Positions 1-64,000 of a stretch of DNA of 64,000 nucleotides are shown piece by piece. Numbering within the stretch: the stretch's first letter is position 1; every line of letters begins with the position of its first letter. A model generated the notes under the pieces. It saw only the letters and a list, made by a program, of their open reading frames with translations, made no database searches and had not been told where the DNA came from. This DNA is from Fimbriimonadia bacterium (lineage in GTDB: Bacteria; Armatimonadota; Fimbriimonadia; Fimbriimonadales; JABRVX01). Position numbers and translations under genes: made by a program. The DNA lies in assembly GCA_041483895.1 (NCBI GenBank), contig JBGPGO010000008.1, forward strand, positions 96,001 to 160,000, written 5' to 3'.

Positions 1-1292
1 GCGTCGGTCGCCGTTCCGGTCACCGTGATGCTGCCGCCTGAAACGGTGGTGCCTGCGGTTGGCGCCGTGAGGTTGACGACCGGCTTCGTATTGTCCGATG
101 TCACGGTCACCTGGGCGGAACCCTGGTTGCCGGCTTTATCGAAAGCGGTGACCTTTACCGTGTGGCTGCCATCGGAGTAAATCGTGGTGTTCCAGGTGGA
201 CGCGATGGTCGTCGTTGTCCCGGTACTAGGCGTCAGACCGGACGTGCCGCCGTCCACCGTTACGTTGTAGTGGTCCAGATTCGTCTCATTGATTGTTCCG
301 TCGATGTTGACGGTACCTTTGACAAATCCGCTGCTGATGGGCGTAATCGCAAAGTTGACCGCCGGACCGATATTGTCCAGCGTGAAATTGCGAATTACCC
401 TGTTTTCGTTTCCGGAAGCGTCGACGAGGAGCAGGGTTAAGGCGCGGGAGCCGTCTGGCACGCCCAGCGCAACCGTATCCCACGTGAGGTCAATGGTCTG
501 GTTCGACCCTACTCCTGTGAATAGATTCGCCCCCAGGTCAGTTGTGACCGTCGTCGTCGCGCCCGCATCCGGGTGATGGGAGTCGCCCTTGATGCTGATC
601 GTTCCCTTCAAACCGGCGCCTTCCGTCGGCGCTGTCAGCCGGACAACAGGATTGGTAACGTTCTTGACGGTTAAACTTCGGGTAATGGTGGACTGGTCAC
701 CAAAGCTGTTGGTAACTGTCAATACAACAGTATGCGCGCCATCGCTAAGCACCGTTGAGTTGAGATCGGCGTTGATGCTGCCGGCCGAGCCGGAGGCCGC
801 ATTGGAAGTGCCGTCCCAGCGAAGGGTCCAACCGTCGCCTGCCTGGCCTTTCGCCCGTACCAGGCCGCCAACCGTGGCCGTATCCGTGGGATTTGTGAGC
901 TTAATGTAAGTAGCGTTGTTGACGATGAGGCTGGTTACGCTGTTTTGGCCACTCGACGGAACGGTGTCGGTGGCTGTCACTCGGATCTCCCAGTCGCTGT
1001 CGTCGGGGAATCCGCCCGCGTCCGTGTTCCATGTGGTGTTCACTGTGCCGTTCGTCTGCGATCCCGTCGAGACCTGGGTGTATCCAACGGCTTGGTTGGT
1101 GGATTTGACTTCCACAACCAAGTTCATGGTGCCGACGCCGCCACTCAAAGTGAACGTGATCTTGGCGGTCCCGCCGATCTTTCCACCAGTTGTCGGGTTA
1201 TTAATCGTTACGGACGGGATGGCTAGCGCGAGCGACGGAATCAGCGCCACCAGCGTAAGCCACAGATTTCGTACGTGCCTTCCTTTGGCCAT
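1..1292 (-). CDS. Secreted Ig-like (Big-domain) repeat surface protein, partial (runs off left edge; absent from ORF track)
   Basis: SD GGAGG upstream of ATG at 1292. Translation MAKGRHVRNLWLTLVALIPSLALA (signal peptide), then Thr/Val/Gly-rich repeats such as WDTVALGVPDGSRALTL, YSDGSHTVKVTAFDKAGN, DNTKPVVNLTAP. Confidence 0.85.
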   Translation of the reverse strand, partial: MAKGRHVRNLWLTLVALIPSLALAIPSVTINNPTTGGKIGGTAKITFTLSGGVGTMNLVVEVKSTNQAVGYTQVSTGSQTNGTVNTTWNTDAGGFPDDSDWEIRVTATDTVPSSGQNSVTSLIVNNATYIKLTNPTDTATVGGLVRAKGQAGDGWTLRWDGTSNAASGSAGSINADLNSTVLSDGAHTVVLTVTNSFGDQSTITRSLTVKNVTNPVVRLTAPTEGAGLKGTISIKGDSHHPDAGATTTVTTDLGANLFTGVGSNQTIDLTWDTVALGVPDGSRALTLLLVDASGNENRVIRNFTLDNIGPAVNFAITPISSGFVKGTVNIDGTINETNLDHYNVTVDGGTSGLTPSTGTTTTIASTWNTTIYSDGSHTVKVTAFDKAGNQGSAQVTVTSDNTKPVVNLTAPTAGTTVSGGSITVTGTATD

Positions 1293-1562
1293 TAGCTCAA
1301 CTCCTCCTGGTTCGGTTCTCCGACAATCGTCTAGTTCGACTTCGCCTGGGACAGAGAAACCCCTGCGGGTTTACCCAAATTTGTGAATAAATGGCAATAA
1401 CTGCTCGAAGTTGTTATCGGTAGACCTTGGAGTAGTTCTTTAGGTTTGAACGGGACGGTTACCTCGTGATTTGCGGTACAGTAAAGTGAACGTAATAGGT
1501 GTCGTCCAGCGTTCGAAGGGATCGGATGCGGACGCATTTTCGAGAATAGGGAGGAAAAATCG

Positions 1563-2207
1563 TTGAAATCTATCAATAAGATGCTTGCTGTCGTTGCTGT
1601 GGCGGCCGTCTCGATATCGGCATTTAGCCAGAGCATTGTCGCGAAAGACGACTGCACGGCTTGCAAATGGCTTGGCGACTTCATGTCGAAGTCCATGGCG
1701 CGCGGTATCACCGACGATATGGTCGTCCTGAAAAACGGCACGGCCTGGTTCTTCTTTGGCAAGACCGCGGCGGATGCCCAGTGGGTAGTGACCCAGTTCG
1801 AAGCCTTCGACAAGGCTGTTGCGGCTCCTGACGCCAAGTTCTGTGCGGACTGTACCGTGTTCGCGAATTTCGCGATGAACAAGGCGACCGTACAGGAAGT
1901 TACCAAGACGAAGACAGGCGCCATTTTCACGTTGGTCAATTCGGACAAAGCGGTCGCGGCTCCGTTCGTCAAGAAGATCACCGCAATGATGGCCGCTGAG
2001 AAGGCCGGCGCAGCCGAACCGACCGGTGGCACGAAGGCCGTCACCGTGTTCTTGGCCAAGGGTGATGGCATCACGACCTGTCCGGTTACCGGCCAACCGG
2101 TGAACAAGAACGTCAGCGCCGTCATTTTCGGCAAGACCATCTACTTCTGCTGTGGCAACTGCCCGGCAAAGGTCCAGGTCAACCCCGAGGCGTACGTCAA
2201 GAAGTAA
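1563..2207 (+). CDS. Exported protein with two CxxC motifs and a C-terminal YHS/TRASH-like metal-binding domain
   Basis: GGAGG SD before TTG; signal peptide; CTAC, CADC; C-terminal CPVTGQPV...YFCCGNC...NPEAYV. Confidence 0.75.
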   Translation: MKSINKMLAVVAVAAVSISAFSQSIVAKDDCTACKWLGDFMSKSMARGITDDMVVLKNGTAWFFFGKTAADAQWVVTQFEAFDKAVAAPDAKFCADCTVFANFAMNKATVQEVTKTKTGAIFTLVNSDKAVAAPFVKKITAMMAAEKAGAAEPTGGTKAVTVFLAKGDGITTCPVTGQPVNKNVSAVIFGKTIYFCCGNCPAKVQVNPEAYVKK

Positions 2208-2214
2208 TTCTGTC

Positions 2215-2423
2215 CCCTTCACAATAGGGATTGTGAAGGGAAACTGAATCCAGCCCCTTCACAGTACGACTGTGAAGGGATATCTGCTCGAATGTCGCTA
2301 TCTCCCTTCACAATCCCTATTGTGAAGGGAGAATTGGTTTCCGTTGATCGACGATGCGATCGTCAGGGAAAAGGAAACCCGCGCAGAAAAAGGAAATCCC
2401 CTCACAGTCCGACTGTGAGGGGA
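2215..2423. repeat. Cluster of four REP-like palindromes CCCTTCACART-N3-4-AYTGTGAAGGG
   Basis: Hairpins at 2215-2240, 2255-2279, 2301-2332 and a variant at 2397-2423, between convergent genes. Confidence 0.9.
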
Positions 2424-2430
2424 CGTTTAC

Positions 2431-5400
2431 CTACTTGCTGACCACAAGGGACTGGGGCGGGGAATAGGTGACGTTCTCCGGATTGTAGTACTCGTACACC
2501 TTGCTTGCCGGAGTGCGCGCGCGGAGCGGGTACTTCGCCTTCATCCGATAGGAGAACGTGACCGACTTGCCCTTCTCCAACTTGTCGAAGTACAGGATCG
2601 CCTGTCGGCCGGTCAGACTGAACTTCTGTATCTTTTTGGAAGACACGAGTTCGGCCAGGTCGCCGGCGATCACATCGAATCCGGGCGGCGTTCCGAGGTC
2701 CACAATCACCATGTTCGCCGCCACGCCGGGACCGTTGTAGATCACCCGAACATTGGAAGTCACGATGTCGTCTTTCGCCAGCTCATGCTTGTCGAAGTTG
2801 ACGTCGATATCCATCTCCTTCTTTTGGTCCGTGGCCTTGGCGCTCCATGGCGCATAGTAGATGCCGGTGATCTGATACATCGGCGTGCCCTTGCCCGCGT
2901 ACTCGATCCGCACTTCGTTCGCGCCGCCCTCCACGTATTGTTTGGCATCGAACTGCCGCACCACATCATAATCTTCCGGCGTGATGACGAAGGTGCCAAC
3001 CACCTTGTTGTTGACCAGCACGCGCCCCTCGCCGTTCATCTCTTTGCCTGCGGTCTTCATCGCGGTAATGAGGGCCTTTAGCGCGAACACGGTGGCTTGG
3101 GTCGAGTACCAGGTGCCGCTCGGGTCCTTGGACGAAATCAGGAATCCGATGCCCTTGTTGATCACGTCCGTGTGCCCGCCGGCCTTCATCAGCGCCAGCA
3201 GCGCGAGGGCGGTGGTCTCCACGTCGCCCGACTTGCCGCGGCTGTAAACCAATGTCTCGGTCTCGGAGTTGAAGTAGATCTTCTCTCTGTCGCGCTTCAT
3301 TGTCGCCAGCAGCATTTCGATGGCATTTGTTTTCTGCCCGGCGGCCAGTTGCGCGTTGGCGGTAAGGGCCAGCGCGTAGGCGTCGTTGACGCCTTTCAAG
3401 TTGCCGTTGAGCCATGCCAGCGCCTTCATCAAGGACGGGGACCTGCTGCCGCTTTCGGCCATTGCCCAGGCGATGTAGGCGGTGGTCTTGAACACGTCGT
3501 TCTGCCGATTGATCGCGCCTTCCGCGATGCCGCCCTGATCCGGATTCCAACTGCCGTTGCCGTTCTGTTTGGACTCGAGCCAGGATTGCGTCCGAGCCAG
3601 AAGCGCCGGATCGATGTTGTACACCTTGGCCATGTCTGAGAATTCCAGCAGGCCATAGGCTGTGAGGACCTTGTTGGCGGGCGCGTTCCCGAACCATTCG
3701 AATCCGCCGCCCTTGACCTCGAAACTGAGCAGCCGCTGGTAGCCCAGATTGATGTACTGCTCCGCCTTCATCTGAATCTCCGGCGTGATCTGCTTGGTCT
3801 GCTTCATGTAGTCCAACACCATCACGTTCGGATACGTGCTCGAGCTGGTCTGCTCGAAGCAGCCGCCCGGCATTTGGAATATCTTGTCCATTCCTTCCAG
3901 CACGGTCGCCATCAGGCCGGGATAGATTTTCACAATGACATTGGATGCGTCATTGATCGCGTTGTTCGGGAAGTCCACGGTCTTCTCGACTACGCCTCCC
4001 AGACGGTCGCTGAAACCGATGGTCTCGCGCCGACCGTCCGGCAGCACGTCGATCTCGCGGGTCATGGCATCCGACAGCCGGTCGCCTTTCGCCCGCACGA
4101 TCAGCTTGTGGCGGCCGAGACCGGTGACCTTGAAGCGGAAATAGACGGCGCGCACATCATTGGCGCCCATCGTCACAGATTGCGTGCGATCGCTGAGGAA
4201 TTCCATGCCGCCGCTCGATTCAATCTCCAGCGCGACGGTCTGCTTGCCCGGCAGGTAGTTGTAGACGGCAACCGGGATGCTCACCTCGTCGTTCTGCGTC
4301 AGCGCCACGGGGAGGTCTATGTCCACAAAGAAGTCCTGGAACACCTTGATCGGAGCGGTGGCGGAACCCATTTCGCCGTTGCGATTGACAGCGCTTAGGG
4401 TCGCGCGCCACGTCGTGATGGAGTCGGCCATGGGTACTTCAATCGTTGCTTTGCCAGTTTCGTCGGTGATGATGGCAGGGTTCCAATAGAGGGTTTCGGG
4501 GAAGTACTGCCGCATGCGCGGCTCTTGCGCGCCGCCCTGCTTTTTCTCGTCAACGGACCCATTGAAATTTGTCTTGCCCGCTGTTTCCCGCAGCAACATT
4601 CCTTCCGCAGCCGGTTTCGCGGCATTGGCGACCATTCCCAATCTTTCCTCGCCGGCAAATTCACCTCCACCGCCACCGAAGCCTCCGGCGCGGCCGCCGT
4701 CTTTGAACATTGTACGGATTCCGAAATCCCGATCTACTTCAATGGACGCGTACACAGCGGTGTATCCGCCAGGCGTATAGACGTAGGCGGCGATGTCATC
4801 AATCGTGTCGAATCGACCGTCAATCCCCGCCGACTGGATCGTGACGCCGGTATACCCGTCAGCAACCTGACCGCTGCCATTCCATACGTATCGCGGGATG
4901 CCGGCGAATCGATAGACGTGGCCCCATTGATCCTTGAGATCCGCCTGCGAAATCCAACCCCTTTGAACGCAGAGTCGCCAATCGGACTCTGTCATCGGGA
5001 CTCGGTGCTGTTCGGCGAAAGTCTTGCCCGTTTTCACAGAATATCGGGCCACAAATTGCTCTGTCGCGGATCGATAGGCTTCCGTCTTTGACTGGAGACG
5101 ATTCTTCCACTCTTGGAGGAACGGCTCGATCTTCTTGGCATAGCTGTTTTGCATGATCCCGGGCACGCCAACCGGTTCGGCTTGCGCGAACAGAGCTTTG
5201 GCCGCAAGCTGCGTGCCACCCGTATACTTGGCCGGCTCAAACATTCGTTCCGGCGTGATCGAGTGGATCTCATACCTGGGATGCAGCAGCTCCTGCTCCA
5301 AAAGGAAGTAGACGCGTTCCATGCCCGGATGCATCTCCTGCAGCGCAAACACGCTCTCGTCCACGATGCTGAGACCGATGGCGGACGCCCCCCGGCGGCC

Positions 5401-7137
5401 AACCTGGAGGACGAGCTTGGCGTTCTCGCCGGGGCGGTACGTCTGTTTGTCAGTCGTAATCGTTACGGCCAGATCGGTGGATGGAGAGACGAAAACCACA
5501 CGGCTGTCCCGAACAATCTGTCCCGCATAACTCAGACGATAGGCATGGATCCGAAGGGTGCCGGCAAGGTCTTCGGTCGGAGAAAACGTGATGCCCGCGA
5601 CCCCGCGCGAATCGGCGCGGGCGGTGCGCGTCAGCACGGTACGGCCGTCTTTGATAACGTCGAAATAGATGGTGCCGGTGGGGTCCGGCGTGGTGAGGCG
5701 GGCCTCGCAATAGAGCGGCCTGCCGGCGCGCACAAGAGAGGTGGCGGTGCGGAGGAGGATGCCGTCCGGCATCGCGTCCATCAGCACGTTGACCGTCGCC
5801 TTGCCTTCATTTCCCGCCTGGTCATGGCCGACGACGGAGACAGATTGGTTGGAGCCGGGACCGCCTACGAACACGCCGCGCGGAACACGGATCTCAACCA
5901 ATCCAGAGTCGTCCGTGATCCATTCCTGCTGTGCGAACCGTCCGTCGGGACCGGCCAGGCGCAATCGCGCGCCCGGAACCGGCTGCCCGTCCGGGGTGCT
6001 GGCGATCGCATAGAAGCCCATGTCCATCCCTGGGAGCATCGTTTTGCGCTCTGGGATCAGATTCAACAGGAGGGCCGAACCGGCGACCGGGACGGTCTTG
6101 GACATCGTCTGCTCGTGGTCCGCCGTGTCTGTCACCTTGACATCGATCTTGACCATGCCGGCGCCTTGGTCCAGCGGCTGGCCGACGAAGTGAGCGGGAA
6201 GGGTCTGATCGAAGTGGAAATGGCCCTCACCGTCGGTCTTTCCGCTGACGGTGGCAAATTCTGAGAATGTCACGTCGTAGGTAGAAAGCTTGACCTCGAC
6301 AGTGCCGCCGACGACGGGCTTGCCAAAGATGTAGTCGGTGTTGATATTGCCGCTCATCGCCTGACCGGGGGTGTAATATTCGTGGTCGGTCTTGACGGCG
6401 ATTTTGAACTTGGGCAGCACGTATCGATCGACGGTAACCGTTTTTTCCTCATCCGTGTTGCCGACCGTGGTGCGAATCTTGTACTGGCCCATGCTGATTT
6501 CGTCGGCCAATTGGAAGTCAGCGGAGACGATGCCGAACGGCGAGGTCTTGCCGATCTTCTTGAACACCTTGTTGCCTTTGGCATCTTCAATCTCCAGGGT
6601 CGTGTCGGTGTTCGCGGCGGGGCGTTTGTTGCCCGTCCACAAAGACAAAGCCCGGATGTGTATCATCTGTCCGGGCTGGTAAATCGGTTTGTCGGTTGTT
6701 ATCAGAATGCTTACCGGTTGCTGTACGATAACGGGCGATTCTAGTTGGTCGGTTTCGCCAATCGCGTCCACGCGGACCAGCATCGTGTAGTTTCCGGCTG
6801 GGACGCTCGGTGTGGTGAAGTCGGCGCTGGCGATGCCGTCGTTGCCGGTTCGGCCGGCGAAAAGGGCGTACTCTTTCCCCTTTTGGTCCTTTAGCCGAAT
6901 GTTGACCTGGGCGTTTTTCAGCTCTTCATTCGCCAAGTGATCGCGGCAGGAGACGCGCAGCGACGAGGCGCTGTCGGCGAGAAGGATGTTGGAGCCTAAT
7001 ATAACGGTTTCCAACCGTGGAACTTCGGAGGAGCCGAGGCCGGGCAGCAATACCGACGCGGCCGCCAAAAACGTGAAAAGAGTGACCTGCCACACTCGGC
7101 GTCGGATGCGGCTAATTTTGTGCATATTTGAGTCCAT
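2431..7137 (-). CDS. Alpha-2-macroglobulin family thioester protein
   Basis: MG-domain motifs TDKPIYQPGQ and YVLPKF; RQYFPETLYW; ADSITTWR; thioester motif GCFEQ (3850-3864); VETTALALLAL; WYSTQAT; C-terminal VYEYYNPE. Confidence 0.93.
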   Translation of the reverse strand: MDSNMHKISRIRRRVWQVTLFTFLAAASVLLPGLGSSEVPRLETVILGSNILLADSASSLRVSCRDHLANEELKNAQVNIRLKDQKGKEYALFAGRTGNDGIASADFTTPSVPAGNYTMLVRVDAIGETDQLESPVIVQQPVSILITTDKPIYQPGQMIHIRALSLWTGNKRPAANTDTTLEIEDAKGNKVFKKIGKTSPFGIVSADFQLADEISMGQYKIRTTVGNTDEEKTVTVDRYVLPKFKIAVKTDHEYYTPGQAMSGNINTDYIFGKPVVGGTVEVKLSTYDVTFSEFATVSGKTDGEGHFHFDQTLPAHFVGQPLDQGAGMVKIDVKVTDTADHEQTMSKTVPVAGSALLLNLIPERKTMLPGMDMGFYAIASTPDGQPVPGARLRLAGPDGRFAQQEWITDDSGLVEIRVPRGVFVGGPGSNQSVSVVGHDQAGNEGKATVNVLMDAMPDGILLRTATSLVRAGRPLYCEARLTTPDPTGTIYFDVIKDGRTVLTRTARADSRGVAGITFSPTEDLAGTLRIHAYRLSYAGQIVRDSRVVFVSPSTDLAVTITTDKQTYRPGENAKLVLQVGRRGASAIGLSIVDESVFALQEMHPGMERVYFLLEQELLHPRYEIHSITPERMFEPAKYTGGTQLAAKALFAQAEPVGVPGIMQNSYAKKIEPFLQEWKNRLQSKTEAYRSATEQFVARYSVKTGKTFAEQHRVPMTESDWRLCVQRGWISQADLKDQWGHVYRFAGIPRYVWNGSGQVADGYTGVTIQSAGIDGRFDTIDDIAAYVYTPGGYTAVYASIEVDRDFGIRTMFKDGGRAGGFGGGGGEFAGEERLGMVANAAKPAAEGMLLRETAGKTNFNGSVDEKKQGGAQEPRMRQYFPETLYWNPAIITDETGKATIEVPMADSITTWRATLSAVNRNGEMGSATAPIKVFQDFFVDIDLPVALTQNDEVSIPVAVYNYLPGKQTVALEIESSGGMEFLSDRTQSVTMGANDVRAVYFRFKVTGLGRHKLIVRAKGDRLSDAMTREIDVLPDGRRETIGFSDRLGGVVEKTVDFPNNAINDASNVIVKIYPGLMATVLEGMDKIFQMPGGCFEQTSSSTYPNVMVLDYMKQTKQITPEIQMKAEQYINLGYQRLLSFEVKGGGFEWFGNAPANKVLTAYGLLEFSDMAKVYNIDPALLARTQSWLESKQNGNGSWNPDQGGIAEGAINRQNDVFKTTAYIAWAMAESGSRSPSLMKALAWLNGNLKGVNDAYALALTANAQLAAGQKTNAIEMLLATMKRDREKIYFNSETETLVYSRGKSGDVETTALALLALMKAGGHTDVINKGIGFLISSKDPSGTWYSTQATVFALKALITAMKTAGKEMNGEGRVLVNNKVVGTFVITPEDYDVVRQFDAKQYVEGGANEVRIEYAGKGTPMYQITGIYYAPWSAKATDQKKEMDIDVNFDKHELAKDDIVTSNVRVIYNGPGVAANMVIVDLGTPPGFDVIAGDLAELVSSKKIQKFSLTGRQAILYFDKLEKGKSVTFSYRMKAKYPLRARTPASKVYEYYNPENVTYSPPQSLVVSK

Positions 7138-7405
7138 AGAAACTTCCTCTAACAGGGAGCTAGAGCCTTGCTTGCTAGTTAGAAGCTTGGGAGCAGAGAC
7201 AGGTTACACGTAGTCGCGGGCCAGCTTGCCGATACCCTTCCGTCCACCAACTCCAGGGGCCCGCGTTGGACCACGGCGGATGTGGAAAAACTGTTGGATA
7301 TCGGATATTTCGCCCCTCGCACGCGGGACATATGGTCGGCAATCCGATGCGGTATCACAATGCTGTCCCGCGCCTACAAAACATGGCCATTCCGTTATTC
7401 GGTAT

Positions 7406-7430
7406 CCCTTCACAGTCGCACTGTGAAGGG
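7406..7430. repeat. Fifth copy of the CCCTTCACAGT palindrome
   Basis: cccttcacagt-cgc-actgtgaaggg. Confidence 0.9.
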
Positions 7431-7437
7431 TGCCGCT

Positions 7438-7496
7438 GTGTTGGGGTCCTCGTCTACCGAATCATGACTCTCGCCATCAGCCCCAGACCCCAACAC
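7438..7496 (-). repeat. 58-59 bp hairpin element, copy 1
   Basis: gtgttggggtc-N37-gaccccaacac. Confidence 0.85.
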
Positions 7497-7507
7497 AATG
7501 CGTGGGC

Positions 7508-7972
7508 CTAATCATCCCTGTACTTCCATCGAAACAGCCAAATGAGGAAAAGGCCGAAGCCGATGCACATCACCGGCCAGAACATGGCCTGATACCAGGG
7601 ACCGGTTCTGTAAAAGTGACCATATCTTCCCGGCATGTAGTAGGTGAACACGCCGTCGATGTTGGTGCGCACATAATGTTGGATGTACGCCGCAGCGATC
7701 ACGAGGCCCGCGAGGATCGAAACGACACCGGAGGCGATCCCGACGACATACCCGGCCTGATATTGCCGCTCGCTTGCCTCAACCTCACTCCAACTCGCAT
7801 CGACGACCGGCGTTCGCTTCTGGACCCGAAACTTGAGGTCCTCGATCTGCATCGAGGACGGATGCCGCGCCGCCAGCACGTGCAGCATCCGCTCGGCCTC
7901 GTCGTACTTCCCCTTGGCAGCGAGCGATCGCACAACGGCCAATTCGGCGTCAAGCTCTTCCATTTGACTCAT
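7508..7972 (-). CDS. Hypothetical membrane protein with short N-terminal TPR-like helix pair and 2 TM segments
   Basis: AKGKYDEAERML; two hydrophobic segments; start taken at MSQMEE, overlapping the upstream stop. Confidence 0.6.
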   Translation of the reverse strand: MSQMEELDAELAVVRSLAAKGKYDEAERMLHVLAARHPSSMQIEDLKFRVQKRTPVVDASWSEVEASERQYQAGYVVGIASGVVSILAGLVIAAAYIQHYVRTNIDGVFTYYMPGRYGHFYRTGPWYQAMFWPVMCIGFGLFLIWLFRWKYRDD

Positions 7973-9041
7973 CCGTTTGCGGTTTTGACCGGAGGAGCTG
8001 ATTTGGCGGGACGTCAACCTCCTTGGAGCGGCGGAGCAGTTGGGCCGACTCGTCTTCGGGTTCTGCGGCGCGCAATAGCGTCGCTTGCTCTGATTGCCGC
8101 GCGGCCCGTCCGCGAACAGTCGCCAAAACGTCCGCAGCCCGCGCCCTCAATTCTTCAGGTCCAGACCGCGCGACCCGCTCCAATGAGCGGAGACAATCTT
8201 TTCCGCCCACCGCTGCCAAGGCCTCGAGTGCTCCTGATACGATGCTGGGATCTGAATCATCGATCAATTCGGTAAGCGCCTTCATGTCATGCTCCGACAA
8301 TTGGTCCGATTTGGTTGCGTCGACTTTCGGAAGCATCTTCAGAAGGGCGCTCCGGGCTTCTCTACGGAACCTCCTTTCCCGGTGGAGTCCTGCCATCGCC
8401 CCGACGAGGGCAGCGTCATTTGCACCGTCCAACAACTTGGCAATCTGCTTCCTTCTGGATCGAAACGCCGTGATACCGAGAATGTTCAGAATTATCCAGA
8501 TGCCATAGGAGCCTGGATTAGAGAACGTCGTCCAATCGTGATGCCAGAACCAGCCGACAAGCGACATGACGACGAATAGGCCAATCAATACCAATGGAAC
8601 AAAAACCAATCTCCCGCGGCTTATTGATTGCATCGCGCAGAGATCACGTGCGACGCTACGATATGCTTCTGCACTGCCGATGGCCCTAGCCACCTCGACT
8701 TTGCATTCGTAGAGATTATTGCCGGCGTCGATCATAGTTAGCAGATGTTCGCTTTCGGGAACATGACTTTTGAGGAGTGCGAGCTCAGCCTGCTTCACGG
8801 ATTGAACACCAGAGCTCATACGTACGAGGAAACTGCCTAGCGCCTTCAACGCTCCCCGATTGTTCAACGGCGGCGTTTCGATGATCAGGCTGCAGTCGGG
8901 ACATTCGAACATCGGCAAACCGGCTGGACGATTTTCCGCGGCGAGGTCCGATGACGCGTTGCAATTCGGGCAGATAGTCGGTTTTCCCACACATCCATTG
9001 TAACCGGTATTCCGGTAGTCGTACGCTCTAGTTTGCGCCAC
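7950..9041 (-). CDS. Membrane protein with N-terminal Zn-ribbon and C-terminal HEAT-like repeats (start uncertain, likely nearer 8990)
   Basis: CPNC...CPDC; two TM segments; DSDPSIVSGALEALAAVGG; TLLRAAEP..LLR tail. Confidence 0.65.
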   Translation of the reverse strand: MAQTRAYDYRNTGYNGCVGKPTICPNCNASSDLAAENRPAGLPMFECPDCSLIIETPPLNNRGALKALGSFLVRMSSGVQSVKQAELALLKSHVPESEHLLTMIDAGNNLYECKVEVARAIGSAEAYRSVARDLCAMQSISRGRLVFVPLVLIGLFVVMSLVGWFWHHDWTTFSNPGSYGIWIILNILGITAFRSRRKQIAKLLDGANDAALVGAMAGLHRERRFRREARSALLKMLPKVDATKSDQLSEHDMKALTELIDDSDPSIVSGALEALAAVGGKDCLRSLERVARSGPEELRARAADVLATVRGRAARQSEQATLLRAAEPEDESAQLLRRSKEVDVPPNQLLRSKPQTDESNGRA

Positions 9042-9107
9042 CTTACGTTTCTGTTGCTACGGAGTGCTGTCCTTGAGAAACTAACGCAAGCTAAAGCGTG
9101 CGACTAC
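9015..9107. repeat. GTAG-type REP inverted doublet (REPIN-like)
   Basis: gtagtcgtacgctctagtttgcg (9015-9037) and cgcaagctaaagcgtgcgactac (9085-9107); 20/23 complementary; same family as 35931-36053. Confidence 0.8.
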
Positions 9108-9168
9108 CACGATTAGACTGCCGGAGCCGGAAGCTCGTAGATGCCAATCCGCCATAATAGGTATGAAC

Positions 9169-9197
9169 TTGACTTTCCGGCCTCCGGTTGGTACAAT
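9169..9197 (+). promoter_or_regulatory. Sigma70-type promoter of the rpsU operon
   Basis: TTGACT-17 nt-TACAAT with extended -10 TG. Confidence 0.8.
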
Positions 9198-9232
9198 AAA
9201 CCTGCCGTGCGGCTGCCCGGAGGGTATTTTGC

Positions 9233-9290
9233 GTGTTGAGGTCAAGGTCGGTCGAATTCCGAAGATATTGGTGGCAGTGGACCTCAACAC
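9233..9290 (+). repeat. 58-59 bp hairpin element, copy 2 (in rpsU leader)
   Basis: gtgttgaggtc-N36-gacctcaacac. Confidence 0.8.
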
Positions 9291-9329
9291 ATCAGAACCT
9301 ACCGGGCGCGATAGGAGGAGTTTCGGAGT

Positions 9330-9497
9330 TTGATACATGTAAGCGTACAACAAAACGAATCGATCGATGCCGCCATTCGGCGCTTCAATCAGAAGCTGCA
9401 GCAAAGCGGCATTCTGAAAGAGCTCAAGGAACATGCTCACTATGAAAAGCCGAGCGAAAAGAAACGCAGGCTGCGAAGGCGTCGAGGCCGACGCTAG
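9330..9497 (+). CDS. rpsU: 30S ribosomal protein S21 (55 aa, below ORF-track cutoff)
   Basis: TTG start after AGGAGG; MIHVSVQQNESIDAAIRRFNQKLQQSGILKELKEHAHYEKPSEKKRRLRRRRGRR. Confidence 0.96.
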   Translation: MIHVSVQQNESIDAAIRRFNQKLQQSGILKELKEHAHYEKPSEKKRRLRRRRGRR

Positions 9498-9537
9498 CGC
9501 CCCCCTCCCCCAGGCCGTTCGCGGCTAATCCCTGATT

Positions 9538-11052
9538 ATGCGAGCCTCCAAGCGATCGCTGTCTTCATTTGTTGGTAACCGCCCTCGCAAGAGCGCGAAG
9601 GACTACCTGCGTTCACTTACCACCGGTATCGCCGCCTGGGTCATCATCGCGGCCTGCCTCCTGCTGCCGTTCGCGGCCAGCTTGGACCTGGGCCGATGGA
9701 TTGCGACGTTGGTCTTTTCCGCCGTCTCCGTCGCCGCCATGACCGCGCATCTCTCGTCCCGCGGCCTCAACACAGACGACCGGACGAAGTTTCTCCGCAT
9801 GATTTTCCTCGTCGCAGTTCTGTGCCTGTGGGGCCTGCAGCTTGCCAAGTATGCCCTCGGCGCACGCCTCAGCGACCCCGGCGTGGCATTGCTAGGCGTC
9901 TCGCCCATCGTTGCCGCCGGTCTGCTGCTTGGGGCGCTTTCCACCCCCGGCACAGCGGTCGTCGCGCTGGCTTTTCTCACGACGTGTTCCATCGCCGCCG
10001 GCATCTCCAACCCAATGGACCTCAGCGCGGCCTGGCTTAGCGGGTCTGTGGGCGCGTACGCGGTGAATCCGCTCAAGCGTCGTTCCGACCTTCTGCGCTC
10101 CGGCGGTCTGGTTACCGCGGCCTTTGCGCTTCTCGGTCTTTGCGCCAGCCTTGCCACAGCGCCAATCCAGGTGGAATCGCTTCGGGCCGCCGTCTGGAGC
10201 GGCATCGGCGGCGTCTGCGCGATGGCGTTGTTCTGGCTTTCCGTCCCGGTTTTCGAGCGGCTGTTCGACCTAGTGTCCGACTGGGGCCTCATGGAGCTTT
10301 GCTCGCCGGAACAGGAGCTTCTGCACGAATTGACACTCCATGCGCCGGGGACCTGGGCGCACAGCGTGATGGTGGGCAACCTCGCCGAGGCCGCCGCCAA
10401 GACGATTGGGGCCAACGCTCTGCTCGCCCGCGCCTGCGCCTATTATCATGACGTCGGCAAAATGCGGCGACCGGAATTCTTTATCGAGAACCAGGTGGGG
10501 ATCAACGTCCACGATACGATCACGCCGAACCTATCGGCTAAGGTGATCGCGGCCCATGTCAAAGACGGCCTGGAGCTTGCCACTCAATACCGGCTGCCGC
10601 AAGCCATCCGCGACGCAATCGGCCAGCACCACGGCACCTCGCTGATTAGCTACTTTTACCACCAGGCCACTGTAGGAATGGAGCAGGAAGACCCCATCCT
10701 GAAGCAGCATTTCCGATACGAAGGACCGCTGCCCCAGCGTAAAGAGATCGGGATACTGATGCTGGCGGACGTTGTCGAGGCGGCCACGAAATCTACTGAA
10801 AAGATGTCGCCGGCCCGTCTGGAGAACCTGGTCGCGAACCTAGTGCGAGAAAGAGTCGAGGATGGCCAGCTCGATGCATGCGAATTAACTTTTCGAGACG
10901 TAAACAAGATTGTAACATCGTTCGTCCAAACATTAACCGCGGTGCGGCATCAGAGAATTGAGTACAGCGCCGCCGAGGAGACGTGTGAAGATAAGCCGAG
11001 TGACGCTGACGAATCGGTCACGCTGCCGCCTACGATCGCAAGCGGTTCGTAA
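9538..11052 (+). CDS. 7TM-HD family phosphohydrolase (PgpH/YqfF-like)
   Basis: Multiple TM segments, then APGTWAHS...YYHDVGK..RPEFFIENQ, QHHGT, FRYEGPLP, MLADVVEAA; upstream of ybeY. Confidence 0.9.
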   Translation: MRASKRSLSSFVGNRPRKSAKDYLRSLTTGIAAWVIIAACLLLPFAASLDLGRWIATLVFSAVSVAAMTAHLSSRGLNTDDRTKFLRMIFLVAVLCLWGLQLAKYALGARLSDPGVALLGVSPIVAAGLLLGALSTPGTAVVALAFLTTCSIAAGISNPMDLSAAWLSGSVGAYAVNPLKRRSDLLRSGGLVTAAFALLGLCASLATAPIQVESLRAAVWSGIGGVCAMALFWLSVPVFERLFDLVSDWGLMELCSPEQELLHELTLHAPGTWAHSVMVGNLAEAAAKTIGANALLARACAYYHDVGKMRRPEFFIENQVGINVHDTITPNLSAKVIAAHVKDGLELATQYRLPQAIRDAIGQHHGTSLISYFYHQATVGMEQEDPILKQHFRYEGPLPQRKEIGILMLADVVEAATKSTEKMSPARLENLVANLVRERVEDGQLDACELTFRDVNKIVTSFVQTLTAVRHQRIEYSAAEETCEDKPSDADESVTLPPTIASGS

Positions 11053-11431
11053 CGCTGTGAAGACTCTGTTGGACAGGCAACACGGGGGAAAGCCGGAAGT
11101 AAGCATCCTGCTGTGCGACGACGAGGAGATTCATGAGCTCAACCGATCGTTCAGAAACATGGACCGTCCCACGGATGTGCTTTCGTTCGGATTGGATGAA
11201 CCCTCTCCGGACGGCCATCAGCTTTTGGGCGACGTTGTGGTCTCGCTGGAGACGGCAAAGCGGCAGGCGGTACAGCACGGCCATGATTTGGAGACGGAGA
11301 CGGTGCTGCTGGCTCTTCACGGGACCCTGCATCTTCTCGGCCACGAGGACGGCACCGATGCGGAGCTTGCCGTCATGATCGACCAAGCGGAGCGGCATGC
11401 TCGCGATCTGGGGTATCTAGGTGGGGCATGA
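10985..11431 (+). CDS. ybeY: rRNA maturation endoribonuclease YbeY
   Basis: LNRSFRNMDRPTDVLSF, LLGDVVVS, HGTLHLLGHED; GTG start after GAGGAG. Confidence 0.92.
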   Translation: MKISRVTLTNRSRCRLRSQAVRNAVKTLLDRQHGGKPEVSILLCDDEEIHELNRSFRNMDRPTDVLSFGLDEPSPDGHQLLGDVVVSLETAKRQAVQHGHDLETETVLLALHGTLHLLGHEDGTDAELAVMIDQAERHARDLGYLGGA

Positions 11432-12147
11432 TTAGCCGCCGGCACAACCCCTTCAGCGCGTTTCGAGTCGCAATCCAAGGCGTGGTTTACACGTTCCGGA
11501 CTCAGCGCCACATGCGGTTCCACTTCTACACAGTCATCACCGTTTTGGTGCTGGGGCTGTTTTGGAACCTGCCGTATCGGGAAATCCTCATTCTTTTGTT
11601 CACGATTTCCATGGTGTTGGTTGCCGAGATGTTCAATTCCGCCATTGAGGCGGTCGTCGATCTGGTTCAGCCGACATACCATCCGATGGCGAAGTTTGCG
11701 AAAGACATCGCGGCGGGCGCGGTCCTGATCACGACGGTGAACGCCATCGTGGTCGGCGGCCTTCTTTTCATTGGGGATACGCGGCTGGTGGATGTCGCCA
11801 CGCTGCTGCGGCCCAACGAAATTGCCCAGCCGGTGGTGCTCAAGACACTTGTCGGAATCTTCTTGGTATTTGTTCTTGTGGTGGTTGGGAAGGCGCTCGG
11901 AAAGCGAGGGTCCCTGTGGCATGGGGGACTGGTGAGCGGTCATTCGGCGCTGGGGTTCTTTCTCGCCATCGCAGTCGTTTTTCTTGCGCAGGGAAACATC
12001 CTGGTCCAGTTATTGGCCGTGATGCTGGGAACGCTGGTGGCGCAAAGCCGGTGGGAGGCCGGCATACATTCGCTCTTTGAAGTAGGACTCGGAGCGACCG
12101 TCGGCAGCATGTTGGCAGCTATCATTTACGGCCTGACCAGGCACTAA
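11428..12147 (+). CDS. dgkA: Diacylglycerol/undecaprenol kinase fused to a PAP2-like domain
   Basis: EMFNSAIEAVVDL, AKDIAAGAVL; C-terminal GGLVSGHSA...SRWEAGIH. Confidence 0.88.
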   Translation: MISRRHNPFSAFRVAIQGVVYTFRTQRHMRFHFYTVITVLVLGLFWNLPYREILILLFTISMVLVAEMFNSAIEAVVDLVQPTYHPMAKFAKDIAAGAVLITTVNAIVVGGLLFIGDTRLVDVATLLRPNEIAQPVVLKTLVGIFLVFVLVVVGKALGKRGSLWHGGLVSGHSALGFFLAIAVVFLAQGNILVQLLAVMLGTLVAQSRWEAGIHSLFEVGLGATVGSMLAAIIYGLTRH

Positions 12148-12156
12148 CAACAAACT

Positions 12157-13668
12157 ATGAACGAGACAACCAATGGGGACAAACCCACTTCGAATAACGG
12201 AGATCAACCTCCTTTATACCGCCTTGTCCAGGCAGCGGCGATACCGCTTCTTCTGCTCGGCCTGTTTGCCGCGCTGCGGTCGCAATGGATCCAGGAGATA
12301 ACCGGGTTCACAATAGATTCCGACGAGAGTATCCGGGCGCAGTTCTGGCTCGCCTTAGCGTTCCTTGGCATCGCGCTATGGCTGCGATATCTGCTTGAGT
12401 CGGGCGAAACCGCGGTGGCATTTATCAGCCAGACCCGCGCCTCCTCTCTCATCGAGAAGAAGCTGAAGGGCGCCCGAGGTCTCAAGCGGCTGTTGGACGA
12501 CCGGGATCAGTCTTTCCGCACCATCCGAACCGCTTCGCATCTCGTGCTCGCCACCAGCATCGCGGTTTCCATGCTGTTCATCGGCCGCGGTGTCCAGACG
12601 CTCTTGGCGCGTTGGTTCCCCGATACCAATGAACGGAATTTGGCGGGCGTCGCCTATGTGCTCGCGTTCCTGTTCGCTGGATGTCTCATGTTGATCGTCG
12701 GGGAAATGCTCGCCCGAAGCGTGGCGAGCGCCGATCCGGAGAAATGCGCGCTCAAACGATCCTGGTTCCTCCTCCTCGTGCGAAATCTTCTTTCCTGGCC
12801 GGTCGGCATCGTGGGCAAGATCGCGTCATGGGTCTCGCTGCTGTTCCGCGTCAAGCCCTATACGTCCGTGCCGACAATTACTGAGGACCAACTTCGCACT
12901 CTGCTCGAAACAAGCGAAACCCAAGGCCAGTTGGAAGAGGAAGAGCGCGAAATGATCCATTCCGTGTTCGACTTCGGCGACGCTATCGTGCGCGAAGTGA
13001 TGACCCCGCGAACGGATATGGATACGGTCAGCATCGATGCGGGTATTGAGAAAGTCGCGGACCTGGTGACGGCGACAGGGCACAGCCGCATACCGATTTA
13101 CAAAGATACGGTGGATCAGATTGTCGGGGTTGTGCACGCGAAGGATCTGCTGCAGTGCATGAACGGGCACGAGAAGAAGACAATCGAAGAGATCATGCGC
13201 CCTGTCTATGTGATTCCGGAGAACAAGAAGCTGGCAGAGCTGCTCTCAGAATTCCGGTCGGGCCGGAACCAGATGGCGATTGTCCAGGATGAATATGGGG
13301 GCACGTCGGGACTGGTGACGATTGAAGACGTAGTCGAAGAGATCGTTGGCGAGATCGTCGACGAGTATGACGAAGAGCAGCCGATGTGGTCGATCACGGA
13401 TGATGGGGCCTTTGTTTTCGACGGAAAGATGAATCTGGACGATGTGAACGATCTGCTTGGTTCGGACCTTGATTCCGAAGAGTTCGATACGATTGGCGGA
13501 TATGTATTCGGGTTGATCGGTCACCAGCCCTCTCCCGGTGAAGTGGTGGAGGCGGAAGGATGGCAATTCCACGTGGATGAGACGGACGGCCGCCGGGTGC
13601 AGAAGGTATGCGTGCGCAGAATTCCGGAACAGGAAGAGTCGGCAACGGGGCAGGAACAAGAGGCCTAA
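12157..13668 (+). CDS. CNNM/HlyC-CorC family CBS-domain transporter
   Basis: TM region, VREVMTPRTD, GHSRIPIY, DEYGGTSGLVTIEDVVEEIVGEIVDEYD, FDTIGGYV. Confidence 0.93.
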   Translation: MNETTNGDKPTSNNGDQPPLYRLVQAAAIPLLLLGLFAALRSQWIQEITGFTIDSDESIRAQFWLALAFLGIALWLRYLLESGETAVAFISQTRASSLIEKKLKGARGLKRLLDDRDQSFRTIRTASHLVLATSIAVSMLFIGRGVQTLLARWFPDTNERNLAGVAYVLAFLFAGCLMLIVGEMLARSVASADPEKCALKRSWFLLLVRNLLSWPVGIVGKIASWVSLLFRVKPYTSVPTITEDQLRTLLETSETQGQLEEEEREMIHSVFDFGDAIVREVMTPRTDMDTVSIDAGIEKVADLVTATGHSRIPIYKDTVDQIVGVVHAKDLLQCMNGHEKKTIEEIMRPVYVIPENKKLAELLSEFRSGRNQMAIVQDEYGGTSGLVTIEDVVEEIVGEIVDEYDEEQPMWSITDDGAFVFDGKMNLDDVNDLLGSDLDSEEFDTIGGYVFGLIGHQPSPGEVVEAEGWQFHVDETDGRRVQKVCVRRIPEQEESATGQEQEA

Positions 13669-15029
13669 GCGCCGCGGTGAGGGGCACGTCCCCGACGGTG
13701 GCGGATCAAGAAGATTCCGGCGATCATCATGAAACCGGTCGACGGCTCAGCAACTGGCGTGGAAAGGATGTATGCGAAGGTGTGGTCTGGGTGTACGATC
13801 TGCCATAAAACCTGGCCGTTCGGCCCGATCGCCTCACCGCCACTGGAGTCGTACGCCTGCCCTTGCAGGTAATCCTGAGTCAGATTGAATCCATTGACGA
13901 ATGTGTCCACTTTGTGATTGGTGAGCACTCCGCTCCCAGACCAGAGGGCGTCTCCAAAATCGTCGATGCCATAGCAATACAGCCGGTCCGTAAGCGGCAT
14001 GCGGTCGCCGAGCAATGGGCTTGATATATCCGTCTGGTTCTTGGCGATGATTCGGATATTGCTGTTAGTGGCATCGTCACCGAGCCAGACAATGTCGCCG
14101 GATTCGGACAGATAGTTGTAACTTTGCGTCGCCTCATACTGGTCCAGATAGCCATCAATGTAAGAAAGATCTTTTCCATCCACCTGAAGAAACGCGACTC
14201 CACGCGTCAGAGCCAGCCACGCTATGTGGCCGGAGTTTGTGATCTCGACCGGCAGCGCGGCAGGCCTATCAGTGTACTGGCTTCTTGCATAGACCTGATC
14301 GTTGAGAAACACGACGGATTCGCCATTCGTGTTGGCGCCGGCTCCGCCCCAGAGTAAGTCGTTGTTATCATTTAGGCTCAATAGATTCGCGGCATAGCGA
14401 TTATTGCCAAGGATGTTGGCGGAGTAATTGACGCCGTTGTGAAAGACATCAAACACGCTGTTCCCGGTGAGGCCGGACAGTGCTTGGAACGCCGTGTCTC
14501 CATACTTGTTGACGGTAGCCTGCGCGGAAGAGTTGGACAGTTCCATGCCAACGTAGATCTCTTGCCCTCCCAGAAACAGGCGGCTGTATTGCCCCGGAAA
14601 GCTGGCACCCCAGAAAGGCCGTCCCTGGCCATCGATTCCGATTACGTTTGCATCGTCTGGCGGCAATCCCGGCGGAAAAATGTCGGCGTAGTAGTCGTGT
14701 CCATCGACCATGGCGTGGAGAGACTTGGAATCCAGTCCTATCCATCCAACCTGGCCATTATCATTGATCCTGCGAGTAAATCCTTGGCTCGTGCCCGGAA
14801 AATAGGTTTGGGTCAAGTTTGTCTTGTACCGAAACGCCTGTGGCAGCTCATTCGATGCGCCGGGCACGTGCGTGTACGCGGTGTATATTGGAATTCCATC
14901 CTTGTTCACCGCGAAGTAGCCGGTGCCCCGGTGCAGCCCGTCGATCAGAATCTCATGTTTCCATTTGCTTTGTCCCGCCGCGGTCACGGCCGCAAGGAAA
15001 GCGCAGATCAGGATCGATATCGATTTCAT
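13665..15029 (-). CDS. Secreted repeat (probable beta-propeller) protein with variant PEP-CTERM tail
   Basis: Signal peptide; repeats INDNGQVGW / ITNSGHIAW / LSESGDIVW; tail PVAEPSTGFMMIAGIFLIRHRR. Confidence 0.75.
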   Translation of the reverse strand: MKSISILICAFLAAVTAAGQSKWKHEILIDGLHRGTGYFAVNKDGIPIYTAYTHVPGASNELPQAFRYKTNLTQTYFPGTSQGFTRRINDNGQVGWIGLDSKSLHAMVDGHDYYADIFPPGLPPDDANVIGIDGQGRPFWGASFPGQYSRLFLGGQEIYVGMELSNSSAQATVNKYGDTAFQALSGLTGNSVFDVFHNGVNYSANILGNNRYAANLLSLNDNNDLLWGGAGANTNGESVVFLNDQVYARSQYTDRPAALPVEITNSGHIAWLALTRGVAFLQVDGKDLSYIDGYLDQYEATQSYNYLSESGDIVWLGDDATNSNIRIIAKNQTDISSPLLGDRMPLTDRLYCYGIDDFGDALWSGSGVLTNHKVDTFVNGFNLTQDYLQGQAYDSSGGEAIGPNGQVLWQIVHPDHTFAYILSTPVAEPSTGFMMIAGIFLIRHRRGRAPHRGA

Positions 15030-15048
15030 GACTCATGACTCCCAGGGG

Positions 15049-15074
15049 CTCCCCCGCGCTCGGGCGCGGGGGAG
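15049..15074. other. GC-rich intergenic hairpin between co-directional genes
   Basis: ctcccccgcgc-tcgg-gcgcgggggag; no U-tract. Confidence 0.5.
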
Positions 15075-15089
15075 AGTGCGTTACATCAA

Positions 15090-16592
15090 TTACGGTTGAA
15101 TAAAGTTCGGGCCCCAATAAGCCGCGACCTTACCGTTGCCAAGCGTGAGCACAACGGCTCCTTCCAGGTCTATCGCAAGGTCCTGAGTTGGGATGGAGCT
15201 TGCGGGGTGAATGGGAAACGGATAGCGCATCGCTGATTGGGCTGACCCGCCAAAAACCGAAGGATTTTGGCAATATATGTAGCCGGTGTCGGTGGCCCAA
15301 TAGAGACAGTTGTTGCTATCGGCGTTGGTGAACATCGCTGTCGATGACAAGTTATCCGAGGTGGTATTCATCTTCTTTCCGAACGCGCCGCTGCCGGAGC
15401 TTCCCTGATCGTCCGCCTTAACCGGGGTCGGCTTGCCCGTCCCAGTTCCCGCGGTCTGCGCCAAGAAGAAGGCGTTCGTGTCTCCGCTCGGGACCTCGAT
15501 GCATGGATTTGCGTCGATTCGTCCCACGGTGCGCTGTGTTCCATTGTCACTGGCTGTTGTCATCGGACTGCTCCAAGCCGCGGTTCCCTTGTCGCCGCCA
15601 ATGTCGTCGTCGCCCCGGATAGAATATACATATCCCTGGTTGCTCGAGTCGAATGTGGCGATGTAAACTCGAATGTTTGGAGCGTTGTCGTTACCAACGA
15701 TCGGCCAGGTATTGCAGGTTTCGCTGTTGGAGTCGGGGGCAAATGTCCACTGAAGTACGGCGTGGTCGCCGTAGTCAAAGATGCACTGCGCGTGGCCGTC
15801 GCTGTTGGCGAGCACGATATTCCAAAACGGCGACAGAAGCTCCTCCGGCGGTGACCCGACAGACGGGATGCGGAAAATTGTCGACATCGGCCGAACAATC
15901 GGGAAGCCGGTGCTGTAACTCCACTCCTCAGAAGCGTCAGAGCCGGAAGAGTATCCGGATGGGTTGAATGCGTAGACCCTGCCATTCGACGACGGCACAT
16001 ACACTCGGTTCCCGTCGTGATTCGGCTGGGTGTCGGGGTACCAGAACGGAAGGTAGAGCGGAGCGCTTAGAGTGTCCCCGCTGGAACCAAGTTGCGCCGA
16101 TCTCCATACCTTTGAACCATCGGATGCGTCGAGGCAGTAGAGACGCCTATCCGTATCGATGATGAACACCGCCTTCGTGCCGTTGGAATAACCGAGGACC
16201 GGCGATCCGATCGGTGTCCCGGCCAAGGTATAAGACCCTTGATAGTCCTTTGATACGGAGAAGGCATACGTCCCCGAGTTGTAACTGACTTGCAGACGAT
16301 AGAGCTTCTTGTCGTTCCCAAAGTAGTAGACCTTGTATTCGAACGCATTGGGATCGCTGGGTTCACCTAGTGCCACCCCATTGATCGGAGTTCCATCGCC
16401 GCCGCCAGGCGTGTAGGACCACTTCGCGGCGCCGGCCGTGTAAGGTGGCCTTACGTCCTTTCCATCGATCGTCTTATGGCCGCTTCGATGGGTGTCAAGC
16501 CCACCCATCGGCCACTGCCCGTAGGTCTGGGCAAAAACAGAGGAGATCAACCCCCCCATAATTGCAATCATAATTACACTTATTCTTAACAT
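15090..16592 (-). CDS. Secreted PQQ-like (BamB-type) beta-propeller protein
   Basis: Signal peptide MLRISV...VFA; WPMGGLDTHRSG; LYCLDASDGSKVW; GRVYAFN..EEWSY. Confidence 0.8.
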   Translation of the reverse strand: MLRISVIMIAIMGGLISSVFAQTYGQWPMGGLDTHRSGHKTIDGKDVRPPYTAGAAKWSYTPGGGDGTPINGVALGEPSDPNAFEYKVYYFGNDKKLYRLQVSYNSGTYAFSVSKDYQGSYTLAGTPIGSPVLGYSNGTKAVFIIDTDRRLYCLDASDGSKVWRSAQLGSSGDTLSAPLYLPFWYPDTQPNHDGNRVYVPSSNGRVYAFNPSGYSSGSDASEEWSYSTGFPIVRPMSTIFRIPSVGSPPEELLSPFWNIVLANSDGHAQCIFDYGDHAVLQWTFAPDSNSETCNTWPIVGNDNAPNIRVYIATFDSSNQGYVYSIRGDDDIGGDKGTAAWSSPMTTASDNGTQRTVGRIDANPCIEVPSGDTNAFFLAQTAGTGTGKPTPVKADDQGSSGSGAFGKKMNTTSDNLSSTAMFTNADSNNCLYWATDTGYIYCQNPSVFGGSAQSAMRYPFPIHPASSIPTQDLAIDLEGAVVLTLGNGKVAAYWGPNFIQP

Positions 16593-16782
16593 TGTCCAAC
16601 CTTCTTTCCTAGAAGGCGGCTTCTCCATGATACTCCGACTTCCGTAATTCCGCAACTTTTGGAGTATCACGGATGAAGTCGTCGAATTATCCTGAAGAGT
16701 ACCGGACGGGCAATCCCCTGTCTGCCCGTAATTTCAATGACATTGGTTCACATGGCAGCGCGATTCGATCTGCAGGAAACGA

Positions 16783-17115
16783 CTAGGGGAGGTGAAGAAA
16801 TCGGCTGCCCATCGTGAGGAGCGATTCCGTTGTGAGCGACACGAGTTGCTCGGGCCAATCCGGATGCCGGACATGGAGCATTTCGTGCACGATGTCCTCA
16901 ATGGTCAGCGCCCTCGTATGGTAGATGCACGGTCTTGGTCCCAGCGTCACTCCCACCAAGGAGGCGCCGGGCCTGCCGTCCTCGCCGGTAACCTGCCAGC
17001 GACTGATGGCTTGCAGGTTTACGGGCACGGCGATCCCAAAATCTTCACGCAACCGACGGACAGCCATGCTTGCTTCGAGTTGAGACAGTCTTGTTCTGGG
17101 GGAATGGCGGGGCAT
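16783..17115 (-). CDS. Small hypothetical protein with HExxH zincin-like motif
   Basis: EDIVHEMLHVRHPDW; start trimmed to ATG 17115 to avoid antisense overlap. Confidence 0.55.
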   Translation of the reverse strand: MPRHSPRTRLSQLEASMAVRRLREDFGIAVPVNLQAISRWQVTGEDGRPGASLVGVTLGPRPCIYHTRALTIEDIVHEMLHVRHPDWPEQLVSLTTESLLTMGSRFLHLP

Positions 17116-17215
17116 CGCTGCCAGTGTTGTTCCGCGTTGCCGCCATATCGGACCCCAGGCGCGTTTACGAGTATAGTAGGCGCGGGCCAAGGGGCCCGCG
17201 TTCGATGAGGAGCCT

Positions 17216-17884
17216 GTGCCTTTGCCCAACCACGAAATCCAATTGGGAATCTCCCTCACCGCGGCATTCGTCCTGGGCGCTTTGCATGTATTGGAGCCTG
17301 CCCATGGACGAAGCATTGTTTCGGCGCTGGCAGTGGGAGCAACGTCGAGCAGAAGGTCGATTTTGGCGTACGGTACGGTGGTGACGATCTCCCATACCAT
17401 CATGACGCTCGCCATCGCCGTCGTCGTCGCTCTCGCCGGCAATGCGATTGCGGCCGGTTCGGCTGCCTGGGTAGTACGCATCCTGGCAAGTCTGCTGACG
17501 ATTGCAATTGCCATCAAGATGTTTCGTCATGCGGCGGAGCAGGAAAAGTGCGGCTGCACCCTTCACCATGAACCGAAGCCGACTACCAATCCGATTGCCC
17601 TCGGCATTGCCGGCGGGCTGATTCCCTGTTTCGGCAGCCTCTCGCTTGTCACCGCATCCGTAGGCGCAGGCCAATTCTTCGCGGCAGTACCTCTCGTCCT
17701 GGCATTTGCCTTAGGCCTTGGAGTTACGCTCATCGCGACGGCAATGCTTACTCGGGAAGTGGGCAGGCGGCTGTTGACTGGGTTCCGGTATAGCGGCTAC
17801 CTGGCGGCTTGGCTCATTGGCATCGCCGGGGTGGCCGGCCTCCTGTGGACAGTATGGGGAATCGTGGCCGGCAGCACCGAGTAG
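17216..17884 (+). CDS. RcnA/HoxN-like nickel/cobalt transporter
   Basis: LGALHVLEPAHGRS, TISHT, CGCTLHH linker, GIAGGLIPC, FALGLGVTL. Confidence 0.85.
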   Translation: MPLPNHEIQLGISLTAAFVLGALHVLEPAHGRSIVSALAVGATSSRRSILAYGTVVTISHTIMTLAIAVVVALAGNAIAAGSAAWVVRILASLLTIAIAIKMFRHAAEQEKCGCTLHHEPKPTTNPIALGIAGGLIPCFGSLSLVTASVGAGQFFAAVPLVLAFALGLGVTLIATAMLTREVGRRLLTGFRYSGYLAAWLIGIAGVAGLLWTVWGIVAGSTE

Positions 17885-17891
17885 CGGCGAT

Positions 17892-17907
17892 TGGCATGGC
17901 GTGTGCT
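17892..17907 (+). promoter_or_regulatory. Candidate sigma54 (-24/-12) promoter
   Basis: TGGCATGGCGTGTGCT; GG and GC spaced exactly as in TGGCACG-N4-TTGCW. Confidence 0.5.
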
Positions 17908-17917
17908 TGATACTGCA

Positions 17918-18080
17918 CAGAACCGACAAAACAACACTCATCGACACAGCATAGCCGAAGGGAAAACGGCGCCTTAGGGACTTGGCGCCATCGGAAGGTG
18001 ACGGGCGAGCGAAGGCGCTCGCCCGGCAACCCTTCGCGTACGGCCATTAAAACTATGGCCGAGCTTTCGCTCGGCCGAAA
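17918..18080 (+). ncRNA. Candidate structured small RNA
   Basis: A/C-rich 5' part, three-stem junction 17956-18036, closing hairpin 18057-18076; no credible ORF. Confidence 0.4.
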
Positions 18081-18114
18081 TTACTGCAATTTGGACACGA
18101 TTATCAATATGCCG

Positions 18115-18804
18115 TTAGGAGGATCTCCTGCCGCGCCGCAATCCCAGCGCGGCGAGAGTTAAGAATGCGGTTCCAAGACCGGCTATCTGACCCGGCTCCG
18201 GAACGAAGGACAGTTCCTTCTCGATATGGGCGAGGGAGGCGATGGCCGAAGAATCGATCTGGGTTCGCCCGGCCTCGTCGACGTACGTCACACCGTCGAG
18301 AATGTAGGTCTCTTTAATTCGAATGGCATAGGTCGTCGCGAAAATATAGTGTCGACTGCTCGGCTGGCTAAACTCGACGCCGGAATCCGAAACCAAAACC
18401 GTGGGGTTGTTCGGATTGCTGATGTCCTTGACCAACTCGCTCCAGGCAATGAACGGGTTTTTGGCGAACTGGCCCTTTACGATATTTCCGATCAGATCCA
18501 CAGTGAGGTCATGGATGGCCGGACCGCGCTTGTCGGCGCGTACTTCGTACTCAATGATGAGCGAGCCAATGGCCTGGCCGCTGCCGTCTCCGACAGTGGC
18601 GTTCGGAAAAATGAAATCTGCAGTTACGTTGACGACCCTATCATTACCAAAGGGTATCGTTCCGGAAATGATAGCGGAACCGCCGCTACTGAGGGAGCCG
18701 TCCAAGATAATCTGCTTCCAGTCGGCAATAAAATCAGTGGCATGCGCAGTAGCGCAAACCATCAACAGACCAATTATGGCCTGAAGGGTAATACACCTTC
18801 TCAT
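18115..18804 (-). CDS. PEP-CTERM protein
   Basis: Signal peptide; VPEPGQIAGLGTAFLTLAALGLRRGRR. Confidence 0.88.
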   Translation of the reverse strand: MRRCITLQAIIGLLMVCATAHATDFIADWKQIILDGSLSSGGSAIISGTIPFGNDRVVNVTADFIFPNATVGDGSGQAIGSLIIEYEVRADKRGPAIHDLTVDLIGNIVKGQFAKNPFIAWSELVKDISNPNNPTVLVSDSGVEFSQPSSRHYIFATTYAIRIKETYILDGVTYVDEAGRTQIDSSAIASLAHIEKELSFVPEPGQIAGLGTAFLTLAALGLRRGRRSS

Positions 18805-19017
18805 CCAGGTTCTCCTTCAAGTTCCGACGCTACAATTAGCACCGGGGGGCAATACAAGCCAAAAATTTCGTGGCCTTAGGCCATCAATGCTTCCGTTCTC
18901 TAGGAACGGCTTCTACCTTGCTGGAAACATTCTCCATCATAAACGGTGAGATGTCAAGGGCAACCGGCCAAAAAAGTCCGAAAGTTTTCCGCTTACTTGC
19001 ACAAATACCGGAGTCGT

Positions 19018-21108
19018 TTAGAGGTTGGCTTTCAGAAAGCGGGCGAACTCTCGGTAGATATAGGTGCGCTCTTTGGTCGGACCGTGTTTCATTCCCGGAT
19101 AGAACATCACTTGGAAGCTCTTTTGCGCCTTTTGGAGGGCCTCAACCAAGCGGACAGAATTCTGAAAATGGACGTTGTCGTCGGCAAGCCCATGCACGAT
19201 CAGCATCGCCGCCTGCAGCTTGTGGGCGTGGGTGAAGGGGGCTCCCTCCCGGTAGCCGTCTGGGTTTTCCGCTGGGGTCCGCATGTACCGCTCCGTGTAA
19301 ATCGTGTCGTACAGCTCGTAGTGGGTGACCGGCGCCCCCGACATACAGACCTTGAACGTGTCTCCGCCCAAAAACGCCGTGAGAGACGAGAGGTATCCAC
19401 CGTAGCTCCATCCCCATATTCCAATCCGCTTGCCGTCTACGTAGGATTGCCGAGCCAACCACCGCGCACCCTCGATTTGGTCGTGCGCTTCCCATTTCCC
19501 GAGGTTCAGGTAAGTAATCTTCTCGAATTTCGTTCCCTGACCGCCGGAGCCGCGTCCGTCAACCATGAAGATGATGATCCCCTTTGACGCCAGATGCTGG
19601 GAGAGCCACTCGTCGCCCCAGCGGTTCATCACAACCTGGGAACCCGGCCCGCCGTATGTGTGCATGAGCACGGGATAGCGCTTTGCCGCATCGAAACCAA
19701 CGGGCTTCAGCATTCTTGCGTGCAGCTTCTGCCCATCTCTGGTCTTTATTGTCAGAAGCTTCCATCGGGCAATCTCGTATCCCGTGGTGGCTGGGATTGT
19801 GGGTTCGATCAGGGTAGCGACCTTTCCACCGCCAACAGCGAAAACCGACGTTTCGGAGGGCGTGTTCAAGTCGCTGTGCACGTCCAAATAGTGGCTCGGC
19901 GACGGAGTGGCCTCGTGGTGTCCTTCCCCGCGGGTGAGCCGCTGCAGTGTTCCACCGTCGAGGGGAACGGCTACCAGGTTGCGTTCCGTCGGCGATGGGA
20001 TCGAAGCCGTGGCGTAAGCGGTCCCATCGCTAACCAAATGAATCTTCTGAATATCAAAGTCGCCTTTGGTGAGCCTGCTCTCGTTCTTCCCGCTCTTGTC
20101 ATACCGATAGATATGCCGGCGCCCATCGCGGCTGCTGAGCCAAAGAAATCCGTCGGCGGTGAACTGAATATCGCCTTGCGGATCGACCCAACGATCATCC
20201 GTGTCGGTTAGAATCACTCGGCACTTGCCGGTATTTGGGTCGGCGGTCAGCAGGTCGATCCGGTTCTGCAGTCGCGGCATTCTCTGAATAAGTAGCTTGC
20301 CGGTGGGAGACCACTGCATCCGGGCCAGATAACCGTCCGCCTCATGCCTCGTTTGCATTTCCACCCGTTTGCGCGTCGCCAGTTTGAGGACATGGATGGA
20401 TACGATCGGGTTGGGATCGCCGGCCTTTGGATATCGCGTCTTCCGATACGTCGGGTGCTGCCCGGAGTAGTCGGTGATGATGTATTCGGGGACGCGCCGC
20501 TCATCTACCAGGAAAAAGGCGATACGCTTGCCGTCCGGAGACCAGGCCCAACCGTCCACGAGGCCCAGCTCCTCCTCGTACACCCACCCGAATCTTCCAA
20601 CGTACACCTGCGGCTTTGCCAGCCGGGTCAGCCTCCGTTCCTTCCCAGATTGCAGGTCCAATGTCCACAGATCGTCGTCCCGGACGAATCCAAGAAGCCT
20701 GCCGTCCGGTGAAAACTTGGCGTTTCTCTGGACGCCTGAATGCCGAGTGAGCCTCCGCATCTTTCGCGTTGCCATTGAATATAGAAAATAATCTCCCTGG
20801 CCGGAAAATCGTGTCGGAGGATCGGAGTGAAATAGGAGATGCTTCTCATCCGGCGACCAGCAATAGTTCGTGATCCCGGGCTTGCGGCCCTTGCTAATAC
20901 GAATACCGGCGCCGGAAACGGCGATCGCGCTTTTGCCCGTCCCGGCATCGAACATCCAGAGGGATTTGAACTCCACCCCGTCCACTTCCAATAGATAGCT
21001 CAGCCGCTTGCCGTCTTTCAGCCATTGCGGGGAAACGATGGCCCGGTGCTTGAATTTCTCGTTCAAGTAGGCGTCTTCGAGGGTGATCGGCCTCCGTCGT
21101 TTGCTCAT
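19018..21108 (-). CDS. S9B dipeptidyl-peptidase IV family protein
   Basis: WVYEEE, YPKAGDPNP, YGGPGSQ, GWSYGG, DDNVH, GMKH catalytic motifs. Confidence 0.95.
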   Translation of the reverse strand: MSKRRRPITLEDAYLNEKFKHRAIVSPQWLKDGKRLSYLLEVDGVEFKSLWMFDAGTGKSAIAVSGAGIRISKGRKPGITNYCWSPDEKHLLFHSDPPTRFSGQGDYFLYSMATRKMRRLTRHSGVQRNAKFSPDGRLLGFVRDDDLWTLDLQSGKERRLTRLAKPQVYVGRFGWVYEEELGLVDGWAWSPDGKRIAFFLVDERRVPEYIITDYSGQHPTYRKTRYPKAGDPNPIVSIHVLKLATRKRVEMQTRHEADGYLARMQWSPTGKLLIQRMPRLQNRIDLLTADPNTGKCRVILTDTDDRWVDPQGDIQFTADGFLWLSSRDGRRHIYRYDKSGKNESRLTKGDFDIQKIHLVSDGTAYATASIPSPTERNLVAVPLDGGTLQRLTRGEGHHEATPSPSHYLDVHSDLNTPSETSVFAVGGGKVATLIEPTIPATTGYEIARWKLLTIKTRDGQKLHARMLKPVGFDAAKRYPVLMHTYGGPGSQVVMNRWGDEWLSQHLASKGIIIFMVDGRGSGGQGTKFEKITYLNLGKWEAHDQIEGARWLARQSYVDGKRIGIWGWSYGGYLSSLTAFLGGDTFKVCMSGAPVTHYELYDTIYTERYMRTPAENPDGYREGAPFTHAHKLQAAMLIVHGLADDNVHFQNSVRLVEALQKAQKSFQVMFYPGMKHGPTKERTYIYREFARFLKANL

Positions 21109-21257
21109 CCCCCATAGGTTCGCCGCAAGTTCGAAACTCCTTGCCCTTCTTTGCGACCCCTTGCCAGTCATTGCCGATACTGATATACTGTCATATCGTC
21201 ATCGGGCGCGACCTCGGTGGAGCGGGGTTGCACCGTTGCTACCTAGTGAGGTGAACA

Positions 21258-21980
21258 ATGGCGGAACCCATTCGTCAGTCGGACATCGCCGAGGCTGATG
21301 CCGAACAGGGCTTTTATTGGCTTGGCGGCTTTCTGCTCGTTCTCGTGCTGGGCTTCCTTCTCTACAAGTACGGCAGCCAGAATCCCGGCGGGATTGTCCT
21401 CATGGCTCTGTCTCCCATCGGGCTCGTGATGGGGATTCGCAAGTTTTATTCGGCGAAACATGTACCCGGCGTATCGGTGGAGTGCCCGTACTGTCGCGGA
21501 CACTCGAACTTTCTCGATGCGCCGAAGACGGATTTCACGTGCGCGGCCTGTCATCGCCGCGTCGCGGTGGATAATGGCCGCATTCTTGACACGATCGAGG
21601 TCAAGTGCGGCTTTTGCGGGACATTGCAGAAGTTTTCGGAACGAACGGAGGTCGCGCTCTGCGAGGAGTGCGACCGGGAGATCCCATTGGCAACGTCGCC
21701 GACGGGGGAGATGCGCCACCTCGCAAAAGGCCTGGCGCTGGATGACGATGCGCGTCCCTACGATCTGATCCTACGCGCGACCGGCACCCGGCCGGACGAG
21801 ACGATTGCCGCCCTGCAGCACATCCTGGCGCTAAACCGCATCCAGGTGAAGGAGATATTGGAGAGGCTGCCTGCCACGCTGCTCACCGGGATCCCAAAAC
21901 GAAAGGCGCAGATGCTGCAGGAGGATTTGCGGAAAGTTGGGGCGCGGACGGAAATGATCCTGACGGGTGGAACGGCCTGA
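21258..21980 (+). CDS. 2-TM protein with four CxxC pairs and a C-terminal L7/L12-CTD-like domain
   Basis: CPYC, CAAC, CGFC, CEEC; LALNRIQVKEILERLPATLLTGIPKRKAQMLQEDLRKVGA. Confidence 0.7.
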   Translation: MAEPIRQSDIAEADAEQGFYWLGGFLLVLVLGFLLYKYGSQNPGGIVLMALSPIGLVMGIRKFYSAKHVPGVSVECPYCRGHSNFLDAPKTDFTCAACHRRVAVDNGRILDTIEVKCGFCGTLQKFSERTEVALCEECDREIPLATSPTGEMRHLAKGLALDDDARPYDLILRATGTRPDETIAALQHILALNRIQVKEILERLPATLLTGIPKRKAQMLQEDLRKVGARTEMILTGGTA

Positions 21981-22022
21981 ACGCTCGGCCCGTTCCCGCT
22001 AGGTGGCTGGTAGAATGCCCCC

Positions 22023-23036
22023 ATGCCGGTCATCGTCGCCGAACATCTATGCAAGAACTACGTCTCCCATAAAAAGGAGCCGGGGGTTCTTGGCGCGCTG
22101 CGAAGCCTCGTCACTCGTGAAAAGACGGAAGTGCGGGCGGTGGACGATGTCAACTTCACCATAGAAGAGGGCGAGCTGGTTGGGTTCCTCGGCCCGAACG
22201 GAGCGGGGAAGACCACAACGCTGAAGATGCTGACCGGAATTCTCTTTCCGACCAGCGGGCATGCGAGCGTCCTTGGCTATACCCCGTGGGAGCGAAGGGT
22301 CCCGATGCAGCGGCAGATCGCGCTGGTGATGGGGCAGAAGATGAATCTTTGGTGGGACCTGCCGGCATTCGACAGCTTCATCCTGTTCCGGGAGCTGTAC
22401 GAGGTGCCGCACGACGAGTTCAGGAAGCGGCTGGACTACCTTGCGGAGTCGCTCGCTGTGACCGACAAGCTTCACGTCCAGGTACGAAAGCTGTCCCTTG
22501 GAGAGCGCATGAAGTGCGAGCTGATCGCCGCACTGCTCCATAACCCCAGAGTTCTGTTTCTCGACGAGCCCACGATCGGCCTCGACCTCGTATCACAGAA
22601 GCGCATTCGTGAGTTTCTGCTGGACCTGAATCGGCGGGATCGCTGCACCATCCTGCTGACAAGCCACTACATGCAGGATGTGCAGGCCCTTTGCGAGCGT
22701 GTGCTGATCATCGATCGCGGCAAGCTGCTATACGATGACCACCTGTCGAAGCTCGCAAGAATGCACGGGGGCAGCCGGGTCCTGCGACTGCAATTCGAGA
22801 CGCCGGTAGATCGCGGCGACCTGGAGCGCTTCGGCCGGGTGCTGCAGTTCGATGATCTCTCGGCGGAGCTGGAAGTCTCCCGCGACCAGACCAGCCATGT
22901 GGCGGCGGGAGTTTTGGAGGCATTTCCGGTAGCGGACATCACGATTGGCGAGCCGCCCATCGAAGACGTCATCAGCGAGATATTTAGCGGCGGCAAAGTG
23001 CCAATCGCTGAGCCGTCGGCCCAACCGTTGCCATGA
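22023..23036 (+). CDS. ABC transporter ATP-binding protein (ABC-2 type)
   Basis: GPNGAGKTT, LSLGERMK, LFLDEPTIGLD, TSH. Confidence 0.95.
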   Translation: MPVIVAEHLCKNYVSHKKEPGVLGALRSLVTREKTEVRAVDDVNFTIEEGELVGFLGPNGAGKTTTLKMLTGILFPTSGHASVLGYTPWERRVPMQRQIALVMGQKMNLWWDLPAFDSFILFRELYEVPHDEFRKRLDYLAESLAVTDKLHVQVRKLSLGERMKCELIAALLHNPRVLFLDEPTIGLDLVSQKRIREFLLDLNRRDRCTILLTSHYMQDVQALCERVLIIDRGKLLYDDHLSKLARMHGGSRVLRLQFETPVDRGDLERFGRVLQFDDLSAELEVSRDQTSHVAAGVLEAFPVADITIGEPPIEDVISEIFSGGKVPIAEPSAQPLP

Positions 23037-24178
23037 GCGCGAAGGACGAGATCCATATCATTGGCGCCGGGCCGGCGGGTCTGTCCGCTGCCATCTACCT
23101 GGCAAAACGCGGCAGAGCGGTGCACGTCCATGAAAAGCGTTCGGCCCCCGGCCTCCGCCATCACGGCTTCCAGGGGATGGAAAACTGGAGCGGGAAACTG
23201 CAGGTCCCGGAAGCTCTCCGATCGATGGAAATAGAACCCGACTTTCTCTTGCGGCCCGTGCGCGAAGTGACCTACATTGGGCCGGAGCGCAATCAGCATC
23301 TGGTCAAGTCCCCCGATCCGATCTTCTATCTCGTCCGGCGGGGAGATGAGGAGGATTCGCTCGATCGGGCTCTGGTCCGGCAGGCGACGGCATGCGGCGC
23401 GAAGATTACGTTCAACGATCCGGTCGAAATCCCTCCGCCCGGTTCTATCGTCGGCATCGGTCCCACGTACGCCACGGCGATTGCGAAGGGGATCGTATTT
23501 CGCACAGACATGCCGGATGCGTTTCTCTGCATTGTCGATCCCATGCTTGCACCGAAGGCCTATGCCTATCTGCTGGCGTGCGGTGGATCGGCGACGCTGG
23601 CGGTCATGTTGACGGAAGAATTCAAGACGGTTAGTAGCTGCCTGCAGCGGGCGATAGACGAGTTTCAACAACTTCGTCCGTTCTCTATGGAGGATGTAGA
23701 GGAGTTTGGCGGCGCGGGAAACATTCATTTCACTGAGGCGCGAATGGTGGAAGGCCGGTATATCGTCGGCGAATGTGTGGGCGCCCAGGATGCCTTGTGG
23801 GGATTCGGGATAACCTACGCCCTGCGCTCGGGCCGGCTCGCCGCCCAATGCCTGCATGAGGGTACGAACTACGACAGGCGATTTCGCAAGGAATTGCTGC
23901 CCGCCATTCGCAAATTGCTGGTCAGCCGATGGCTCTACGAGCGGGTTCCACCAAGCGCATACGAACGATATCTGACCAAGTTCTCCGCCGCCCCCGACGC
24001 GCGCATCATGCTTCGCGATACCTATGGCAAGGCGTCGTTTCTGAACATACTGTATCCGATTGCCAAGAGAAAATACTGCCGGGACATCGGCGACAGGAGG
24101 CGCCACAAAGAGGACTGCCAGTGCGTCTGGTGCCGATTGGAGGCCGGGGAATTTGCCTCCGGCGAGTTATTCCCGTAA
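23033..24178 (+). CDS. FAD-dependent oxidoreductase, geranylgeranyl-reductase-like
   Basis: IIGAGPAGLSAA, VGECVGAQDALWGFGITYALRSGRLAA. Confidence 0.85.
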   Translation: MSAKDEIHIIGAGPAGLSAAIYLAKRGRAVHVHEKRSAPGLRHHGFQGMENWSGKLQVPEALRSMEIEPDFLLRPVREVTYIGPERNQHLVKSPDPIFYLVRRGDEEDSLDRALVRQATACGAKITFNDPVEIPPPGSIVGIGPTYATAIAKGIVFRTDMPDAFLCIVDPMLAPKAYAYLLACGGSATLAVMLTEEFKTVSSCLQRAIDEFQQLRPFSMEDVEEFGGAGNIHFTEARMVEGRYIVGECVGAQDALWGFGITYALRSGRLAAQCLHEGTNYDRRFRKELLPAIRKLLVSRWLYERVPPSAYERYLTKFSAAPDARIMLRDTYGKASFLNILYPIAKRKYCRDIGDRRRHKEDCQCVWCRLEAGEFASGELFP

Positions 24179-24252
24179 CGCTCGGGTTATGCATTCGGGC
24201 ACAATCCTGGTAGGCTTAAGCCCATCTCCCCTAGGAAAGGCACCATTGGACC

Positions 24253-25281
24253 GTGATTGTCGCCCTGTCTCACGCTGCAACTGAGGAACAGATTCGCACT
24301 ATTGAAAAGCGAATCGCCAAAGAAAATCTTAAGGTCGTCCGCATGCCTGGCGATGACCGCGTCGTCATCGGCATCATCAGCTCAATTCCGGCCGATACAC
24401 GATACGACCTGGCGGACTCTCTCGATCGAATGGAGGGCGTGGATCATATCACCCACGTCAGCCGGCCATATAAGCTGGCAAGCCGAGAGTTTCACGCGCA
24501 CGACACGGTGGTCCAAGTGGGCGACTGCGCGTTCGGAGGGAAGGCGGTCGTCGTCATTGCCGGTCCTTGTTCCATCGAAAGCGAAGAGCAGATGCTGGAA
24601 TGCGCCAACGGGTCGAAGGCCGCGGGAGCGACAATGCTGCGTGGCGGAGCGTTCAAGCCCCGGTCCTCTCCCTACGCATTTCAGGGCCTCGCGAAACAGG
24701 GCCTGGAGATCATGCGGGATGTGGGTAAGCAGGTTGGGCTGAAGACGGTTTCCGAAGTGATGTCGCCGCAGGATGTTGGCCTAGTCGCCGACCATGTGGA
24801 CATGCTGCAGATCGGCGCTCGCAGCATGCAGAACTTCCCCCTGCTTGTCGAAGCGGGAAATTCGGGCCATCCGATTCTTTTGAAACGCGGGCCGAGCGCG
24901 ACCGTAGACGAATTTCTGCTCGCCGCGGAATACCTGCTGTCTCGATCGGACAATGATGTGGTGCTATGCGAGCGCGGCGTGCATCCGCTCGACAGAACCT
25001 ATACGCGAAATACGTTGGACCTTAGCATCGTGCCCGTGCTGAAGGAGATTTCGCATCTGCCGGTCGTGGTCGATCCAAGCCACGGGACCGGGCATGCCAA
25101 GTACGTGCCTTCGATGGCGCTAGCGGCTGTGGCGTGCGGGGCGGACGGTCTCATTGTGGAGATGCATCCCAACCCGTCACAGGCGATGTCCGATGCCGCC
25201 CAGGCGCTCCTCCCCGACGCGCTGTGCAAGATGGTTGAGGATTGCCGCAAGGTTGCGGAGGCGGTAGGCAGGTCGATTTAG
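24253..25281 (+). CDS. aroF: 3-deoxy-7-phosphoheptulonate (DAHP) synthase, class I-beta with N-terminal regulatory domain
   Basis: IAGPCSIES, RGGAFKPRSSPYAFQG, QIGARSMQN, LCERG, DPSH. Confidence 0.95.
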   Translation: MIVALSHAATEEQIRTIEKRIAKENLKVVRMPGDDRVVIGIISSIPADTRYDLADSLDRMEGVDHITHVSRPYKLASREFHAHDTVVQVGDCAFGGKAVVVIAGPCSIESEEQMLECANGSKAAGATMLRGGAFKPRSSPYAFQGLAKQGLEIMRDVGKQVGLKTVSEVMSPQDVGLVADHVDMLQIGARSMQNFPLLVEAGNSGHPILLKRGPSATVDEFLLAAEYLLSRSDNDVVLCERGVHPLDRTYTRNTLDLSIVPVLKEISHLPVVVDPSHGTGHAKYVPSMALAAVACGADGLIVEMHPNPSQAMSDAAQALLPDALCKMVEDCRKVAEAVGRSI

Positions 25282-26420
25282 GGCGGAATCGGCGCCAGGC
25301 CCTCAATATACACGACGGCTTCGAACAGCGCCTCATATCGGTCGATCATCAGTTGCTTCGTGAACAACTTTTCGACCCGCTCCCGGCCGGCCTCCCCCAT
25401 TTCCGCGCAAAGCTCCGTATTGTTCAGCAGGTGCTCCACATTCTCCGCCATCATTTCCGGTTGGCCCGCCGGCGAGATGGCGCCGTGCACATCGGTCTGC
25501 AAAATGTCCCGGACGCTGCCCACGTCGGTCGTGCAGACGGGTATGCCGGATGCCATCCCTTCGAGCAAAACTTGCGGGAAAGTTTCTACCACGGGGCGAG
25601 ACGTGAGGACCAAAACATCGAAAGCCCTTACCACCTTGTCGACATCGTTTCGAGGGCCTAGGAACACGACCGTACCGGCCACCCCACGATCCTTGGCAAT
25701 GCGTTGCAACGTCTCTCGGCGGTCCCCATCGCCCACGATGACGAATCGCGCGTTTGGCAGCCTTTTCTTGAGCAGAACCGCCATATCGATGAAAAACTCG
25801 TGGTTCTTTTCCTTGCGCAACGCGCCCACGATGCCGACGAGCTGAAGATAGGATGCGAAGCCGAGTCGTTCTTTGTCCGCAGGCTTATCCACAGCGGGAG
25901 TAAATCGATGCGTGTCGATACCGACCGGGATCACCGCGAATCGATCCGGTGTGATTCGCTCGTGCCGAGACAGGTATCCACGGTGGGTTTCTGAGAGGGC
26001 GACGAAGCGGTCGGCGACGGGGAGTGCGACGCGCTTCGAGACAAAATACCGGCCCAGCCGTTCATGCTGACCCATCGAGTGGTATCCGACGATGAGCCGT
26101 TTCAGGTGGCCGGTCCGTTTCATGATGCCCGCCCAAAAGAGGGGCAGGGGGCTGTCCGTCACGTACAGCACGTCGGTCTGGAGCCGCATGATCAGCTCCC
26201 GAAGATTGAAATAGGTCCACAAGCTAAAGCGGTTCGGGCCGAGGCGTTGGTAGAACTCCGCCCCCTGCTCGATCATCTGCTCTCCAACCGGCCCGGGACC
26301 GTATAAGGTTGCGACGGACGGCAGGAAACGGCCCCGGTCGAGGCCGTTGTGGACCGTCTGGACCAGCCTATCCTCTCCGCCATGCAAGAGCTGCGCGTGC
26401 AGGAACAGCAATCGAATCAT
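25278..26420 (-). CDS. GT4 family glycosyltransferase
   Basis: GALRKEKN, ETFPQVLLEGMASGIPVCTTDVG. Confidence 0.93.
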   Translation of the reverse strand: MIRLLFLHAQLLHGGEDRLVQTVHNGLDRGRFLPSVATLYGPGPVGEQMIEQGAEFYQRLGPNRFSLWTYFNLRELIMRLQTDVLYVTDSPLPLFWAGIMKRTGHLKRLIVGYHSMGQHERLGRYFVSKRVALPVADRFVALSETHRGYLSRHERITPDRFAVIPVGIDTHRFTPAVDKPADKERLGFASYLQLVGIVGALRKEKNHEFFIDMAVLLKKRLPNARFVIVGDGDRRETLQRIAKDRGVAGTVVFLGPRNDVDKVVRAFDVLVLTSRPVVETFPQVLLEGMASGIPVCTTDVGSVRDILQTDVHGAISPAGQPEMMAENVEHLLNNTELCAEMGEAGRERVEKLFTKQLMIDRYEALFEAVVYIEGLAPIPP

Positions 26421-26442
26421 TCGATAGTATTATGGCCGACCG

Positions 26443-28854
26443 CTATTTCGTCGCCCAATCGTTGGTGAAGTAGCCCGCAGCCAAAACTCCGCCTGCGCCC
26501 TTCTCGAGAGTGTCGGGGCCGAACAAAACGTAATCCGGCAAGGAAACGCCGGATATGAAATAGCGCGGGTCGGTTGAGGCTCTTATCGCTAGCGTCGAAG
26601 TGCTGCCGACGACGCCGACGAGACCCGTTTCATGGCCGGAACGGGGATAGACGAACCAGGCTGAGATGTCACCTGTGTATTCCTTACCATCGATGATGGC
26701 ACGGTTGCGGTGGATGCTGATCGGACAATCGGCAAGCAGGGAGACAAAGGCGGTGTTGGTTTCGGAGTTGCCGTACAGTATGATGTTGCGGCCGTGGACC
26801 GATTCGGGTTTGAACTGCGTATCGGGCACTACAAGAACGTTGCCATTCCCGCGATACCACCAGGTCTCTTGCTCGAAACGGACCCGGGCCAGCAATGCGT
26901 CGTTCTCCTCCGGCGTCCCGTGCGTCCCGTACACCCAGACCATATCGTTTGTGAACGCGAGCTTGAACGGTCCGTTTTGAGAGGGATTTTTCTTGTCCGG
27001 GCGCTCGATCCCCGCGCGCCATTTGGTTCCAATCTTTTCTACCACGAACGGAGATTTCGTGTCGGCATCGGTTACGGGCAGACCGTCGCAAAGCACCTTG
27101 ATCGTGCGCCCCGGCAGCATCTTCGTCAGATCGAATCGGATTGCCTCTATGTTCTCGGTGGTTACCTGCAGCTCCGATCGATCGGGCCGCAATGTGGCTG
27201 TCACTTTGCTGATGCCGCCCGGCTCCGATTGACGCAGCACAGTCAGCCAAAAGTGTTGCGATGAGACCGCCGGGTTTTGGGTCGCGAACGATATCGCTAA
27301 GGGGCAGTCCGGGCGCACTCTTTGCTCGAAGAAATCATTGCGCGGCTTATAGTCCATGCATTCCGCGCCGGGATAGTCGGGGGAATCATACCAGTGCCCG
27401 GCGCCCGACTCTTCATGCGTGTGAAAGTCCGGGTGGTCCTTCAGCTTTTCTTTCATCGTGGTCAACTCGGTAAACGGCACGTTGTCATCGGCGGTGCCGT
27501 GCACGGCATATATCGGAAGGTTATCGTAATTGCTGAGAAGGGAGAGGGTGTCGCTCTCCAGCTTGCATCGTTGCAGCGGATCGTCGCCCACGACCGGCGC
27601 CCCGCCGCCATAGCTGAAGAACGAGACCCATGCCGAGGACGGACCGATTGCGGCCCAAAGCGATGGGTAAAGCGCCCCGAGATACCAGGTCCCGTGGCCG
27701 CCCATGGAATGGCCGGTGAGATAGATGCGGTTCGGATCGATTGCATGCTTTGCCGTGAAATCGGCGAGCGTTTCGAGCGCATCCATCCGGCCCCATTCCT
27801 GCCAGTCGAAGCCAAATGGCCGGCGATTGGTCGGCGCAACCATCCACGTGTTGACCTTTGTGTATGTCGCGCCGATCTGCCCATTGGCCTCGACCCCGGC
27901 GCCGTGCAATGTGAGCTGCATCGGCGCGGGGCCTGGGGCCGGATGCAGCGGCGGACGGACGGCGTAATATTGCACGGAACCGTCGATCTTGGAAAGGCGA
28001 GTGACGGCATATTGATCGCCAGGCTGCCGGACACTGATTGCAATGATTTGTGTGTGCGTTTCTCCCCGATATTTCAATTTCACCGTCAACTGCACGCGGC
28101 CGTCCTTGTCCTTGTCCTCTGCCTCCACATCGCGCTTCTGGACGATGGGGAAGGGGGGTTTGAGGATGCCGTACGGCAGGATATCGGCCAGTTTCACCAC
28201 CTGCCGCGCGAAAACCGGTCCCTCAATCTCCAGCGTACCGCCACTCAGCGCAGTAGGCAAGTGATTGGCGATGACGACAGCGCCGAAAGACTTAAGCCGC
28301 TCGCCGACGCGAACGTCCGGCACAAGCGTATCCCGCTCCGTCAGGGAGCATGAACCGGACACTGGTGACAGGTTGAATGAAAAATTCCCACGACTTGAAC
28401 GGACGATGAAAACATTCTTGCCTTTGCGCAGCGGGACGACAATTTTGAGAATGCCGAGACCATACACGTCTCCCACAAAGGGAAGCCCGTTGACAAACAG
28501 GTGGCTGAATCCGCCGCCGGTCAGAAAAACGGGACCTTCCGATTGAGCATCTACGGTGGTCGCTGCCCAGCCGTTTTGGAACCGCTCCGATTCAACGCCG
28601 CCATCCACCTTGGTTGTCGCGGTTTCCGTCCAATCCGGATCGACGTTCGGGTTGCGGGCAATCTGATCGGCGATGGAATCTACGACAAACGGAATCCTGC
28701 CACCGGTACCCTGATATCTGGACACTTTCCAAATCAGTTTCCCCGCGGAAACATCGGATGGGAGGACTTGGGAATGCGAAAATTGGCACGACAGCAGCAA
28801 TGCGCAAACGGCGAATATGTTGTTAAGCATCATCGTGCCCATGGTACCAGCCAT
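26443..28854 (-). CDS. Secreted alpha/beta-hydrolase (S9-like peptidase/esterase)
   Basis: LHGAG, YLTGHSMGGHG, HGTADDNVP, GHW. Confidence 0.85.
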   Translation of the reverse strand: MAGTMGTMMLNNIFAVCALLLSCQFSHSQVLPSDVSAGKLIWKVSRYQGTGGRIPFVVDSIADQIARNPNVDPDWTETATTKVDGGVESERFQNGWAATTVDAQSEGPVFLTGGGFSHLFVNGLPFVGDVYGLGILKIVVPLRKGKNVFIVRSSRGNFSFNLSPVSGSCSLTERDTLVPDVRVGERLKSFGAVVIANHLPTALSGGTLEIEGPVFARQVVKLADILPYGILKPPFPIVQKRDVEAEDKDKDGRVQLTVKLKYRGETHTQIIAISVRQPGDQYAVTRLSKIDGSVQYYAVRPPLHPAPGPAPMQLTLHGAGVEANGQIGATYTKVNTWMVAPTNRRPFGFDWQEWGRMDALETLADFTAKHAIDPNRIYLTGHSMGGHGTWYLGALYPSLWAAIGPSSAWVSFFSYGGGAPVVGDDPLQRCKLESDTLSLLSNYDNLPIYAVHGTADDNVPFTELTTMKEKLKDHPDFHTHEESGAGHWYDSPDYPGAECMDYKPRNDFFEQRVRPDCPLAISFATQNPAVSSQHFWLTVLRQSEPGGISKVTATLRPDRSELQVTTENIEAIRFDLTKMLPGRTIKVLCDGLPVTDADTKSPFVVEKIGTKWRAGIERPDKKNPSQNGPFKLAFTNDMVWVYGTHGTPEENDALLARVRFEQETWWYRGNGNVLVVPDTQFKPESVHGRNIILYGNSETNTAFVSLLADCPISIHRNRAIIDGKEYTGDISAWFVYPRSGHETGLVGVVGSTSTLAIRASTDPRYFISGVSLPDYVLFGPDTLEKGAGGVLAAGYFTNDWATK

Positions 28855-28865
28855 GGGAGGCAGGG

Positions 28866-30617
28866 TTACCCGCCATCAATGGGCTCCGGCGTGACTGTGA
28901 TTTCGATCTTGGCCTTCGCCCTTTCGATCAAAACCTTGACCGGCGTTCCGGCGGATGACTTCAAAAAGCCCTCCACGATGCTCTGCATGTCCTGAATCGT
29001 CACGTCGCCCCATTTCAAGATCACGTCGCCCTCTTTCAATCCCGCCTTCTCCGCCGGGCTGCCGGGACTCACGCCGCTCAGCAATACCCCCGGCCCGTCG
29101 AACGAATAGTCGGGTATGAGGCCGACGCGAATCTTGATGCCCCCGCGACCCGATCCGGTGGCAGGCGGAGTGGTCGTGTCGGGCTTGTCAAAAGTCATCC
29201 CTTGCGTCACCTTCTGGAAGGGGACCTTCTGATCGAGAGCGTCGATCTTTTGCACCATGCGATCGACCATGTGGAGAACGGATACTTCGCCGGGATAGTT
29301 GATTTTGTCCCAGTCATCCGTATAGGCGTGATAGTCCTTATGCAGATTGGTGAAAAAGAATACGACGGGAATCCCGCTGTTGTAAAAGCCTGTGTGATCG
29401 CTCGGTCCCGCGCCGGCGGCGACCTTGCTGATCTTCAGATTGTCGGTATTGACTTCATCGATCCATTTGGACCATATCTGAGATGAACCGACGCCTTCAA
29501 TCGACAGCTTGTTATCCGTCATGCGTCCAACCATGTCCATGTTGACCATCGCGGTCACTTTTTGCAGATCGACCGTTGGATTGTGGACGAAATAGTTGGA
29601 GCCAATGAGCCCCTCTTCTTCTCCGCCAAAACAGATAAAAAGCATGCCGCGCTTGTTCGTGTGCTTCGCTGAATAATATTGTGCCATTTCCATGACGGCC
29701 GCGCTGCCGGAGGCGTTGTCATCCGCGCCGTTATGGATGTAGACGGTCCCGTCCACCGCCCCGACCTGGCCGTATCCGAGATGATCGAGATGGCCGCCGA
29801 GGACGATCATCTGATCCTTATAGGCAGGATCGTTGCCGGGAAGAAAGCCGATCACATTCTTGGACTTGCCGCGATTCGGCTCCATCTGGGTGATAAACCG
29901 CACGCGGGAATTGGCGAACAGAAAAGATTGCGGCTTGCCGGTGGAATTGAGCGACGCGAACAGATCCATGATCTTTTTTCCGCCGAGAAGCCGCTCTGCC
30001 GCGGTCCGAGTGATGAGAATCACGGGAACGTCGGCGGCCTTAAATCGGAGCAGCATCGGCGCCAATATCTCGCCTTGCGCGCCGGCTGAAACAAGAATGA
30101 CTCCTGTCGCGCCCGCATCGGTGGCGGCATGCATGCGTTCGCTTAAGGCGGGACCGCCTTCGGGCTTTTCAACCAGCATCATCACAACTTTGCCGGAGGG
30201 ATCAGCACCGACGTAATCGTCCTTGATGCCAAAACCGACGAATGCCAACTGGCCGCGGCCCCAACGGTCGTGCCTGCTGCCCGGTACTGGTGCGTAGTCC
30301 ACGCCTCGGACAAAATCCAAAGACTTCTCGCTGATATCGACAACCAGCATGTTGTTCTTGCCGTAGCTCGATCCCGCGGTCATCTCGAACGGTTGGAAAT
30401 ACCCGTTGGTACCAAGCGGTTGCAGTCCATATTTCTTGAACTCGCTCGCCACGTAGGCGGCGGCTTTTTCGAATCCCGGGCTGACCGCCAATCGGCCCTC
30501 GAGCTCGTCGGAGGCAAGGTATTTGATATGGCGCTCGATATCGGCCGCCTTGATCTCCTGCCCGGCAACGGCGCCGCCGGAAAGAACTGCAAGGAAAATC
30601 CATAGAATTCGTTTCAT
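28866..30617 (-). CDS. M28 family aminopeptidase with PA and PDZ domains
   Basis: LASDELEGR, GHLDHLG, NGADDNASG, GEEEGLIGS, NMDMVGR, SDH, YH; PDZ GSPAEKAGLKEGDVI. Confidence 0.93.
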   Translation of the reverse strand: MKRILWIFLAVLSGGAVAGQEIKAADIERHIKYLASDELEGRLAVSPGFEKAAAYVASEFKKYGLQPLGTNGYFQPFEMTAGSSYGKNNMLVVDISEKSLDFVRGVDYAPVPGSRHDRWGRGQLAFVGFGIKDDYVGADPSGKVVMMLVEKPEGGPALSERMHAATDAGATGVILVSAGAQGEILAPMLLRFKAADVPVILITRTAAERLLGGKKIMDLFASLNSTGKPQSFLFANSRVRFITQMEPNRGKSKNVIGFLPGNDPAYKDQMIVLGGHLDHLGYGQVGAVDGTVYIHNGADDNASGSAAVMEMAQYYSAKHTNKRGMLFICFGGEEEGLIGSNYFVHNPTVDLQKVTAMVNMDMVGRMTDNKLSIEGVGSSQIWSKWIDEVNTDNLKISKVAAGAGPSDHTGFYNSGIPVVFFFTNLHKDYHAYTDDWDKINYPGEVSVLHMVDRMVQKIDALDQKVPFQKVTQGMTFDKPDTTTPPATGSGRGGIKIRVGLIPDYSFDGPGVLLSGVSPGSPAEKAGLKEGDVILKWGDVTIQDMQSIVEGFLKSSAGTPVKVLIERAKAKIEITVTPEPIDGG

Positions 30618-30627
30618 TTTTCCTCCC

Positions 30628-31662
30628 TTAGGGAACCCAGTCGGCGATGAATACATCCGTCTCCCCAGGCCTCAAATGCGCCCGATTGCTGCAGAATACG
30701 ATCTTCTTGCCATTTGGCGAGAACATCGGGAAGCCGTCGAATTCCTTCGTATACGTGATCCGCTCGAATCCTATACCGTCCACGTTGATCATGTGGACGT
30801 CGAACTCGCGTCCTTTGGCGTCGGGATAGTTCGATGAAAACACAATGTGCTTGCCGTCCGAATGCATGTACGGAGCGAAGGAGGCACAACCCAGATGCGT
30901 GATCTGCCGCTTGTGCGATCCATCCGCGTTCATGATCCAGATCTCCAGCGGCCCAGGGCGGTACAGATTCTGCGCGAGATTCTTCTTGTAATCCTGGAGC
31001 TCGGCGTCGCTGGAAAACGCCGACCGCCGGTAGACGATCTGCTTGCCATTCGGGGTCCAGAACGGTCCGCCGTCGTAGCCGGGTTCGTTGGTGAGACGTT
31101 TCAGGCGCTTTCCGTTTAGGTCCATGGTATAGATGTCGAGGTCGCCGTCCTTCGCGCTTGTGAAGGCGACGACGCCTTTCCTGTTGATCGTGGATTCGGC
31201 CGTGTAGTTTCCGAAATGGGTGAGCTGTTTCAGATCGGTCCCATCGGGTTTCGCGGTGAAAATCTCATACGTCTTGTACATGTTCCAGACGTAGCCTTTG
31301 GAATAGTCGGGAGGCGGCGGAGCGGCCGGGTCAGCCCAATGGGTGCTGGAGAAAAGGACGCGCTTGCCATTGGGAAAGTAGTAGCCGCAGGTGCATTTTC
31401 CCATTCCCGTGGAAACCAGCTGTCTCCCCGTCCCGTCCGGGTTTATCGAATAGATCTGGTCGGCGCCGTCGGGGGAATCGCTGGATTGATAGATCAGCTT
31501 CTTGCCGTCGAAGCTCCAATAGCATTCGGCGTTTTCGCCTTTGAAGGTTAGCTGCTTTACGTTCTTGAGATGGCGTTCCTGTGGGTCCCGAAGTGGGTGC
31601 GTGCTGTCGGTAGGCTGTTGCGGCAGGGCCAGAAAAAGGCTGAAAAGGAGTAGTCCGCGCAT
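30628..31662 (-). CDS. TolB-like PD40 beta-propeller protein
   Basis: GENAECYWSFDGK, YDGGPFWTPNGK, FDGFPMFSPNGK, FIADWVP. Confidence 0.88.
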   Translation of the reverse strand: MRGLLLFSLFLALPQQPTDSTHPLRDPQERHLKNVKQLTFKGENAECYWSFDGKKLIYQSSDSPDGADQIYSINPDGTGRQLVSTGMGKCTCGYYFPNGKRVLFSSTHWADPAAPPPPDYSKGYVWNMYKTYEIFTAKPDGTDLKQLTHFGNYTAESTINRKGVVAFTSAKDGDLDIYTMDLNGKRLKRLTNEPGYDGGPFWTPNGKQIVYRRSAFSSDAELQDYKKNLAQNLYRPGPLEIWIMNADGSHKRQITHLGCASFAPYMHSDGKHIVFSSNYPDAKGREFDVHMINVDGIGFERITYTKEFDGFPMFSPNGKKIVFCSNRAHLRPGETDVFIADWVP

Positions 31663-31716
31663 AATGATGGAATTCTACCCACCCCGCAAAACGTAATAGC
31701 GTTACGAGGAGGCACA

Positions 31717-32031
31717 GTGCGTATCGAGGAATTGCGGGAAAGGGTGCTTGCGGAATTCGGACCGGACCTCAGCCGGGCGACCCCGGCATCTGTGACTGAG
31801 TTTCTGACTCGCCTGGAAGCGGAAGAGGGCGGGGAAAACGGGTGTCTGGAAATGGGAGGGTATGCGGGCGGTTACGACCGAATCATTCGGACTTTTCTGG
31901 GCCGGATGCTGGCTGCCCATCCGGACGATTCTGTGGTTCCCCTTTGGAAGTTTTGTCTTCAACTTGCGTTTTCAATGGAGGAACAACACGAAGCCGCGCG
32001 CCTGGAACCTCTTTTTGGTGATCCTCTGTAG
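31717..32031 (+). CDS. Hypothetical protein
   Basis: GGAGG SD before GTG; protein-like composition; overlaps anti-sigma 3' end by 149 bp. Confidence 0.55.
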   Translation: MRIEELRERVLAEFGPDLSRATPASVTEFLTRLEAEEGGENGCLEMGGYAGGYDRIIRTFLGRMLAAHPDDSVVPLWKFCLQLAFSMEEQHEAARLEPLFGDPL

Positions 32032-32500
32032 GATTCGTTACGGAGTCGACCGGTACCGCCTCCTTTTTTGGAACATCCAAGATATTCGCGCCGTCGGTAT
32101 TGGCCGGCGTTCCGATGTATTCCACGGTTCTTTCAGTCGCCTGCGCCGCAGGTGTTCCCACATAGCTTGTATCCAAAATTGGCCGTATGCCGACGGCCCA
32201 TGCGACCACGAAAACCATGCACGCGGCGACTCCCGCCATAGCAACACGGAACGGCTGCCCGAGCGGTCTCGCGATGTCGACCGGCTTGGGCAGTTCGGCG
32301 GCAATTCGTTCCCAAATCTGTTTGGGCGGTTCGGGCGGACGCCATTCCATCAGCAGCATGCCGACGTCGGCCAACGCCTTGAGCTCCGCGCCGCATTCCG
32401 GACAGGTCCGTACGTGGTCGCGGATGTCATCCGCTTTTGCAGATTCCAAATTGTCTTCGATAAAGTCGGCCAAGTAAGGCCGGGTATCAGTGCATCCCAC
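31883..32500 (-). CDS. Zinc-binding (zf-HC2) transmembrane anti-sigma factor
   Basis: HVRTCPEC motif, one TM, overlaps ECF sigma stop; GTG start after GGAGG. Confidence 0.85.
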   Translation of the reverse strand: MGCTDTRPYLADFIEDNLESAKADDIRDHVRTCPECGAELKALADVGMLLMEWRPPEPPKQIWERIAAELPKPVDIARPLGQPFRVAMAGVAACMVFVVAWAVGIRPILDTSYVGTPAAQATERTVEYIGTPANTDGANILDVPKKEAVPVDSVTNPTEDHQKEVPGARLRVVPPLKTQVEDKTSKGEPQNRPDGQPASGPEKSE

Positions 32501-33083
32501 TTTTTCCCTCCACAATCGGCGCAAGGGCCGTTCGCAACGCATCCCTGGCCCGCGCCAGCCGCGACTTGACGGTACCGACCGGCACGTCCAACGCCGTGGC
32601 CACTTCCTCCACGCTCATTCCCTCGAAGTGGTGGAGAGCCACAACCATTCGATGGGCCGGCTTCAGGTTCGCGACCGCATCGACCACGGCTTCCTGTGTT
32701 TCCTGCCGGATCACCGCCCGCTCCGGATCGTCCTGCGGCGACACGATGTCGCGCGGCGCATTTGGGTTTGTGCCTTCCAGGGGCTCGTAGGCAATCAGCT
32801 TGCCGTGCCGCAGAAAGTCAATCCCCAGGTTCGTTGCCGTCGCGCGGAGCCAGCCGTAAACCGCCTGGTCGGCCCGCAGAGACCCAATCCGCCGAAAGGC
32901 GCGCAAAAATACCTCTTGAGCCAATTCGGCGGCATCGTCCGTGTTGCCGACCATGCCGAACAGCAGGGCATAGACTCGCCCGCTGTATCGCCGGTACAGT
33001 TCTTCGAACGCCGCCGGATCGCCCCGTTGGGCTCGGAGTACGAGATCCGCATCCGTCAATCGGGTCAGATTGCGTCGAAACAT
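32487..33083 (-). CDS. ECF sigma-70 factor
   Basis: GDPAAFEELYRRY, DAAELAQEVFLRAF, PVGTVKSRLARAR. Confidence 0.95.
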   Translation of the reverse strand: MFRRNLTRLTDADLVLRAQRGDPAAFEELYRRYSGRVYALLFGMVGNTDDAAELAQEVFLRAFRRIGSLRADQAVYGWLRATATNLGIDFLRHGKLIAYEPLEGTNPNAPRDIVSPQDDPERAVIRQETQEAVVDAVANLKPAHRMVVALHHFEGMSVEEVATALDVPVGTVKSRLARARDALRTALAPIVEGKSGMH

Positions 33084-33109
33084 CTATCGCGATAGCCTTC
33101 TACCGATAA

Positions 33110-33135
33110 GGACGGCTTTCCGGGCAGTTGGTTCC
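33110..33135 (-). promoter_or_regulatory. Candidate ECF autoregulatory promoter
   Basis: GGAACC-N15-CGTCC upstream of the sigma ATG. Confidence 0.45.
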
Positions 33136-33193
33136 CTGGCCACGCCAAAGTCAATTGCCGCCAGGATGGCAGCGTTACGGGTGATTCTGCGAT

Positions 33194-33252
33194 GTGTCGG
33201 GGTCCACGTCCGGCAATATCTTAGGTCCACCGACCACCAAAGACCCCGACAC
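33194..33252 (-). repeat. 58-59 bp hairpin element, copy 3
   Basis: gtgtcggggtc-N37-gaccccgacac. Confidence 0.85.
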
Positions 33253-33362
33253 GATATTATTACTCGCGCGGACAAGAGCCTGGGGCTACTGGGGAGGGAA
33301 TCGGGTAGATTCTAGCGGTTGCCGCGCGAATTTGCCGGGGTGCGGCGGGATGGAGCAGGGAT

Positions 33363-33734
33363 TTGGAGTTTCCGAACTGGTGGCTGTACATAACCGGGAT
33401 CTTCTGTGGTGTGGGGATATTTACATGGATTGTCCTTCTGGTTTTGATGCTGCGAATGCAGATCGCTATCACTGACCTTAAGACCAAAATCGATGAGATT
33501 GCGATCAGCGTAAAGTCGGCCGCCCAGAAGGTTGAAGGTACGGCAACGATGGTCCGGAACAAGTCCGAGACGATGCTGTCCGTGGTCGGAGAAGCGGTTC
33601 TGACGGTCGCGACCCGCCTCACCATGCTATCTACCATCCTCGGTTTCGTCGTCGCCGCGGCCAAAGCGAAGCATCAGCTCTCCGAATTGGCGGACAAAAA
33701 GAAGTCAGGCAAAGCGAAATCCGAACCCTCATAG
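33363..33734 (+). CDS. Hypothetical membrane/coiled-coil protein
   Basis: N-terminal TM, coiled-coil middle, basic tail. Confidence 0.65.
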   Translation: MEFPNWWLYITGIFCGVGIFTWIVLLVLMLRMQIAITDLKTKIDEIAISVKSAAQKVEGTATMVRNKSETMLSVVGEAVLTVATRLTMLSTILGFVVAAAKAKHQLSELADKKKSGKAKSEPS

Positions 33735-33912
33735 TGCATTGTCAAAGAGCTTGGTCCGGGAATACGCCGTCCTCCGGCCAGAAAACGGCGTATCCCGGTT
33801 GTGGGTGAAACCTCTCCGCACCTGAGTCTCCCAGCGACATAAACCGGCGCGGTAACCCCATTTGTGACAAGACTCTGCGATTTTTTTTACTTTTTTTCGC
33901 TAAGATCGACCC

Positions 33913-35922
33913 GTGCCGATTCTTTTTGCCCTCGCCGTCGCCCTGTTCTCCTCCTCCGCAGGGCATCCGTTTGCCGCTCGCTGGTGGCCCGGCGGATCGC
34001 GGGGCGAGCGGGTGGCGCTGGCGTCCGGGCTGGCGCTTGGCGTGGCCGCATATCTGATTTTCTTCTTCGGATGGTCCGGTCAATTGCGACTCGGTCTCAT
34101 CGTGGCGGGCGGTCTGCTTCTGCTATTTGGCGTTGCCGGCATTAAGTCAATGTGGGAGGATTGGCGACCCGCGTTACGTGTTCCCAGTCTGGTGTGGCTC
34201 GTTGTATTCGGCGCGTTCCTCCTTTTGGCAGTCGTAGCGGCCTTGGCGCCCCCGACCGCGTTGGAGTGGGACAGCCTCGCCTACCATCTGGCCCTGCCGA
34301 AAATCTGGCTTGTCCAAAACCGTGTGGTCACGATGCCCTACGATCATCACAGCTACTTCCCGCAGCTCATGGAGATGCTGTTCACGGGCGGGCTGGCGGC
34401 GGGCGGCTTTGGCGCGGCGAAGCTGATGCACACGTGGATCAGCATCCTTGCCGTCCTGGCTGCGGGCGGATTTGTTTCGCGCGTCATTGGCTCGCGGGCC
34501 GGGTTGTGGGCGGCGTTGTCGGTGGCCTGCTGCCCTATGGCGTGCTGGGAGGCGGGGACCGCATACATCGACATGGCGACGGCGCTCTACACAGTCCTCG
34601 CGCTGTTGCTGCTCCATGGGATGCGTGACAATGGGCGCCTCATTTGGCTCGCGGCGGTGTGCGCCGGTCTGACCGCGGCGACCAAGTATACGGGCCTGCT
34701 CACGATTGGTTTGCTGTCGGCCACCTCCCTCGTTTGGCTGCATGGTAGTGCCCTGGTCTTTGGTGTGGGCAAACGGAAACAATCGGCAGACGAGGACCAG
34801 GGCACATCACGGCAACGTGGCCGTGCCCTGGTCTTTGGTGGGGGCAAACGGAAACAATCGGTAGACGTGGACCAAGGCACATCACGGGCATCTTTTTTTT
34901 CAAAGCTCGCCTGGAAGCCGGCGGTATTGCTCTTCATGGTGGGCTTGGCGGTTGCTTCTCCTTGGTACATCCGCACCACGATCGACACCGGAAACCCCGT
35001 CTATCCGTTCGCGTACAGCATCTTCAAAGGGAGATATTGGAGCGCGCGAAATGCGGAGATATATCGAGCCGAACAGGTCAGCTTTGGGGTCGGAAAAAAG
35101 CCGTGGGAACTGCCGCGCGTTCCGTGGGACCTGACGACGCGTCCGGAGGCATACTTCAATCAGGGCGGTCTGATCGGCGCGCTCGGCCTGCCGCTTATCC
35201 TGTGCGCCTTCCTCCTCGCAGCAGTACTGCCTAAACCCCCTGGATATTGGTACGTCCTCGGCTTCGTGGGGCTGAACTTGGTCGCTTGGTATTGGATGAG
35301 TCAGCAGGCCCGGTACATCTTGGCGCTGGCGCCGGCGCTTGCCGTCTTCGCCGGTTCAGCAGCGGGCTCGACGGTGAAACCGGTTCGGCTCTCGGCCATT
35401 TTCGCCATCGCGGCGCAAGCGGCGTTTGTCCTGTTTTTCTTCGGCATGAATTTGACGCAAACGGAAGCAAGATTTCTGCTTGGCGCCAATTCGATGAAAT
35501 CGATTCCGCAATATCAGATGGCGCGGGCTGTCAACACGCTGCCAAATGAGTCGAGAATCGCTCTCTACGACGAGGTGATGGGCTATTATCTCGACCGCCG
35601 GTATTTCTGGGCGAATCCCGGGCACAGCACCGTCATTCCGTATCAAAGGTTGAGCACTCCGGAGGGCCTGCTTCGTACTCTTAAGTTGCAAGGTTTTACG
35701 CATGTGCTGGTCAACTTGGCCGCCTTGCCGCCCGACTTGCTGAACACTTGGCGACCGATGCTGGATGCCGAAGTTTCCTGGACGGGAGACCTGGCTGCCG
35801 GAACAGAGGCCTGGCGCAGGCAGTTGGCATGGGGCGTGCAGCACGGATACCTGGCTAGAGAAGGGGTCGATCCCGGCCCAAGATATAGGCTGTACCGGAT
35901 CACCCTCCCCTCCGATCGGTAG
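33913..35922 (+). CDS. GT-C fold (ArnT/PMT-like) membrane glycosyltransferase
   Basis: WDSLAYHLALPK, AYIDMA, ATKYTG, PWYIR..DTGNPVYPF, QQARY. Confidence 0.85.
   Translation: MPILFALAVALFSSSAGHPFAARWWPGGSRGERVALASGLALGVAAYLIFFFGWSGQLRLGLIVAGGLLLLFGVAGIKSMWEDWRPALRVPSLVWLVVFGAFLLLAVVAALAPPTALEWDSLAYHLALPKIWLVQNRVVTMPYDHHSYFPQLMEMLFTGGLAAGGFGAAKLMHTWISILAVLAAGGFVSRVIGSRAGLWAALSVACCPMACWEAGTAYIDMATALYTVLALLLLHGMRDNGRLIWLAAVCAGLTAATKYTGLLTIGLLSATSLVWLHGSALVFGVGKRKQSADEDQGTSRQRGRALVFGGGKRKQSVDVDQGTSRASFFSKLAWKPAVLLFMVGLAVASPWYIRTTIDTGNPVYPFAYSIFKGRYWSARNAEIYRAEQVSFGVGKKPWELPRVPWDLTTRPEAYFNQGGLIGALGLPLILCAFLLAAVLPKPPGYWYVLGFVGLNLVAWYWMSQQARYILALAPALAVFAGSAAGSTVKPVRLSAIFAIAAQAAFVLFFFGMNLTQTEARFLLGANSMKSIPQYQMARAVNTLPNESRIALYDEVMGYYLDRRYFWANPGHSTVIPYQRLSTPEGLLRTLKLQGFTHVLVNLAALPPDLLNTWRPMLDAEVSWTGDLAAGTEAWRRQLAWGVQHGYLAREGVDPGPRYRLYRITLPSDR
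34748..34887 (+). repeat. Tandem pair of 58-bp hairpin elements (copies 4 and 5), 75-bp period, in frame within the CDS
   Basis: gtgccctggtc-N36-gaccagggcac (34748-34805) and gtgccctggtc-N36-gaccaaggcac (34823-34880); encodes ALVFG.GKRKQS.D.DQGTSR twice. Confidence 0.9.
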
Positions 35923-35930
35923 CTCGCCGC

Positions 35931-36053
35931 TAGCCGCATGCTTTAGCTTGCGCAGTCCGTGTCGGGGTCTTGAGTTGGCGACGGGCCAAAGATATCGTTA
36001 AACGTGAACCCCGACACAGCGAGGGAAATCTCGCAAGCCAAAGCATGCGGCTA
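35931..36053. repeat. GTAG-type REP doublet enclosing hairpin element copy 6 (35959-36017)
   Basis: Arms 35931-35952 and 36032-36053 are 21/22 complementary; inner gtgtcggggtc-N37-aaccccgacac. Confidence 0.85.
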
Positions 36054-36106
36054 CCGGGGCGGGCCGGGGAGACGGGCGGACGATTTGGTATACTGGTGGC
36101 TTCCAA

Positions 36107-36182
36107 GGCGCCGTACCCAAGTGGCTAAGGGAAGGGTCTGCAAAACCCTCATTCAGCGGTTCGATTCCGCTCGGCGCCTCCA
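36107..36182 (+). tRNA. tRNA-Cys(GCA)
   Basis: Acceptor stem ggcgccg/cggcgcc, anticodon arm agggt-ctGCAaa-accct, GGTTCGATTCC, U discriminator, encoded CCA; TGgTATACT upstream (36086-36094). Confidence 0.96.
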
Positions 36183-36204
36183 ACTTGACTAGAGGAGGAA
36201 AGCC

Positions 36205-36960
36205 ATTCCTGGTATCACCCGGAAAACCGAATCGCCCCCAATCGGATACCTCGGCCCAGGCGCCCTCCCACCGCTCGTTGTCCAATGCGACGATTTTGAT
36301 GGCCCTCTCGAGAAGCTGATTCACCTGGTCCGCGAATGCCGTGTAGAGCTCGCCGGCATCCCCCTCGCCCCGATTTGCGAAGATTACATCGCGTATTTGC
36401 GCGAGACGGCCTGCGGTGAGATCGATTCCGCCGCCGCCTGCATGTTCGGGCTGGCGTACCTCGTCGAGCGCAAGGCATGGGGAATGATGCCGGGGGAAGA
36501 TGCGCCGGATGACCCGGTCGAACTGGACGCAATTGTCCCCGAGACAGCGCTGTTTTCCACCGCCGTGGATCAACTGGCTTTGTGGAAAGAGGAGCGCGAT
36601 TCGATGTTCTTCCGGCAGCAGGCCAAATGGGATGGCCAATACGAGCTGCCCTTCGATTTGTCGAAACTGTCGCTTCAGCAGTTGGCGACCGCCTTCCGAA
36701 AGGTGCTGGAGCGCGCCAAACCCGACGAGTTTGAACACGTCCCGGGGCGGCCGCTGATCTCGATGACGGACATGATCAGGAGGCTGGGAGCCTTCTTGGT
36801 CGGGACTGCGACAACACGATTTGACGATCTGCTGCCGGAAGAATTCACGAGGCTGGACGTGGTTTGGACCTTCCTTGCCATACTGGAGATGGTCCGGCTG
36901 GCAATCTGCTTTGTCACCATCAAGGAGGAAACGATCTGGATACAGAACGCAGCGAACTAG
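36205..36960 (+). CDS. scpA: Segregation/condensation protein A (kleisin), proposed ATT start
   Basis: Conserved N-terminus FDGPLEKLIHLV..IPLAPICEDY lies upstream of the first TTG (36397); C-terminal VVWTFLAILEMVR; AGGAGG-6 nt-ATT. Confidence 0.88.
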   Translation: MPGITRKTESPPIGYLGPGALPPLVVQCDDFDGPLEKLIHLVRECRVELAGIPLAPICEDYIAYLRETACGEIDSAAACMFGLAYLVERKAWGMMPGEDAPDDPVELDAIVPETALFSTAVDQLALWKEERDSMFFRQQAKWDGQYELPFDLSKLSLQQLATAFRKVLERAKPDEFEHVPGRPLISMTDMIRRLGAFLVGTATTRFDDLLPEEFTRLDVVWTFLAILEMVRLAICFVTIKEETIWIQNAAN

Positions 36961-37451
36961 TCGATCGGCTGGAGTGTCTGCTGTTTGTCGCGGGCGAGCC
37001 TGTACCGCTCAAGGCTCTCGCGGAGACGTGCGAGGCGCCGGAGGAGGCCGTGGCCGAATGCCTGCGGCTGCTCACGGATTGCAAGGGGCGCGAAGGCGGT
37101 CTGCAGATTGTGGAGATTGCCGGAGGATTCCAGCTTTCAACAAAGCAGCAACATGGCGACCTGATCACCCGGTTCCTGAATCCCCGAAAGCGGCGGCTGT
37201 CCCGCTCAATTCTGGAAACGCTCGCCATCATCGCCTATCGGCAGCCGATCACGATCGCCGAAATCGAAGCCGCGCGCGGAGTCAATTCGGATTATTCCGT
37301 CCGGACGTTGTCCGACCTGAACCTGATCGAGCACGTCGGCCGGAAAGAGACGGTCGGGAGGCCGATGCTGTACGGCACGACCGTGGATTTCTTGCACCAG
37401 TTCAATCTGCGATCGCTCGAGGAGCTGCCGCCGCTCGAGGTCGTTCAGTGA
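36936..37451 (+). CDS. scpB: Segregation/condensation protein B, proposed CTG start
   Basis: LECLLFVAGEP, LETLAIIAYRQPIT, RGVNS, GRPMLYGTT..FL..FNL; AAGGAGG-7 nt-CTG. Confidence 0.93.
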   Translation: MDTERSELVDRLECLLFVAGEPVPLKALAETCEAPEEAVAECLRLLTDCKGREGGLQIVEIAGGFQLSTKQQHGDLITRFLNPRKRRLSRSILETLAIIAYRQPITIAEIEAARGVNSDYSVRTLSDLNLIEHVGRKETVGRPMLYGTTVDFLHQFNLRSLEELPPLEVVQ

Positions 37452-38602
37452 AGCTTTGGATCGTTCTCGCGCTGGCCGGCCTTGCATCGTTGGCGCTCGC
37501 ATCCGAATTGCCGATCCAGTCCAAGTCGTTTATCGCCGTTGATGCGGAATCCGGCGCTGTGCTGTTTCAAAAGGATGCTCATGTTCGGCGTCCCCCGGCT
37601 TCCTGTACCAAGATCATGACGGCGCTCCTGCTGCTGGAGAACGGCGGCTTGGACGAGGTGGTGAAAGTTCAGGAAGATCAGACGCTGCCCGGCGAAAGCT
37701 CGATGGGACTGCTTCCGGGGGAGCAGATCAAAGTCTGGGACCTGCTCTACGCCATCCTCCTCCGATCCGCGAACGATGCCTGCGTGATTGCGGCGGTCCA
37801 TGTCTCCGGAACTGTCGACAAATTCGTCGAACTGATGAACAGGCGCGCGAAGGAGCTTGGCGCCAACGATACGAATTTTGTGAACCCTCATGGTCTGCAC
37901 GACCCGCAGCACTTCACCACCGCCTATGACTTGGCTTTGATCGCCGAGGAGGCAATGAAGTCCCCCACGTTTCGCGAAATCGTCGGGACATATAAACACA
38001 AAATAGACCGGAGCCTCAACAAAGACGATCTATGGATGGTGAACCACGACAAAATGCTGGCGAAAGGGACCATCGTGGACGGCATCAAAACCGGCTACAC
38101 GATCCCGGCGGGAAAGTGCTTCGTGGGGTCCGCGGCAGGTCCGACCTTCCGGGTGATCACCGTGGTCCTCGATAGCAAGGATTGGCAAGTGGATACGCAA
38201 TCGCTGGTCAAGTCCTCGTTCGACCGATTTGAGCGCAGAGAGATCCTTCCTTCGCGGCATGAATGCGGCAGGGCAGAGGTCCGCGGCGGGACAATGGACC
38301 GCGTCGCCGCGATTACGGCAGAGCCGCTCATGGAGCTGCTTCCAAAATCCGGCGCCGGCGAACCGCAGATCGAAGTAACGGTCAAGCCGGTCCAGGCTCC
38401 TGTCGCGGCCGGGGACAATGTCGGAGTGTTGCGGCTGGAACGAAATGGGAAGCTGATTCGCGAAGTCCCGTTGGTGGCGTCGGCATCCGTCCCGGCCGTG
38501 GAGGCTGCGGCGTCGGCAGTCGGTTGGCAGTTCTGGGTGGTGTCGTGCGTGATTGGGATGGCCGCCTTACGATGGCTGCGCCGCGGGCATGCCAGTGCCT
38601 GA
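37448..38602 (+). CDS. D-alanyl-D-alanine carboxypeptidase (S11)
   Basis: ASCTKIMT (SxxK), SAN, KTG; GTG start overlapping the scpB stop; C-terminal TM. Confidence 0.93.
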   Translation: MKLWIVLALAGLASLALASELPIQSKSFIAVDAESGAVLFQKDAHVRRPPASCTKIMTALLLLENGGLDEVVKVQEDQTLPGESSMGLLPGEQIKVWDLLYAILLRSANDACVIAAVHVSGTVDKFVELMNRRAKELGANDTNFVNPHGLHDPQHFTTAYDLALIAEEAMKSPTFREIVGTYKHKIDRSLNKDDLWMVNHDKMLAKGTIVDGIKTGYTIPAGKCFVGSAAGPTFRVITVVLDSKDWQVDTQSLVKSSFDRFERREILPSRHECGRAEVRGGTMDRVAAITAEPLMELLPKSGAGEPQIEVTVKPVQAPVAAGDNVGVLRLERNGKLIREVPLVASASVPAVEAAASAVGWQFWVVSCVIGMAALRWLRRGHASA

Positions 38603-39320
38603 ACGCCTGCAGAAGCTCCTTGCCTTCGCCGGGTATGGATCCCGTCGAAAATGCGAACTCCTGATGCTCGAGGGCCGGGTGACGGTCAACGGCGCCATCA
38701 TCACAGAGCTCGGGACGAAAGCGGATATCGACGAGGACGCGATTGCCGTTGACGGCAAGCGGTTGCAAGCCCCAAAACTGGTGTATGTATTGATGAACAA
38801 GCCGGTTGGAGTTGTAACGACGATGTCCGATCCGCGCGCCGGAAAGACCGTTGCGGATCTGTTGCCGAGACTGCCCGCGCAGGTTCATCCGGTCGGCAGA
38901 TTGGACCGGGACACGGAGGGCGCGCTACTGCTGACGAACGACGGCCAACTGACGAACCGACTGACACATCCCCGCTATGGCGTAGAAAAAACCTATCGCG
39001 TGGTTATCGATTGCGCCCCGTCCGCGAAGGAGATTGAGAAGTTGGAGAATGGGGTCAAGCTCGTGGACGGAAGAACCGCGCCGGCCCGCGCCAGATTGCT
39101 GGGCATTGATGGGCAAACAGGCCATGCGACAGTGGAACTTACCATCCACGAGGGAAGAAATCGGCAGGTGCGCCGCATGTTGGAAGCGGTGGGGCACAAG
39201 GTGATCGGCTTGCGTCGAACGGCGTTCGGCGGCCTGACAAGCTACAAGCTGCCAAAGGGGGCGTGCCGATTGCTGTCCCGCCAAGAGGTCGCAAAGCTGA
39301 AAAAGCACGTCGGATTATGA
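38589..39320 (+). CDS. rluB: rRNA pseudouridine synthase (RluB/RsuA family)
   Basis: S4 domain ERLQK..SRR, VGRLDRDTEG, EGRNRQVRRM; scpAB context. Confidence 0.9.
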   Translation: MPVPERLQKLLAFAGYGSRRKCELLMLEGRVTVNGAIITELGTKADIDEDAIAVDGKRLQAPKLVYVLMNKPVGVVTTMSDPRAGKTVADLLPRLPAQVHPVGRLDRDTEGALLLTNDGQLTNRLTHPRYGVEKTYRVVIDCAPSAKEIEKLENGVKLVDGRTAPARARLLGIDGQTGHATVELTIHEGRNRQVRRMLEAVGHKVIGLRRTAFGGLTSYKLPKGACRLLSRQEVAKLKKHVGL

Positions 39321-40789
39321 AGAGGCCGGGTCTGTGGCTGCCGCTGCTTTCCGCGGTGCTGTTGTGGTCCGCATTTCCGCCCATCAACTTTGGCTGGAGC
39401 GCGTACATTGCTTTCGTTCCATTGCTACTGTCTCTTCGGCAAGGGGGATTTTGGCGGGGCTGGCGGCGCGGGATCTGGTTCGGGTTTGCGTTTTTCCTCC
39501 TCAATTTGGTCTGGCTGTGGCAGTTCGTCGCGGGTTGGACCGAGTCCTATGCGTTGGCTGCCATTCCATGGGCTTTGCTCAGCTTCATCGAGGGCCTTTA
39601 CCTATCTCTGTTTGGCGGGATCGTGTCGCTGTGCAGCGGCAAATGGCGGTGGGGACTGCTGACGGCGCCGGTCGTCTGGCCCTCGGTGGAGCACTTCCGT
39701 TCGACGTGGCCTGCCGGCGGATTTGCCTGGACCCAGCTCAGCTACTCTCAGTGGGAGCATCCGCTGTTGGTGCAGCCGGCGGTTTGGGCGGGCACTCATT
39801 TTGTGGCGTTCATCATCGTCGCGGTCAACGTGGCGATTGCTCTGTCAATCGCTGAACGCGAGGATACGCCGAAAGGCTTTCGGCTAACTCCCACAATCGG
39901 GATCGCCGCCGGATATGCGATTATTCTTCTCTTCTCTCTGCTGCGCTTCATCGGGCCGCAAGATGAGAAGACCTTCATCGTTATGGCCGCACAGCCGAGC
40001 CTGAAGGTCATCACGGAGAACGATTCCGATTGGTATCCGGAGTTCTTGCCCTTCCGGGAGAAGGTCCTCTCGCAGGCGCAGGCGATCGGGGCCAAGCTGG
40101 TCGTGTTTCCGGAAGGGTATCAGCTCGGCATGCCGATGCATCCCGAACTGGCAAGGTCAGCGTACGTCGCAAGTGGTCAAAGACCGGGACGCGACGGGAT
40201 GTACGAGACCGCCTTCGGCATCACACCGGGGCAGAATGCCTACACGATGCGGGACAAGGTGCGCCTCGTGGTTTTCGGAGAATATGTGCCGTGCCGCGGG
40301 AATCAGATGGTGGAGGCCTTCAAGATTCCGGGCGGCGACGTAAAGGCCGGGGACTATTCACCGCCTCTACGGGTGGGGGAACTGTCGGTTGGGGTAGCCA
40401 TTTGCTTCGAGAGCGTATTCGGCGAAGTGCTGCGGGAGCAGGCGGAACAGGGCGTGGACCTGCTCGCCGTCATGTCGATCGACGATTGGTACCCGCTTTC
40501 CGGAATGGAGCAGCACGCCGCGGCCAGCGTGGTGCGGGCGGTCGAAAACAACAAACCCCTCGTCCGATCCGGCTCTTCCGGGATCACGATGATCGTGGAT
40601 CGATTGGGCCGGATCATCGAGCGGCTTCCTATCAAAGAGCAGAGCACGATTGCGGCCAGGGTCGGCACAACGGATTCCCGCCCGGCGCTCATGACGAAAT
40701 GGTTTCCGTGGATATGCCACTTATTCGTGCTGGCCGGCATTGTTATTGTTATAATGGGTGGTAGGCGGACGCTTGTGTCATCCAACTGA
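39317..40789 (+). CDS. lnt: Apolipoprotein N-acyltransferase
   Basis: TM N-terminus; VFPE, KVRLVVFGEYVP, ICFES, RAVEN. Confidence 0.93.
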   Translation: MKRPGLWLPLLSAVLLWSAFPPINFGWSAYIAFVPLLLSLRQGGFWRGWRRGIWFGFAFFLLNLVWLWQFVAGWTESYALAAIPWALLSFIEGLYLSLFGGIVSLCSGKWRWGLLTAPVVWPSVEHFRSTWPAGGFAWTQLSYSQWEHPLLVQPAVWAGTHFVAFIIVAVNVAIALSIAEREDTPKGFRLTPTIGIAAGYAIILLFSLLRFIGPQDEKTFIVMAAQPSLKVITENDSDWYPEFLPFREKVLSQAQAIGAKLVVFPEGYQLGMPMHPELARSAYVASGQRPGRDGMYETAFGITPGQNAYTMRDKVRLVVFGEYVPCRGNQMVEAFKIPGGDVKAGDYSPPLRVGELSVGVAICFESVFGEVLREQAEQGVDLLAVMSIDDWYPLSGMEQHAAASVVRAVENNKPLVRSGSSGITMIVDRLGRIIERLPIKEQSTIAARVGTTDSRPALMTKWFPWICHLFVLAGIVIVIMGGRRTLVSSN

Positions 40790-40815
40790 TTGTCTTGCAG
40801 GGAGGAGAGATACGT

Positions 40816-41787
40816 ATGAGATGCGCTATCGCATGCGTGGCATTGCTTCTGTTCGGCGCCGCCCAGGCAGTACCGAACTGGGACCTGAGCAATACCACTT
40901 GGCAATTGAATTACAAATATACCTACTCGTCGGATCCGGACGGGGAATATGGCGGCGTCGGCGGGTTTACGGGAGCGGAGCTCTCGTTCGGTTCCCAGGA
41001 CGCGGCGGGGAATGTGGCCGTGAAGATGCGTATTCCGCTGGCACAGTTCGCGGACGACTGCGCAACGACGGTAAACGCCGAACTGAAGGGTGTTGTGAAC
41101 GGGGATACGGTCAGCATCTATCCCGTTTCATCGTCCACCAGTTACGGGTTTTTCCTCTCGTGCACGGACCCCTCCTGTTTTGCCGGTGGCCATGCGATGG
41201 ATGTAACCCTTGCCATCAGCCTGCATCTGGGAGCAAACGGGCTCATCGATTCCGGTACCGGCACGATCCACGACAATCTAGATCTGACATCGTTTACATG
41301 CGGGATCAATTGGCCAACCGGATATCAGTTCGATCTCGACTCGTTTTCCGGGACCGGTGGTCCCGCGAAACGGAAGGTGAGTCTTTCCGGAAAGACGACA
41401 CTCGACAACTTCGCCGGCAATCCCGCCACCCGTCCGTTGACGCTTGACCTCACGGGCCCAACGAATCAGACCATCGGCCTGGCCATGGATTCGGGCGGCA
41501 ACTGGTCGACACAAACGGCTTTGGCGCCCGGCAGCTACACGCTGTTGTTCGGTGTGGACTATTATCTCCGCGGGAAGCTGGACCGGAACATAACGGGCAA
41601 CAGTTCGGGGCTGGATGTGGACCTGCTTGGGGGCGATGCCGCTCCGAACAACGCCGTCGATGTCCACGATCTCACAGAAATCTTCATTCACTACGCCGAG
41701 TCGTCGCCCGATGTCGATGGGAATGGAATCGTGGACCTCAAGGACCTGAATATTGTGTTCGGCAACTTTGGCCTGCAAGGCGACTAG
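40816..41787 (+). CDS. Secreted protein with C-terminal beta-sandwich + dockerin-like module
   Basis: Signal peptide; GDAAPNNAVDVHDL...DVDGNGIVDLKDLNIVFGNFGLQGD. Confidence 0.8.
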   Translation: MRCAIACVALLLFGAAQAVPNWDLSNTTWQLNYKYTYSSDPDGEYGGVGGFTGAELSFGSQDAAGNVAVKMRIPLAQFADDCATTVNAELKGVVNGDTVSIYPVSSSTSYGFFLSCTDPSCFAGGHAMDVTLAISLHLGANGLIDSGTGTIHDNLDLTSFTCGINWPTGYQFDLDSFSGTGGPAKRKVSLSGKTTLDNFAGNPATRPLTLDLTGPTNQTIGLAMDSGGNWSTQTALAPGSYTLLFGVDYYLRGKLDRNITGNSSGLDVDLLGGDAAPNNAVDVHDLTEIFIHYAESSPDVDGNGIVDLKDLNIVFGNFGLQGD

Positions 41788-41895
41788 GGTTTCGGTGCGG
41801 CCGGAACCGCGCGAAGGCATTTGGGCGTCCAACAATGGAAGAGGCGCGCGGTCGGCAGGGTATGATTTTGGCGGGCCCCGCTGGTGGAGAGTGTT

Positions 41896-43338
41896 ATGCG
41901 CCAACTAATCAATCTTCTTTTGTTGTTCGCCGCAGTCTCGGTTTTGGCCCAGGGACCCACGCCGGAGTCCCGGCTGAAGCTGCAAGCTGCCGTCGCGCAG
42001 TATAAGGCCGGAAAGGTCGCCGAAGCGCTGGCGGCCGTTGAAGCGCTCGCCAAACAGACTCCGGACGACGTACAGGCTCTGAATTGGTACGGCTTCCTTC
42101 TCCTGCGGTCCGGACGGTCCCAAGATGCGATCAGTCCTTTGACCAAGGCGGCTTCGATGGAACCTGGCAACGCCGATGTTCACAACAATCTAGGCAATGC
42201 CTATCTCCAGACGGAGCAGTTGGAAAAGGCTCTCGCCGAATATCAAGCGGCAACCAAACTGAATCCCGACCACGCGGATGCCTGGTACAACCTTGGCAAC
42301 ACCCAAGTCAAGTTGAAGAAATACCCGGACGCGATTGTCGCGCTACAGAGGGCCGCCACGCTGAAGCCGAAGGACCCGTACGTTTACAACAACATCGGCT
42401 ACGCGATGCAACAGATGGGCCGGACGGGGGACGCAGCTACGAATTTCAAGCGGGCCTCCGACCTCTCTCCTGCAAACTTTTCTTTCGCTTTGAACGCCGG
42501 GCTGGTTTTCTCGCAACTGAGGCAATGGGATGATGCGGCCACCTACCTGGAGCGGGCGACGAAACTGAATGGCAACGATTACAACGCGCTCGCAACCCTG
42601 GGGCAGTGCTATGTGAAGCTTGGTAAGCGCGACCAGGCGGTAGCAGCGTTTGGGGCCGCCGAGCGTCTCAAGCCGGACGAGATCCTGCCGCACTACAATC
42701 TCGGCGTGCTCTATGGCGAGCAGAAGGATTGGAAGCGGGCGGAGCAGGAGTACAAAAACGCCCTTGAGTTGAAGGACGACGATTTCGACACCCTCGGCAA
42801 CTATGGGTTGGTGTTGATCCAGCTCAATCGCAATGACGAGGCGGAAAAGATTTTCGAGCGGCTCGTGGGTCTGAACCCCGCCAGCATGGATGCTCGGATC
42901 AACCTTGCGGCTTGCAAGATGAAGACCGGGCAGATTTCCGAGGCAATCAAGCTGTGGCGCGCCGTGCTTATCGAGGAGCCGAATCGCGCGGACGTGCGGT
43001 TGGCGCTTGCGAACGCCTTGTACGTTCAAAAGGACTATGCCCAGGCGGGGAAGGAATACCGAACAGTGCTGCAGGCCAAAGCGAATTCCGCTGCCGCCCA
43101 CAACGGCCTGGGTCTGATTCTATATCAGGATATGAAGATGGACCTGGCGCTGAAGGAATTCGACACGGCGGCCCGGCTGGATCCCAAGCTGGCGGACGCC
43201 CAGAACAACATGGGAGTGGTTTTGGAGCGACTGGGGAAGAAGGCGGCGGCGATGGAGGCGTACAAGAAGGCCCTCGCGATCCGCCCCGACTATCCGCAAG
43301 CGAAGGCGAACCTGGAACGGCTAAAATCCATTCCGTGA
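41896..43338 (+). CDS. Exported TPR-repeat protein
   Basis: Signal peptide; about 12 TPRs (VHNNLGNAY, AWYNLG, AQNNMGVVL). Confidence 0.93.
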   Translation: MRQLINLLLLFAAVSVLAQGPTPESRLKLQAAVAQYKAGKVAEALAAVEALAKQTPDDVQALNWYGFLLLRSGRSQDAISPLTKAASMEPGNADVHNNLGNAYLQTEQLEKALAEYQAATKLNPDHADAWYNLGNTQVKLKKYPDAIVALQRAATLKPKDPYVYNNIGYAMQQMGRTGDAATNFKRASDLSPANFSFALNAGLVFSQLRQWDDAATYLERATKLNGNDYNALATLGQCYVKLGKRDQAVAAFGAAERLKPDEILPHYNLGVLYGEQKDWKRAEQEYKNALELKDDDFDTLGNYGLVLIQLNRNDEAEKIFERLVGLNPASMDARINLAACKMKTGQISEAIKLWRAVLIEEPNRADVRLALANALYVQKDYAQAGKEYRTVLQAKANSAAAHNGLGLILYQDMKMDLALKEFDTAARLDPKLADAQNNMGVVLERLGKKAAAMEAYKKALAIRPDYPQAKANLERLKSIP

Positions 43339-44156
43339 AATTGGCCCAAATCTTCATCAACCCAAAGAAACCCGATGCGGACTCGATCGCAGCGAGCGCC
43401 GGCGACCAGCTTCGGGACGGCGGGTTTCAGGTCTCTTTCGAGACGGATATTCCGCACGAGAAGCTAGGCAAGGCGGACCTGATTCTGACGTTCGGGGGAG
43501 ATGGCTCAGTGCTGCGGGCGGTCGGGTTTGCCGCGCCGCATGGATCGCCGGTGATGGGAATTCATTTGGGCAGGTTCGGATTCCTGACCTGCTGCCAGCC
43601 ATCGGACATGCCGGATATGCTGGGCCGGGTGATTCAGGGAGACTTTCATGTGGACGACCGGATGATGGTTCGCGCGTCGGTGGTTCGAGGCGGCAAGGAG
43701 TTGCCCCCGGCCCATGGGCTCAACGAGGTGGCGTTGCAGCGCGGCGTTTCGGCGAAGATGATGACGTTTGACATCACGATAGACGACAACTATGTGACTA
43801 CTTATCCCGCAGACGGCATACTGATCTCCACGCCCACCGGATCGACCGCATACAACCTGTCCGCTGGCGGGCCGGTCGCGTCTCCCAATCTGGAGGCGCT
43901 GCTGCTGACGCCGATTCTGCCGCATACGTTGGGGGCCCGCCCGATCGTGCTCGCGCCGGAGAGTGTGGTGCGCCTGAAGGTGGGATCGCCGGGCGAGTCG
44001 CTGCTGGTGGCGGATGGGGAGGCGCAGGCGACGCTGGTGCACGACGACGAGATCGTGGTGCGCAGGTCGGAATATGTGGCGAGACTCGTCTTGCCATCCA
44101 AGAACGACTTCTACGACCGCCTGCGCGGCCGTTTGCTCTGGGGGGCTAGGACCTGA
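43335..44156 (+). CDS. nadK: NAD kinase
   Basis: GGDGS, LNE, DGILISTPTGSTAYNLSAGGP; GTG start overlapping the TPR stop. Confidence 0.95.
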   Translation: MKLAQIFINPKKPDADSIAASAGDQLRDGGFQVSFETDIPHEKLGKADLILTFGGDGSVLRAVGFAAPHGSPVMGIHLGRFGFLTCCQPSDMPDMLGRVIQGDFHVDDRMMVRASVVRGGKELPPAHGLNEVALQRGVSAKMMTFDITIDDNYVTTYPADGILISTPTGSTAYNLSAGGPVASPNLEALLLTPILPHTLGARPIVLAPESVVRLKVGSPGESLLVADGEAQATLVHDDEIVVRRSEYVARLVLPSKNDFYDRLRGRLLWGART

Positions 44157-44322
44157 TGCGCAATGGAACAAACAATTCGAACAAGCAGCGTCTGCCGTTG
44201 GCTGACCGATTGGAAAAGGGGCTCTTGGAATTATTAGAGTTCGCCCGGGGGGAGCGCGAGTTGCGCACAACGGTTGTGCCGAAGCCCAGCAATCGGCAAC
44301 GTCGCCGACGCCGTTCCTGAAC

Positions 44323-45033
44323 CTACCTGATTTCAACCAGCTTTCTGAGGCTCTTTCGTAGTCCAAATACCAGACAGGGAACAGCAATCGTCAGTGCCGC
44401 CGGTTCCGGGACGATCAACAAATAAGACTGGTCCGTGATATCCCTGGTAGAGCTAGCTGAATCCAGCATTGAGGTGGAAAGCCCGTTCGCGGTAGCGCGA
44501 CCATCAAGACACCATGGCAGCTTTTCTCCTTCACTTCCGGGCTGAACGGTGAATTGGAAAAGCCGCGCAGTCCAGTGGCTTCCTCGAGGTTGCGAGTTTT
44601 TGATGCCGAGCAGTGTGAAAAGGCCGCGGTTTGCAATCAAATGATACGTCGAATCTGTCGGGTCCAGGTCGTTGTCATAAAGCGGTCCGTCGTCGGTGTC
44701 GTGCACGACGGTGGTCAAGAATTCGCTCGCAGGCCCGCCTATCGAACGGGCGGCTAGTATTTGGTCCGACCAGGAGCTCGAATCCGCTGACCCCATCAGG
44801 GTTAGCGCATTCAGGCAGAGCGTGATTCTGAGGAGGCCCCACTTAAACGGCTGCTGAGAGTCTAGGGCGTCGAACTGATACCAGATCTCGACGCTATCTC
44901 CGGGCCGCGCTTGCAGGACGCCGGCATTATCCGCGCCGGTTGTAGCGTTGTGCATGTAGAGCCGCACCGTGTAAGAAGAGAAACCGCTAGCCGCACTAGA
45001 GATCGCGATTAATACTGAGATGGATCGAAGCAC
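44323..45033 (-). CDS. PEP-CTERM paralog 5 of tandem array
   Basis: ARPGDSVEIW, FKWG, FTVQPGSEG, IVPEP + TM + basic tail. Confidence 0.88.
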   Translation of the reverse strand: MLRSISVLIAISSAASGFSSYTVRLYMHNATTGADNAGVLQARPGDSVEIWYQFDALDSQQPFKWGLLRITLCLNALTLMGSADSSSWSDQILAARSIGGPASEFLTTVVHDTDDGPLYDNDLDPTDSTYHLIANRGLFTLLGIKNSQPRGSHWTARLFQFTVQPGSEGEKLPWCLDGRATANGLSTSMLDSASSTRDITDQSYLLIVPEPAALTIAVPCLVFGLRKSLRKLVEIR

Positions 45034-45718
45034 TTTTCCGCCTCCTCCCCAACCAATATGTCATGCCAAAACCAAATGCACCAATCGCCGCTGGTTCTGG
45101 GACGACGAGCAAGCATTGATCGGTTATGTTCGGGTTTGTCCCATTGTCAAGCAGAAGGCGGGTAGAGAGGCCCGTGCCGGTATCTCTTCCCGGCAGGCAC
45201 CAGCACAACTTTTGCCCGACACTGCCTGGCTGAACCGTGAACTGAAAGAACCGCACCGTCCAGTCTCCTGATCTCGTCTTATTTCCGTTGACCCCAAGGA
45301 GAAAGTACAATCCCCGGTTCGCGATGAGCGGCTTGGTCGTATCAGTTGGGTCAATTGCATTGTCGTGCATCGGGCCATCATCCGTGTCGTGCGTCACCGT
45401 CGACAGGAAATCGCTCGCAGGCCCGCCGTCGGATTTCGAAGCGATGATCTGATCGGACCATGAGCTAGAATCCGAGTCGCTCATCAGCGTGAGGCCATCC
45501 AGGCAGATGGTTACCTGCTGCTGTCCCCACTTTCTTGGAGCTGTCTGAGTGAGGCCTTTGAAGTGGAACCAGATTTCGATCGTGTCTCCTGGCTTGGCCA
45601 ACAAGGTGCCGGGGTTATCGGCTCGCGTCGTCGCGTTCTCGAACCACAACCGAGCCTCGTATGCTCCGAACGCCTGCGCGGTGATGAGAGACAAAAGGAG
45701 CGTAATGGTTCTACACAT
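44996..45718 (-). CDS. PEP-CTERM paralog 4 of tandem array
   Basis: Same motifs; VVPEP..WLGRRRK; start MCRTIT overlaps the upstream gene by 8 bp. Confidence 0.88.
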   Translation of the reverse strand: MCRTITLLLSLITAQAFGAYEARLWFENATTRADNPGTLLAKPGDTIEIWFHFKGLTQTAPRKWGQQQVTICLDGLTLMSDSDSSSWSDQIIASKSDGGPASDFLSTVTHDTDDGPMHDNAIDPTDTTKPLIANRGLYFLLGVNGNKTRSGDWTVRFFQFTVQPGSVGQKLCWCLPGRDTGTGLSTRLLLDNGTNPNITDQCLLVVPEPAAIGAFGFGMTYWLGRRRKSASIHLSINRDL

Positions 45719-46388
45719 CTTTTCTCCTTCGCACGGCGAGCACCGCAAGACAGGCGATTCCTGCCATGATGCTGGGCTCTGGGACGACGACGAGGGTGTT
45801 GTCTGTAATATCTATCGTTGCATTCTTCTGATCGAGAAGCCTCGTGGATAGGCCGGTTCCGGTATTTCGGCCGTCCAGGCACCAATTGAGCGCCTCGCCT
45901 TCACTGCCCGGTTGGACTGTGAACCGAAACAGTTCCGATGTCAAATCCCAACTCTCTCTTACCCCCCAAAGCGCGTACATGCCCCTTGTCCCGACCAACG
46001 GCGCTGCGGTGTTCTTCGGATCGATGGCGAAGTCGTACATCGGTCCATTTCTCGAATCGTGATAGATGGTCGAAAAAAACCAGGAAGGATGCGCACTGGA
46101 CTTCCGCGCGACTTCCAGTTGGTCAGTCCACGAGTCCGAATCGGTGGCGCTCATGAGCGAAAGGCCATCGAGGCAGAGAGTGATCTGGAGCGTGCCCCAC
46201 TTGAACGGATTCTTCGCGTCGAGGGCGTGAAAGTTGAACATGATGGAAACGACATCGCCCGGTGTTGCCGTGACGACTGAGGGTCCCTCAAAGCCGGTCG
46301 TAACGTTGCGGAACCATAGACGGGAACTGTAGGCTCCATGTCCGGCACAGGCTGCGAGCAGGCACCCAATCAAAGCGATCCTACGCAT
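45711..46388 (-). CDS. PEP-CTERM paralog 3 of tandem array
   Basis: Same motifs; VVPEPS..VRRRK. Confidence 0.88.
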   Translation of the reverse strand: MRRIALIGCLLAACAGHGAYSSRLWFRNVTTGFEGPSVVTATPGDVVSIMFNFHALDAKNPFKWGTLQITLCLDGLSLMSATDSDSWTDQLEVARKSSAHPSWFFSTIYHDSRNGPMYDFAIDPKNTAAPLVGTRGMYALWGVRESWDLTSELFRFTVQPGSEGEALNWCLDGRNTGTGLSTRLLDQKNATIDITDNTLVVVPEPSIMAGIACLAVLAVRRRKDV

Positions 46389-47058
46389 TGCGTTTCCTCC
46401 GTAATACCACCAGCGGTCCGAGGAGCGCGACGGCTGCAGCCGGTTCCGGCGTCACCTGGACATAGTTGTCTGTGAGATCAACGGTCTTGCCCTTCTGATC
46501 GAGGATGCTTGTGGAGAGTCCGGTCGAAGAAACCCGCCCGTCGAGACACCAGTTCAATTCCTCATGTTCGCTGCCCGGCTGCACCGTGAACCGATAGAAC
46601 ATGACGTCCCAGCTTTGAGATCTCACCTTGTTTCCATCGCCTCCTAGCAGCATGTAGAGACCATGTGTGGATATGAGCGGAGAATTGATGTCCGAGGGAT
46701 CAATGGAATTGTCGTATAAGACGCCGCGGCCGATGACGGTGGTGAGGAAATCGCCAGCGGGACCGCCTTGCGACTTTGACGCTTGGATCTGCTGATCCCA
46801 GGAGTCGAAGTCCTGCTCACCCACGATTGTTAGCCCTTCCATGCAAAACGTGATCCGGATCGTGCCCCACTTGAACGGGTTGACATTGTCGAGGTTATGA
46901 AAACTGTACCAGACCTCGATCGTATCGCCTGGGTCCGCCAAAAGCGCACCGGTGTTGCCGGTGGACTTCGTCGCATTATAAAAAGACAGGCGGGCGGAAC
47001 AAGCTGCATGGCAAGCAACGGTTAAGACCAGGCAACCGATCACTGTGAACTTACGCAT
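46381..47058 (-). CDS. PEP-CTERM paralog 2 of tandem array
   Basis: Same motifs; VTPEP..LRRKR. Confidence 0.88.
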   Translation of the reverse strand: MRKFTVIGCLVLTVACHAACSARLSFYNATKSTGNTGALLADPGDTIEVWYSFHNLDNVNPFKWGTIRITFCMEGLTIVGEQDFDSWDQQIQASKSQGGPAGDFLTTVIGRGVLYDNSIDPSDINSPLISTHGLYMLLGGDGNKVRSQSWDVMFYRFTVQPGSEHEELNWCLDGRVSSTGLSTSILDQKGKTVDLTDNYVQVTPEPAAAVALLGPLVVLRRKRNA

Positions 47059-47743
47059 GGCGCTTTCTCCTTAGAACGGCCCATGATGCCAGGATGGCGA
47101 TAGATGCAGCCGGTTCCGGCACCACCTGGACATAGTTGTCCGTGATGTCGACCGCTTTCGTGGTTTGATCGAGAATGCGAGTGGAGAGACCGGTCCCGGT
47201 TACCCTTCCATCCATCGCCCACCAAAGCTCCTGCCCTTCGCTGCCGGCCTGCACTGTGAACTGGAACAGCTTCGCCATCCAGCTATGCGAGCGGGGCTGG
47301 GTTCCGATCACCCCCAGCAGGCAGTACAGACCCACGTCGGCCACTTTCGCATGCGACGCGTCTGTGGGATCGATGGCGTAGTCGTATAAGATGCCATTGT
47401 CTGAGTCGTGGAGGATGGTGACAAGGAAGTCTTCCGGCGGACCACCGAACGATTCGGCGGCCCTGATCTTATCGGACCAGTTCGCCGCGTCCGCAGCTCC
47501 CATCAGCGTCAGCCCTTCCAGCGACAGGGTGACCTGGAGGGTGCCCCATTTATTCGGACGATTCTGGTCGACCTGGTGAAAGTCGAACCAGATCTCGACC
47601 ACCTCCCCAGGAGCGGCATGCAATGCGCCTGGGTTCGACTCGCCCGTATTCGCGTTCTGAAAGTAAAGCCGGGCATCATAATTGGCTCCTGCCAAAGCGA
47701 CAGCCATCACGGCCACAGTACACGCCCAAAGTCGTCCAAACAT
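47051..47743 (-). CDS. PEP-CTERM paralog 1 of tandem array
   Basis: GAGGAGG SD; same motifs; VVPEP..LRRKR. Confidence 0.88.
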   Translation of the reverse strand: MFGRLWACTVAVMAVALAGANYDARLYFQNANTGESNPGALHAAPGEVVEIWFDFHQVDQNRPNKWGTLQVTLSLEGLTLMGAADAANWSDKIRAAESFGGPPEDFLVTILHDSDNGILYDYAIDPTDASHAKVADVGLYCLLGVIGTQPRSHSWMAKLFQFTVQAGSEGQELWWAMDGRVTGTGLSTRILDQTTKAVDITDNYVQVVPEPAASIAILASWAVLRRKRHA

Positions 47744-47852
47744 GATTCATCCTCCTCAGCAACCGAGGACGAACCCGTAACCGAATGGTAAAGGGGATGG
47801 CGGAAAAAACCCGGCGAGGGCCATCCAAATGCAATGCAAAACACCGGTAATT

Positions 47853-47881
47853 ATTCTATCACGAAAATCACGTTTTCGCAA
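47853..47881 (-). promoter_or_regulatory. Sigma70-type promoter of the PEP-CTERM array with overlapping inverted repeat
   Basis: TTGCGA-17-TAGAAT; CGAAAA-N5-TTTTCG at 47862-47878. Confidence 0.6.
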
Positions 47882-47898
47882 GGAAATGGAAGAGAGCG

Positions 47899-48954
47899 CT
47901 ACAGTAGCGGCATCAGCCCCTGTTCGTGATCCAGCAGCCACTTCTTCCGCCATAGGCCGCCGCCGTAGCCGCACAAGGACCCGTCCGATCGGATCACGCG
48001 ATGGCAGGGGATGATGATGGCCATGCGATTATCGCCGTTCGCCGCCCCCACCGCTCGCTGCGCGTCCGGCCGGCCCAGCTTCTCCGCCATCTGACCATAC
48101 GACCATGTCTCTCCATACGGAATCCGCATCAACAGCTCCCAGACCTGCTTCTGAAACGGAGTGCCTCGGAGAACGAGCGGAAGGGTGAATTCGCGCAGTT
48201 CGCGCGCGAAATACGCGGTCAAATCCCGCTTGATCGTTTGCAGATGAATATTGTCGCCGGGCATGATGGGAGCGCCGAGGCGTTGGCGCAGTTCGATCAA
48301 CTCGGTCTCCAGGGCGCGCCGATCCATAAATTCCAGCAGGCAAAGTCCCTCTTCGCTTGCCACCGCGAGCATCGGGCCAAGGGGCGTCTCCAACCATTTG
48401 CCGTACAAGCAGTCTTTCTCCCGAAACTTACCGGGCGGCTCGCCCATCAGCCGTACAAAAGCGTCTCGAAAACCGCTCGTCGATTCAAACCCCGCATCCA
48501 ATCCTGCTTCGCACATATTTTCACCCTTTCGAATCGCCGCGAACGCCATCCCCATTCGTCGCGCGCGGTGATAGGCGTGGAACGTCATGCCATACCGCCG
48601 CTTGAAGTACCGCCGGGCGCGGGCCGGCTCGATGTTCATCGCCGCCAAGTCGGAATCGCCAATCGGCAGATTGGGGTTTTGCTCCACTTTGTCAAACAGG
48701 TCCAAAACCCATTTTGGGGCCGGCTCCGCGGCATCCATCGGGTGGCATCGTTTGCACGGCCGAAATCCGGCATGCAGCGCCTCCGCGGGAGTGCGGAAGT
48801 ATTCGACATTTTCCGCTTTGGGCAGCTTTGCGGTGCATGTGGGCCGGCAAAAGATTCCGGTGGTGCGAACGCCGACCCAGAAAATGCCGTCAAAACCGGC
48901 GTCCTTTTCCGCCAGGGCCCGATACATGTCCGAAATCGGTGGCAATGCGTTCAT
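47899..48954 (-). CDS. ada: Bifunctional Ada regulator / O6-methylguanine methyltransferase
   Basis: GIFCRPTC, FRPCKRC, AraC-type HTH, IPCHRV. Confidence 0.95.
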   Translation of the reverse strand: MNALPPISDMYRALAEKDAGFDGIFWVGVRTTGIFCRPTCTAKLPKAENVEYFRTPAEALHAGFRPCKRCHPMDAAEPAPKWVLDLFDKVEQNPNLPIGDSDLAAMNIEPARARRYFKRRYGMTFHAYHRARRMGMAFAAIRKGENMCEAGLDAGFESTSGFRDAFVRLMGEPPGKFREKDCLYGKWLETPLGPMLAVASEEGLCLLEFMDRRALETELIELRQRLGAPIMPGDNIHLQTIKRDLTAYFARELREFTLPLVLRGTPFQKQVWELLMRIPYGETWSYGQMAEKLGRPDAQRAVGAANGDNRMAIIIPCHRVIRSDGSLCGYGGGLWRKKWLLDHEQGLMPLL

Positions 48955-49030
48955 ATCCTTATCGTACTGCCTTTGCGTCGGGCATCGCCACCGATTTTCG
49001 GACAGGGAATTTGCCGCCAGGATAGCTGCG

Positions 49031-49495
49031 TTACTCTTTGAAAAACTCCTGAGCGGCGGCATCCATCTCTGCTTGAGTCGGCTCCGCAATGCAGGTCGAC
49101 ATCGACCACTTATGCCCGAACGGATCTTTCAGCGAGCCGTACCGGTCGCCCCAGAAGCACTCCTGCAACGGGAACGTCACTTCCATCCCTGCCGCGGTCG
49201 CCTGCTGCCACAACGCATCAACGTCTTTCGTGTAAATATGAACGGTCACGGCCGAGCCGCCGATCTTGTTTGGCCCGACCGAGCCGTATTCCGGGAACTC
49301 GTCGTTCAGCATCATCATCGAATTGCCGATGCGAAGTTGGGAGTTCATCACCTTGCCGTCTGGGGTCTTGGAGATGTTCACAACCTCGGCGCCGAACGCC
49401 TTTTTGTACAGCTCGATCGCCTTCTCCGCGCCATCTACAACCATGTACGGGGTCAACGTGTTGAACCCGTCGGGGATAGGTTTCACATTACTCAT
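49031..49495 (-). CDS. VOC/glyoxalase (PhnB-like) protein
   Basis: AIELYKKAFGA, FWGDRYGSLKDPFGHKW. Confidence 0.92.
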   Translation of the reverse strand: MSNVKPIPDGFNTLTPYMVVDGAEKAIELYKKAFGAEVVNISKTPDGKVMNSQLRIGNSMMMLNDEFPEYGSVGPNKIGGSAVTVHIYTKDVDALWQQATAAGMEVTFPLQECFWGDRYGSLKDPFGHKWSMSTCIAEPTQAEMDAAAQEFFKE

Positions 49496-49513
49496 GAGCG
49501 CAAGTGTACCGAA

Positions 49514-52048
49514 TCATCGATCCCCTTCCAACCCAAAATTGACCATCACGATGTTTATGTCGCGGAGGTCCGCGAGCCCTGACCCATCGAGGTCCGCGTC
49601 GGCCGTTCCAAATCGAGTGAACGTGAAGGAGAGGTCCGCGATGTGAACCACGTCGTTTTCTACCGCGTCACCGTTGGGGCCGGAGATCCAGTCTAATCGC
49701 ATGACTCCATTCAGGGTCTGGTCGGTTGTCTTGGTTGTCAGCCAGTGGTTCGATTTGAGGAACAGATCATAAGTGCTCGGCTCGGTTAAGGAAACCACGT
49801 AATTGCCCAACGGGCTCAATGCGCCTACGACGATTTCAGTTGTGGAGCCTTGCGAGTCGCCCCGTAATGAGAATGGGATTGCCTGCGGATTGCCATTGAA
49901 AGACTGAAGCTCGATGGCGCCGAAGAGCCGGGGTCCCCGGACAAACCCACCCACATAGAGACCGCCGGAATCGCCCGCAAAATACACGTTGCCCTGTGGC
50001 GAAACCGAGAGAGCCATAAGGTCGCCGCCGGAACCCGTGAAACCGTCATTCGTGCGGTACCAGAGCTGTCCGCCGTCCGGCTTCCAGGCCTGAGCGTAGA
50101 ACAGGTACGGGTTGCCTGACAAAAGCCCGAGATCATAGAGGTTGCCGTCCGCGTCTACACCCGAACTCACCAACGATCGACCTGCAAAACCCTTCTGCAC
50201 CTGCCAAACGATGTTTCCATTCTCATCAATCTTCATGACCTGTAGGAATTGGAGCCAGTAATCCAAATTAGACAGATAAATATTTCCCTTGCCATCGAGA
50301 TTCATGAGCGGAGTACCCGCCAAGTAGATTCCGTTCTTTTGCCAAATCGGTTCGCCGCCAGGACCGTACTTGATCACAAACAGTTCCGTTCTTCCGTCCG
50401 GCAACATGGAGGTCGTTGCGGTGACGGCGTTTCCCGCTGGGTCGAGGCCCAATCCGAATACAGTGGCTTGCCCCCACCGTCCACTATCGGAGCGCTGCCA
50501 ATCCAGCGCCCCATCCGGACCTAGTCGCAAGAGGATCGGAAGAGTTGAACTTCCGTCACCGGACTTGTACCAGTATTTGTCCCCGGCAACGTAGCACCTG
50601 CCTTGATCGTCCACCGTGGCAGCCGTGGCATAGTACTGCCAATCCGGGTCCGGACCGTATTCAAAAGACCACAGCAGTTCTCCCGCAGGCGAATATTTGA
50701 GAACAAAAATCGCCTGCTTTCCATACGTGGCGCGGCCTTCAAGAACAACATAGACTGCGCCTTCCCCGTCAACCGCAAGCCGGCGGGCATAGTCCAGAAA
50801 GGTATCCGTACCGGTCGTGTACGCTCGTTGCCAGACAAGATTTCCATTGGGGCCATATTTTTGGACAAATACGTTTCGATCTTTGGATGACCCTATCCGC
50901 GTGGACCCCGCCAGAATTAGATTTCCAGCTTTGTCGGCCACGATCCCGATCGGCACGGACTCCGAATCCAAGCTTCCGTATCCGGAGCGAGTCCATCTTG
51001 GTCGAAGCTGCGAGTCCAGCAGGCTGACCTGAATCTGCCCGGAGACCAGACCTGCCACCGCCAGGTCGCCATTTGCCAAGGTTTGTATGGTGGTGGCCGC
51101 CCCAGCCGGCTGAGCAAAGATAGGGATTTCGGGGATGACCTCGATGCGTATCGGAACAGCTTCCTCCACCATGTTCCAGCTATTCGTGGCTCGCACGGAC
51201 AATTGGTGGATTCCGTACGAAACACGGAGGTCTGACACATTGATTCTGCCCTGATTGCAAGGGGAGATAGTGCGGATCGCAACGCCGTCAAGAAGCACTT
51301 TGCACGAAGTCAATGGACCCGGGACCGCATCGGACACGTCAATTGTGACTCCGAGCGGCCGGATCAATGGGCTGCCTTCTGTGGGGAATACAATTGCAAC
51401 CTTTGGTCTCGATGTACCGAGCACCGCATCGTCAATTACGAGGCGAGAGGAAATCTGTTGCATTCTCAGGGGCAGGCATTGTCTGACCTCAACTTCCGAT
51501 CGCTCTTGAACAAAGACCGTCACGCGATTCGTCGACGATACCGTCGCAGCAAGATTCCGGAAAGCCCATGCGTCTTGCATCGAGGACCAGTCACCCCAAA
51601 TGACGTAATTGCTCTTTGGATCGCTGCCTCCCGTGGGGTCGATTCCAATCCGGCTCCGAACATCTGATCGGAGGAGGGTAACATCTGACTGTACATAACC
51701 GCGGACCCAAATCCCAAATATGATTTCGCCATTTACGACGGCTGGCAAGTCCACCGTCTGAAATAGGACATTGGAGATATACAGGTGGCTGTCGAGGCAT
51801 TGGCCAATCTTTGGAGTGCGAGGCTGGAAGCTGCCACGGACAACAAATTCGTAGCTACCGGAGTGACTCCCGTAGGAATTGGCAACTTCCGAAACGACGG
51901 TTGGGCTTCCTTCTGCGAGTGAATCGTACTCTAGCGTATTCTGCCAAGGAGGAAGACTTCGGGTCTCAAACCCAGAATTCTGAATCGGAAGTCCCTGCGG
52001 CCATGCGGTCGCCGACAGCGCAAATAGGATAAACCATGACTCGCGCAT
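49514..52048 (-). CDS. Secreted multidomain protein: CBM-like, Ig, SBBP beta-propeller, dockerin-like module
   Basis: IQNSGFE; repeats AVDGEGAVYV / KYSPAGELLW; NGDAVENDVV...DLDGSGLADLRDINIVMVNFGLEGD. Confidence 0.8.
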   Translation of the reverse strand: MRESWFILFALSATAWPQGLPIQNSGFETRSLPPWQNTLEYDSLAEGSPTVVSEVANSYGSHSGSYEFVVRGSFQPRTPKIGQCLDSHLYISNVLFQTVDLPAVVNGEIIFGIWVRGYVQSDVTLLRSDVRSRIGIDPTGGSDPKSNYVIWGDWSSMQDAWAFRNLAATVSSTNRVTVFVQERSEVEVRQCLPLRMQQISSRLVIDDAVLGTSRPKVAIVFPTEGSPLIRPLGVTIDVSDAVPGPLTSCKVLLDGVAIRTISPCNQGRINVSDLRVSYGIHQLSVRATNSWNMVEEAVPIRIEVIPEIPIFAQPAGAATTIQTLANGDLAVAGLVSGQIQVSLLDSQLRPRWTRSGYGSLDSESVPIGIVADKAGNLILAGSTRIGSSKDRNVFVQKYGPNGNLVWQRAYTTGTDTFLDYARRLAVDGEGAVYVVLEGRATYGKQAIFVLKYSPAGELLWSFEYGPDPDWQYYATAATVDDQGRCYVAGDKYWYKSGDGSSTLPILLRLGPDGALDWQRSDSGRWGQATVFGLGLDPAGNAVTATTSMLPDGRTELFVIKYGPGGEPIWQKNGIYLAGTPLMNLDGKGNIYLSNLDYWLQFLQVMKIDENGNIVWQVQKGFAGRSLVSSGVDADGNLYDLGLLSGNPYLFYAQAWKPDGGQLWYRTNDGFTGSGGDLMALSVSPQGNVYFAGDSGGLYVGGFVRGPRLFGAIELQSFNGNPQAIPFSLRGDSQGSTTEIVVGALSPLGNYVVSLTEPSTYDLFLKSNHWLTTKTTDQTLNGVMRLDWISGPNGDAVENDVVHIADLSFTFTRFGTADADLDGSGLADLRDINIVMVNFGLEGDR

Positions 52049-52167
52049 ATTGTGCCTCCCAATCGAGCGACTTATTCAGATTGTTATAATAACACAGTTT
52101 TACGGGGTCCGGGTGTTTGTACGCGGGGTATCGCTGGAAATATGCGCAATGAGCCAAAATACGCGCA

Positions 52168-54360
52168 ATGGTCGCCATCTACACCGCCACGATCTTTCTG
52201 AGCGCGCTGCTCCTGTTCCTCGTTCAGCCGATGTTTGCCAAGATGATGCTCCCGCTCTTGGGGGGATCGCCCAGCGTCTGGAACACGGCGCTGGTCTTTT
52301 ATCAGGCAGCGCTCCTGGCCGGATATGCCTATGCGCACTTTGCCACGCGATGGGCCGGGATACGGCGGCAGGCGATGATTCATATCCCGCTGTTGGCGGT
52401 GCCGCTCATCGTCCTGCCGATTCATCTGTCCAGCACGCATCCTCCTGTCGAGACGACGCCGATACCGTGGCTGCTCCTCACCATGCTGGTCTCAGTCGGG
52501 TTGCCGTTCTTCCTGCTTTCGGCAAGCAGCCCGCTGATCCAGCGATGGTTTGCCGATACCGAGCACAAGCGATCGCACGACCCCTACTTTCTGTATGTGG
52601 CGAGCAACTTCGGCAGCTTCTTAGCCCTGATCAGCTATCCGACAGTGATGGAGAGCAAGTTGGGACTGCTGCTCCAAAGCCACGTCTGGTCGTGGGCCTA
52701 TGGCGGCTATGCGATTATGATGGCGATTTGCGCGGTGCAGGTCATTCGGTCGCGCCCCAGCGAACACCCCGCCGTGGTGGAGGAAAGCGACGAACCACGG
52801 ATGCAACCACCATCGCTTCGTCGCCGCCTCCGGTGGGTGGCGTTGGCGTTCATCCCGTCCAGTTTGATGATCGGCACGACCACCTATCTGACGACCGACA
52901 TCGCGTCGATCCCGCTGCTGTGGGTGATTCCGCTCGCGATCTATCTGCTTTCGTTCATGTACACGTTTTCCGCCCGGCCGCCAATTCCGCATAAGTGGAT
53001 GGTCTATCTTCTCCCCGCTTTGGTGCTGCCGACGATGATCATCTTTATCATCCCGGTCACCAATCCGGCGATCCCTATCGGCCTGCTTTGCCTGGGGACT
53101 TTGTTCGTGGCCGCGATGGTGTTTCATGGTGAGCTGGCGCTCGATCGGCCTTCGGCGGATCACCTTACGGAGTTTTTCCTGTTCATTTCGCTCGGCGGCG
53201 TCTTGGGCGGCCTGTTTGCGGCAATCCTCGCTCCGCTGCTGTTCGTTCTCGTGATCGAATATCCGCTCACGATGGTCATGGCGGGTTTCCTGTTGCCTCG
53301 TTGGAGGAGGAGTTCGCCATCGACAATCGGCCGCGTGCTCGATATCGCGTGGCCGATCGCCGTGGCTCTCTTGACGATCGGAACGATTGCGTACTCGCGA
53401 GAGCCGAGAGAGTTCAGCAGCGTGCTAACCAAGAATCTCATCACATTCTGCCTGCCCGCGGCGCTCTGCTTCGTTGCGGCAATGAGACCGATTCGTTTTG
53501 GATTGTGCCTAGTGGCATTGCTGATTGTGGGGGTGATCAACCAGGATCCACTAGAACATGTCATCTACCAAGATCGATCGTTCTTTGGCGTGCTGCGAGT
53601 GTTGGAAGACAAAACCCATGCCATGCGGCGGCTGCGGCACGGAACCACGACGCACGGCGTGCAGCTATTGGCGGAAGGAAACCGTGATCTGCCAACCTCG
53701 TATTATTTTTCCACCGGTCCCATTGGGCAGGTGATTGTCGACCGCGGGCTGCCGGAGGACGCCAGTGTGGCTGTGGTCGGTTTGGGGGTAGGTTCGCTGA
53801 TCAGCTACGCGAAGTCGGGGCAGCAATGGACATTCTATGAAATCGATCCGGCTGTGGTAAAGGTTGCGGAGAATAAGAACCTGTTTACCTTTCTCTCCGA
53901 CTCGCTTGTGAAACCAAAGATCGTGTTGGGCGACGGCAGGCTCTCCCTCAGCCGGACCGATGATCAGTACGATCTGCTGATCGTCGACGCCTACAGTTCC
54001 GATGCGATTCCGATTCACATGATGACGCGCGAAGCGTTGCGGATTTATTTTGATCGTCTGAAACCGGGAGGCGTTCTGGCGCTCCACCTATCCAACCGAA
54101 ACATTTTTTTGGAGCCGATTACCGGAGCGCTGGCCGATGACGCTCATGTCGCTTGCCTGGTGGAATCCGACGAGCCGACGTTGGTAGAGTCGCTTCTTGC
54201 CAAAACCTCTTCGACCTGGGCGATCTTGGCGAGGGATCAGGCGGATTTTGGCAAGTTGGGCGAAGATTCCCGATGGAAACCGGCCCGCATTCTTGAGGGA
54301 ACGCCCGTATGGACGGACGACTACTCCAACGTATTCAGCGCGCTGAACATACATTGGTAG
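52168..54360 (+). CDS. Fused membrane / spermidine-synthase-like methyltransferase
   Basis: LFLVQPMFAK..GGSPSVW; HGTTTHG; VGLGVGS; YEIDP; GDGR; DAYSSDAIP; WTDDYSN. Confidence 0.92.
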   Translation: MVAIYTATIFLSALLLFLVQPMFAKMMLPLLGGSPSVWNTALVFYQAALLAGYAYAHFATRWAGIRRQAMIHIPLLAVPLIVLPIHLSSTHPPVETTPIPWLLLTMLVSVGLPFFLLSASSPLIQRWFADTEHKRSHDPYFLYVASNFGSFLALISYPTVMESKLGLLLQSHVWSWAYGGYAIMMAICAVQVIRSRPSEHPAVVEESDEPRMQPPSLRRRLRWVALAFIPSSLMIGTTTYLTTDIASIPLLWVIPLAIYLLSFMYTFSARPPIPHKWMVYLLPALVLPTMIIFIIPVTNPAIPIGLLCLGTLFVAAMVFHGELALDRPSADHLTEFFLFISLGGVLGGLFAAILAPLLFVLVIEYPLTMVMAGFLLPRWRRSSPSTIGRVLDIAWPIAVALLTIGTIAYSREPREFSSVLTKNLITFCLPAALCFVAAMRPIRFGLCLVALLIVGVINQDPLEHVIYQDRSFFGVLRVLEDKTHAMRRLRHGTTTHGVQLLAEGNRDLPTSYYFSTGPIGQVIVDRGLPEDASVAVVGLGVGSLISYAKSGQQWTFYEIDPAVVKVAENKNLFTFLSDSLVKPKIVLGDGRLSLSRTDDQYDLLIVDAYSSDAIPIHMMTREALRIYFDRLKPGGVLALHLSNRNIFLEPITGALADDAHVACLVESDEPTLVESLLAKTSSTWAILARDQADFGKLGEDSRWKPARILEGTPVWTDDYSNVFSALNIHW

Positions 54361-54449
54361 ACAGGCTCTGCTTTCTCCTTGCGCACACGAATTGCTGGTA
54401 GATTGAGACAGCCTCGTTAGATACGTAGGCGAGGTATAATCTACTTGGA

Positions 54450-54626
54450 ATGGCAAGGGCTCTGGAAACAAATAAATATCTGAGGACCAAACGCTCCGTC
54501 GTGCTGACCGCTGCTCGCGCCGTGCGCGATTCCTCTGCGGTGGAAGGCATTCGTGTTCTTAGTCTGCAGGACCTGATTGCAATCGGCGAACAGCGACTTC
54601 GAGCCAAGACGCGAAAAGGGAAATAA
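54450..54626 (+). CDS. Putative Fic antitoxin (58 aa, not in ORF track)
   Basis: MARALETNKYLRTKRSVVLTAARAVRDSSAVEGIRVLSLQDLIAIGEQRLRAKTRKGK; SSAVEG fits (S/T)xxxE(G/N); TATAAT at 54435-54440. Confidence 0.75.
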   Translation: MARALETNKYLRTKRSVVLTAARAVRDSSAVEGIRVLSLQDLIAIGEQRLRAKTRKGK

Positions 54627-55211
54627 GAGGCTTCAGATTTCCGTTATATGCAAGGCGCAGAGCTTCAAAATAGTCCGACTTCCTTTGAAGAGAACCCCTT
54701 CCATCCATTTGATATGCGGGCGGCCGGTAGCCTGCTTGGACGGCCATGAGGTCAGCCAACCACCTTGCAGTCCGACCATTCCCCTCCCGAAACGGGTGAA
54801 TCAATAGCAGCTCACTATGGACTGCCGGAAGAGATTCCGAGATATCTTGGACAGACTTCGGGCGACAAGGTGTATGGATGAGGAGTCTATCGGCTTCAAA
54901 ACCGAGCATCTCGGATTCTATGTATTGCGCTCGGCAGAAGAGCACGCCGGGCTTGCTGACGTCCACCTGTCTGTATCACCCGCAAAATCGTAAATACCGC
55001 CAAGCCATTTCTTGTGCATGTCTTTAATACTGTCAGACGTGAACCGCGAGTTCTCTTCCACGCTCAGCAGCGAATCAACGTAAGCGGCCATGAACGCTTT
55101 TGTCTCCGCCCTCTCGATTTCACGCACCAGCTTTATTCCCAGCTTGTTCCGGAGCACCCGACCGCGCGAGCCGGGTTCAAATTCGTTTTCAAATCCGTCG
55201 TACTTGGACAC
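54559..55211 (-). pseudogene. Fic-domain AMP-transferase split by a 1-nt frameshift
   Basis: N-part [22 protein letters not shown] joins another frame YRQVDVSK..HPFREGNGRTAR at about 54976. Confidence 0.85.
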
Positions 55212-55258
55212 GTAGCGAGAGTACCACGCCTGCACCCGCGTGCCATAATCTTATCTAT

Positions 55259-56440
55259 ATGACGCCACTGTCTGCGGAGAGAACGAAGACCCGCCCCGTC
55301 CCCGTCGGCGCAATCACCATCGGAGGCGGCCACCCTATCGTAGTCCAGTCCATGGTTACGGAAGACACCCTCGCCATCGATGCCTGCATCCGCCAGATCA
55401 TCGAGTTGCATGAAGCGAAGTGTGAGATCGTGCGCGTCACGGCCCCAAACATGGCATCCGCTCAGGCTTTGGGTGAGATCCGGGCGCAGCTGCAATCCCA
55501 AGGAAGAGAGATTCCCTTGGTCGCCGATGTACACCACCAGGGTATGGCGATTGCCGTCGAGGTCACGAAACATGTCGACAAGGTCCGCATCAATCCGGGC
55601 CTTTTCGTGTTCCGCAAGCCGGTGCAGCGAGACATCGAGTATTCGCCCGAGGAGATCGCCACGGAAAAGGCCGCGATCGAAGAGGCGTTCCTGCCTGTTA
55701 TCGAAGCGTGCAAGGCGAATGGGACCTCCATGCGAATTGGCGTAAACCACGGCAGCCTGTCGGAACGTCTGACCGTAACCTACGGCGACACCCCGGACGG
55801 CATGGTGGAGTCGGCCCTCGAATACATCGAACTGTGCGAAAAGCACGGTTTCCAAGACCTGGTCGTGAGCCTAAAGGCCAGCCGCGTGCCGATCATGCTG
55901 GCCGCCAATCGCCTGTATATCCGCCGGATGTCGGAGCGCGGCGGCGACATCTATCCCCTGCACTTGGGGGTCACCGAAGCGGGAGACGGCCAGTACGCCC
56001 GCGTCAAGAGCGCCATCGGCATTGGGACCCTCCTTGCCGAAGGGATCGGCGACACGATCCGCGTATCGCTTGCGGAGGATCCGGTTGAGGAGATCCCCGT
56101 TTGCTACGATATCCTACAATCCCTTGGACTTCGCCGGACAAAGACCGAATTCATCGCCTGTCCGTCATGTGGGCGAACCAAGTTCAACCTGCCCACCGTG
56201 CTCGCCGAGGTGAAAGAGGCCACCGGTCACCTGAAAGGGCTCGATATCGCAGTCATGGGCTGCATCGTCAACGGTCCGGGGGAGATGGCCGACGCGGACT
56301 ACGGCTACGTGGGCAAATCCGGCGGCAAGATCGCCCTCTATCGCAAGCGAGACATTGTACGAGAGAACATTCCGCAGGAGGACGGGGTCAAGGAGCTGAT
56401 CTCGCTCATTCAGGCGGACGGCCGGTGGGCAGAACCTTAG
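55259..56440 (+). CDS. ispG: (E)-4-hydroxy-3-methylbut-2-enyl-diphosphate synthase
   Basis: [50 protein letters not shown]. Confidence 0.97.
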
Positions 56441-56535
56441 AAACCTCTAAGGTTTCCGAGGCGGAGTTAATTGCCGCCCGCATCCTTGCCAACAATAGAC
56501 GGTAGGAATCTTCCTGCAAGGAGAGAGCGGCCACT

Positions 56536-57096
56536 ATGCACGGATATCAACGGCTGGGAGATATGTTGGTCTCCCGGGGTGTATTGACTGAATCCCAGCT
56601 CACCGAAGCCCTCCAACGGCAATCTGAGACCCGCCTGCGCCTTGGGGAGGTGCTGGTCGAGTATGGCTTCACCACGGATGAGGCGATTGCTGAGTGCCTG
56701 GCATCCCAATATTTCTTCCCGTTGGTCGATCCGGATCTGATTGAGCCATCCCCGGATGCCCTAGCGTTTATCGATGCCGAGTATGCCGTGACGCGGGAGA
56801 TACTGCCGTACGGCTGTTCGGATACCATGCTCCATTGCATGATCGCCGACCCTCTGGACGTGATGAGAAATGACGAGCTCGAGACAAGGGCCAAGCGTCA
56901 TTTGAACCTGGCCATCGCCCCGCTCGGCGCGCTTCGGAGGGCGATCCGAGCGGCGTATCGTCTGCCGGAGCCGATTAAACCGCCTGTCCCGACACCCATC
57001 GTTCAGAAGAAAGGACGCCGGAAGTTGGAATCCCAAGCGGATCGAGAGGCCCTGCTTACAATGCTCATGGCCGAACATGAGGATGCGACGGCATGA
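56536..57096 (+). CDS. Stand-alone MshEN/GspE-N domain protein
   Basis: RLGDMLVSRGVLTESQLTEALQRQ and RLGEVLVEYGFTTDEAIAECLASQ; no ATPase domain. Confidence 0.85.
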   Translation: MHGYQRLGDMLVSRGVLTESQLTEALQRQSETRLRLGEVLVEYGFTTDEAIAECLASQYFFPLVDPDLIEPSPDALAFIDAEYAVTREILPYGCSDTMLHCMIADPLDVMRNDELETRAKRHLNLAIAPLGALRRAIRAAYRLPEPIKPPVPTPIVQKKGRRKLESQADREALLTMLMAEHEDATA

Positions 57097-57896
57097 AGAC
57101 CTTTGCGGTCACGAGCGGGAAAGGCGGGGTAGGGAAGACCAATTTTGCGGCTAACCTGGGTATCGCTCTTACCCAGCAGAATCGGCGCACCATCGTTTTT
57201 GACGCGGACCTTGGCCTTGCGAACCTGGACATCATCTTGGGGATCAAGCCGGAATTTACTTTGCAGCACGTATTGGCGGGCCAGCACCGGGTCGCGGACG
57301 TTCTCTGCCAAGGGCCCGGCGGCATTCAGATCGTGGCGGGCGGGTCGGCCATCGCTTCGCTCATGAGAGTCGGGCCGAAGCGCATGGAAGTGTTCTTCAC
57401 TCAGGTCGCGGAGCTTCGATTTGTCACAGATATCCTGCTGTTTGATACCGGCGCCGGGATCGACAGCAAGGTGATGGGATTTGTAAAGGCCGCGGATGAG
57501 GTGATATTGATTACAACTCCGGACCCGGCCAGCGTTACTGACGCCTACGCGACCATCAAGACCATATTCAAGAACCGAGATGACGCTCGCATCAACGTGG
57601 TGGCCAACCAGGTCTCCGACGGCGCGCAGGCTCGTACGGTATACGACATGCTGGCCCGCGTCGCTCAAGAATTCCTGGGCAAGCCGCTCATCTACTGCGG
57701 ATTTGTACGCATGGATGCCGCGGTCCGGGACGCAGTGCGGGCCCGGAAACCGTTTCTGCTGGCCGATCCCAATTCGCCGGCGTCGGAGGACATCCGCATG
57801 CTTGCGGCTCGTTTCGGCGCATCCGCAGAGGGCGGGGCAGATGACTTGGGAGAGCGGCTACAATCCGCTTTCAATGTAATGGAGGACGTTGCGTAA
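57093..57896 (+). CDS. FlhG/FleN-like MinD/ParA ATPase
   Basis: SGKGGVGKT, DADLGLAN, DTGAGI, TPDPASVTDAYATIK. Confidence 0.9.
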   Translation: MKTFAVTSGKGGVGKTNFAANLGIALTQQNRRTIVFDADLGLANLDIILGIKPEFTLQHVLAGQHRVADVLCQGPGGIQIVAGGSAIASLMRVGPKRMEVFFTQVAELRFVTDILLFDTGAGIDSKVMGFVKAADEVILITTPDPASVTDAYATIKTIFKNRDDARINVVANQVSDGAQARTVYDMLARVAQEFLGKPLIYCGFVRMDAAVRDAVRARKPFLLADPNSPASEDIRMLAARFGASAEGGADDLGERLQSAFNVMEDVA

Positions 57897-57966
57897 ACAT
57901 TAGTCGGTAAGAACTGTTTTCGGCAACTGGCCCCCACCCATATCTTATGGTTGCGCCAATAATTGT

Positions 57967-57982
57967 TTTTGAGTACTCAAAA
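57967..57982. promoter_or_regulatory. Perfect 16-bp palindrome, candidate operator
   Basis: TTTTGAGTACTCAAAA in an AT-rich region upstream of the 58064 operon. Confidence 0.5.
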
Positions 57983-58063
57983 TCTCAAGTTTTCTATGTT
58001 GATTTTCGGCGAAGTTTTGATCTACCATTGGTTCATACACTGTTTTGATTGAGAGGATGGGAA

Positions 58064-58819
58064 ATGTTTCGATATTATTTTTTCGGCTCGCTTCTGACCT
58101 TGACAACATCTATCGGACTGGCGCAGTCCATCAATGTGAACCCGATTGGTGACGTGTGGTTCTATAAGAATGCCCCGAACCCGGCCACCGATCCATACGC
58201 CTTGGCATGGGGGGACGGAACCAACGATTTGGCTCCCACATTCCCTCCCGACGACTTTTATTCCTACAGCTACTTCAAGTTCGACCTTGGCGGGGCTTTC
58301 GACTCGAGCAAGACGTACACCCTCACAATGGCCACTCTGACGGTGTACCAGTACCCAGGCGCCGGATTCGATGCCGACTTGGCGAAAAATAACCCGCTGC
58401 TGGCCAGGGCTTTGGGAGATGGTTGGGAAGAATCGACGTATGCGTTCGGGGCCGGCAACCCGTCGCCAGGGTCGCTGCTCGGCGCGGGGGACATGTCGAA
58501 CTACGACAAGGCCGGATATTGGGCGATAACCATCGATCTGCTGTCGGGGGACGTCGGCGCGATAACAAATCTTTTCAACGACGCCGTACATAGCAATGGA
58601 CACATTGACTTTTCACTGTCGACGATAATGAATCCCGGCGGCCAGACGGGTACGAAATACTATACGCTGGCCACGAGGGAAGCGCAGGCGCAGTATCGTC
58701 CGACATTGGAAATAACGACAGTGCCGGAGCCGGGCGCGATGGTACTCTTTGGGCTACTAGGCTTATTAGCGCGGAGGAAAGGCCATAAAAGCACGCAAAA
58801 CGGGGTTCACGCTGATTGA
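58064..58819 (+). CDS. PEP-CTERM protein with DNRLRE/CBM96-like domain
   Basis: Signal peptide; YSYFKFDL, ATLTV, WEE, ATRE..RPTLEI; VPEPGAMVLFGLLGLLARRK. Confidence 0.85.
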   Translation: MFRYYFFGSLLTLTTSIGLAQSINVNPIGDVWFYKNAPNPATDPYALAWGDGTNDLAPTFPPDDFYSYSYFKFDLGGAFDSSKTYTLTMATLTVYQYPGAGFDADLAKNNPLLARALGDGWEESTYAFGAGNPSPGSLLGAGDMSNYDKAGYWAITIDLLSGDVGAITNLFNDAVHSNGHIDFSLSTIMNPGGQTGTKYYTLATREAQAQYRPTLEITTVPEPGAMVLFGLLGLLARRKGHKSTQNGVHAD

Positions 58820-59570
58820 GCTGTTGGTGGTCATCGCGATCATCGCGATACTCGCCGCGATTCTGTTCCCGGTCTTCGCCCGGGCCAAGGAGCTTTCTAA
58901 GGAGCGCGCCTGCGCCACCCACATGAGCCAAACGGGCAAGGCCTACCTGATGTATCAGGACGATTCTGACGGTCGCGTCCCGCCCGCATACTATTGGAGT
59001 ACCGCAGTTAAGTCCATCCCGGATAACCAAGGCTTCTGGGCTTGGCCCTGGCTGACGCGGCCGTATGCCGAGAGCTTTCAAGTGTACACCTGCCCCTCGG
59101 ACACGAAGGACGATCCCTCGTGCCACGCCGATGAATGCGGAGTCCCGGGGCCCTATAGCTGCCGGGACCAGCGCAATCCCTGCTTCGGATATCTTTTTGG
59201 CCGGTTCCCAAGTTGGGGCTACAACTTTTGGTATCTGTCACCGGGGAGGGACACGGACTATCCGGACAACGAGCCATTCTTTCCTGTGACGGCGCGAAAG
59301 ATCCAAGACCCGGCTGATACCGTTGTCTACGCGGAAAGCACTTCGCTCTTCCCCGATGGACCGGGGTATCGCATCACGTCGGATATAGGCTACATCCTGG
59401 TCTATCCGCCACAGAAGTGGACTCTAACGCTGCCGGCGGACGGAACCACGTTCGGGCATGTCTGGCCCCGCCACAACCGCGAACACGTCACCACGCTGTT
59501 TCAAGATGGACATGTCAAGTCCATCTCATTAGGAAGGTTGAAAGATGAAAGTCTTTGGGATTTGCGCTAG
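58785..59570 (+). CDS. Prepilin-type N-methylation (DUF1559-like) protein, proposed ATA start
   Basis: KARKTG/FTLIELLVVIAIIAILAAILFPVFARAKE begins upstream of the ORF-track start; TCPSD; RHNREHVTTLFQDGHVK (H-X9-DG). Confidence 0.88.
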   Translation: MKARKTGFTLIELLVVIAIIAILAAILFPVFARAKELSKERACATHMSQTGKAYLMYQDDSDGRVPPAYYWSTAVKSIPDNQGFWAWPWLTRPYAESFQVYTCPSDTKDDPSCHADECGVPGPYSCRDQRNPCFGYLFGRFPSWGYNFWYLSPGRDTDYPDNEPFFPVTARKIQDPADTVVYAESTSLFPDGPGYRITSDIGYILVYPPQKWTLTLPADGTTFGHVWPRHNREHVTTLFQDGHVKSISLGRLKDESLWDLR

Positions 59571-60636
59571 CCTGCTTTTCGCGGCATGCTGTTTCGCGCA
59601 GCAGCTCGACACCTTGGCGAGCGATGACGTATGGTGCTATGTCCATTCTCTAAATCCGACGACTGATCCGTATATGCGCGTGTGGGGTGATGGGATCGAT
59701 GCCATTCATCCCTGCCCACCTGACTTTTATCATTCTTTCTCCTATGTAAAATTCGCTTTGACGCCGACGTTTGACGCATCGAAGAACTATGCAATCACAT
59801 CGGCCAAGTTAATTCTAACTCACGCATCCGATCCCGGCTTCACGGTTGAGCAGGGCCTCGCCAATCCTCTGCGCGCTTACAGTCTTGGGGACGCTTGGAG
59901 CGAAGGCACATGGGATTTCAGTCAGGTCGGGATTGGGATTCCCTGTCCCATGGACCCATATTTTGGCGAAGGGGACCTGTCCGGATATGTCGCGACGACG
60001 GACAAATTCCCGATTCCCATTGACCTTGCGGGACCCGCTTTCTCGGACTACTTTAACGAAAGCCTCCATGCGACGGGCAAGCTGGATTTGGCGCTCTGCT
60101 CCACGATCGCGCCGGGGGATCAGGGCGGAGTGATCTTTTACAAGCTGGTGACGAAGGATCACGTTTCGGGTCTTGGGCCTCGGCTGCAGCTTGTCGCGAC
60201 GCCGGCAAAAACGGTGGCAGGAACCGTCGAACTGGATCAGTATCTTGGCCCGCTCAATCAGGTGGCGCTAACGTTCGAAGTGCGGCAGCCGGGCAGCCAA
60301 GTTGCGATCGAGACCCACACAGTGATGCTGGACGCGCAAGGAAACTACCAGTTCGGTACGGCACAGTCGGGACCGGTCGATATTGCGTGCAAGGGACCGA
60401 TCTGGTTGAGGCAGGTCCAGGGCGCCACAATTGATGGCGGTCCGGTGACGGTCAACTTCAGCCTCACCGGCGGTGACGCCGACGGGAACAACGCCGTAGA
60501 GCTCAAGGATTTCAACACCGTGCTGATCAATTTTAGCCAGTCCGTGCCGGACGGCGACGTCAATGGCAGCGGCATGGTGGACCTCAAGGACTTCAATATG
60601 GTGCTGATCAACTTCGCGCAGATCGGCGCTCCGTAG
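59545..60636 (+). CDS. Paralog of the 58064 domain with a dockerin-like C-terminal module
   Basis: DVWCY..NPTTDPY..WGDG, FSYVKF; GDADGNNAVELKDF...GDVNGSGMVDLKDFNMVLINF. Confidence 0.85.
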   Translation: MKVFGICASLLFAACCFAQQLDTLASDDVWCYVHSLNPTTDPYMRVWGDGIDAIHPCPPDFYHSFSYVKFALTPTFDASKNYAITSAKLILTHASDPGFTVEQGLANPLRAYSLGDAWSEGTWDFSQVGIGIPCPMDPYFGEGDLSGYVATTDKFPIPIDLAGPAFSDYFNESLHATGKLDLALCSTIAPGDQGGVIFYKLVTKDHVSGLGPRLQLVATPAKTVAGTVELDQYLGPLNQVALTFEVRQPGSQVAIETHTVMLDAQGNYQFGTAQSGPVDIACKGPIWLRQVQGATIDGGPVTVNFSLTGGDADGNNAVELKDFNTVLINFSQSVPDGDVNGSGMVDLKDFNMVLINFAQIGAP

Positions 60637-60639
60637 CCG

Positions 60640-61029
60640 CTATTTCCGGTGGAACGTGATGCCGCCCGTCTTGTCGCCTTCCGTAACGAACGCCAGCGCC
60701 TTGCCGTCGGAACTCATGTGCAACTTCATCGGCTCCATCTTTGCGCTCATGCCTGCCGGCGGCTTGACGGTTAGTTCGATTGTGTCGCCGAACATCGTCC
60801 AGGTTCCTTCCATGGACCCAAATAGAGTCAGCTTGAACGTCTTATCCGAGCGAATCTCCAGGCTCGGGCTGCCCATCATCGATCGGAACGCCTCGGCCTT
60901 CTGACCGGATTCCGACGACGGGTCCTGCGCAGGGGGCAGGTCACCGGACCAAGTGCCGACCGGATTGGGTCCCCCGCAGCCGATCAGGATGAATAGGCAT
61001 ACCGATAATCCTGCGACGAGAAGTTTCAT
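60640..61029 (-). CDS. Small lipoprotein, lipocalin-like
   Basis: Lipobox LIGC; PVGTW; GTW. Confidence 0.75.
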   Translation of the reverse strand: MKLLVAGLSVCLFILIGCGGPNPVGTWSGDLPPAQDPSSESGQKAEAFRSMMGSPSLEIRSDKTFKLTLFGSMEGTWTMFGDTIELTVKPPAGMSAKMEPMKLHMSSDGKALAFVTEGDKTGGITFHRK

Positions 61030-61144
61030 ATTTTTCCCTCCTGGATCCGCGATCATCTAGGCGTCGCGTTCGCCGACCGATTGAATACGAGACCGTTGAG
61101 CTTACCATTTTGGGCGATACCGGTCAACGATTGACCGTCCTGGC

Positions 61145-61660
61145 TCATTCCGTCTCGCTCAACAACTGCCGCAATGGCTCTTTGAGTGTCTCGCTGTCGG
61201 GATACCTGGCGAGCGCCTCTTCCAAGATCGCGATGGCCAGCTCCCGATTGCCCAACTCATAGATCGCGTGGGCCTTCGCGTCGTAGAGAACCTCTTCCGT
61301 CGGCTGCCAGAAGCCCAGCTCGAACTCCTCCTCGCGCAGCGCGATGGATTCTAGAGCGTCATCGGCGGTTTCGATGGCATCCTGCCAGCGCTCCAGCGAG
61401 CACAGGGCTTGGGCCTTTTCCGCCGCCGCGTCCACCGCCTCCGGCACCATCTCCAGAACGCGGTCATAGCAGATCAGCGCCTCTTCGTAGCGTTCCAGTT
61501 GCTGCAAGATGTCGCCCTTAATGGCGAGGGCCTCGGCATTGTCCGGCTCGTGCGCGATGGCCTTCTCGATCCATTCGAATCCGAGCGGCGCATTGGCGCA
61601 CGAAAACGCGAGCCATTCGGCCAATTCGATATACTTGTCCACGCGATGCGTCGGGACCAT
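61145..61660 (-). CDS. TPR protein
   Basis: KGDILQQLERYEEALICYDRVL. Confidence 0.85.
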   Translation of the reverse strand: MVPTHRVDKYIELAEWLAFSCANAPLGFEWIEKAIAHEPDNAEALAIKGDILQQLERYEEALICYDRVLEMVPEAVDAAAEKAQALCSLERWQDAIETADDALESIALREEEFELGFWQPTEEVLYDAKAHAIYELGNRELAIAILEEALARYPDSETLKEPLRQLLSETE

Positions 61661-61795
61661 GGGGGGAGTATACCGACGGCTGCGATGAGACTACGATGCC
61701 AATGATGCGACCGGTCTCCTGACCGAGTCGCAAGTTTGGGCGGGTCCTGTGCTGGGTTTTGCACGAGCAGTGGTGGCGCGGGACGAATGAGCGGA

Positions 61796-62335
61796 TTACT
61801 GAGAGAACGTGAGGGAATCCAAGATAGCCGCCATTTCCGACGTCGGTGCCGTGGTACGCTCGTCCACTATGACCAGATAGACTCGATCTTTTCCTCGAAC
61901 GGCTGCTAATCGCAGGACGGTCGGACCATACAGCTTTGTGGCGAAGCGGAGGCACTCTATGTCCTTGCCGCCTATTGTCAAAGTCTCATGGGTCATTGCT
62001 CCAAGGCGCTGTGAGGAAGAGTTCCGTAGCCAGCGATCCGCGAAGACTTTTACCGCCGTCCCATGCGGTATGGGTTCCGAAACAATGCCGATTGGTGCAT
62101 GACCTTGTTGCCAGTCCCATCCTTTTGGTGCGAACATTATTCCGCCGCCCTTCGGATCGGGAGGACCAGGGTCCCATGTGTCTGGCAATCGGGCAGACAA
62201 ATAAGGGTCCGAATAGGCCACCATTCCGCCAGTGTGGGCACATCCGGCCACCAGCGGAACGCTCATCGAGAGGATGGCTGCCGACAAGAACCCTAGCCCA
62301 AAAAATGGGGCGGGAAAGCAACGCATGGCCTTCAC
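61796..62335 (-). CDS. Putative lipoprotein, PsbP-like
   Basis: LVAGC; YSDPYLSARLPDTW; ILDSLTF. Confidence 0.6.
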   Translation of the reverse strand: MKAMRCFPAPFFGLGFLSAAILSMSVPLVAGCAHTGGMVAYSDPYLSARLPDTWDPGPPDPKGGGIMFAPKGWDWQQGHAPIGIVSEPIPHGTAVKVFADRWLRNSSSQRLGAMTHETLTIGGKDIECLRFATKLYGPTVLRLAAVRGKDRVYLVIVDERTTAPTSEMAAILDSLTFSQ

Positions 62336-62853
62336 TTCGACATCCGAAAACTCGATAGTATCCCGGCGATTTCCGCATCATCTCTCTTTGGGACGGTGCG
62401 CACTCCCACAACATAAGTATTCTCGATGCCGGGAATGATGGCTTGCCTGAGCTGCACCGGACCTCCATGGCGCGATTCATTGAACAGAAAGCAGCGGTAG
62501 GACCAACCTCCAAGTAGCATGGTGGACTCCGCCGCGGTTGCGCCGACCGCGTTTTTGGCGTATCCTGAAGCTACGTCTTCCAATTCGCTTGCCAACGACG
62601 AGCCTGCGCCCCGGTGGACGACGACCGTGAACGGCTCCGGCCCGGTCTTCGACCAATCCTTCGGGCGCACATAAACGCCGAGTGCACCTGGTGTCGTTTC
62701 GACAATCCAGGTCGCAGGATACCGGAATTCGAAATAATCATTCGTGTAAGTCTTGAACTCTGGACCCTGTCGGCATCCTACAGGGATGATGAACACGACA
62801 ACGAGTACACCGATCATCAACCTGCGGCTGGTAGACCCTTTCACCGCTGACAT
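62332..62853 (-). CDS. Putative lipoprotein, PsbP-like (probable paralog of neighbour)
   Basis: PVGC; YTNDYFEFRYPATW; ILSSFRM. Confidence 0.65.
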   Translation of the reverse strand: MSAVKGSTSRRLMIGVLVVVFIIPVGCRQGPEFKTYTNDYFEFRYPATWIVETTPGALGVYVRPKDWSKTGPEPFTVVVHRGAGSSLASELEDVASGYAKNAVGATAAESTMLLGGWSYRCFLFNESRHGGPVQLRQAIIPGIENTYVVGVRTVPKRDDAEIAGILSSFRMSK

Positions 62854-63137
62854 TGTTACGCGCTGAATGCAGCGCAGCTGCGTCTGGATATTCATCATCT
62901 GGTCGCCCCATAGCACCCTACCGAGCCAGTAAATCCCGGTGCAAGTCGTTATTCGTAACGACCAACACAGATCGGTCAGTTTACCCACATCCCGAAGAGC
63001 GCGGATAGATTCGTAGGGTGGCCATATCGATTAGGCTTCAAGCCCCTACCGACCACTTCCTGCTTGCTTCGCCTGATACAATTCGCACTGATAGCCATGA
63101 TTATCAACGAGAAATCAATCGATCGTCGGTGTGCAAA

Positions 63138-63887
63138 ATGAACTTGCCTATGGAGATGCTTCGGAGCCAGGTCGCCTCGCAGCCGTATCCAGTCATGTTC
63201 GCGACCATCAGTGGAGCGCACCTCTACGGATTCGCCTCCGAGGATTCCGACTTCGATTTGCGTGGCGCGCACGTCCTGCCGGCAAGGGACGTGCTTTCTC
63301 TCGATCCTCCCAAGGAAACAACCGACACCTCCGCCGTCGTCGAAGGCCACGAGGTCGATATCGTGACGCATGATGTGAAGAAGTTCTTCGGCCTACTCCT
63401 AAAGCGAAACGGGTATGGGTTGGAACAGGTGATGTCGCCCTTGGTGGTTCATTCGACGCCGGAGCACCGCGAGCTGATAGCGCTCATGCCTAAACTGGTC
63501 ACCCGCCACCATTGCCACCACTATCTCAGCTTTGCCGAGAATCAGTGGAAGGAGTTCAGTTCCGAAAGTCCGCCCCACCTGAAACCGCTGCTGTATCTCC
63601 ATCGAGTGCTGCTCTCGGGAATTCATCTGATGCGGACAGGGGAGGTGGAGGCAAACCTAGTGACGCTTGCCACAGAGTATCATCGGCCGGATCTGTTCGA
63701 GTTGATTGAAGCGAAAGTGCATGGAAAGGAGAAAGCGCTTGCCAAAGTGCACGTAGAACAGCAGGAGGCGAGCTACGAGGAATTGGCTCAGCAACTGCGC
63801 GACGCCGGCGAGCAGTCCACGCTGGCAACCGAACCGTCCGCACGTCCCGCGCTGAACGATCTGTTGATCCGATTGCGGCTCGGCTAG
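63138..63887 (+). CDS. Pol-beta superfamily nucleotidyltransferase (YcgL/RlaP-like)
   Basis: SGAHLYGFASEDSDFDLRG, KPLLYLHRVLLSGIHLMRTG. Confidence 0.85.
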   Translation: MNLPMEMLRSQVASQPYPVMFATISGAHLYGFASEDSDFDLRGAHVLPARDVLSLDPPKETTDTSAVVEGHEVDIVTHDVKKFFGLLLKRNGYGLEQVMSPLVVHSTPEHRELIALMPKLVTRHHCHHYLSFAENQWKEFSSESPPHLKPLLYLHRVLLSGIHLMRTGEVEANLVTLATEYHRPDLFELIEAKVHGKEKALAKVHVEQQEASYEELAQQLRDAGEQSTLATEPSARPALNDLLIRLRLG

Positions 63888-63944
63888 GCCATGTAACTCG
63901 CGAGTCCGAAATGCGCTGCTCGTAGTCCGGAAAGGAGTGTAACA

Positions 63945-64000
63945 ATGTCAACCAAACCATTGATTTCTACTCTGCTGCTCGCCGTCGCTGCGCTAACTGT
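63945..64000 (+). CDS. Start of an exported protein (partial)
   Basis: AAGGAG SD; MSTKPLISTLLLAVAALT. Confidence 0.6.
   Translation, partial: MSTKPLISTLLLAVAALT

Follow-up and report, generated by a model that had tools for sequence, protein, structure and literature searches.

Organisation of the gene array

Five open reading frames (ORFs) lie on the minus strand at positions 44323–47743 of the 64-kb window, the whole stretch of DNA analysed here. Each encodes a signal peptide (assigned by eye), a domain of ~185 residues and a PEP-CTERM tail, and the five proteins share 45–52% pairwise identity. Their lengths of 225–240 aa agree with the preliminary description, which gave five genes of about 230 aa, as do the recomputed junction overlaps of 8, 8, 8 and 38 bp, the last of which, between paralogs 4 and 5, results from a C-terminal extension of paralog 4.

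47051–47743, minus strand: paralog 1, the first gene of the operon; 230 aa; signal peptide, predicted cohesin-like domain (47123–47680) and PEP-CTERM tail; lacks both conserved cysteines
46381–47058, minus strand: paralog 2; 225 aa; domain 46453–47001, the one modelled (pLDDT 96.4); Cys72 and Cys171
45711–46388, minus strand: paralog 3; 225 aa; domain 45786–46331; PEP-CTERM tail above the TIGR02595 cut-off
44996–45718, minus strand: paralog 4; 240 aa; domain 45104–45661; PEP-CTERM tail above the TIGR02595 cut-off
44323–45033, minus strand: paralog 5; 236 aa; GTG start after a GGAGG site; domain 44416–44973

The motifs described earlier for these copies hold in part: KWG, FTVQ.GS, GLST, TD and PEP are invariant columns, but the copy at 46381 has Y.FTVQ and that at 44996 has NITD. 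Both cysteines occur in four copies, and 47051–47743 has neither, as had been noted; the suggested disulfide is likely.

In a profile search two of the five paralogs pass the TIGR02595 cut-off, and in the other three a PEP motif, a hydrophobic stretch and a basic end were seen by eye. With a single exosortase gene in the genome (PF09721, E 1.7e-45), the array has the PEP motif, transmembrane stretch, basic end and genomic exosortase expected of PEP-CTERM/exosortase surface proteins (TIGR02595, PF07589, PF09721), in line with the proposal of exosortase anchoring.

Predicted fold of the array domain

Searches of Pfam, NCBIfam and PDB sequences assigned the array domain to no family. None of the five proteins matches the Pfam cohesin family PF00963, and a profile search with the domain matched no PDB cohesin. 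All ESM Atlas matches score below 0.9; a cluster combining cohesin with PEP-CTERM is listed there as a weak lead only (score 0.77).

The AF2 model of the paralog 2 domain (pTM 0.91) has nine long strands with insertions, arranged as a nine-stranded jelly-roll β-sandwich. In Foldseek, cohesins or chains that contain one fill the first ten rows, led by 3ul4_A (E 3.9e-4). VIA-align places cohesin 6kg8 at Z 8.2 (rmsd 3.4, 134 residues aligned), type II cohesins at only Z 6.6–6.8, and CnaA pilin/adhesin domains at Z 8.9–8.0, level with or above the cohesins. The two groups thus lie within 1 Z unit by VIA-align, in which a best Z of 7–8 is common without kinship, and Foldseek prefers the cohesins. 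The cohesin fold proposed from the sequence is therefore recovered as a cohesin-like β-sandwich, but with CnaA domains tied by VIA-align. On this model the array domain is a β-sandwich of cohesin/CnaA type, a fold that does not tell cohesins from CnaA adhesin domains.

The best Foldseek matches are type I or non-cellulosomal cohesins (OlpA 3ul4, ScaC 4uyp, CaCohA2 6kg8/6kgc, C. perfringens 2vo8, Archaeoglobus 2xdh), which align over their full length (127–134 residues, Z 6.7–8.2) at 6–15% identity and rmsd 3.4–4 Å, a level shared with the unrelated CnaA domains. The CnaA domains with the highest VIA-align scores belong to Gram-positive pilins and adhesins (RrgB 2x9z, CppA 5xcb, PrgB 8beg, AgI/II 3qe5). 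The array proteins resemble these in their predicted surface display and in the tip-on-stalk forms of relatives, but identity is only 5–13% and neither a pilus nor a sortase context is found here.

CnaA pilin and adhesin domains carry a Lys-Asn isopeptide triad with its Lys on the first strand. The array domain has no conserved Lys on strand 1, where position 4 is Arg in 89% of sequences, and so no such triad; Asn179 is 95% conserved.

A helix separates strand 4 from strand 5 in other cohesins, as PMC5429695 describes, and the model's helices at 62–75 occupy the corresponding position, if our strand numbering is correct. Polar residues are kept at putative outward positions (Q49 in 79%, R165 in 75%). 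With faces assigned by strand alternation, the putative binding face is marginally more conserved than the other (entropy 2.13 versus 2.51, p 0.05). The array copies keep most of its residues, paralog 2 having R49 and S165 instead; face residues conserved in lineages f1 and f4 are not retained in f18.

XDoc tails and the distribution of candidate receptors

In the same genome, 119 proteins end in a tail predicted to fold like a type II X-module-dockerin (XDoc), and 119 of 120 strong dockerin-like matches lie at the extreme C-terminus. Three such tails fall within the window, outside the array:

41350–41784, plus strand: X-module and dockerin-like tail, candidate ligand, of the secreted protein 40795–41787
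49517–49966, minus strand: X-module and dockerin-like tail, candidate ligand, of the β-propeller protein 49514–52048
60184–60633, plus strand: X-module and dockerin-like tail of protein 59545–60636; modelled, and matched to type II XDoc structures

The AF2 model of the last of these (150 aa, pLDDT 96.8) consists of an X-module and, after it, a dockerin with two loops and two helices. Its ten best Foldseek rows are all type II XDoc chains (E 1.2e-9 to 2.4e-8, TM ~0.7), and in the ESM Atlas it falls in a cluster with PF00404 (score 0.97). The dockerin-like secreted proteins of the preliminary description thus have real X-module-dockerin tails, on ~120 secreted proteins. The dockerin helices are unusually hydrophobic.

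A cellulosome-like function, also suggested earlier, gains no support. Among 40 XDoc proteins sampled from 115, none has a glycoside hydrolase Pfam match (E 1e-6) and three are peptidases; 24 have no match at all, leaving room for hidden enzymes. No scaffoldin with tandem cohesins occurs among the array-domain matches in this genome or in G001 and G002. We reject a canonical cellulosome. PF00963 is matched above cut-off in none of 41 genomes, so a divergent receptor is needed for XDoc.

Co-folding of an array domain with an XDoc tail and two Ca2+ gave scores of 0.26 and 0.17, short of the 0.32 mark; controls were not folded, and the result is evidence neither way. Whether array-family genes lie close to XDoc genes tells nothing here, since XDoc genes are spread throughout the genome: 17 of 66 other PEP-CTERM genes have one within 3 kb.

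The array domain has 29 matches in its own genome, five of them in the array; three of the copies are either broken or atypical in their tails, and five end in XDoc in place of PEP-CTERM. The family carries three different tails (PEP-CTERM, XDoc and a third). In a tree, 21 of 28 copies from this genome, all five array copies included, form one genome-specific clade (support 94/91), with XDoc-tailed copies nested among PEP-CTERM ones; PEP-CTERM/XDoc tail swaps occur in four other passenger families of the genome as well. The claim of one cohesin per gene survives as a single array domain per ORF in all 29 of these matches and in 18 full matches from G001 and G002, where the domain caps the N-terminus of an Ig-like stalk of six Big_3 repeats or precedes lectin and propeller domains. 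Searching a representative library gave 43 matches, 37 at E 1e-10 or better.

Close paralog pairs are under purifying selection (dN/dS 0.04–0.45), and pN/pS is the same (0.29) on both putative faces; within the array dN/dS is unusable, synonymous sites being near saturation (pS 0.62–0.76). These results speak against the diversified specificity proposed earlier, and we reject diversifying selection on a binding face. Chance or artefact is rejected given the 29 copies and the purifying selection.

Together with its distant relatives, the array domain is present in 9 of 16 related genomes rich in XDoc and in 0 of 25 poor in it, and in 7 of 22 versus 0 of 229 genomes of a phylum sample, counts that are not independent since the genomes are related. 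The domain was not found in three genomes rich in PEP-CTERM and poor in XDoc. Absence from most dockerin-rich relatives, which the preliminary description had named as refuting its proposal, was seen in part: the narrow profile is absent from 12 of 13 dockerin-rich genomes outside the organism's own family, and wider profiles from 7 of 16. Copy number varies among genomes (29, 9–10, 1), f4 genomes having 1–4 array-family copies alongside 62–120 XDoc tails. The domain's closest relatives in f18 carry XDoc tails as cargo and are not anchors; the sister family described below is present in their genomes as well. Neither family was detected in six XDoc-rich f4 genomes. The f4-type or merged profile found nothing in G008, G017, G023, G029, G032, G035, G040, G073, G132, G164, G168, G172 or G194, in searches run partly without a positive control and partly with positive controls.

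This sister, A11/A12, is a distinct group of PEP-CTERM proteins that shares the strand pattern and was likewise assigned to no family by PDB sequence search. In the phylum sample it occurs in 23 of 51 XDoc-positive and 0 of 200 XDoc-negative genomes; a weak, partial A12 match (E 4.8e-4) in the XDoc-negative genome G019 falls in a 159-aa frame that lacks PEP-CTERM; it looks spurious and was set aside. Two genomes with one dockerin each (G007, G028) have no A12 match. In five XDoc-poor genomes, 8 of 9 XDoc matches adjoin an A11/A12 member or lie one gene away, in G095 and G275 A11/A12 is fused behind a dockerin, and such adjacency and fusion span at least six genera. A11/A12 was not found in 3 f1 and 12 f4 genomes, where the array family or its f4 relatives occur. 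Profiles link the array family to the f4 subfamily (probability 88%, E 3e-6) and that subfamily to A11/A12 (58%, E 1e-4); the merged profile reaches A11/A12 at 63% with a score of 36.9 (30 column shuffles gave no more than 14.2), and direct comparison gives a non-significant 0.5–1.8%. The two families are thus linked only indirectly, through f4. The genomic tie of A11/A12 to XDoc genes lends indirect support to a receptor role for the array family.

A candidate receptor and its alternatives

Gene structure, copy number, tails, the exosortase gene, predicted folds and distribution lead us to propose, at an even chance of being right, that the array family is a lineage-specific, exosortase-anchored receptor for the XDoc tails on proteins that the cell itself secretes. 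An array protein would be exported by its signal peptide and gain one disulfide, and exosortase would process the PEP-CTERM tail so that the protein stays attached to the envelope. An XDoc tail loaded with Ca2+ could then dock on the outer face, strands 8-3-6-5, and ~120 cargo proteins (propellers, proteases and unknown domains) would be displayed non-covalently. SdbA is reportedly an anchoring protein with one receptor domain per gene, and the array proteins would act in that manner, not as a multi-cohesin scaffoldin; the five XDoc-ended copies may be adaptors that extend the layer outward. Having many similar copies would more probably raise dosage and give overlapping specificities than separate the specificities sharply.

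The closest known system is type II cohesin-XDoc anchoring in Clostridium (Acetivibrio) thermocellum and A. cellulolyticus, where an SdbA-type single-cohesin anchor binds the XDoc of CipA/ScaA (PDB 2b59, 5g5d, 4u3s, 2bm3). Here too the ligand is predicted to fold as X-module plus dockerin, the candidate receptor is one β-sandwich with a cell anchor, and adaptor-like fusions of array domain and XDoc occur. In contrast, the anchor is PEP-CTERM/exosortase instead of SLH or sortase, XDoc is borne by ~120 individual cargos and not by one scaffoldin, tandem cohesins are lacking, and the 40 sampled cargos include no glycoside hydrolases. The 185-aa array domain also differs from type II cohesins in its predicted extra helices and hairpin, its likely disulfide, its low structural Z and its lack of a PF00963 match. 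Non-clostridial peptidases and other enzymes with dockerin tails, as here, are described for Ca. Stygibacter (Cloacimonadota) in PMC8542988. The cellulosome-like complex inferred there is built on a single large scaffoldin whose several cohesins and CBM domains are recognisable, unlike the many single, sequence-unrecognisable domains of the present genome.

The main alternative is that the array domain is a module of the CnaA/cohesin superfold that serves as adhesin or coat, is carried on interchangeable tails and binds an external ligand (glycan, matrix or other cells), with another protein as XDoc receptor. We consider this possible but on balance doubtful. The CnaA domains at the head of the VIA-align rows agree with it, as do the tip and lectin/propeller architectures of G001 and G002, the three tail types with nested XDoc copies and general tail swapping, a copy number as variable as is typical of surface families, and the f18 cargo relatives in genomes with the sister family. 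It gives no account, however, of the absence from all 25 and 229 XDoc-poor genomes, even PEP-CTERM-rich ones, or of an XDoc-linked sister family missing exactly in f1 and f4, and it leaves the profile link between the families unexplained.

Descent from an XDoc receptor is retained in an improbable mixed case, in which one or a few conserved copies keep the job and the genome-specific expansion, array included, has drifted to other ligands, a decoy or a structural coat. The single clade holding all five array copies, the few copies that suffice in f4 and the three broken or atypical copies fit this; continued purifying selection on close pairs and the largely retained face residues argue against it. 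Very improbable, in our judgement, is that no cohesin is needed, XDoc tails associating with one another or binding the envelope directly through Ca2+, and co-occurrence reflecting a shared, horizontally spread surface-protein toolkit. The six XDoc-rich genomes with neither family and the hydrophobicity of the dockerin helices are in keeping with this, whereas XDoc genes that lie tightly beside sister-family genes, or are fused to them, are not.

Extending the receptor proposal to the phylum, we tentatively envisage, with slightly less than even confidence, a two-tier surface display in this little-studied bacterial group. Exosortase-anchored, sequence-unrecognisable cohesins would capture up to ~120 XDoc-tagged proteins per cell, the receptors being lineage-specific (the array family in f1, a related type in f4 and the sister family in other lineages), and adaptors that join cohesin to XDoc would branch the layer; the array would encode such receptors.

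To our knowledge, dockerin-like tails that have no recognisable cohesin to bind remain puzzling, and most PEP-CTERM proteins have no known job. A literature search found no paper joining PEP-CTERM with cohesin or dockerin. If the receptor reading is true, the receptor missing for a tag on ~120 proteins of this genome would be identified, two protein-sorting systems never mentioned together in the literature searched would be joined, and designer enzyme complexes would gain a new, probably orthogonal cohesin-dockerin pair. The adjoining candidate receptor and XDoc genes of XDoc-poor G013, G239, G253 and G258 reduce the question to one receptor and one ligand.

The five-gene array and its paralogs

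The five-gene array of the preliminary description is real: its genes, on the minus strand between an NAD kinase gene on one side and an Ada-type methyltransferase gene on the other, encode proteins of 225–240 residues with 45–52% pairwise identity. Each protein starts with an N-terminal signal peptide (recognised by eye) and finishes with a PEP-CTERM tail; the domain between them, about 185 residues long, matches no Pfam or NCBIfam family. The junctions overlap by 8, 8, 8 and 38 bp, and this follows naturally from the PEP-CTERM end, as the Arg/Lys codons of each upstream basic tail contain the ribosome site of the downstream gene. In the longest overlap, the bases that make up the stop codon at the three 8-bp junctions form a sense codon, and the 10-residue extension of paralog 4 was therefore probably gained by stop loss.

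Features of the window
44323–47743 (−): five-gene array
44996–45033 (−): 38-bp junction overlap
2431–7137 (−): bacterial alpha-2-macroglobulin gene, 1568 residues

A profile search finds 29 copies of the array domain in this genome: five in the window array, an 11-gene array divided over C12 and C11 (two contigs with an identical 83-base overlap at their ends), five on C29, four on C1 and four singles. The PEP-CTERM tail is intact in 21 copies, which make up the largest of 45 clusters among the 93 PEP-CTERM candidates of the genome; five copies have a C-terminal β-sandwich followed by a dockerin-like tail instead, and three are broken or atypical. The genome has one exosortase gene. In a tree of 28 copies, 21 group in one genome-specific clade (support 94/91), with two copies tailed by an X-module plus dockerin (XDoc) nested inside. 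The family is rare, with 43 matches among 1.84 billion representative sequences. Purifying selection acts in all 14 close pairs (dN/dS 0.04–0.45), at equal rates on both inferred faces of the domain, and the diversified specificity once proposed for the paralogs thus finds no support.

Some copies are in decay: in one the anchor is truncated and an orphan dockerin fragment follows, another is broken, and a third has a frameshifted or altered tail beside a repeated element at a contig end. Two short dispersed repeat families (about 30 and 40 bp), often in inverted pairs, also occur.

Decaying copies and repeats
C11:2685–3786 (L005): decaying copy
C29:10911–11327 (L008): decaying copy
C19:58759–59529 (L007): decaying copy
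C6:21–133, plus dozens of sites between genes on many contigs: dispersed repeats

Predicted fold and the XDoc tails

The AlphaFold2 model of the array domain, built from 45 sequences, is a confident β-sandwich with a two-helix insertion (pLDDT 96.4, pTM 0.91). Cohesins dominate its Foldseek list (best E 3.9e-4). VIA-align, in which a best Z of 7–8 is common even between unrelated domains, places CnaA pilin/adhesin domains first (Z 8.9–8.0) and cohesins at 8.2–7.9, counting the two as tied. We conclude that the modelled fold is of the cohesin/CnaA kind and is not that of a canonical cohesin. In cohesins the two faces are 9-1-2-7-4 and 8-3-6-5, dockerin being bound by the second, and strands 4 and 5 are frequently joined by a helix (as described in PMC5429695); if our inferred strand numbering is right, the helices of the model would match that place.

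Cys53 (domain numbering) is present in 26 of 64 sequences, always together with either Cys111 (20 sequences) or Cys152 (6) and never with both. Of the 38 sequences lacking Cys53, only one has Cys111. The pair in the window array is 53–152. This co-occurrence supports the disulfide suggested earlier, with a switched partner cysteine.

The candidate ligand is the XDoc tail. A strong dockerin-like match is found in 120 frames of this genome, at the very C-terminus in 119, preceded by a conserved 90-residue module. For the tail model (pLDDT 96.8), type II XDoc chains fill the ten best Foldseek rows, with E values from 1e-9 to 2e-8. The structure-atlas cluster to which the tail belongs makes Armatimonadota the probable host phylum. 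Among 40 XDoc cargos sampled from 115, none matches a glycoside hydrolase, three are peptidases, several are β-propellers and 24 lack any match. No Pfam cohesin exceeds the cut-off in 41 genomes.

Passengers with different tails were also seen. Two neighbouring window genes have a common 210-residue passenger (37% identity, E 1e-40), one with a PEP-CTERM end and the other with an XDoc end. The genome has a second large family of PEP-CTERM proteins (19 frames, about 430 residues), whose passenger is also on two XDoc proteins. Ten secreted proteins of this genome carry a conserved C-terminal tail of a third kind, about 255 residues long and without a Pfam match, which is possibly another surface-retention tag.

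Other tails and passengers
Window 58049–58819 (+) and 59545–60636 (+): genes with the common passenger
C10:71606–73036, C1:226030–227391: examples of the second PEP-CTERM family
C9:103447–104403, C2:108538–114666: examples of the third tail
L023:1741–2535 (genome G002), L025: third tail

Distribution and a sister family

Sixteen of 41 relatives are XDoc-rich (26–120 matches each). A narrow profile detects the array domain in the three genomes of its own family (f1) and weakly in one other, and by this profile alone it is missing from most dockerin-rich relatives, the outcome that the preliminary description named as refuting docking. Iteration recovers a distant PEP-CTERM subfamily in genome family f4 (probability 88%, E 3e-6), with which the domain is present in 9 of 16 XDoc-rich and none of 25 XDoc-poor genomes. 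In a 251-genome phylum sample, only 12 candidates being scored per genome, 7 of 22 XDoc-rich genomes and 0 of 229 others carry it. The counts of both samples are descriptive only, since the genomes are kin. The six new matches in the phylum sample are XDoc-tailed cargo. No match to the domain is found in the closed XDoc-rich genomes G164 and G172, and XDoc-poor genomes with 14–69 PEP-CTERM matches lack it. In the f18 genomes (L128–L133) a domain–XDoc fusion lies in a conserved cluster in which two other PEP-CTERM genes flank a further XDoc gene.

G164 has only four Pfam PEP-CTERM matches, one with the same strand pattern as the array domain. A profile started from this protein defines a separate, sister PEP-CTERM family (alignments A11/A12) and matches 23 of 51 dockerin-positive versus 0 of 200 dockerin-negative genomes of the same phylum sample. 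In five genomes with 1–3 dockerins each, chosen for having both dockerin and sister family and not for adjacency, seven of nine dockerin genes adjoin a member, an eighth lies one gene from a member and the ninth shows no linkage. The genomes G095 and G275 have the sister domain fused behind the dockerin. This distribution and linkage give strong guilt by association for the sister family as an XDoc partner, and this uncatalogued family is the best candidate for a phylum-wide XDoc receptor.

Sister-family members beside or fused to XDoc genes
L153: G013
L154: G216
L155: G258
L156: G253
L157–L160: G239
L162: G095
L164: G275

The sister family is not found in the three f1 and 12 f4 genomes searched but is present in XDoc-rich G040, and the anchored forms are therefore complementary; six f4 genomes show neither family. 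The f4 subfamily matches the sister family at 58% probability (E 1e-4, 140 columns), and a merged profile does so at 63%, with a score of 36.9 where 30 shuffles reach no more than 14.2. Direct comparison of the array-domain family with the sister family gives 0.5%. At the level of sequence profiles, the array-domain family thus appears tied to the sister family indirectly, through the f4 subfamily.

Receptor or adhesin

We consider the chances even that the exosortase-anchored proteins are receptors that capture XDoc tails. They would be exported, acquire their disulfide, be processed by the exosortase (a role taken from published abstracts) and be kept at the envelope, where XDoc tails would be captured in a Ca2+-dependent manner on the 8-3-6-5 face, XDoc-tailed family copies serving as adaptors. 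This scheme builds on the gene structure, the tails, the exosortase, the predicted folds and the distribution, its remaining steps being inferred. That the domain is instead an adhesin or coat domain is the somewhat less likely reading. Five of the genome's passenger clusters show swaps between PEP-CTERM and XDoc tails, a third tail type exists, and in G001 and G002 the domain stands at the tip of Ig-like stalks and of lectin/propeller proteins. An adhesin domain would behave in this way, although adaptor scaffoldins likewise combine cohesin and dockerin (as described in PMC12484212).

Cohesin and dockerin domains are reported as absent from Fervidibacter (PMC11535203), and a term search of the main text of a genome survey of cellulosome bacteria finds no mention of an Armatimonad (PMC11557425), although its supplements might list such genomes. 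A full-text literature search, with most subscription journals outside its scope, returned no paper combining PEP-CTERM with cohesin or with dockerin, and nothing related for PEP-CTERM plus Armatimonad. The array-domain family is real and uncatalogued and, if binding holds, it would be a new variation on cohesin–dockerin display.
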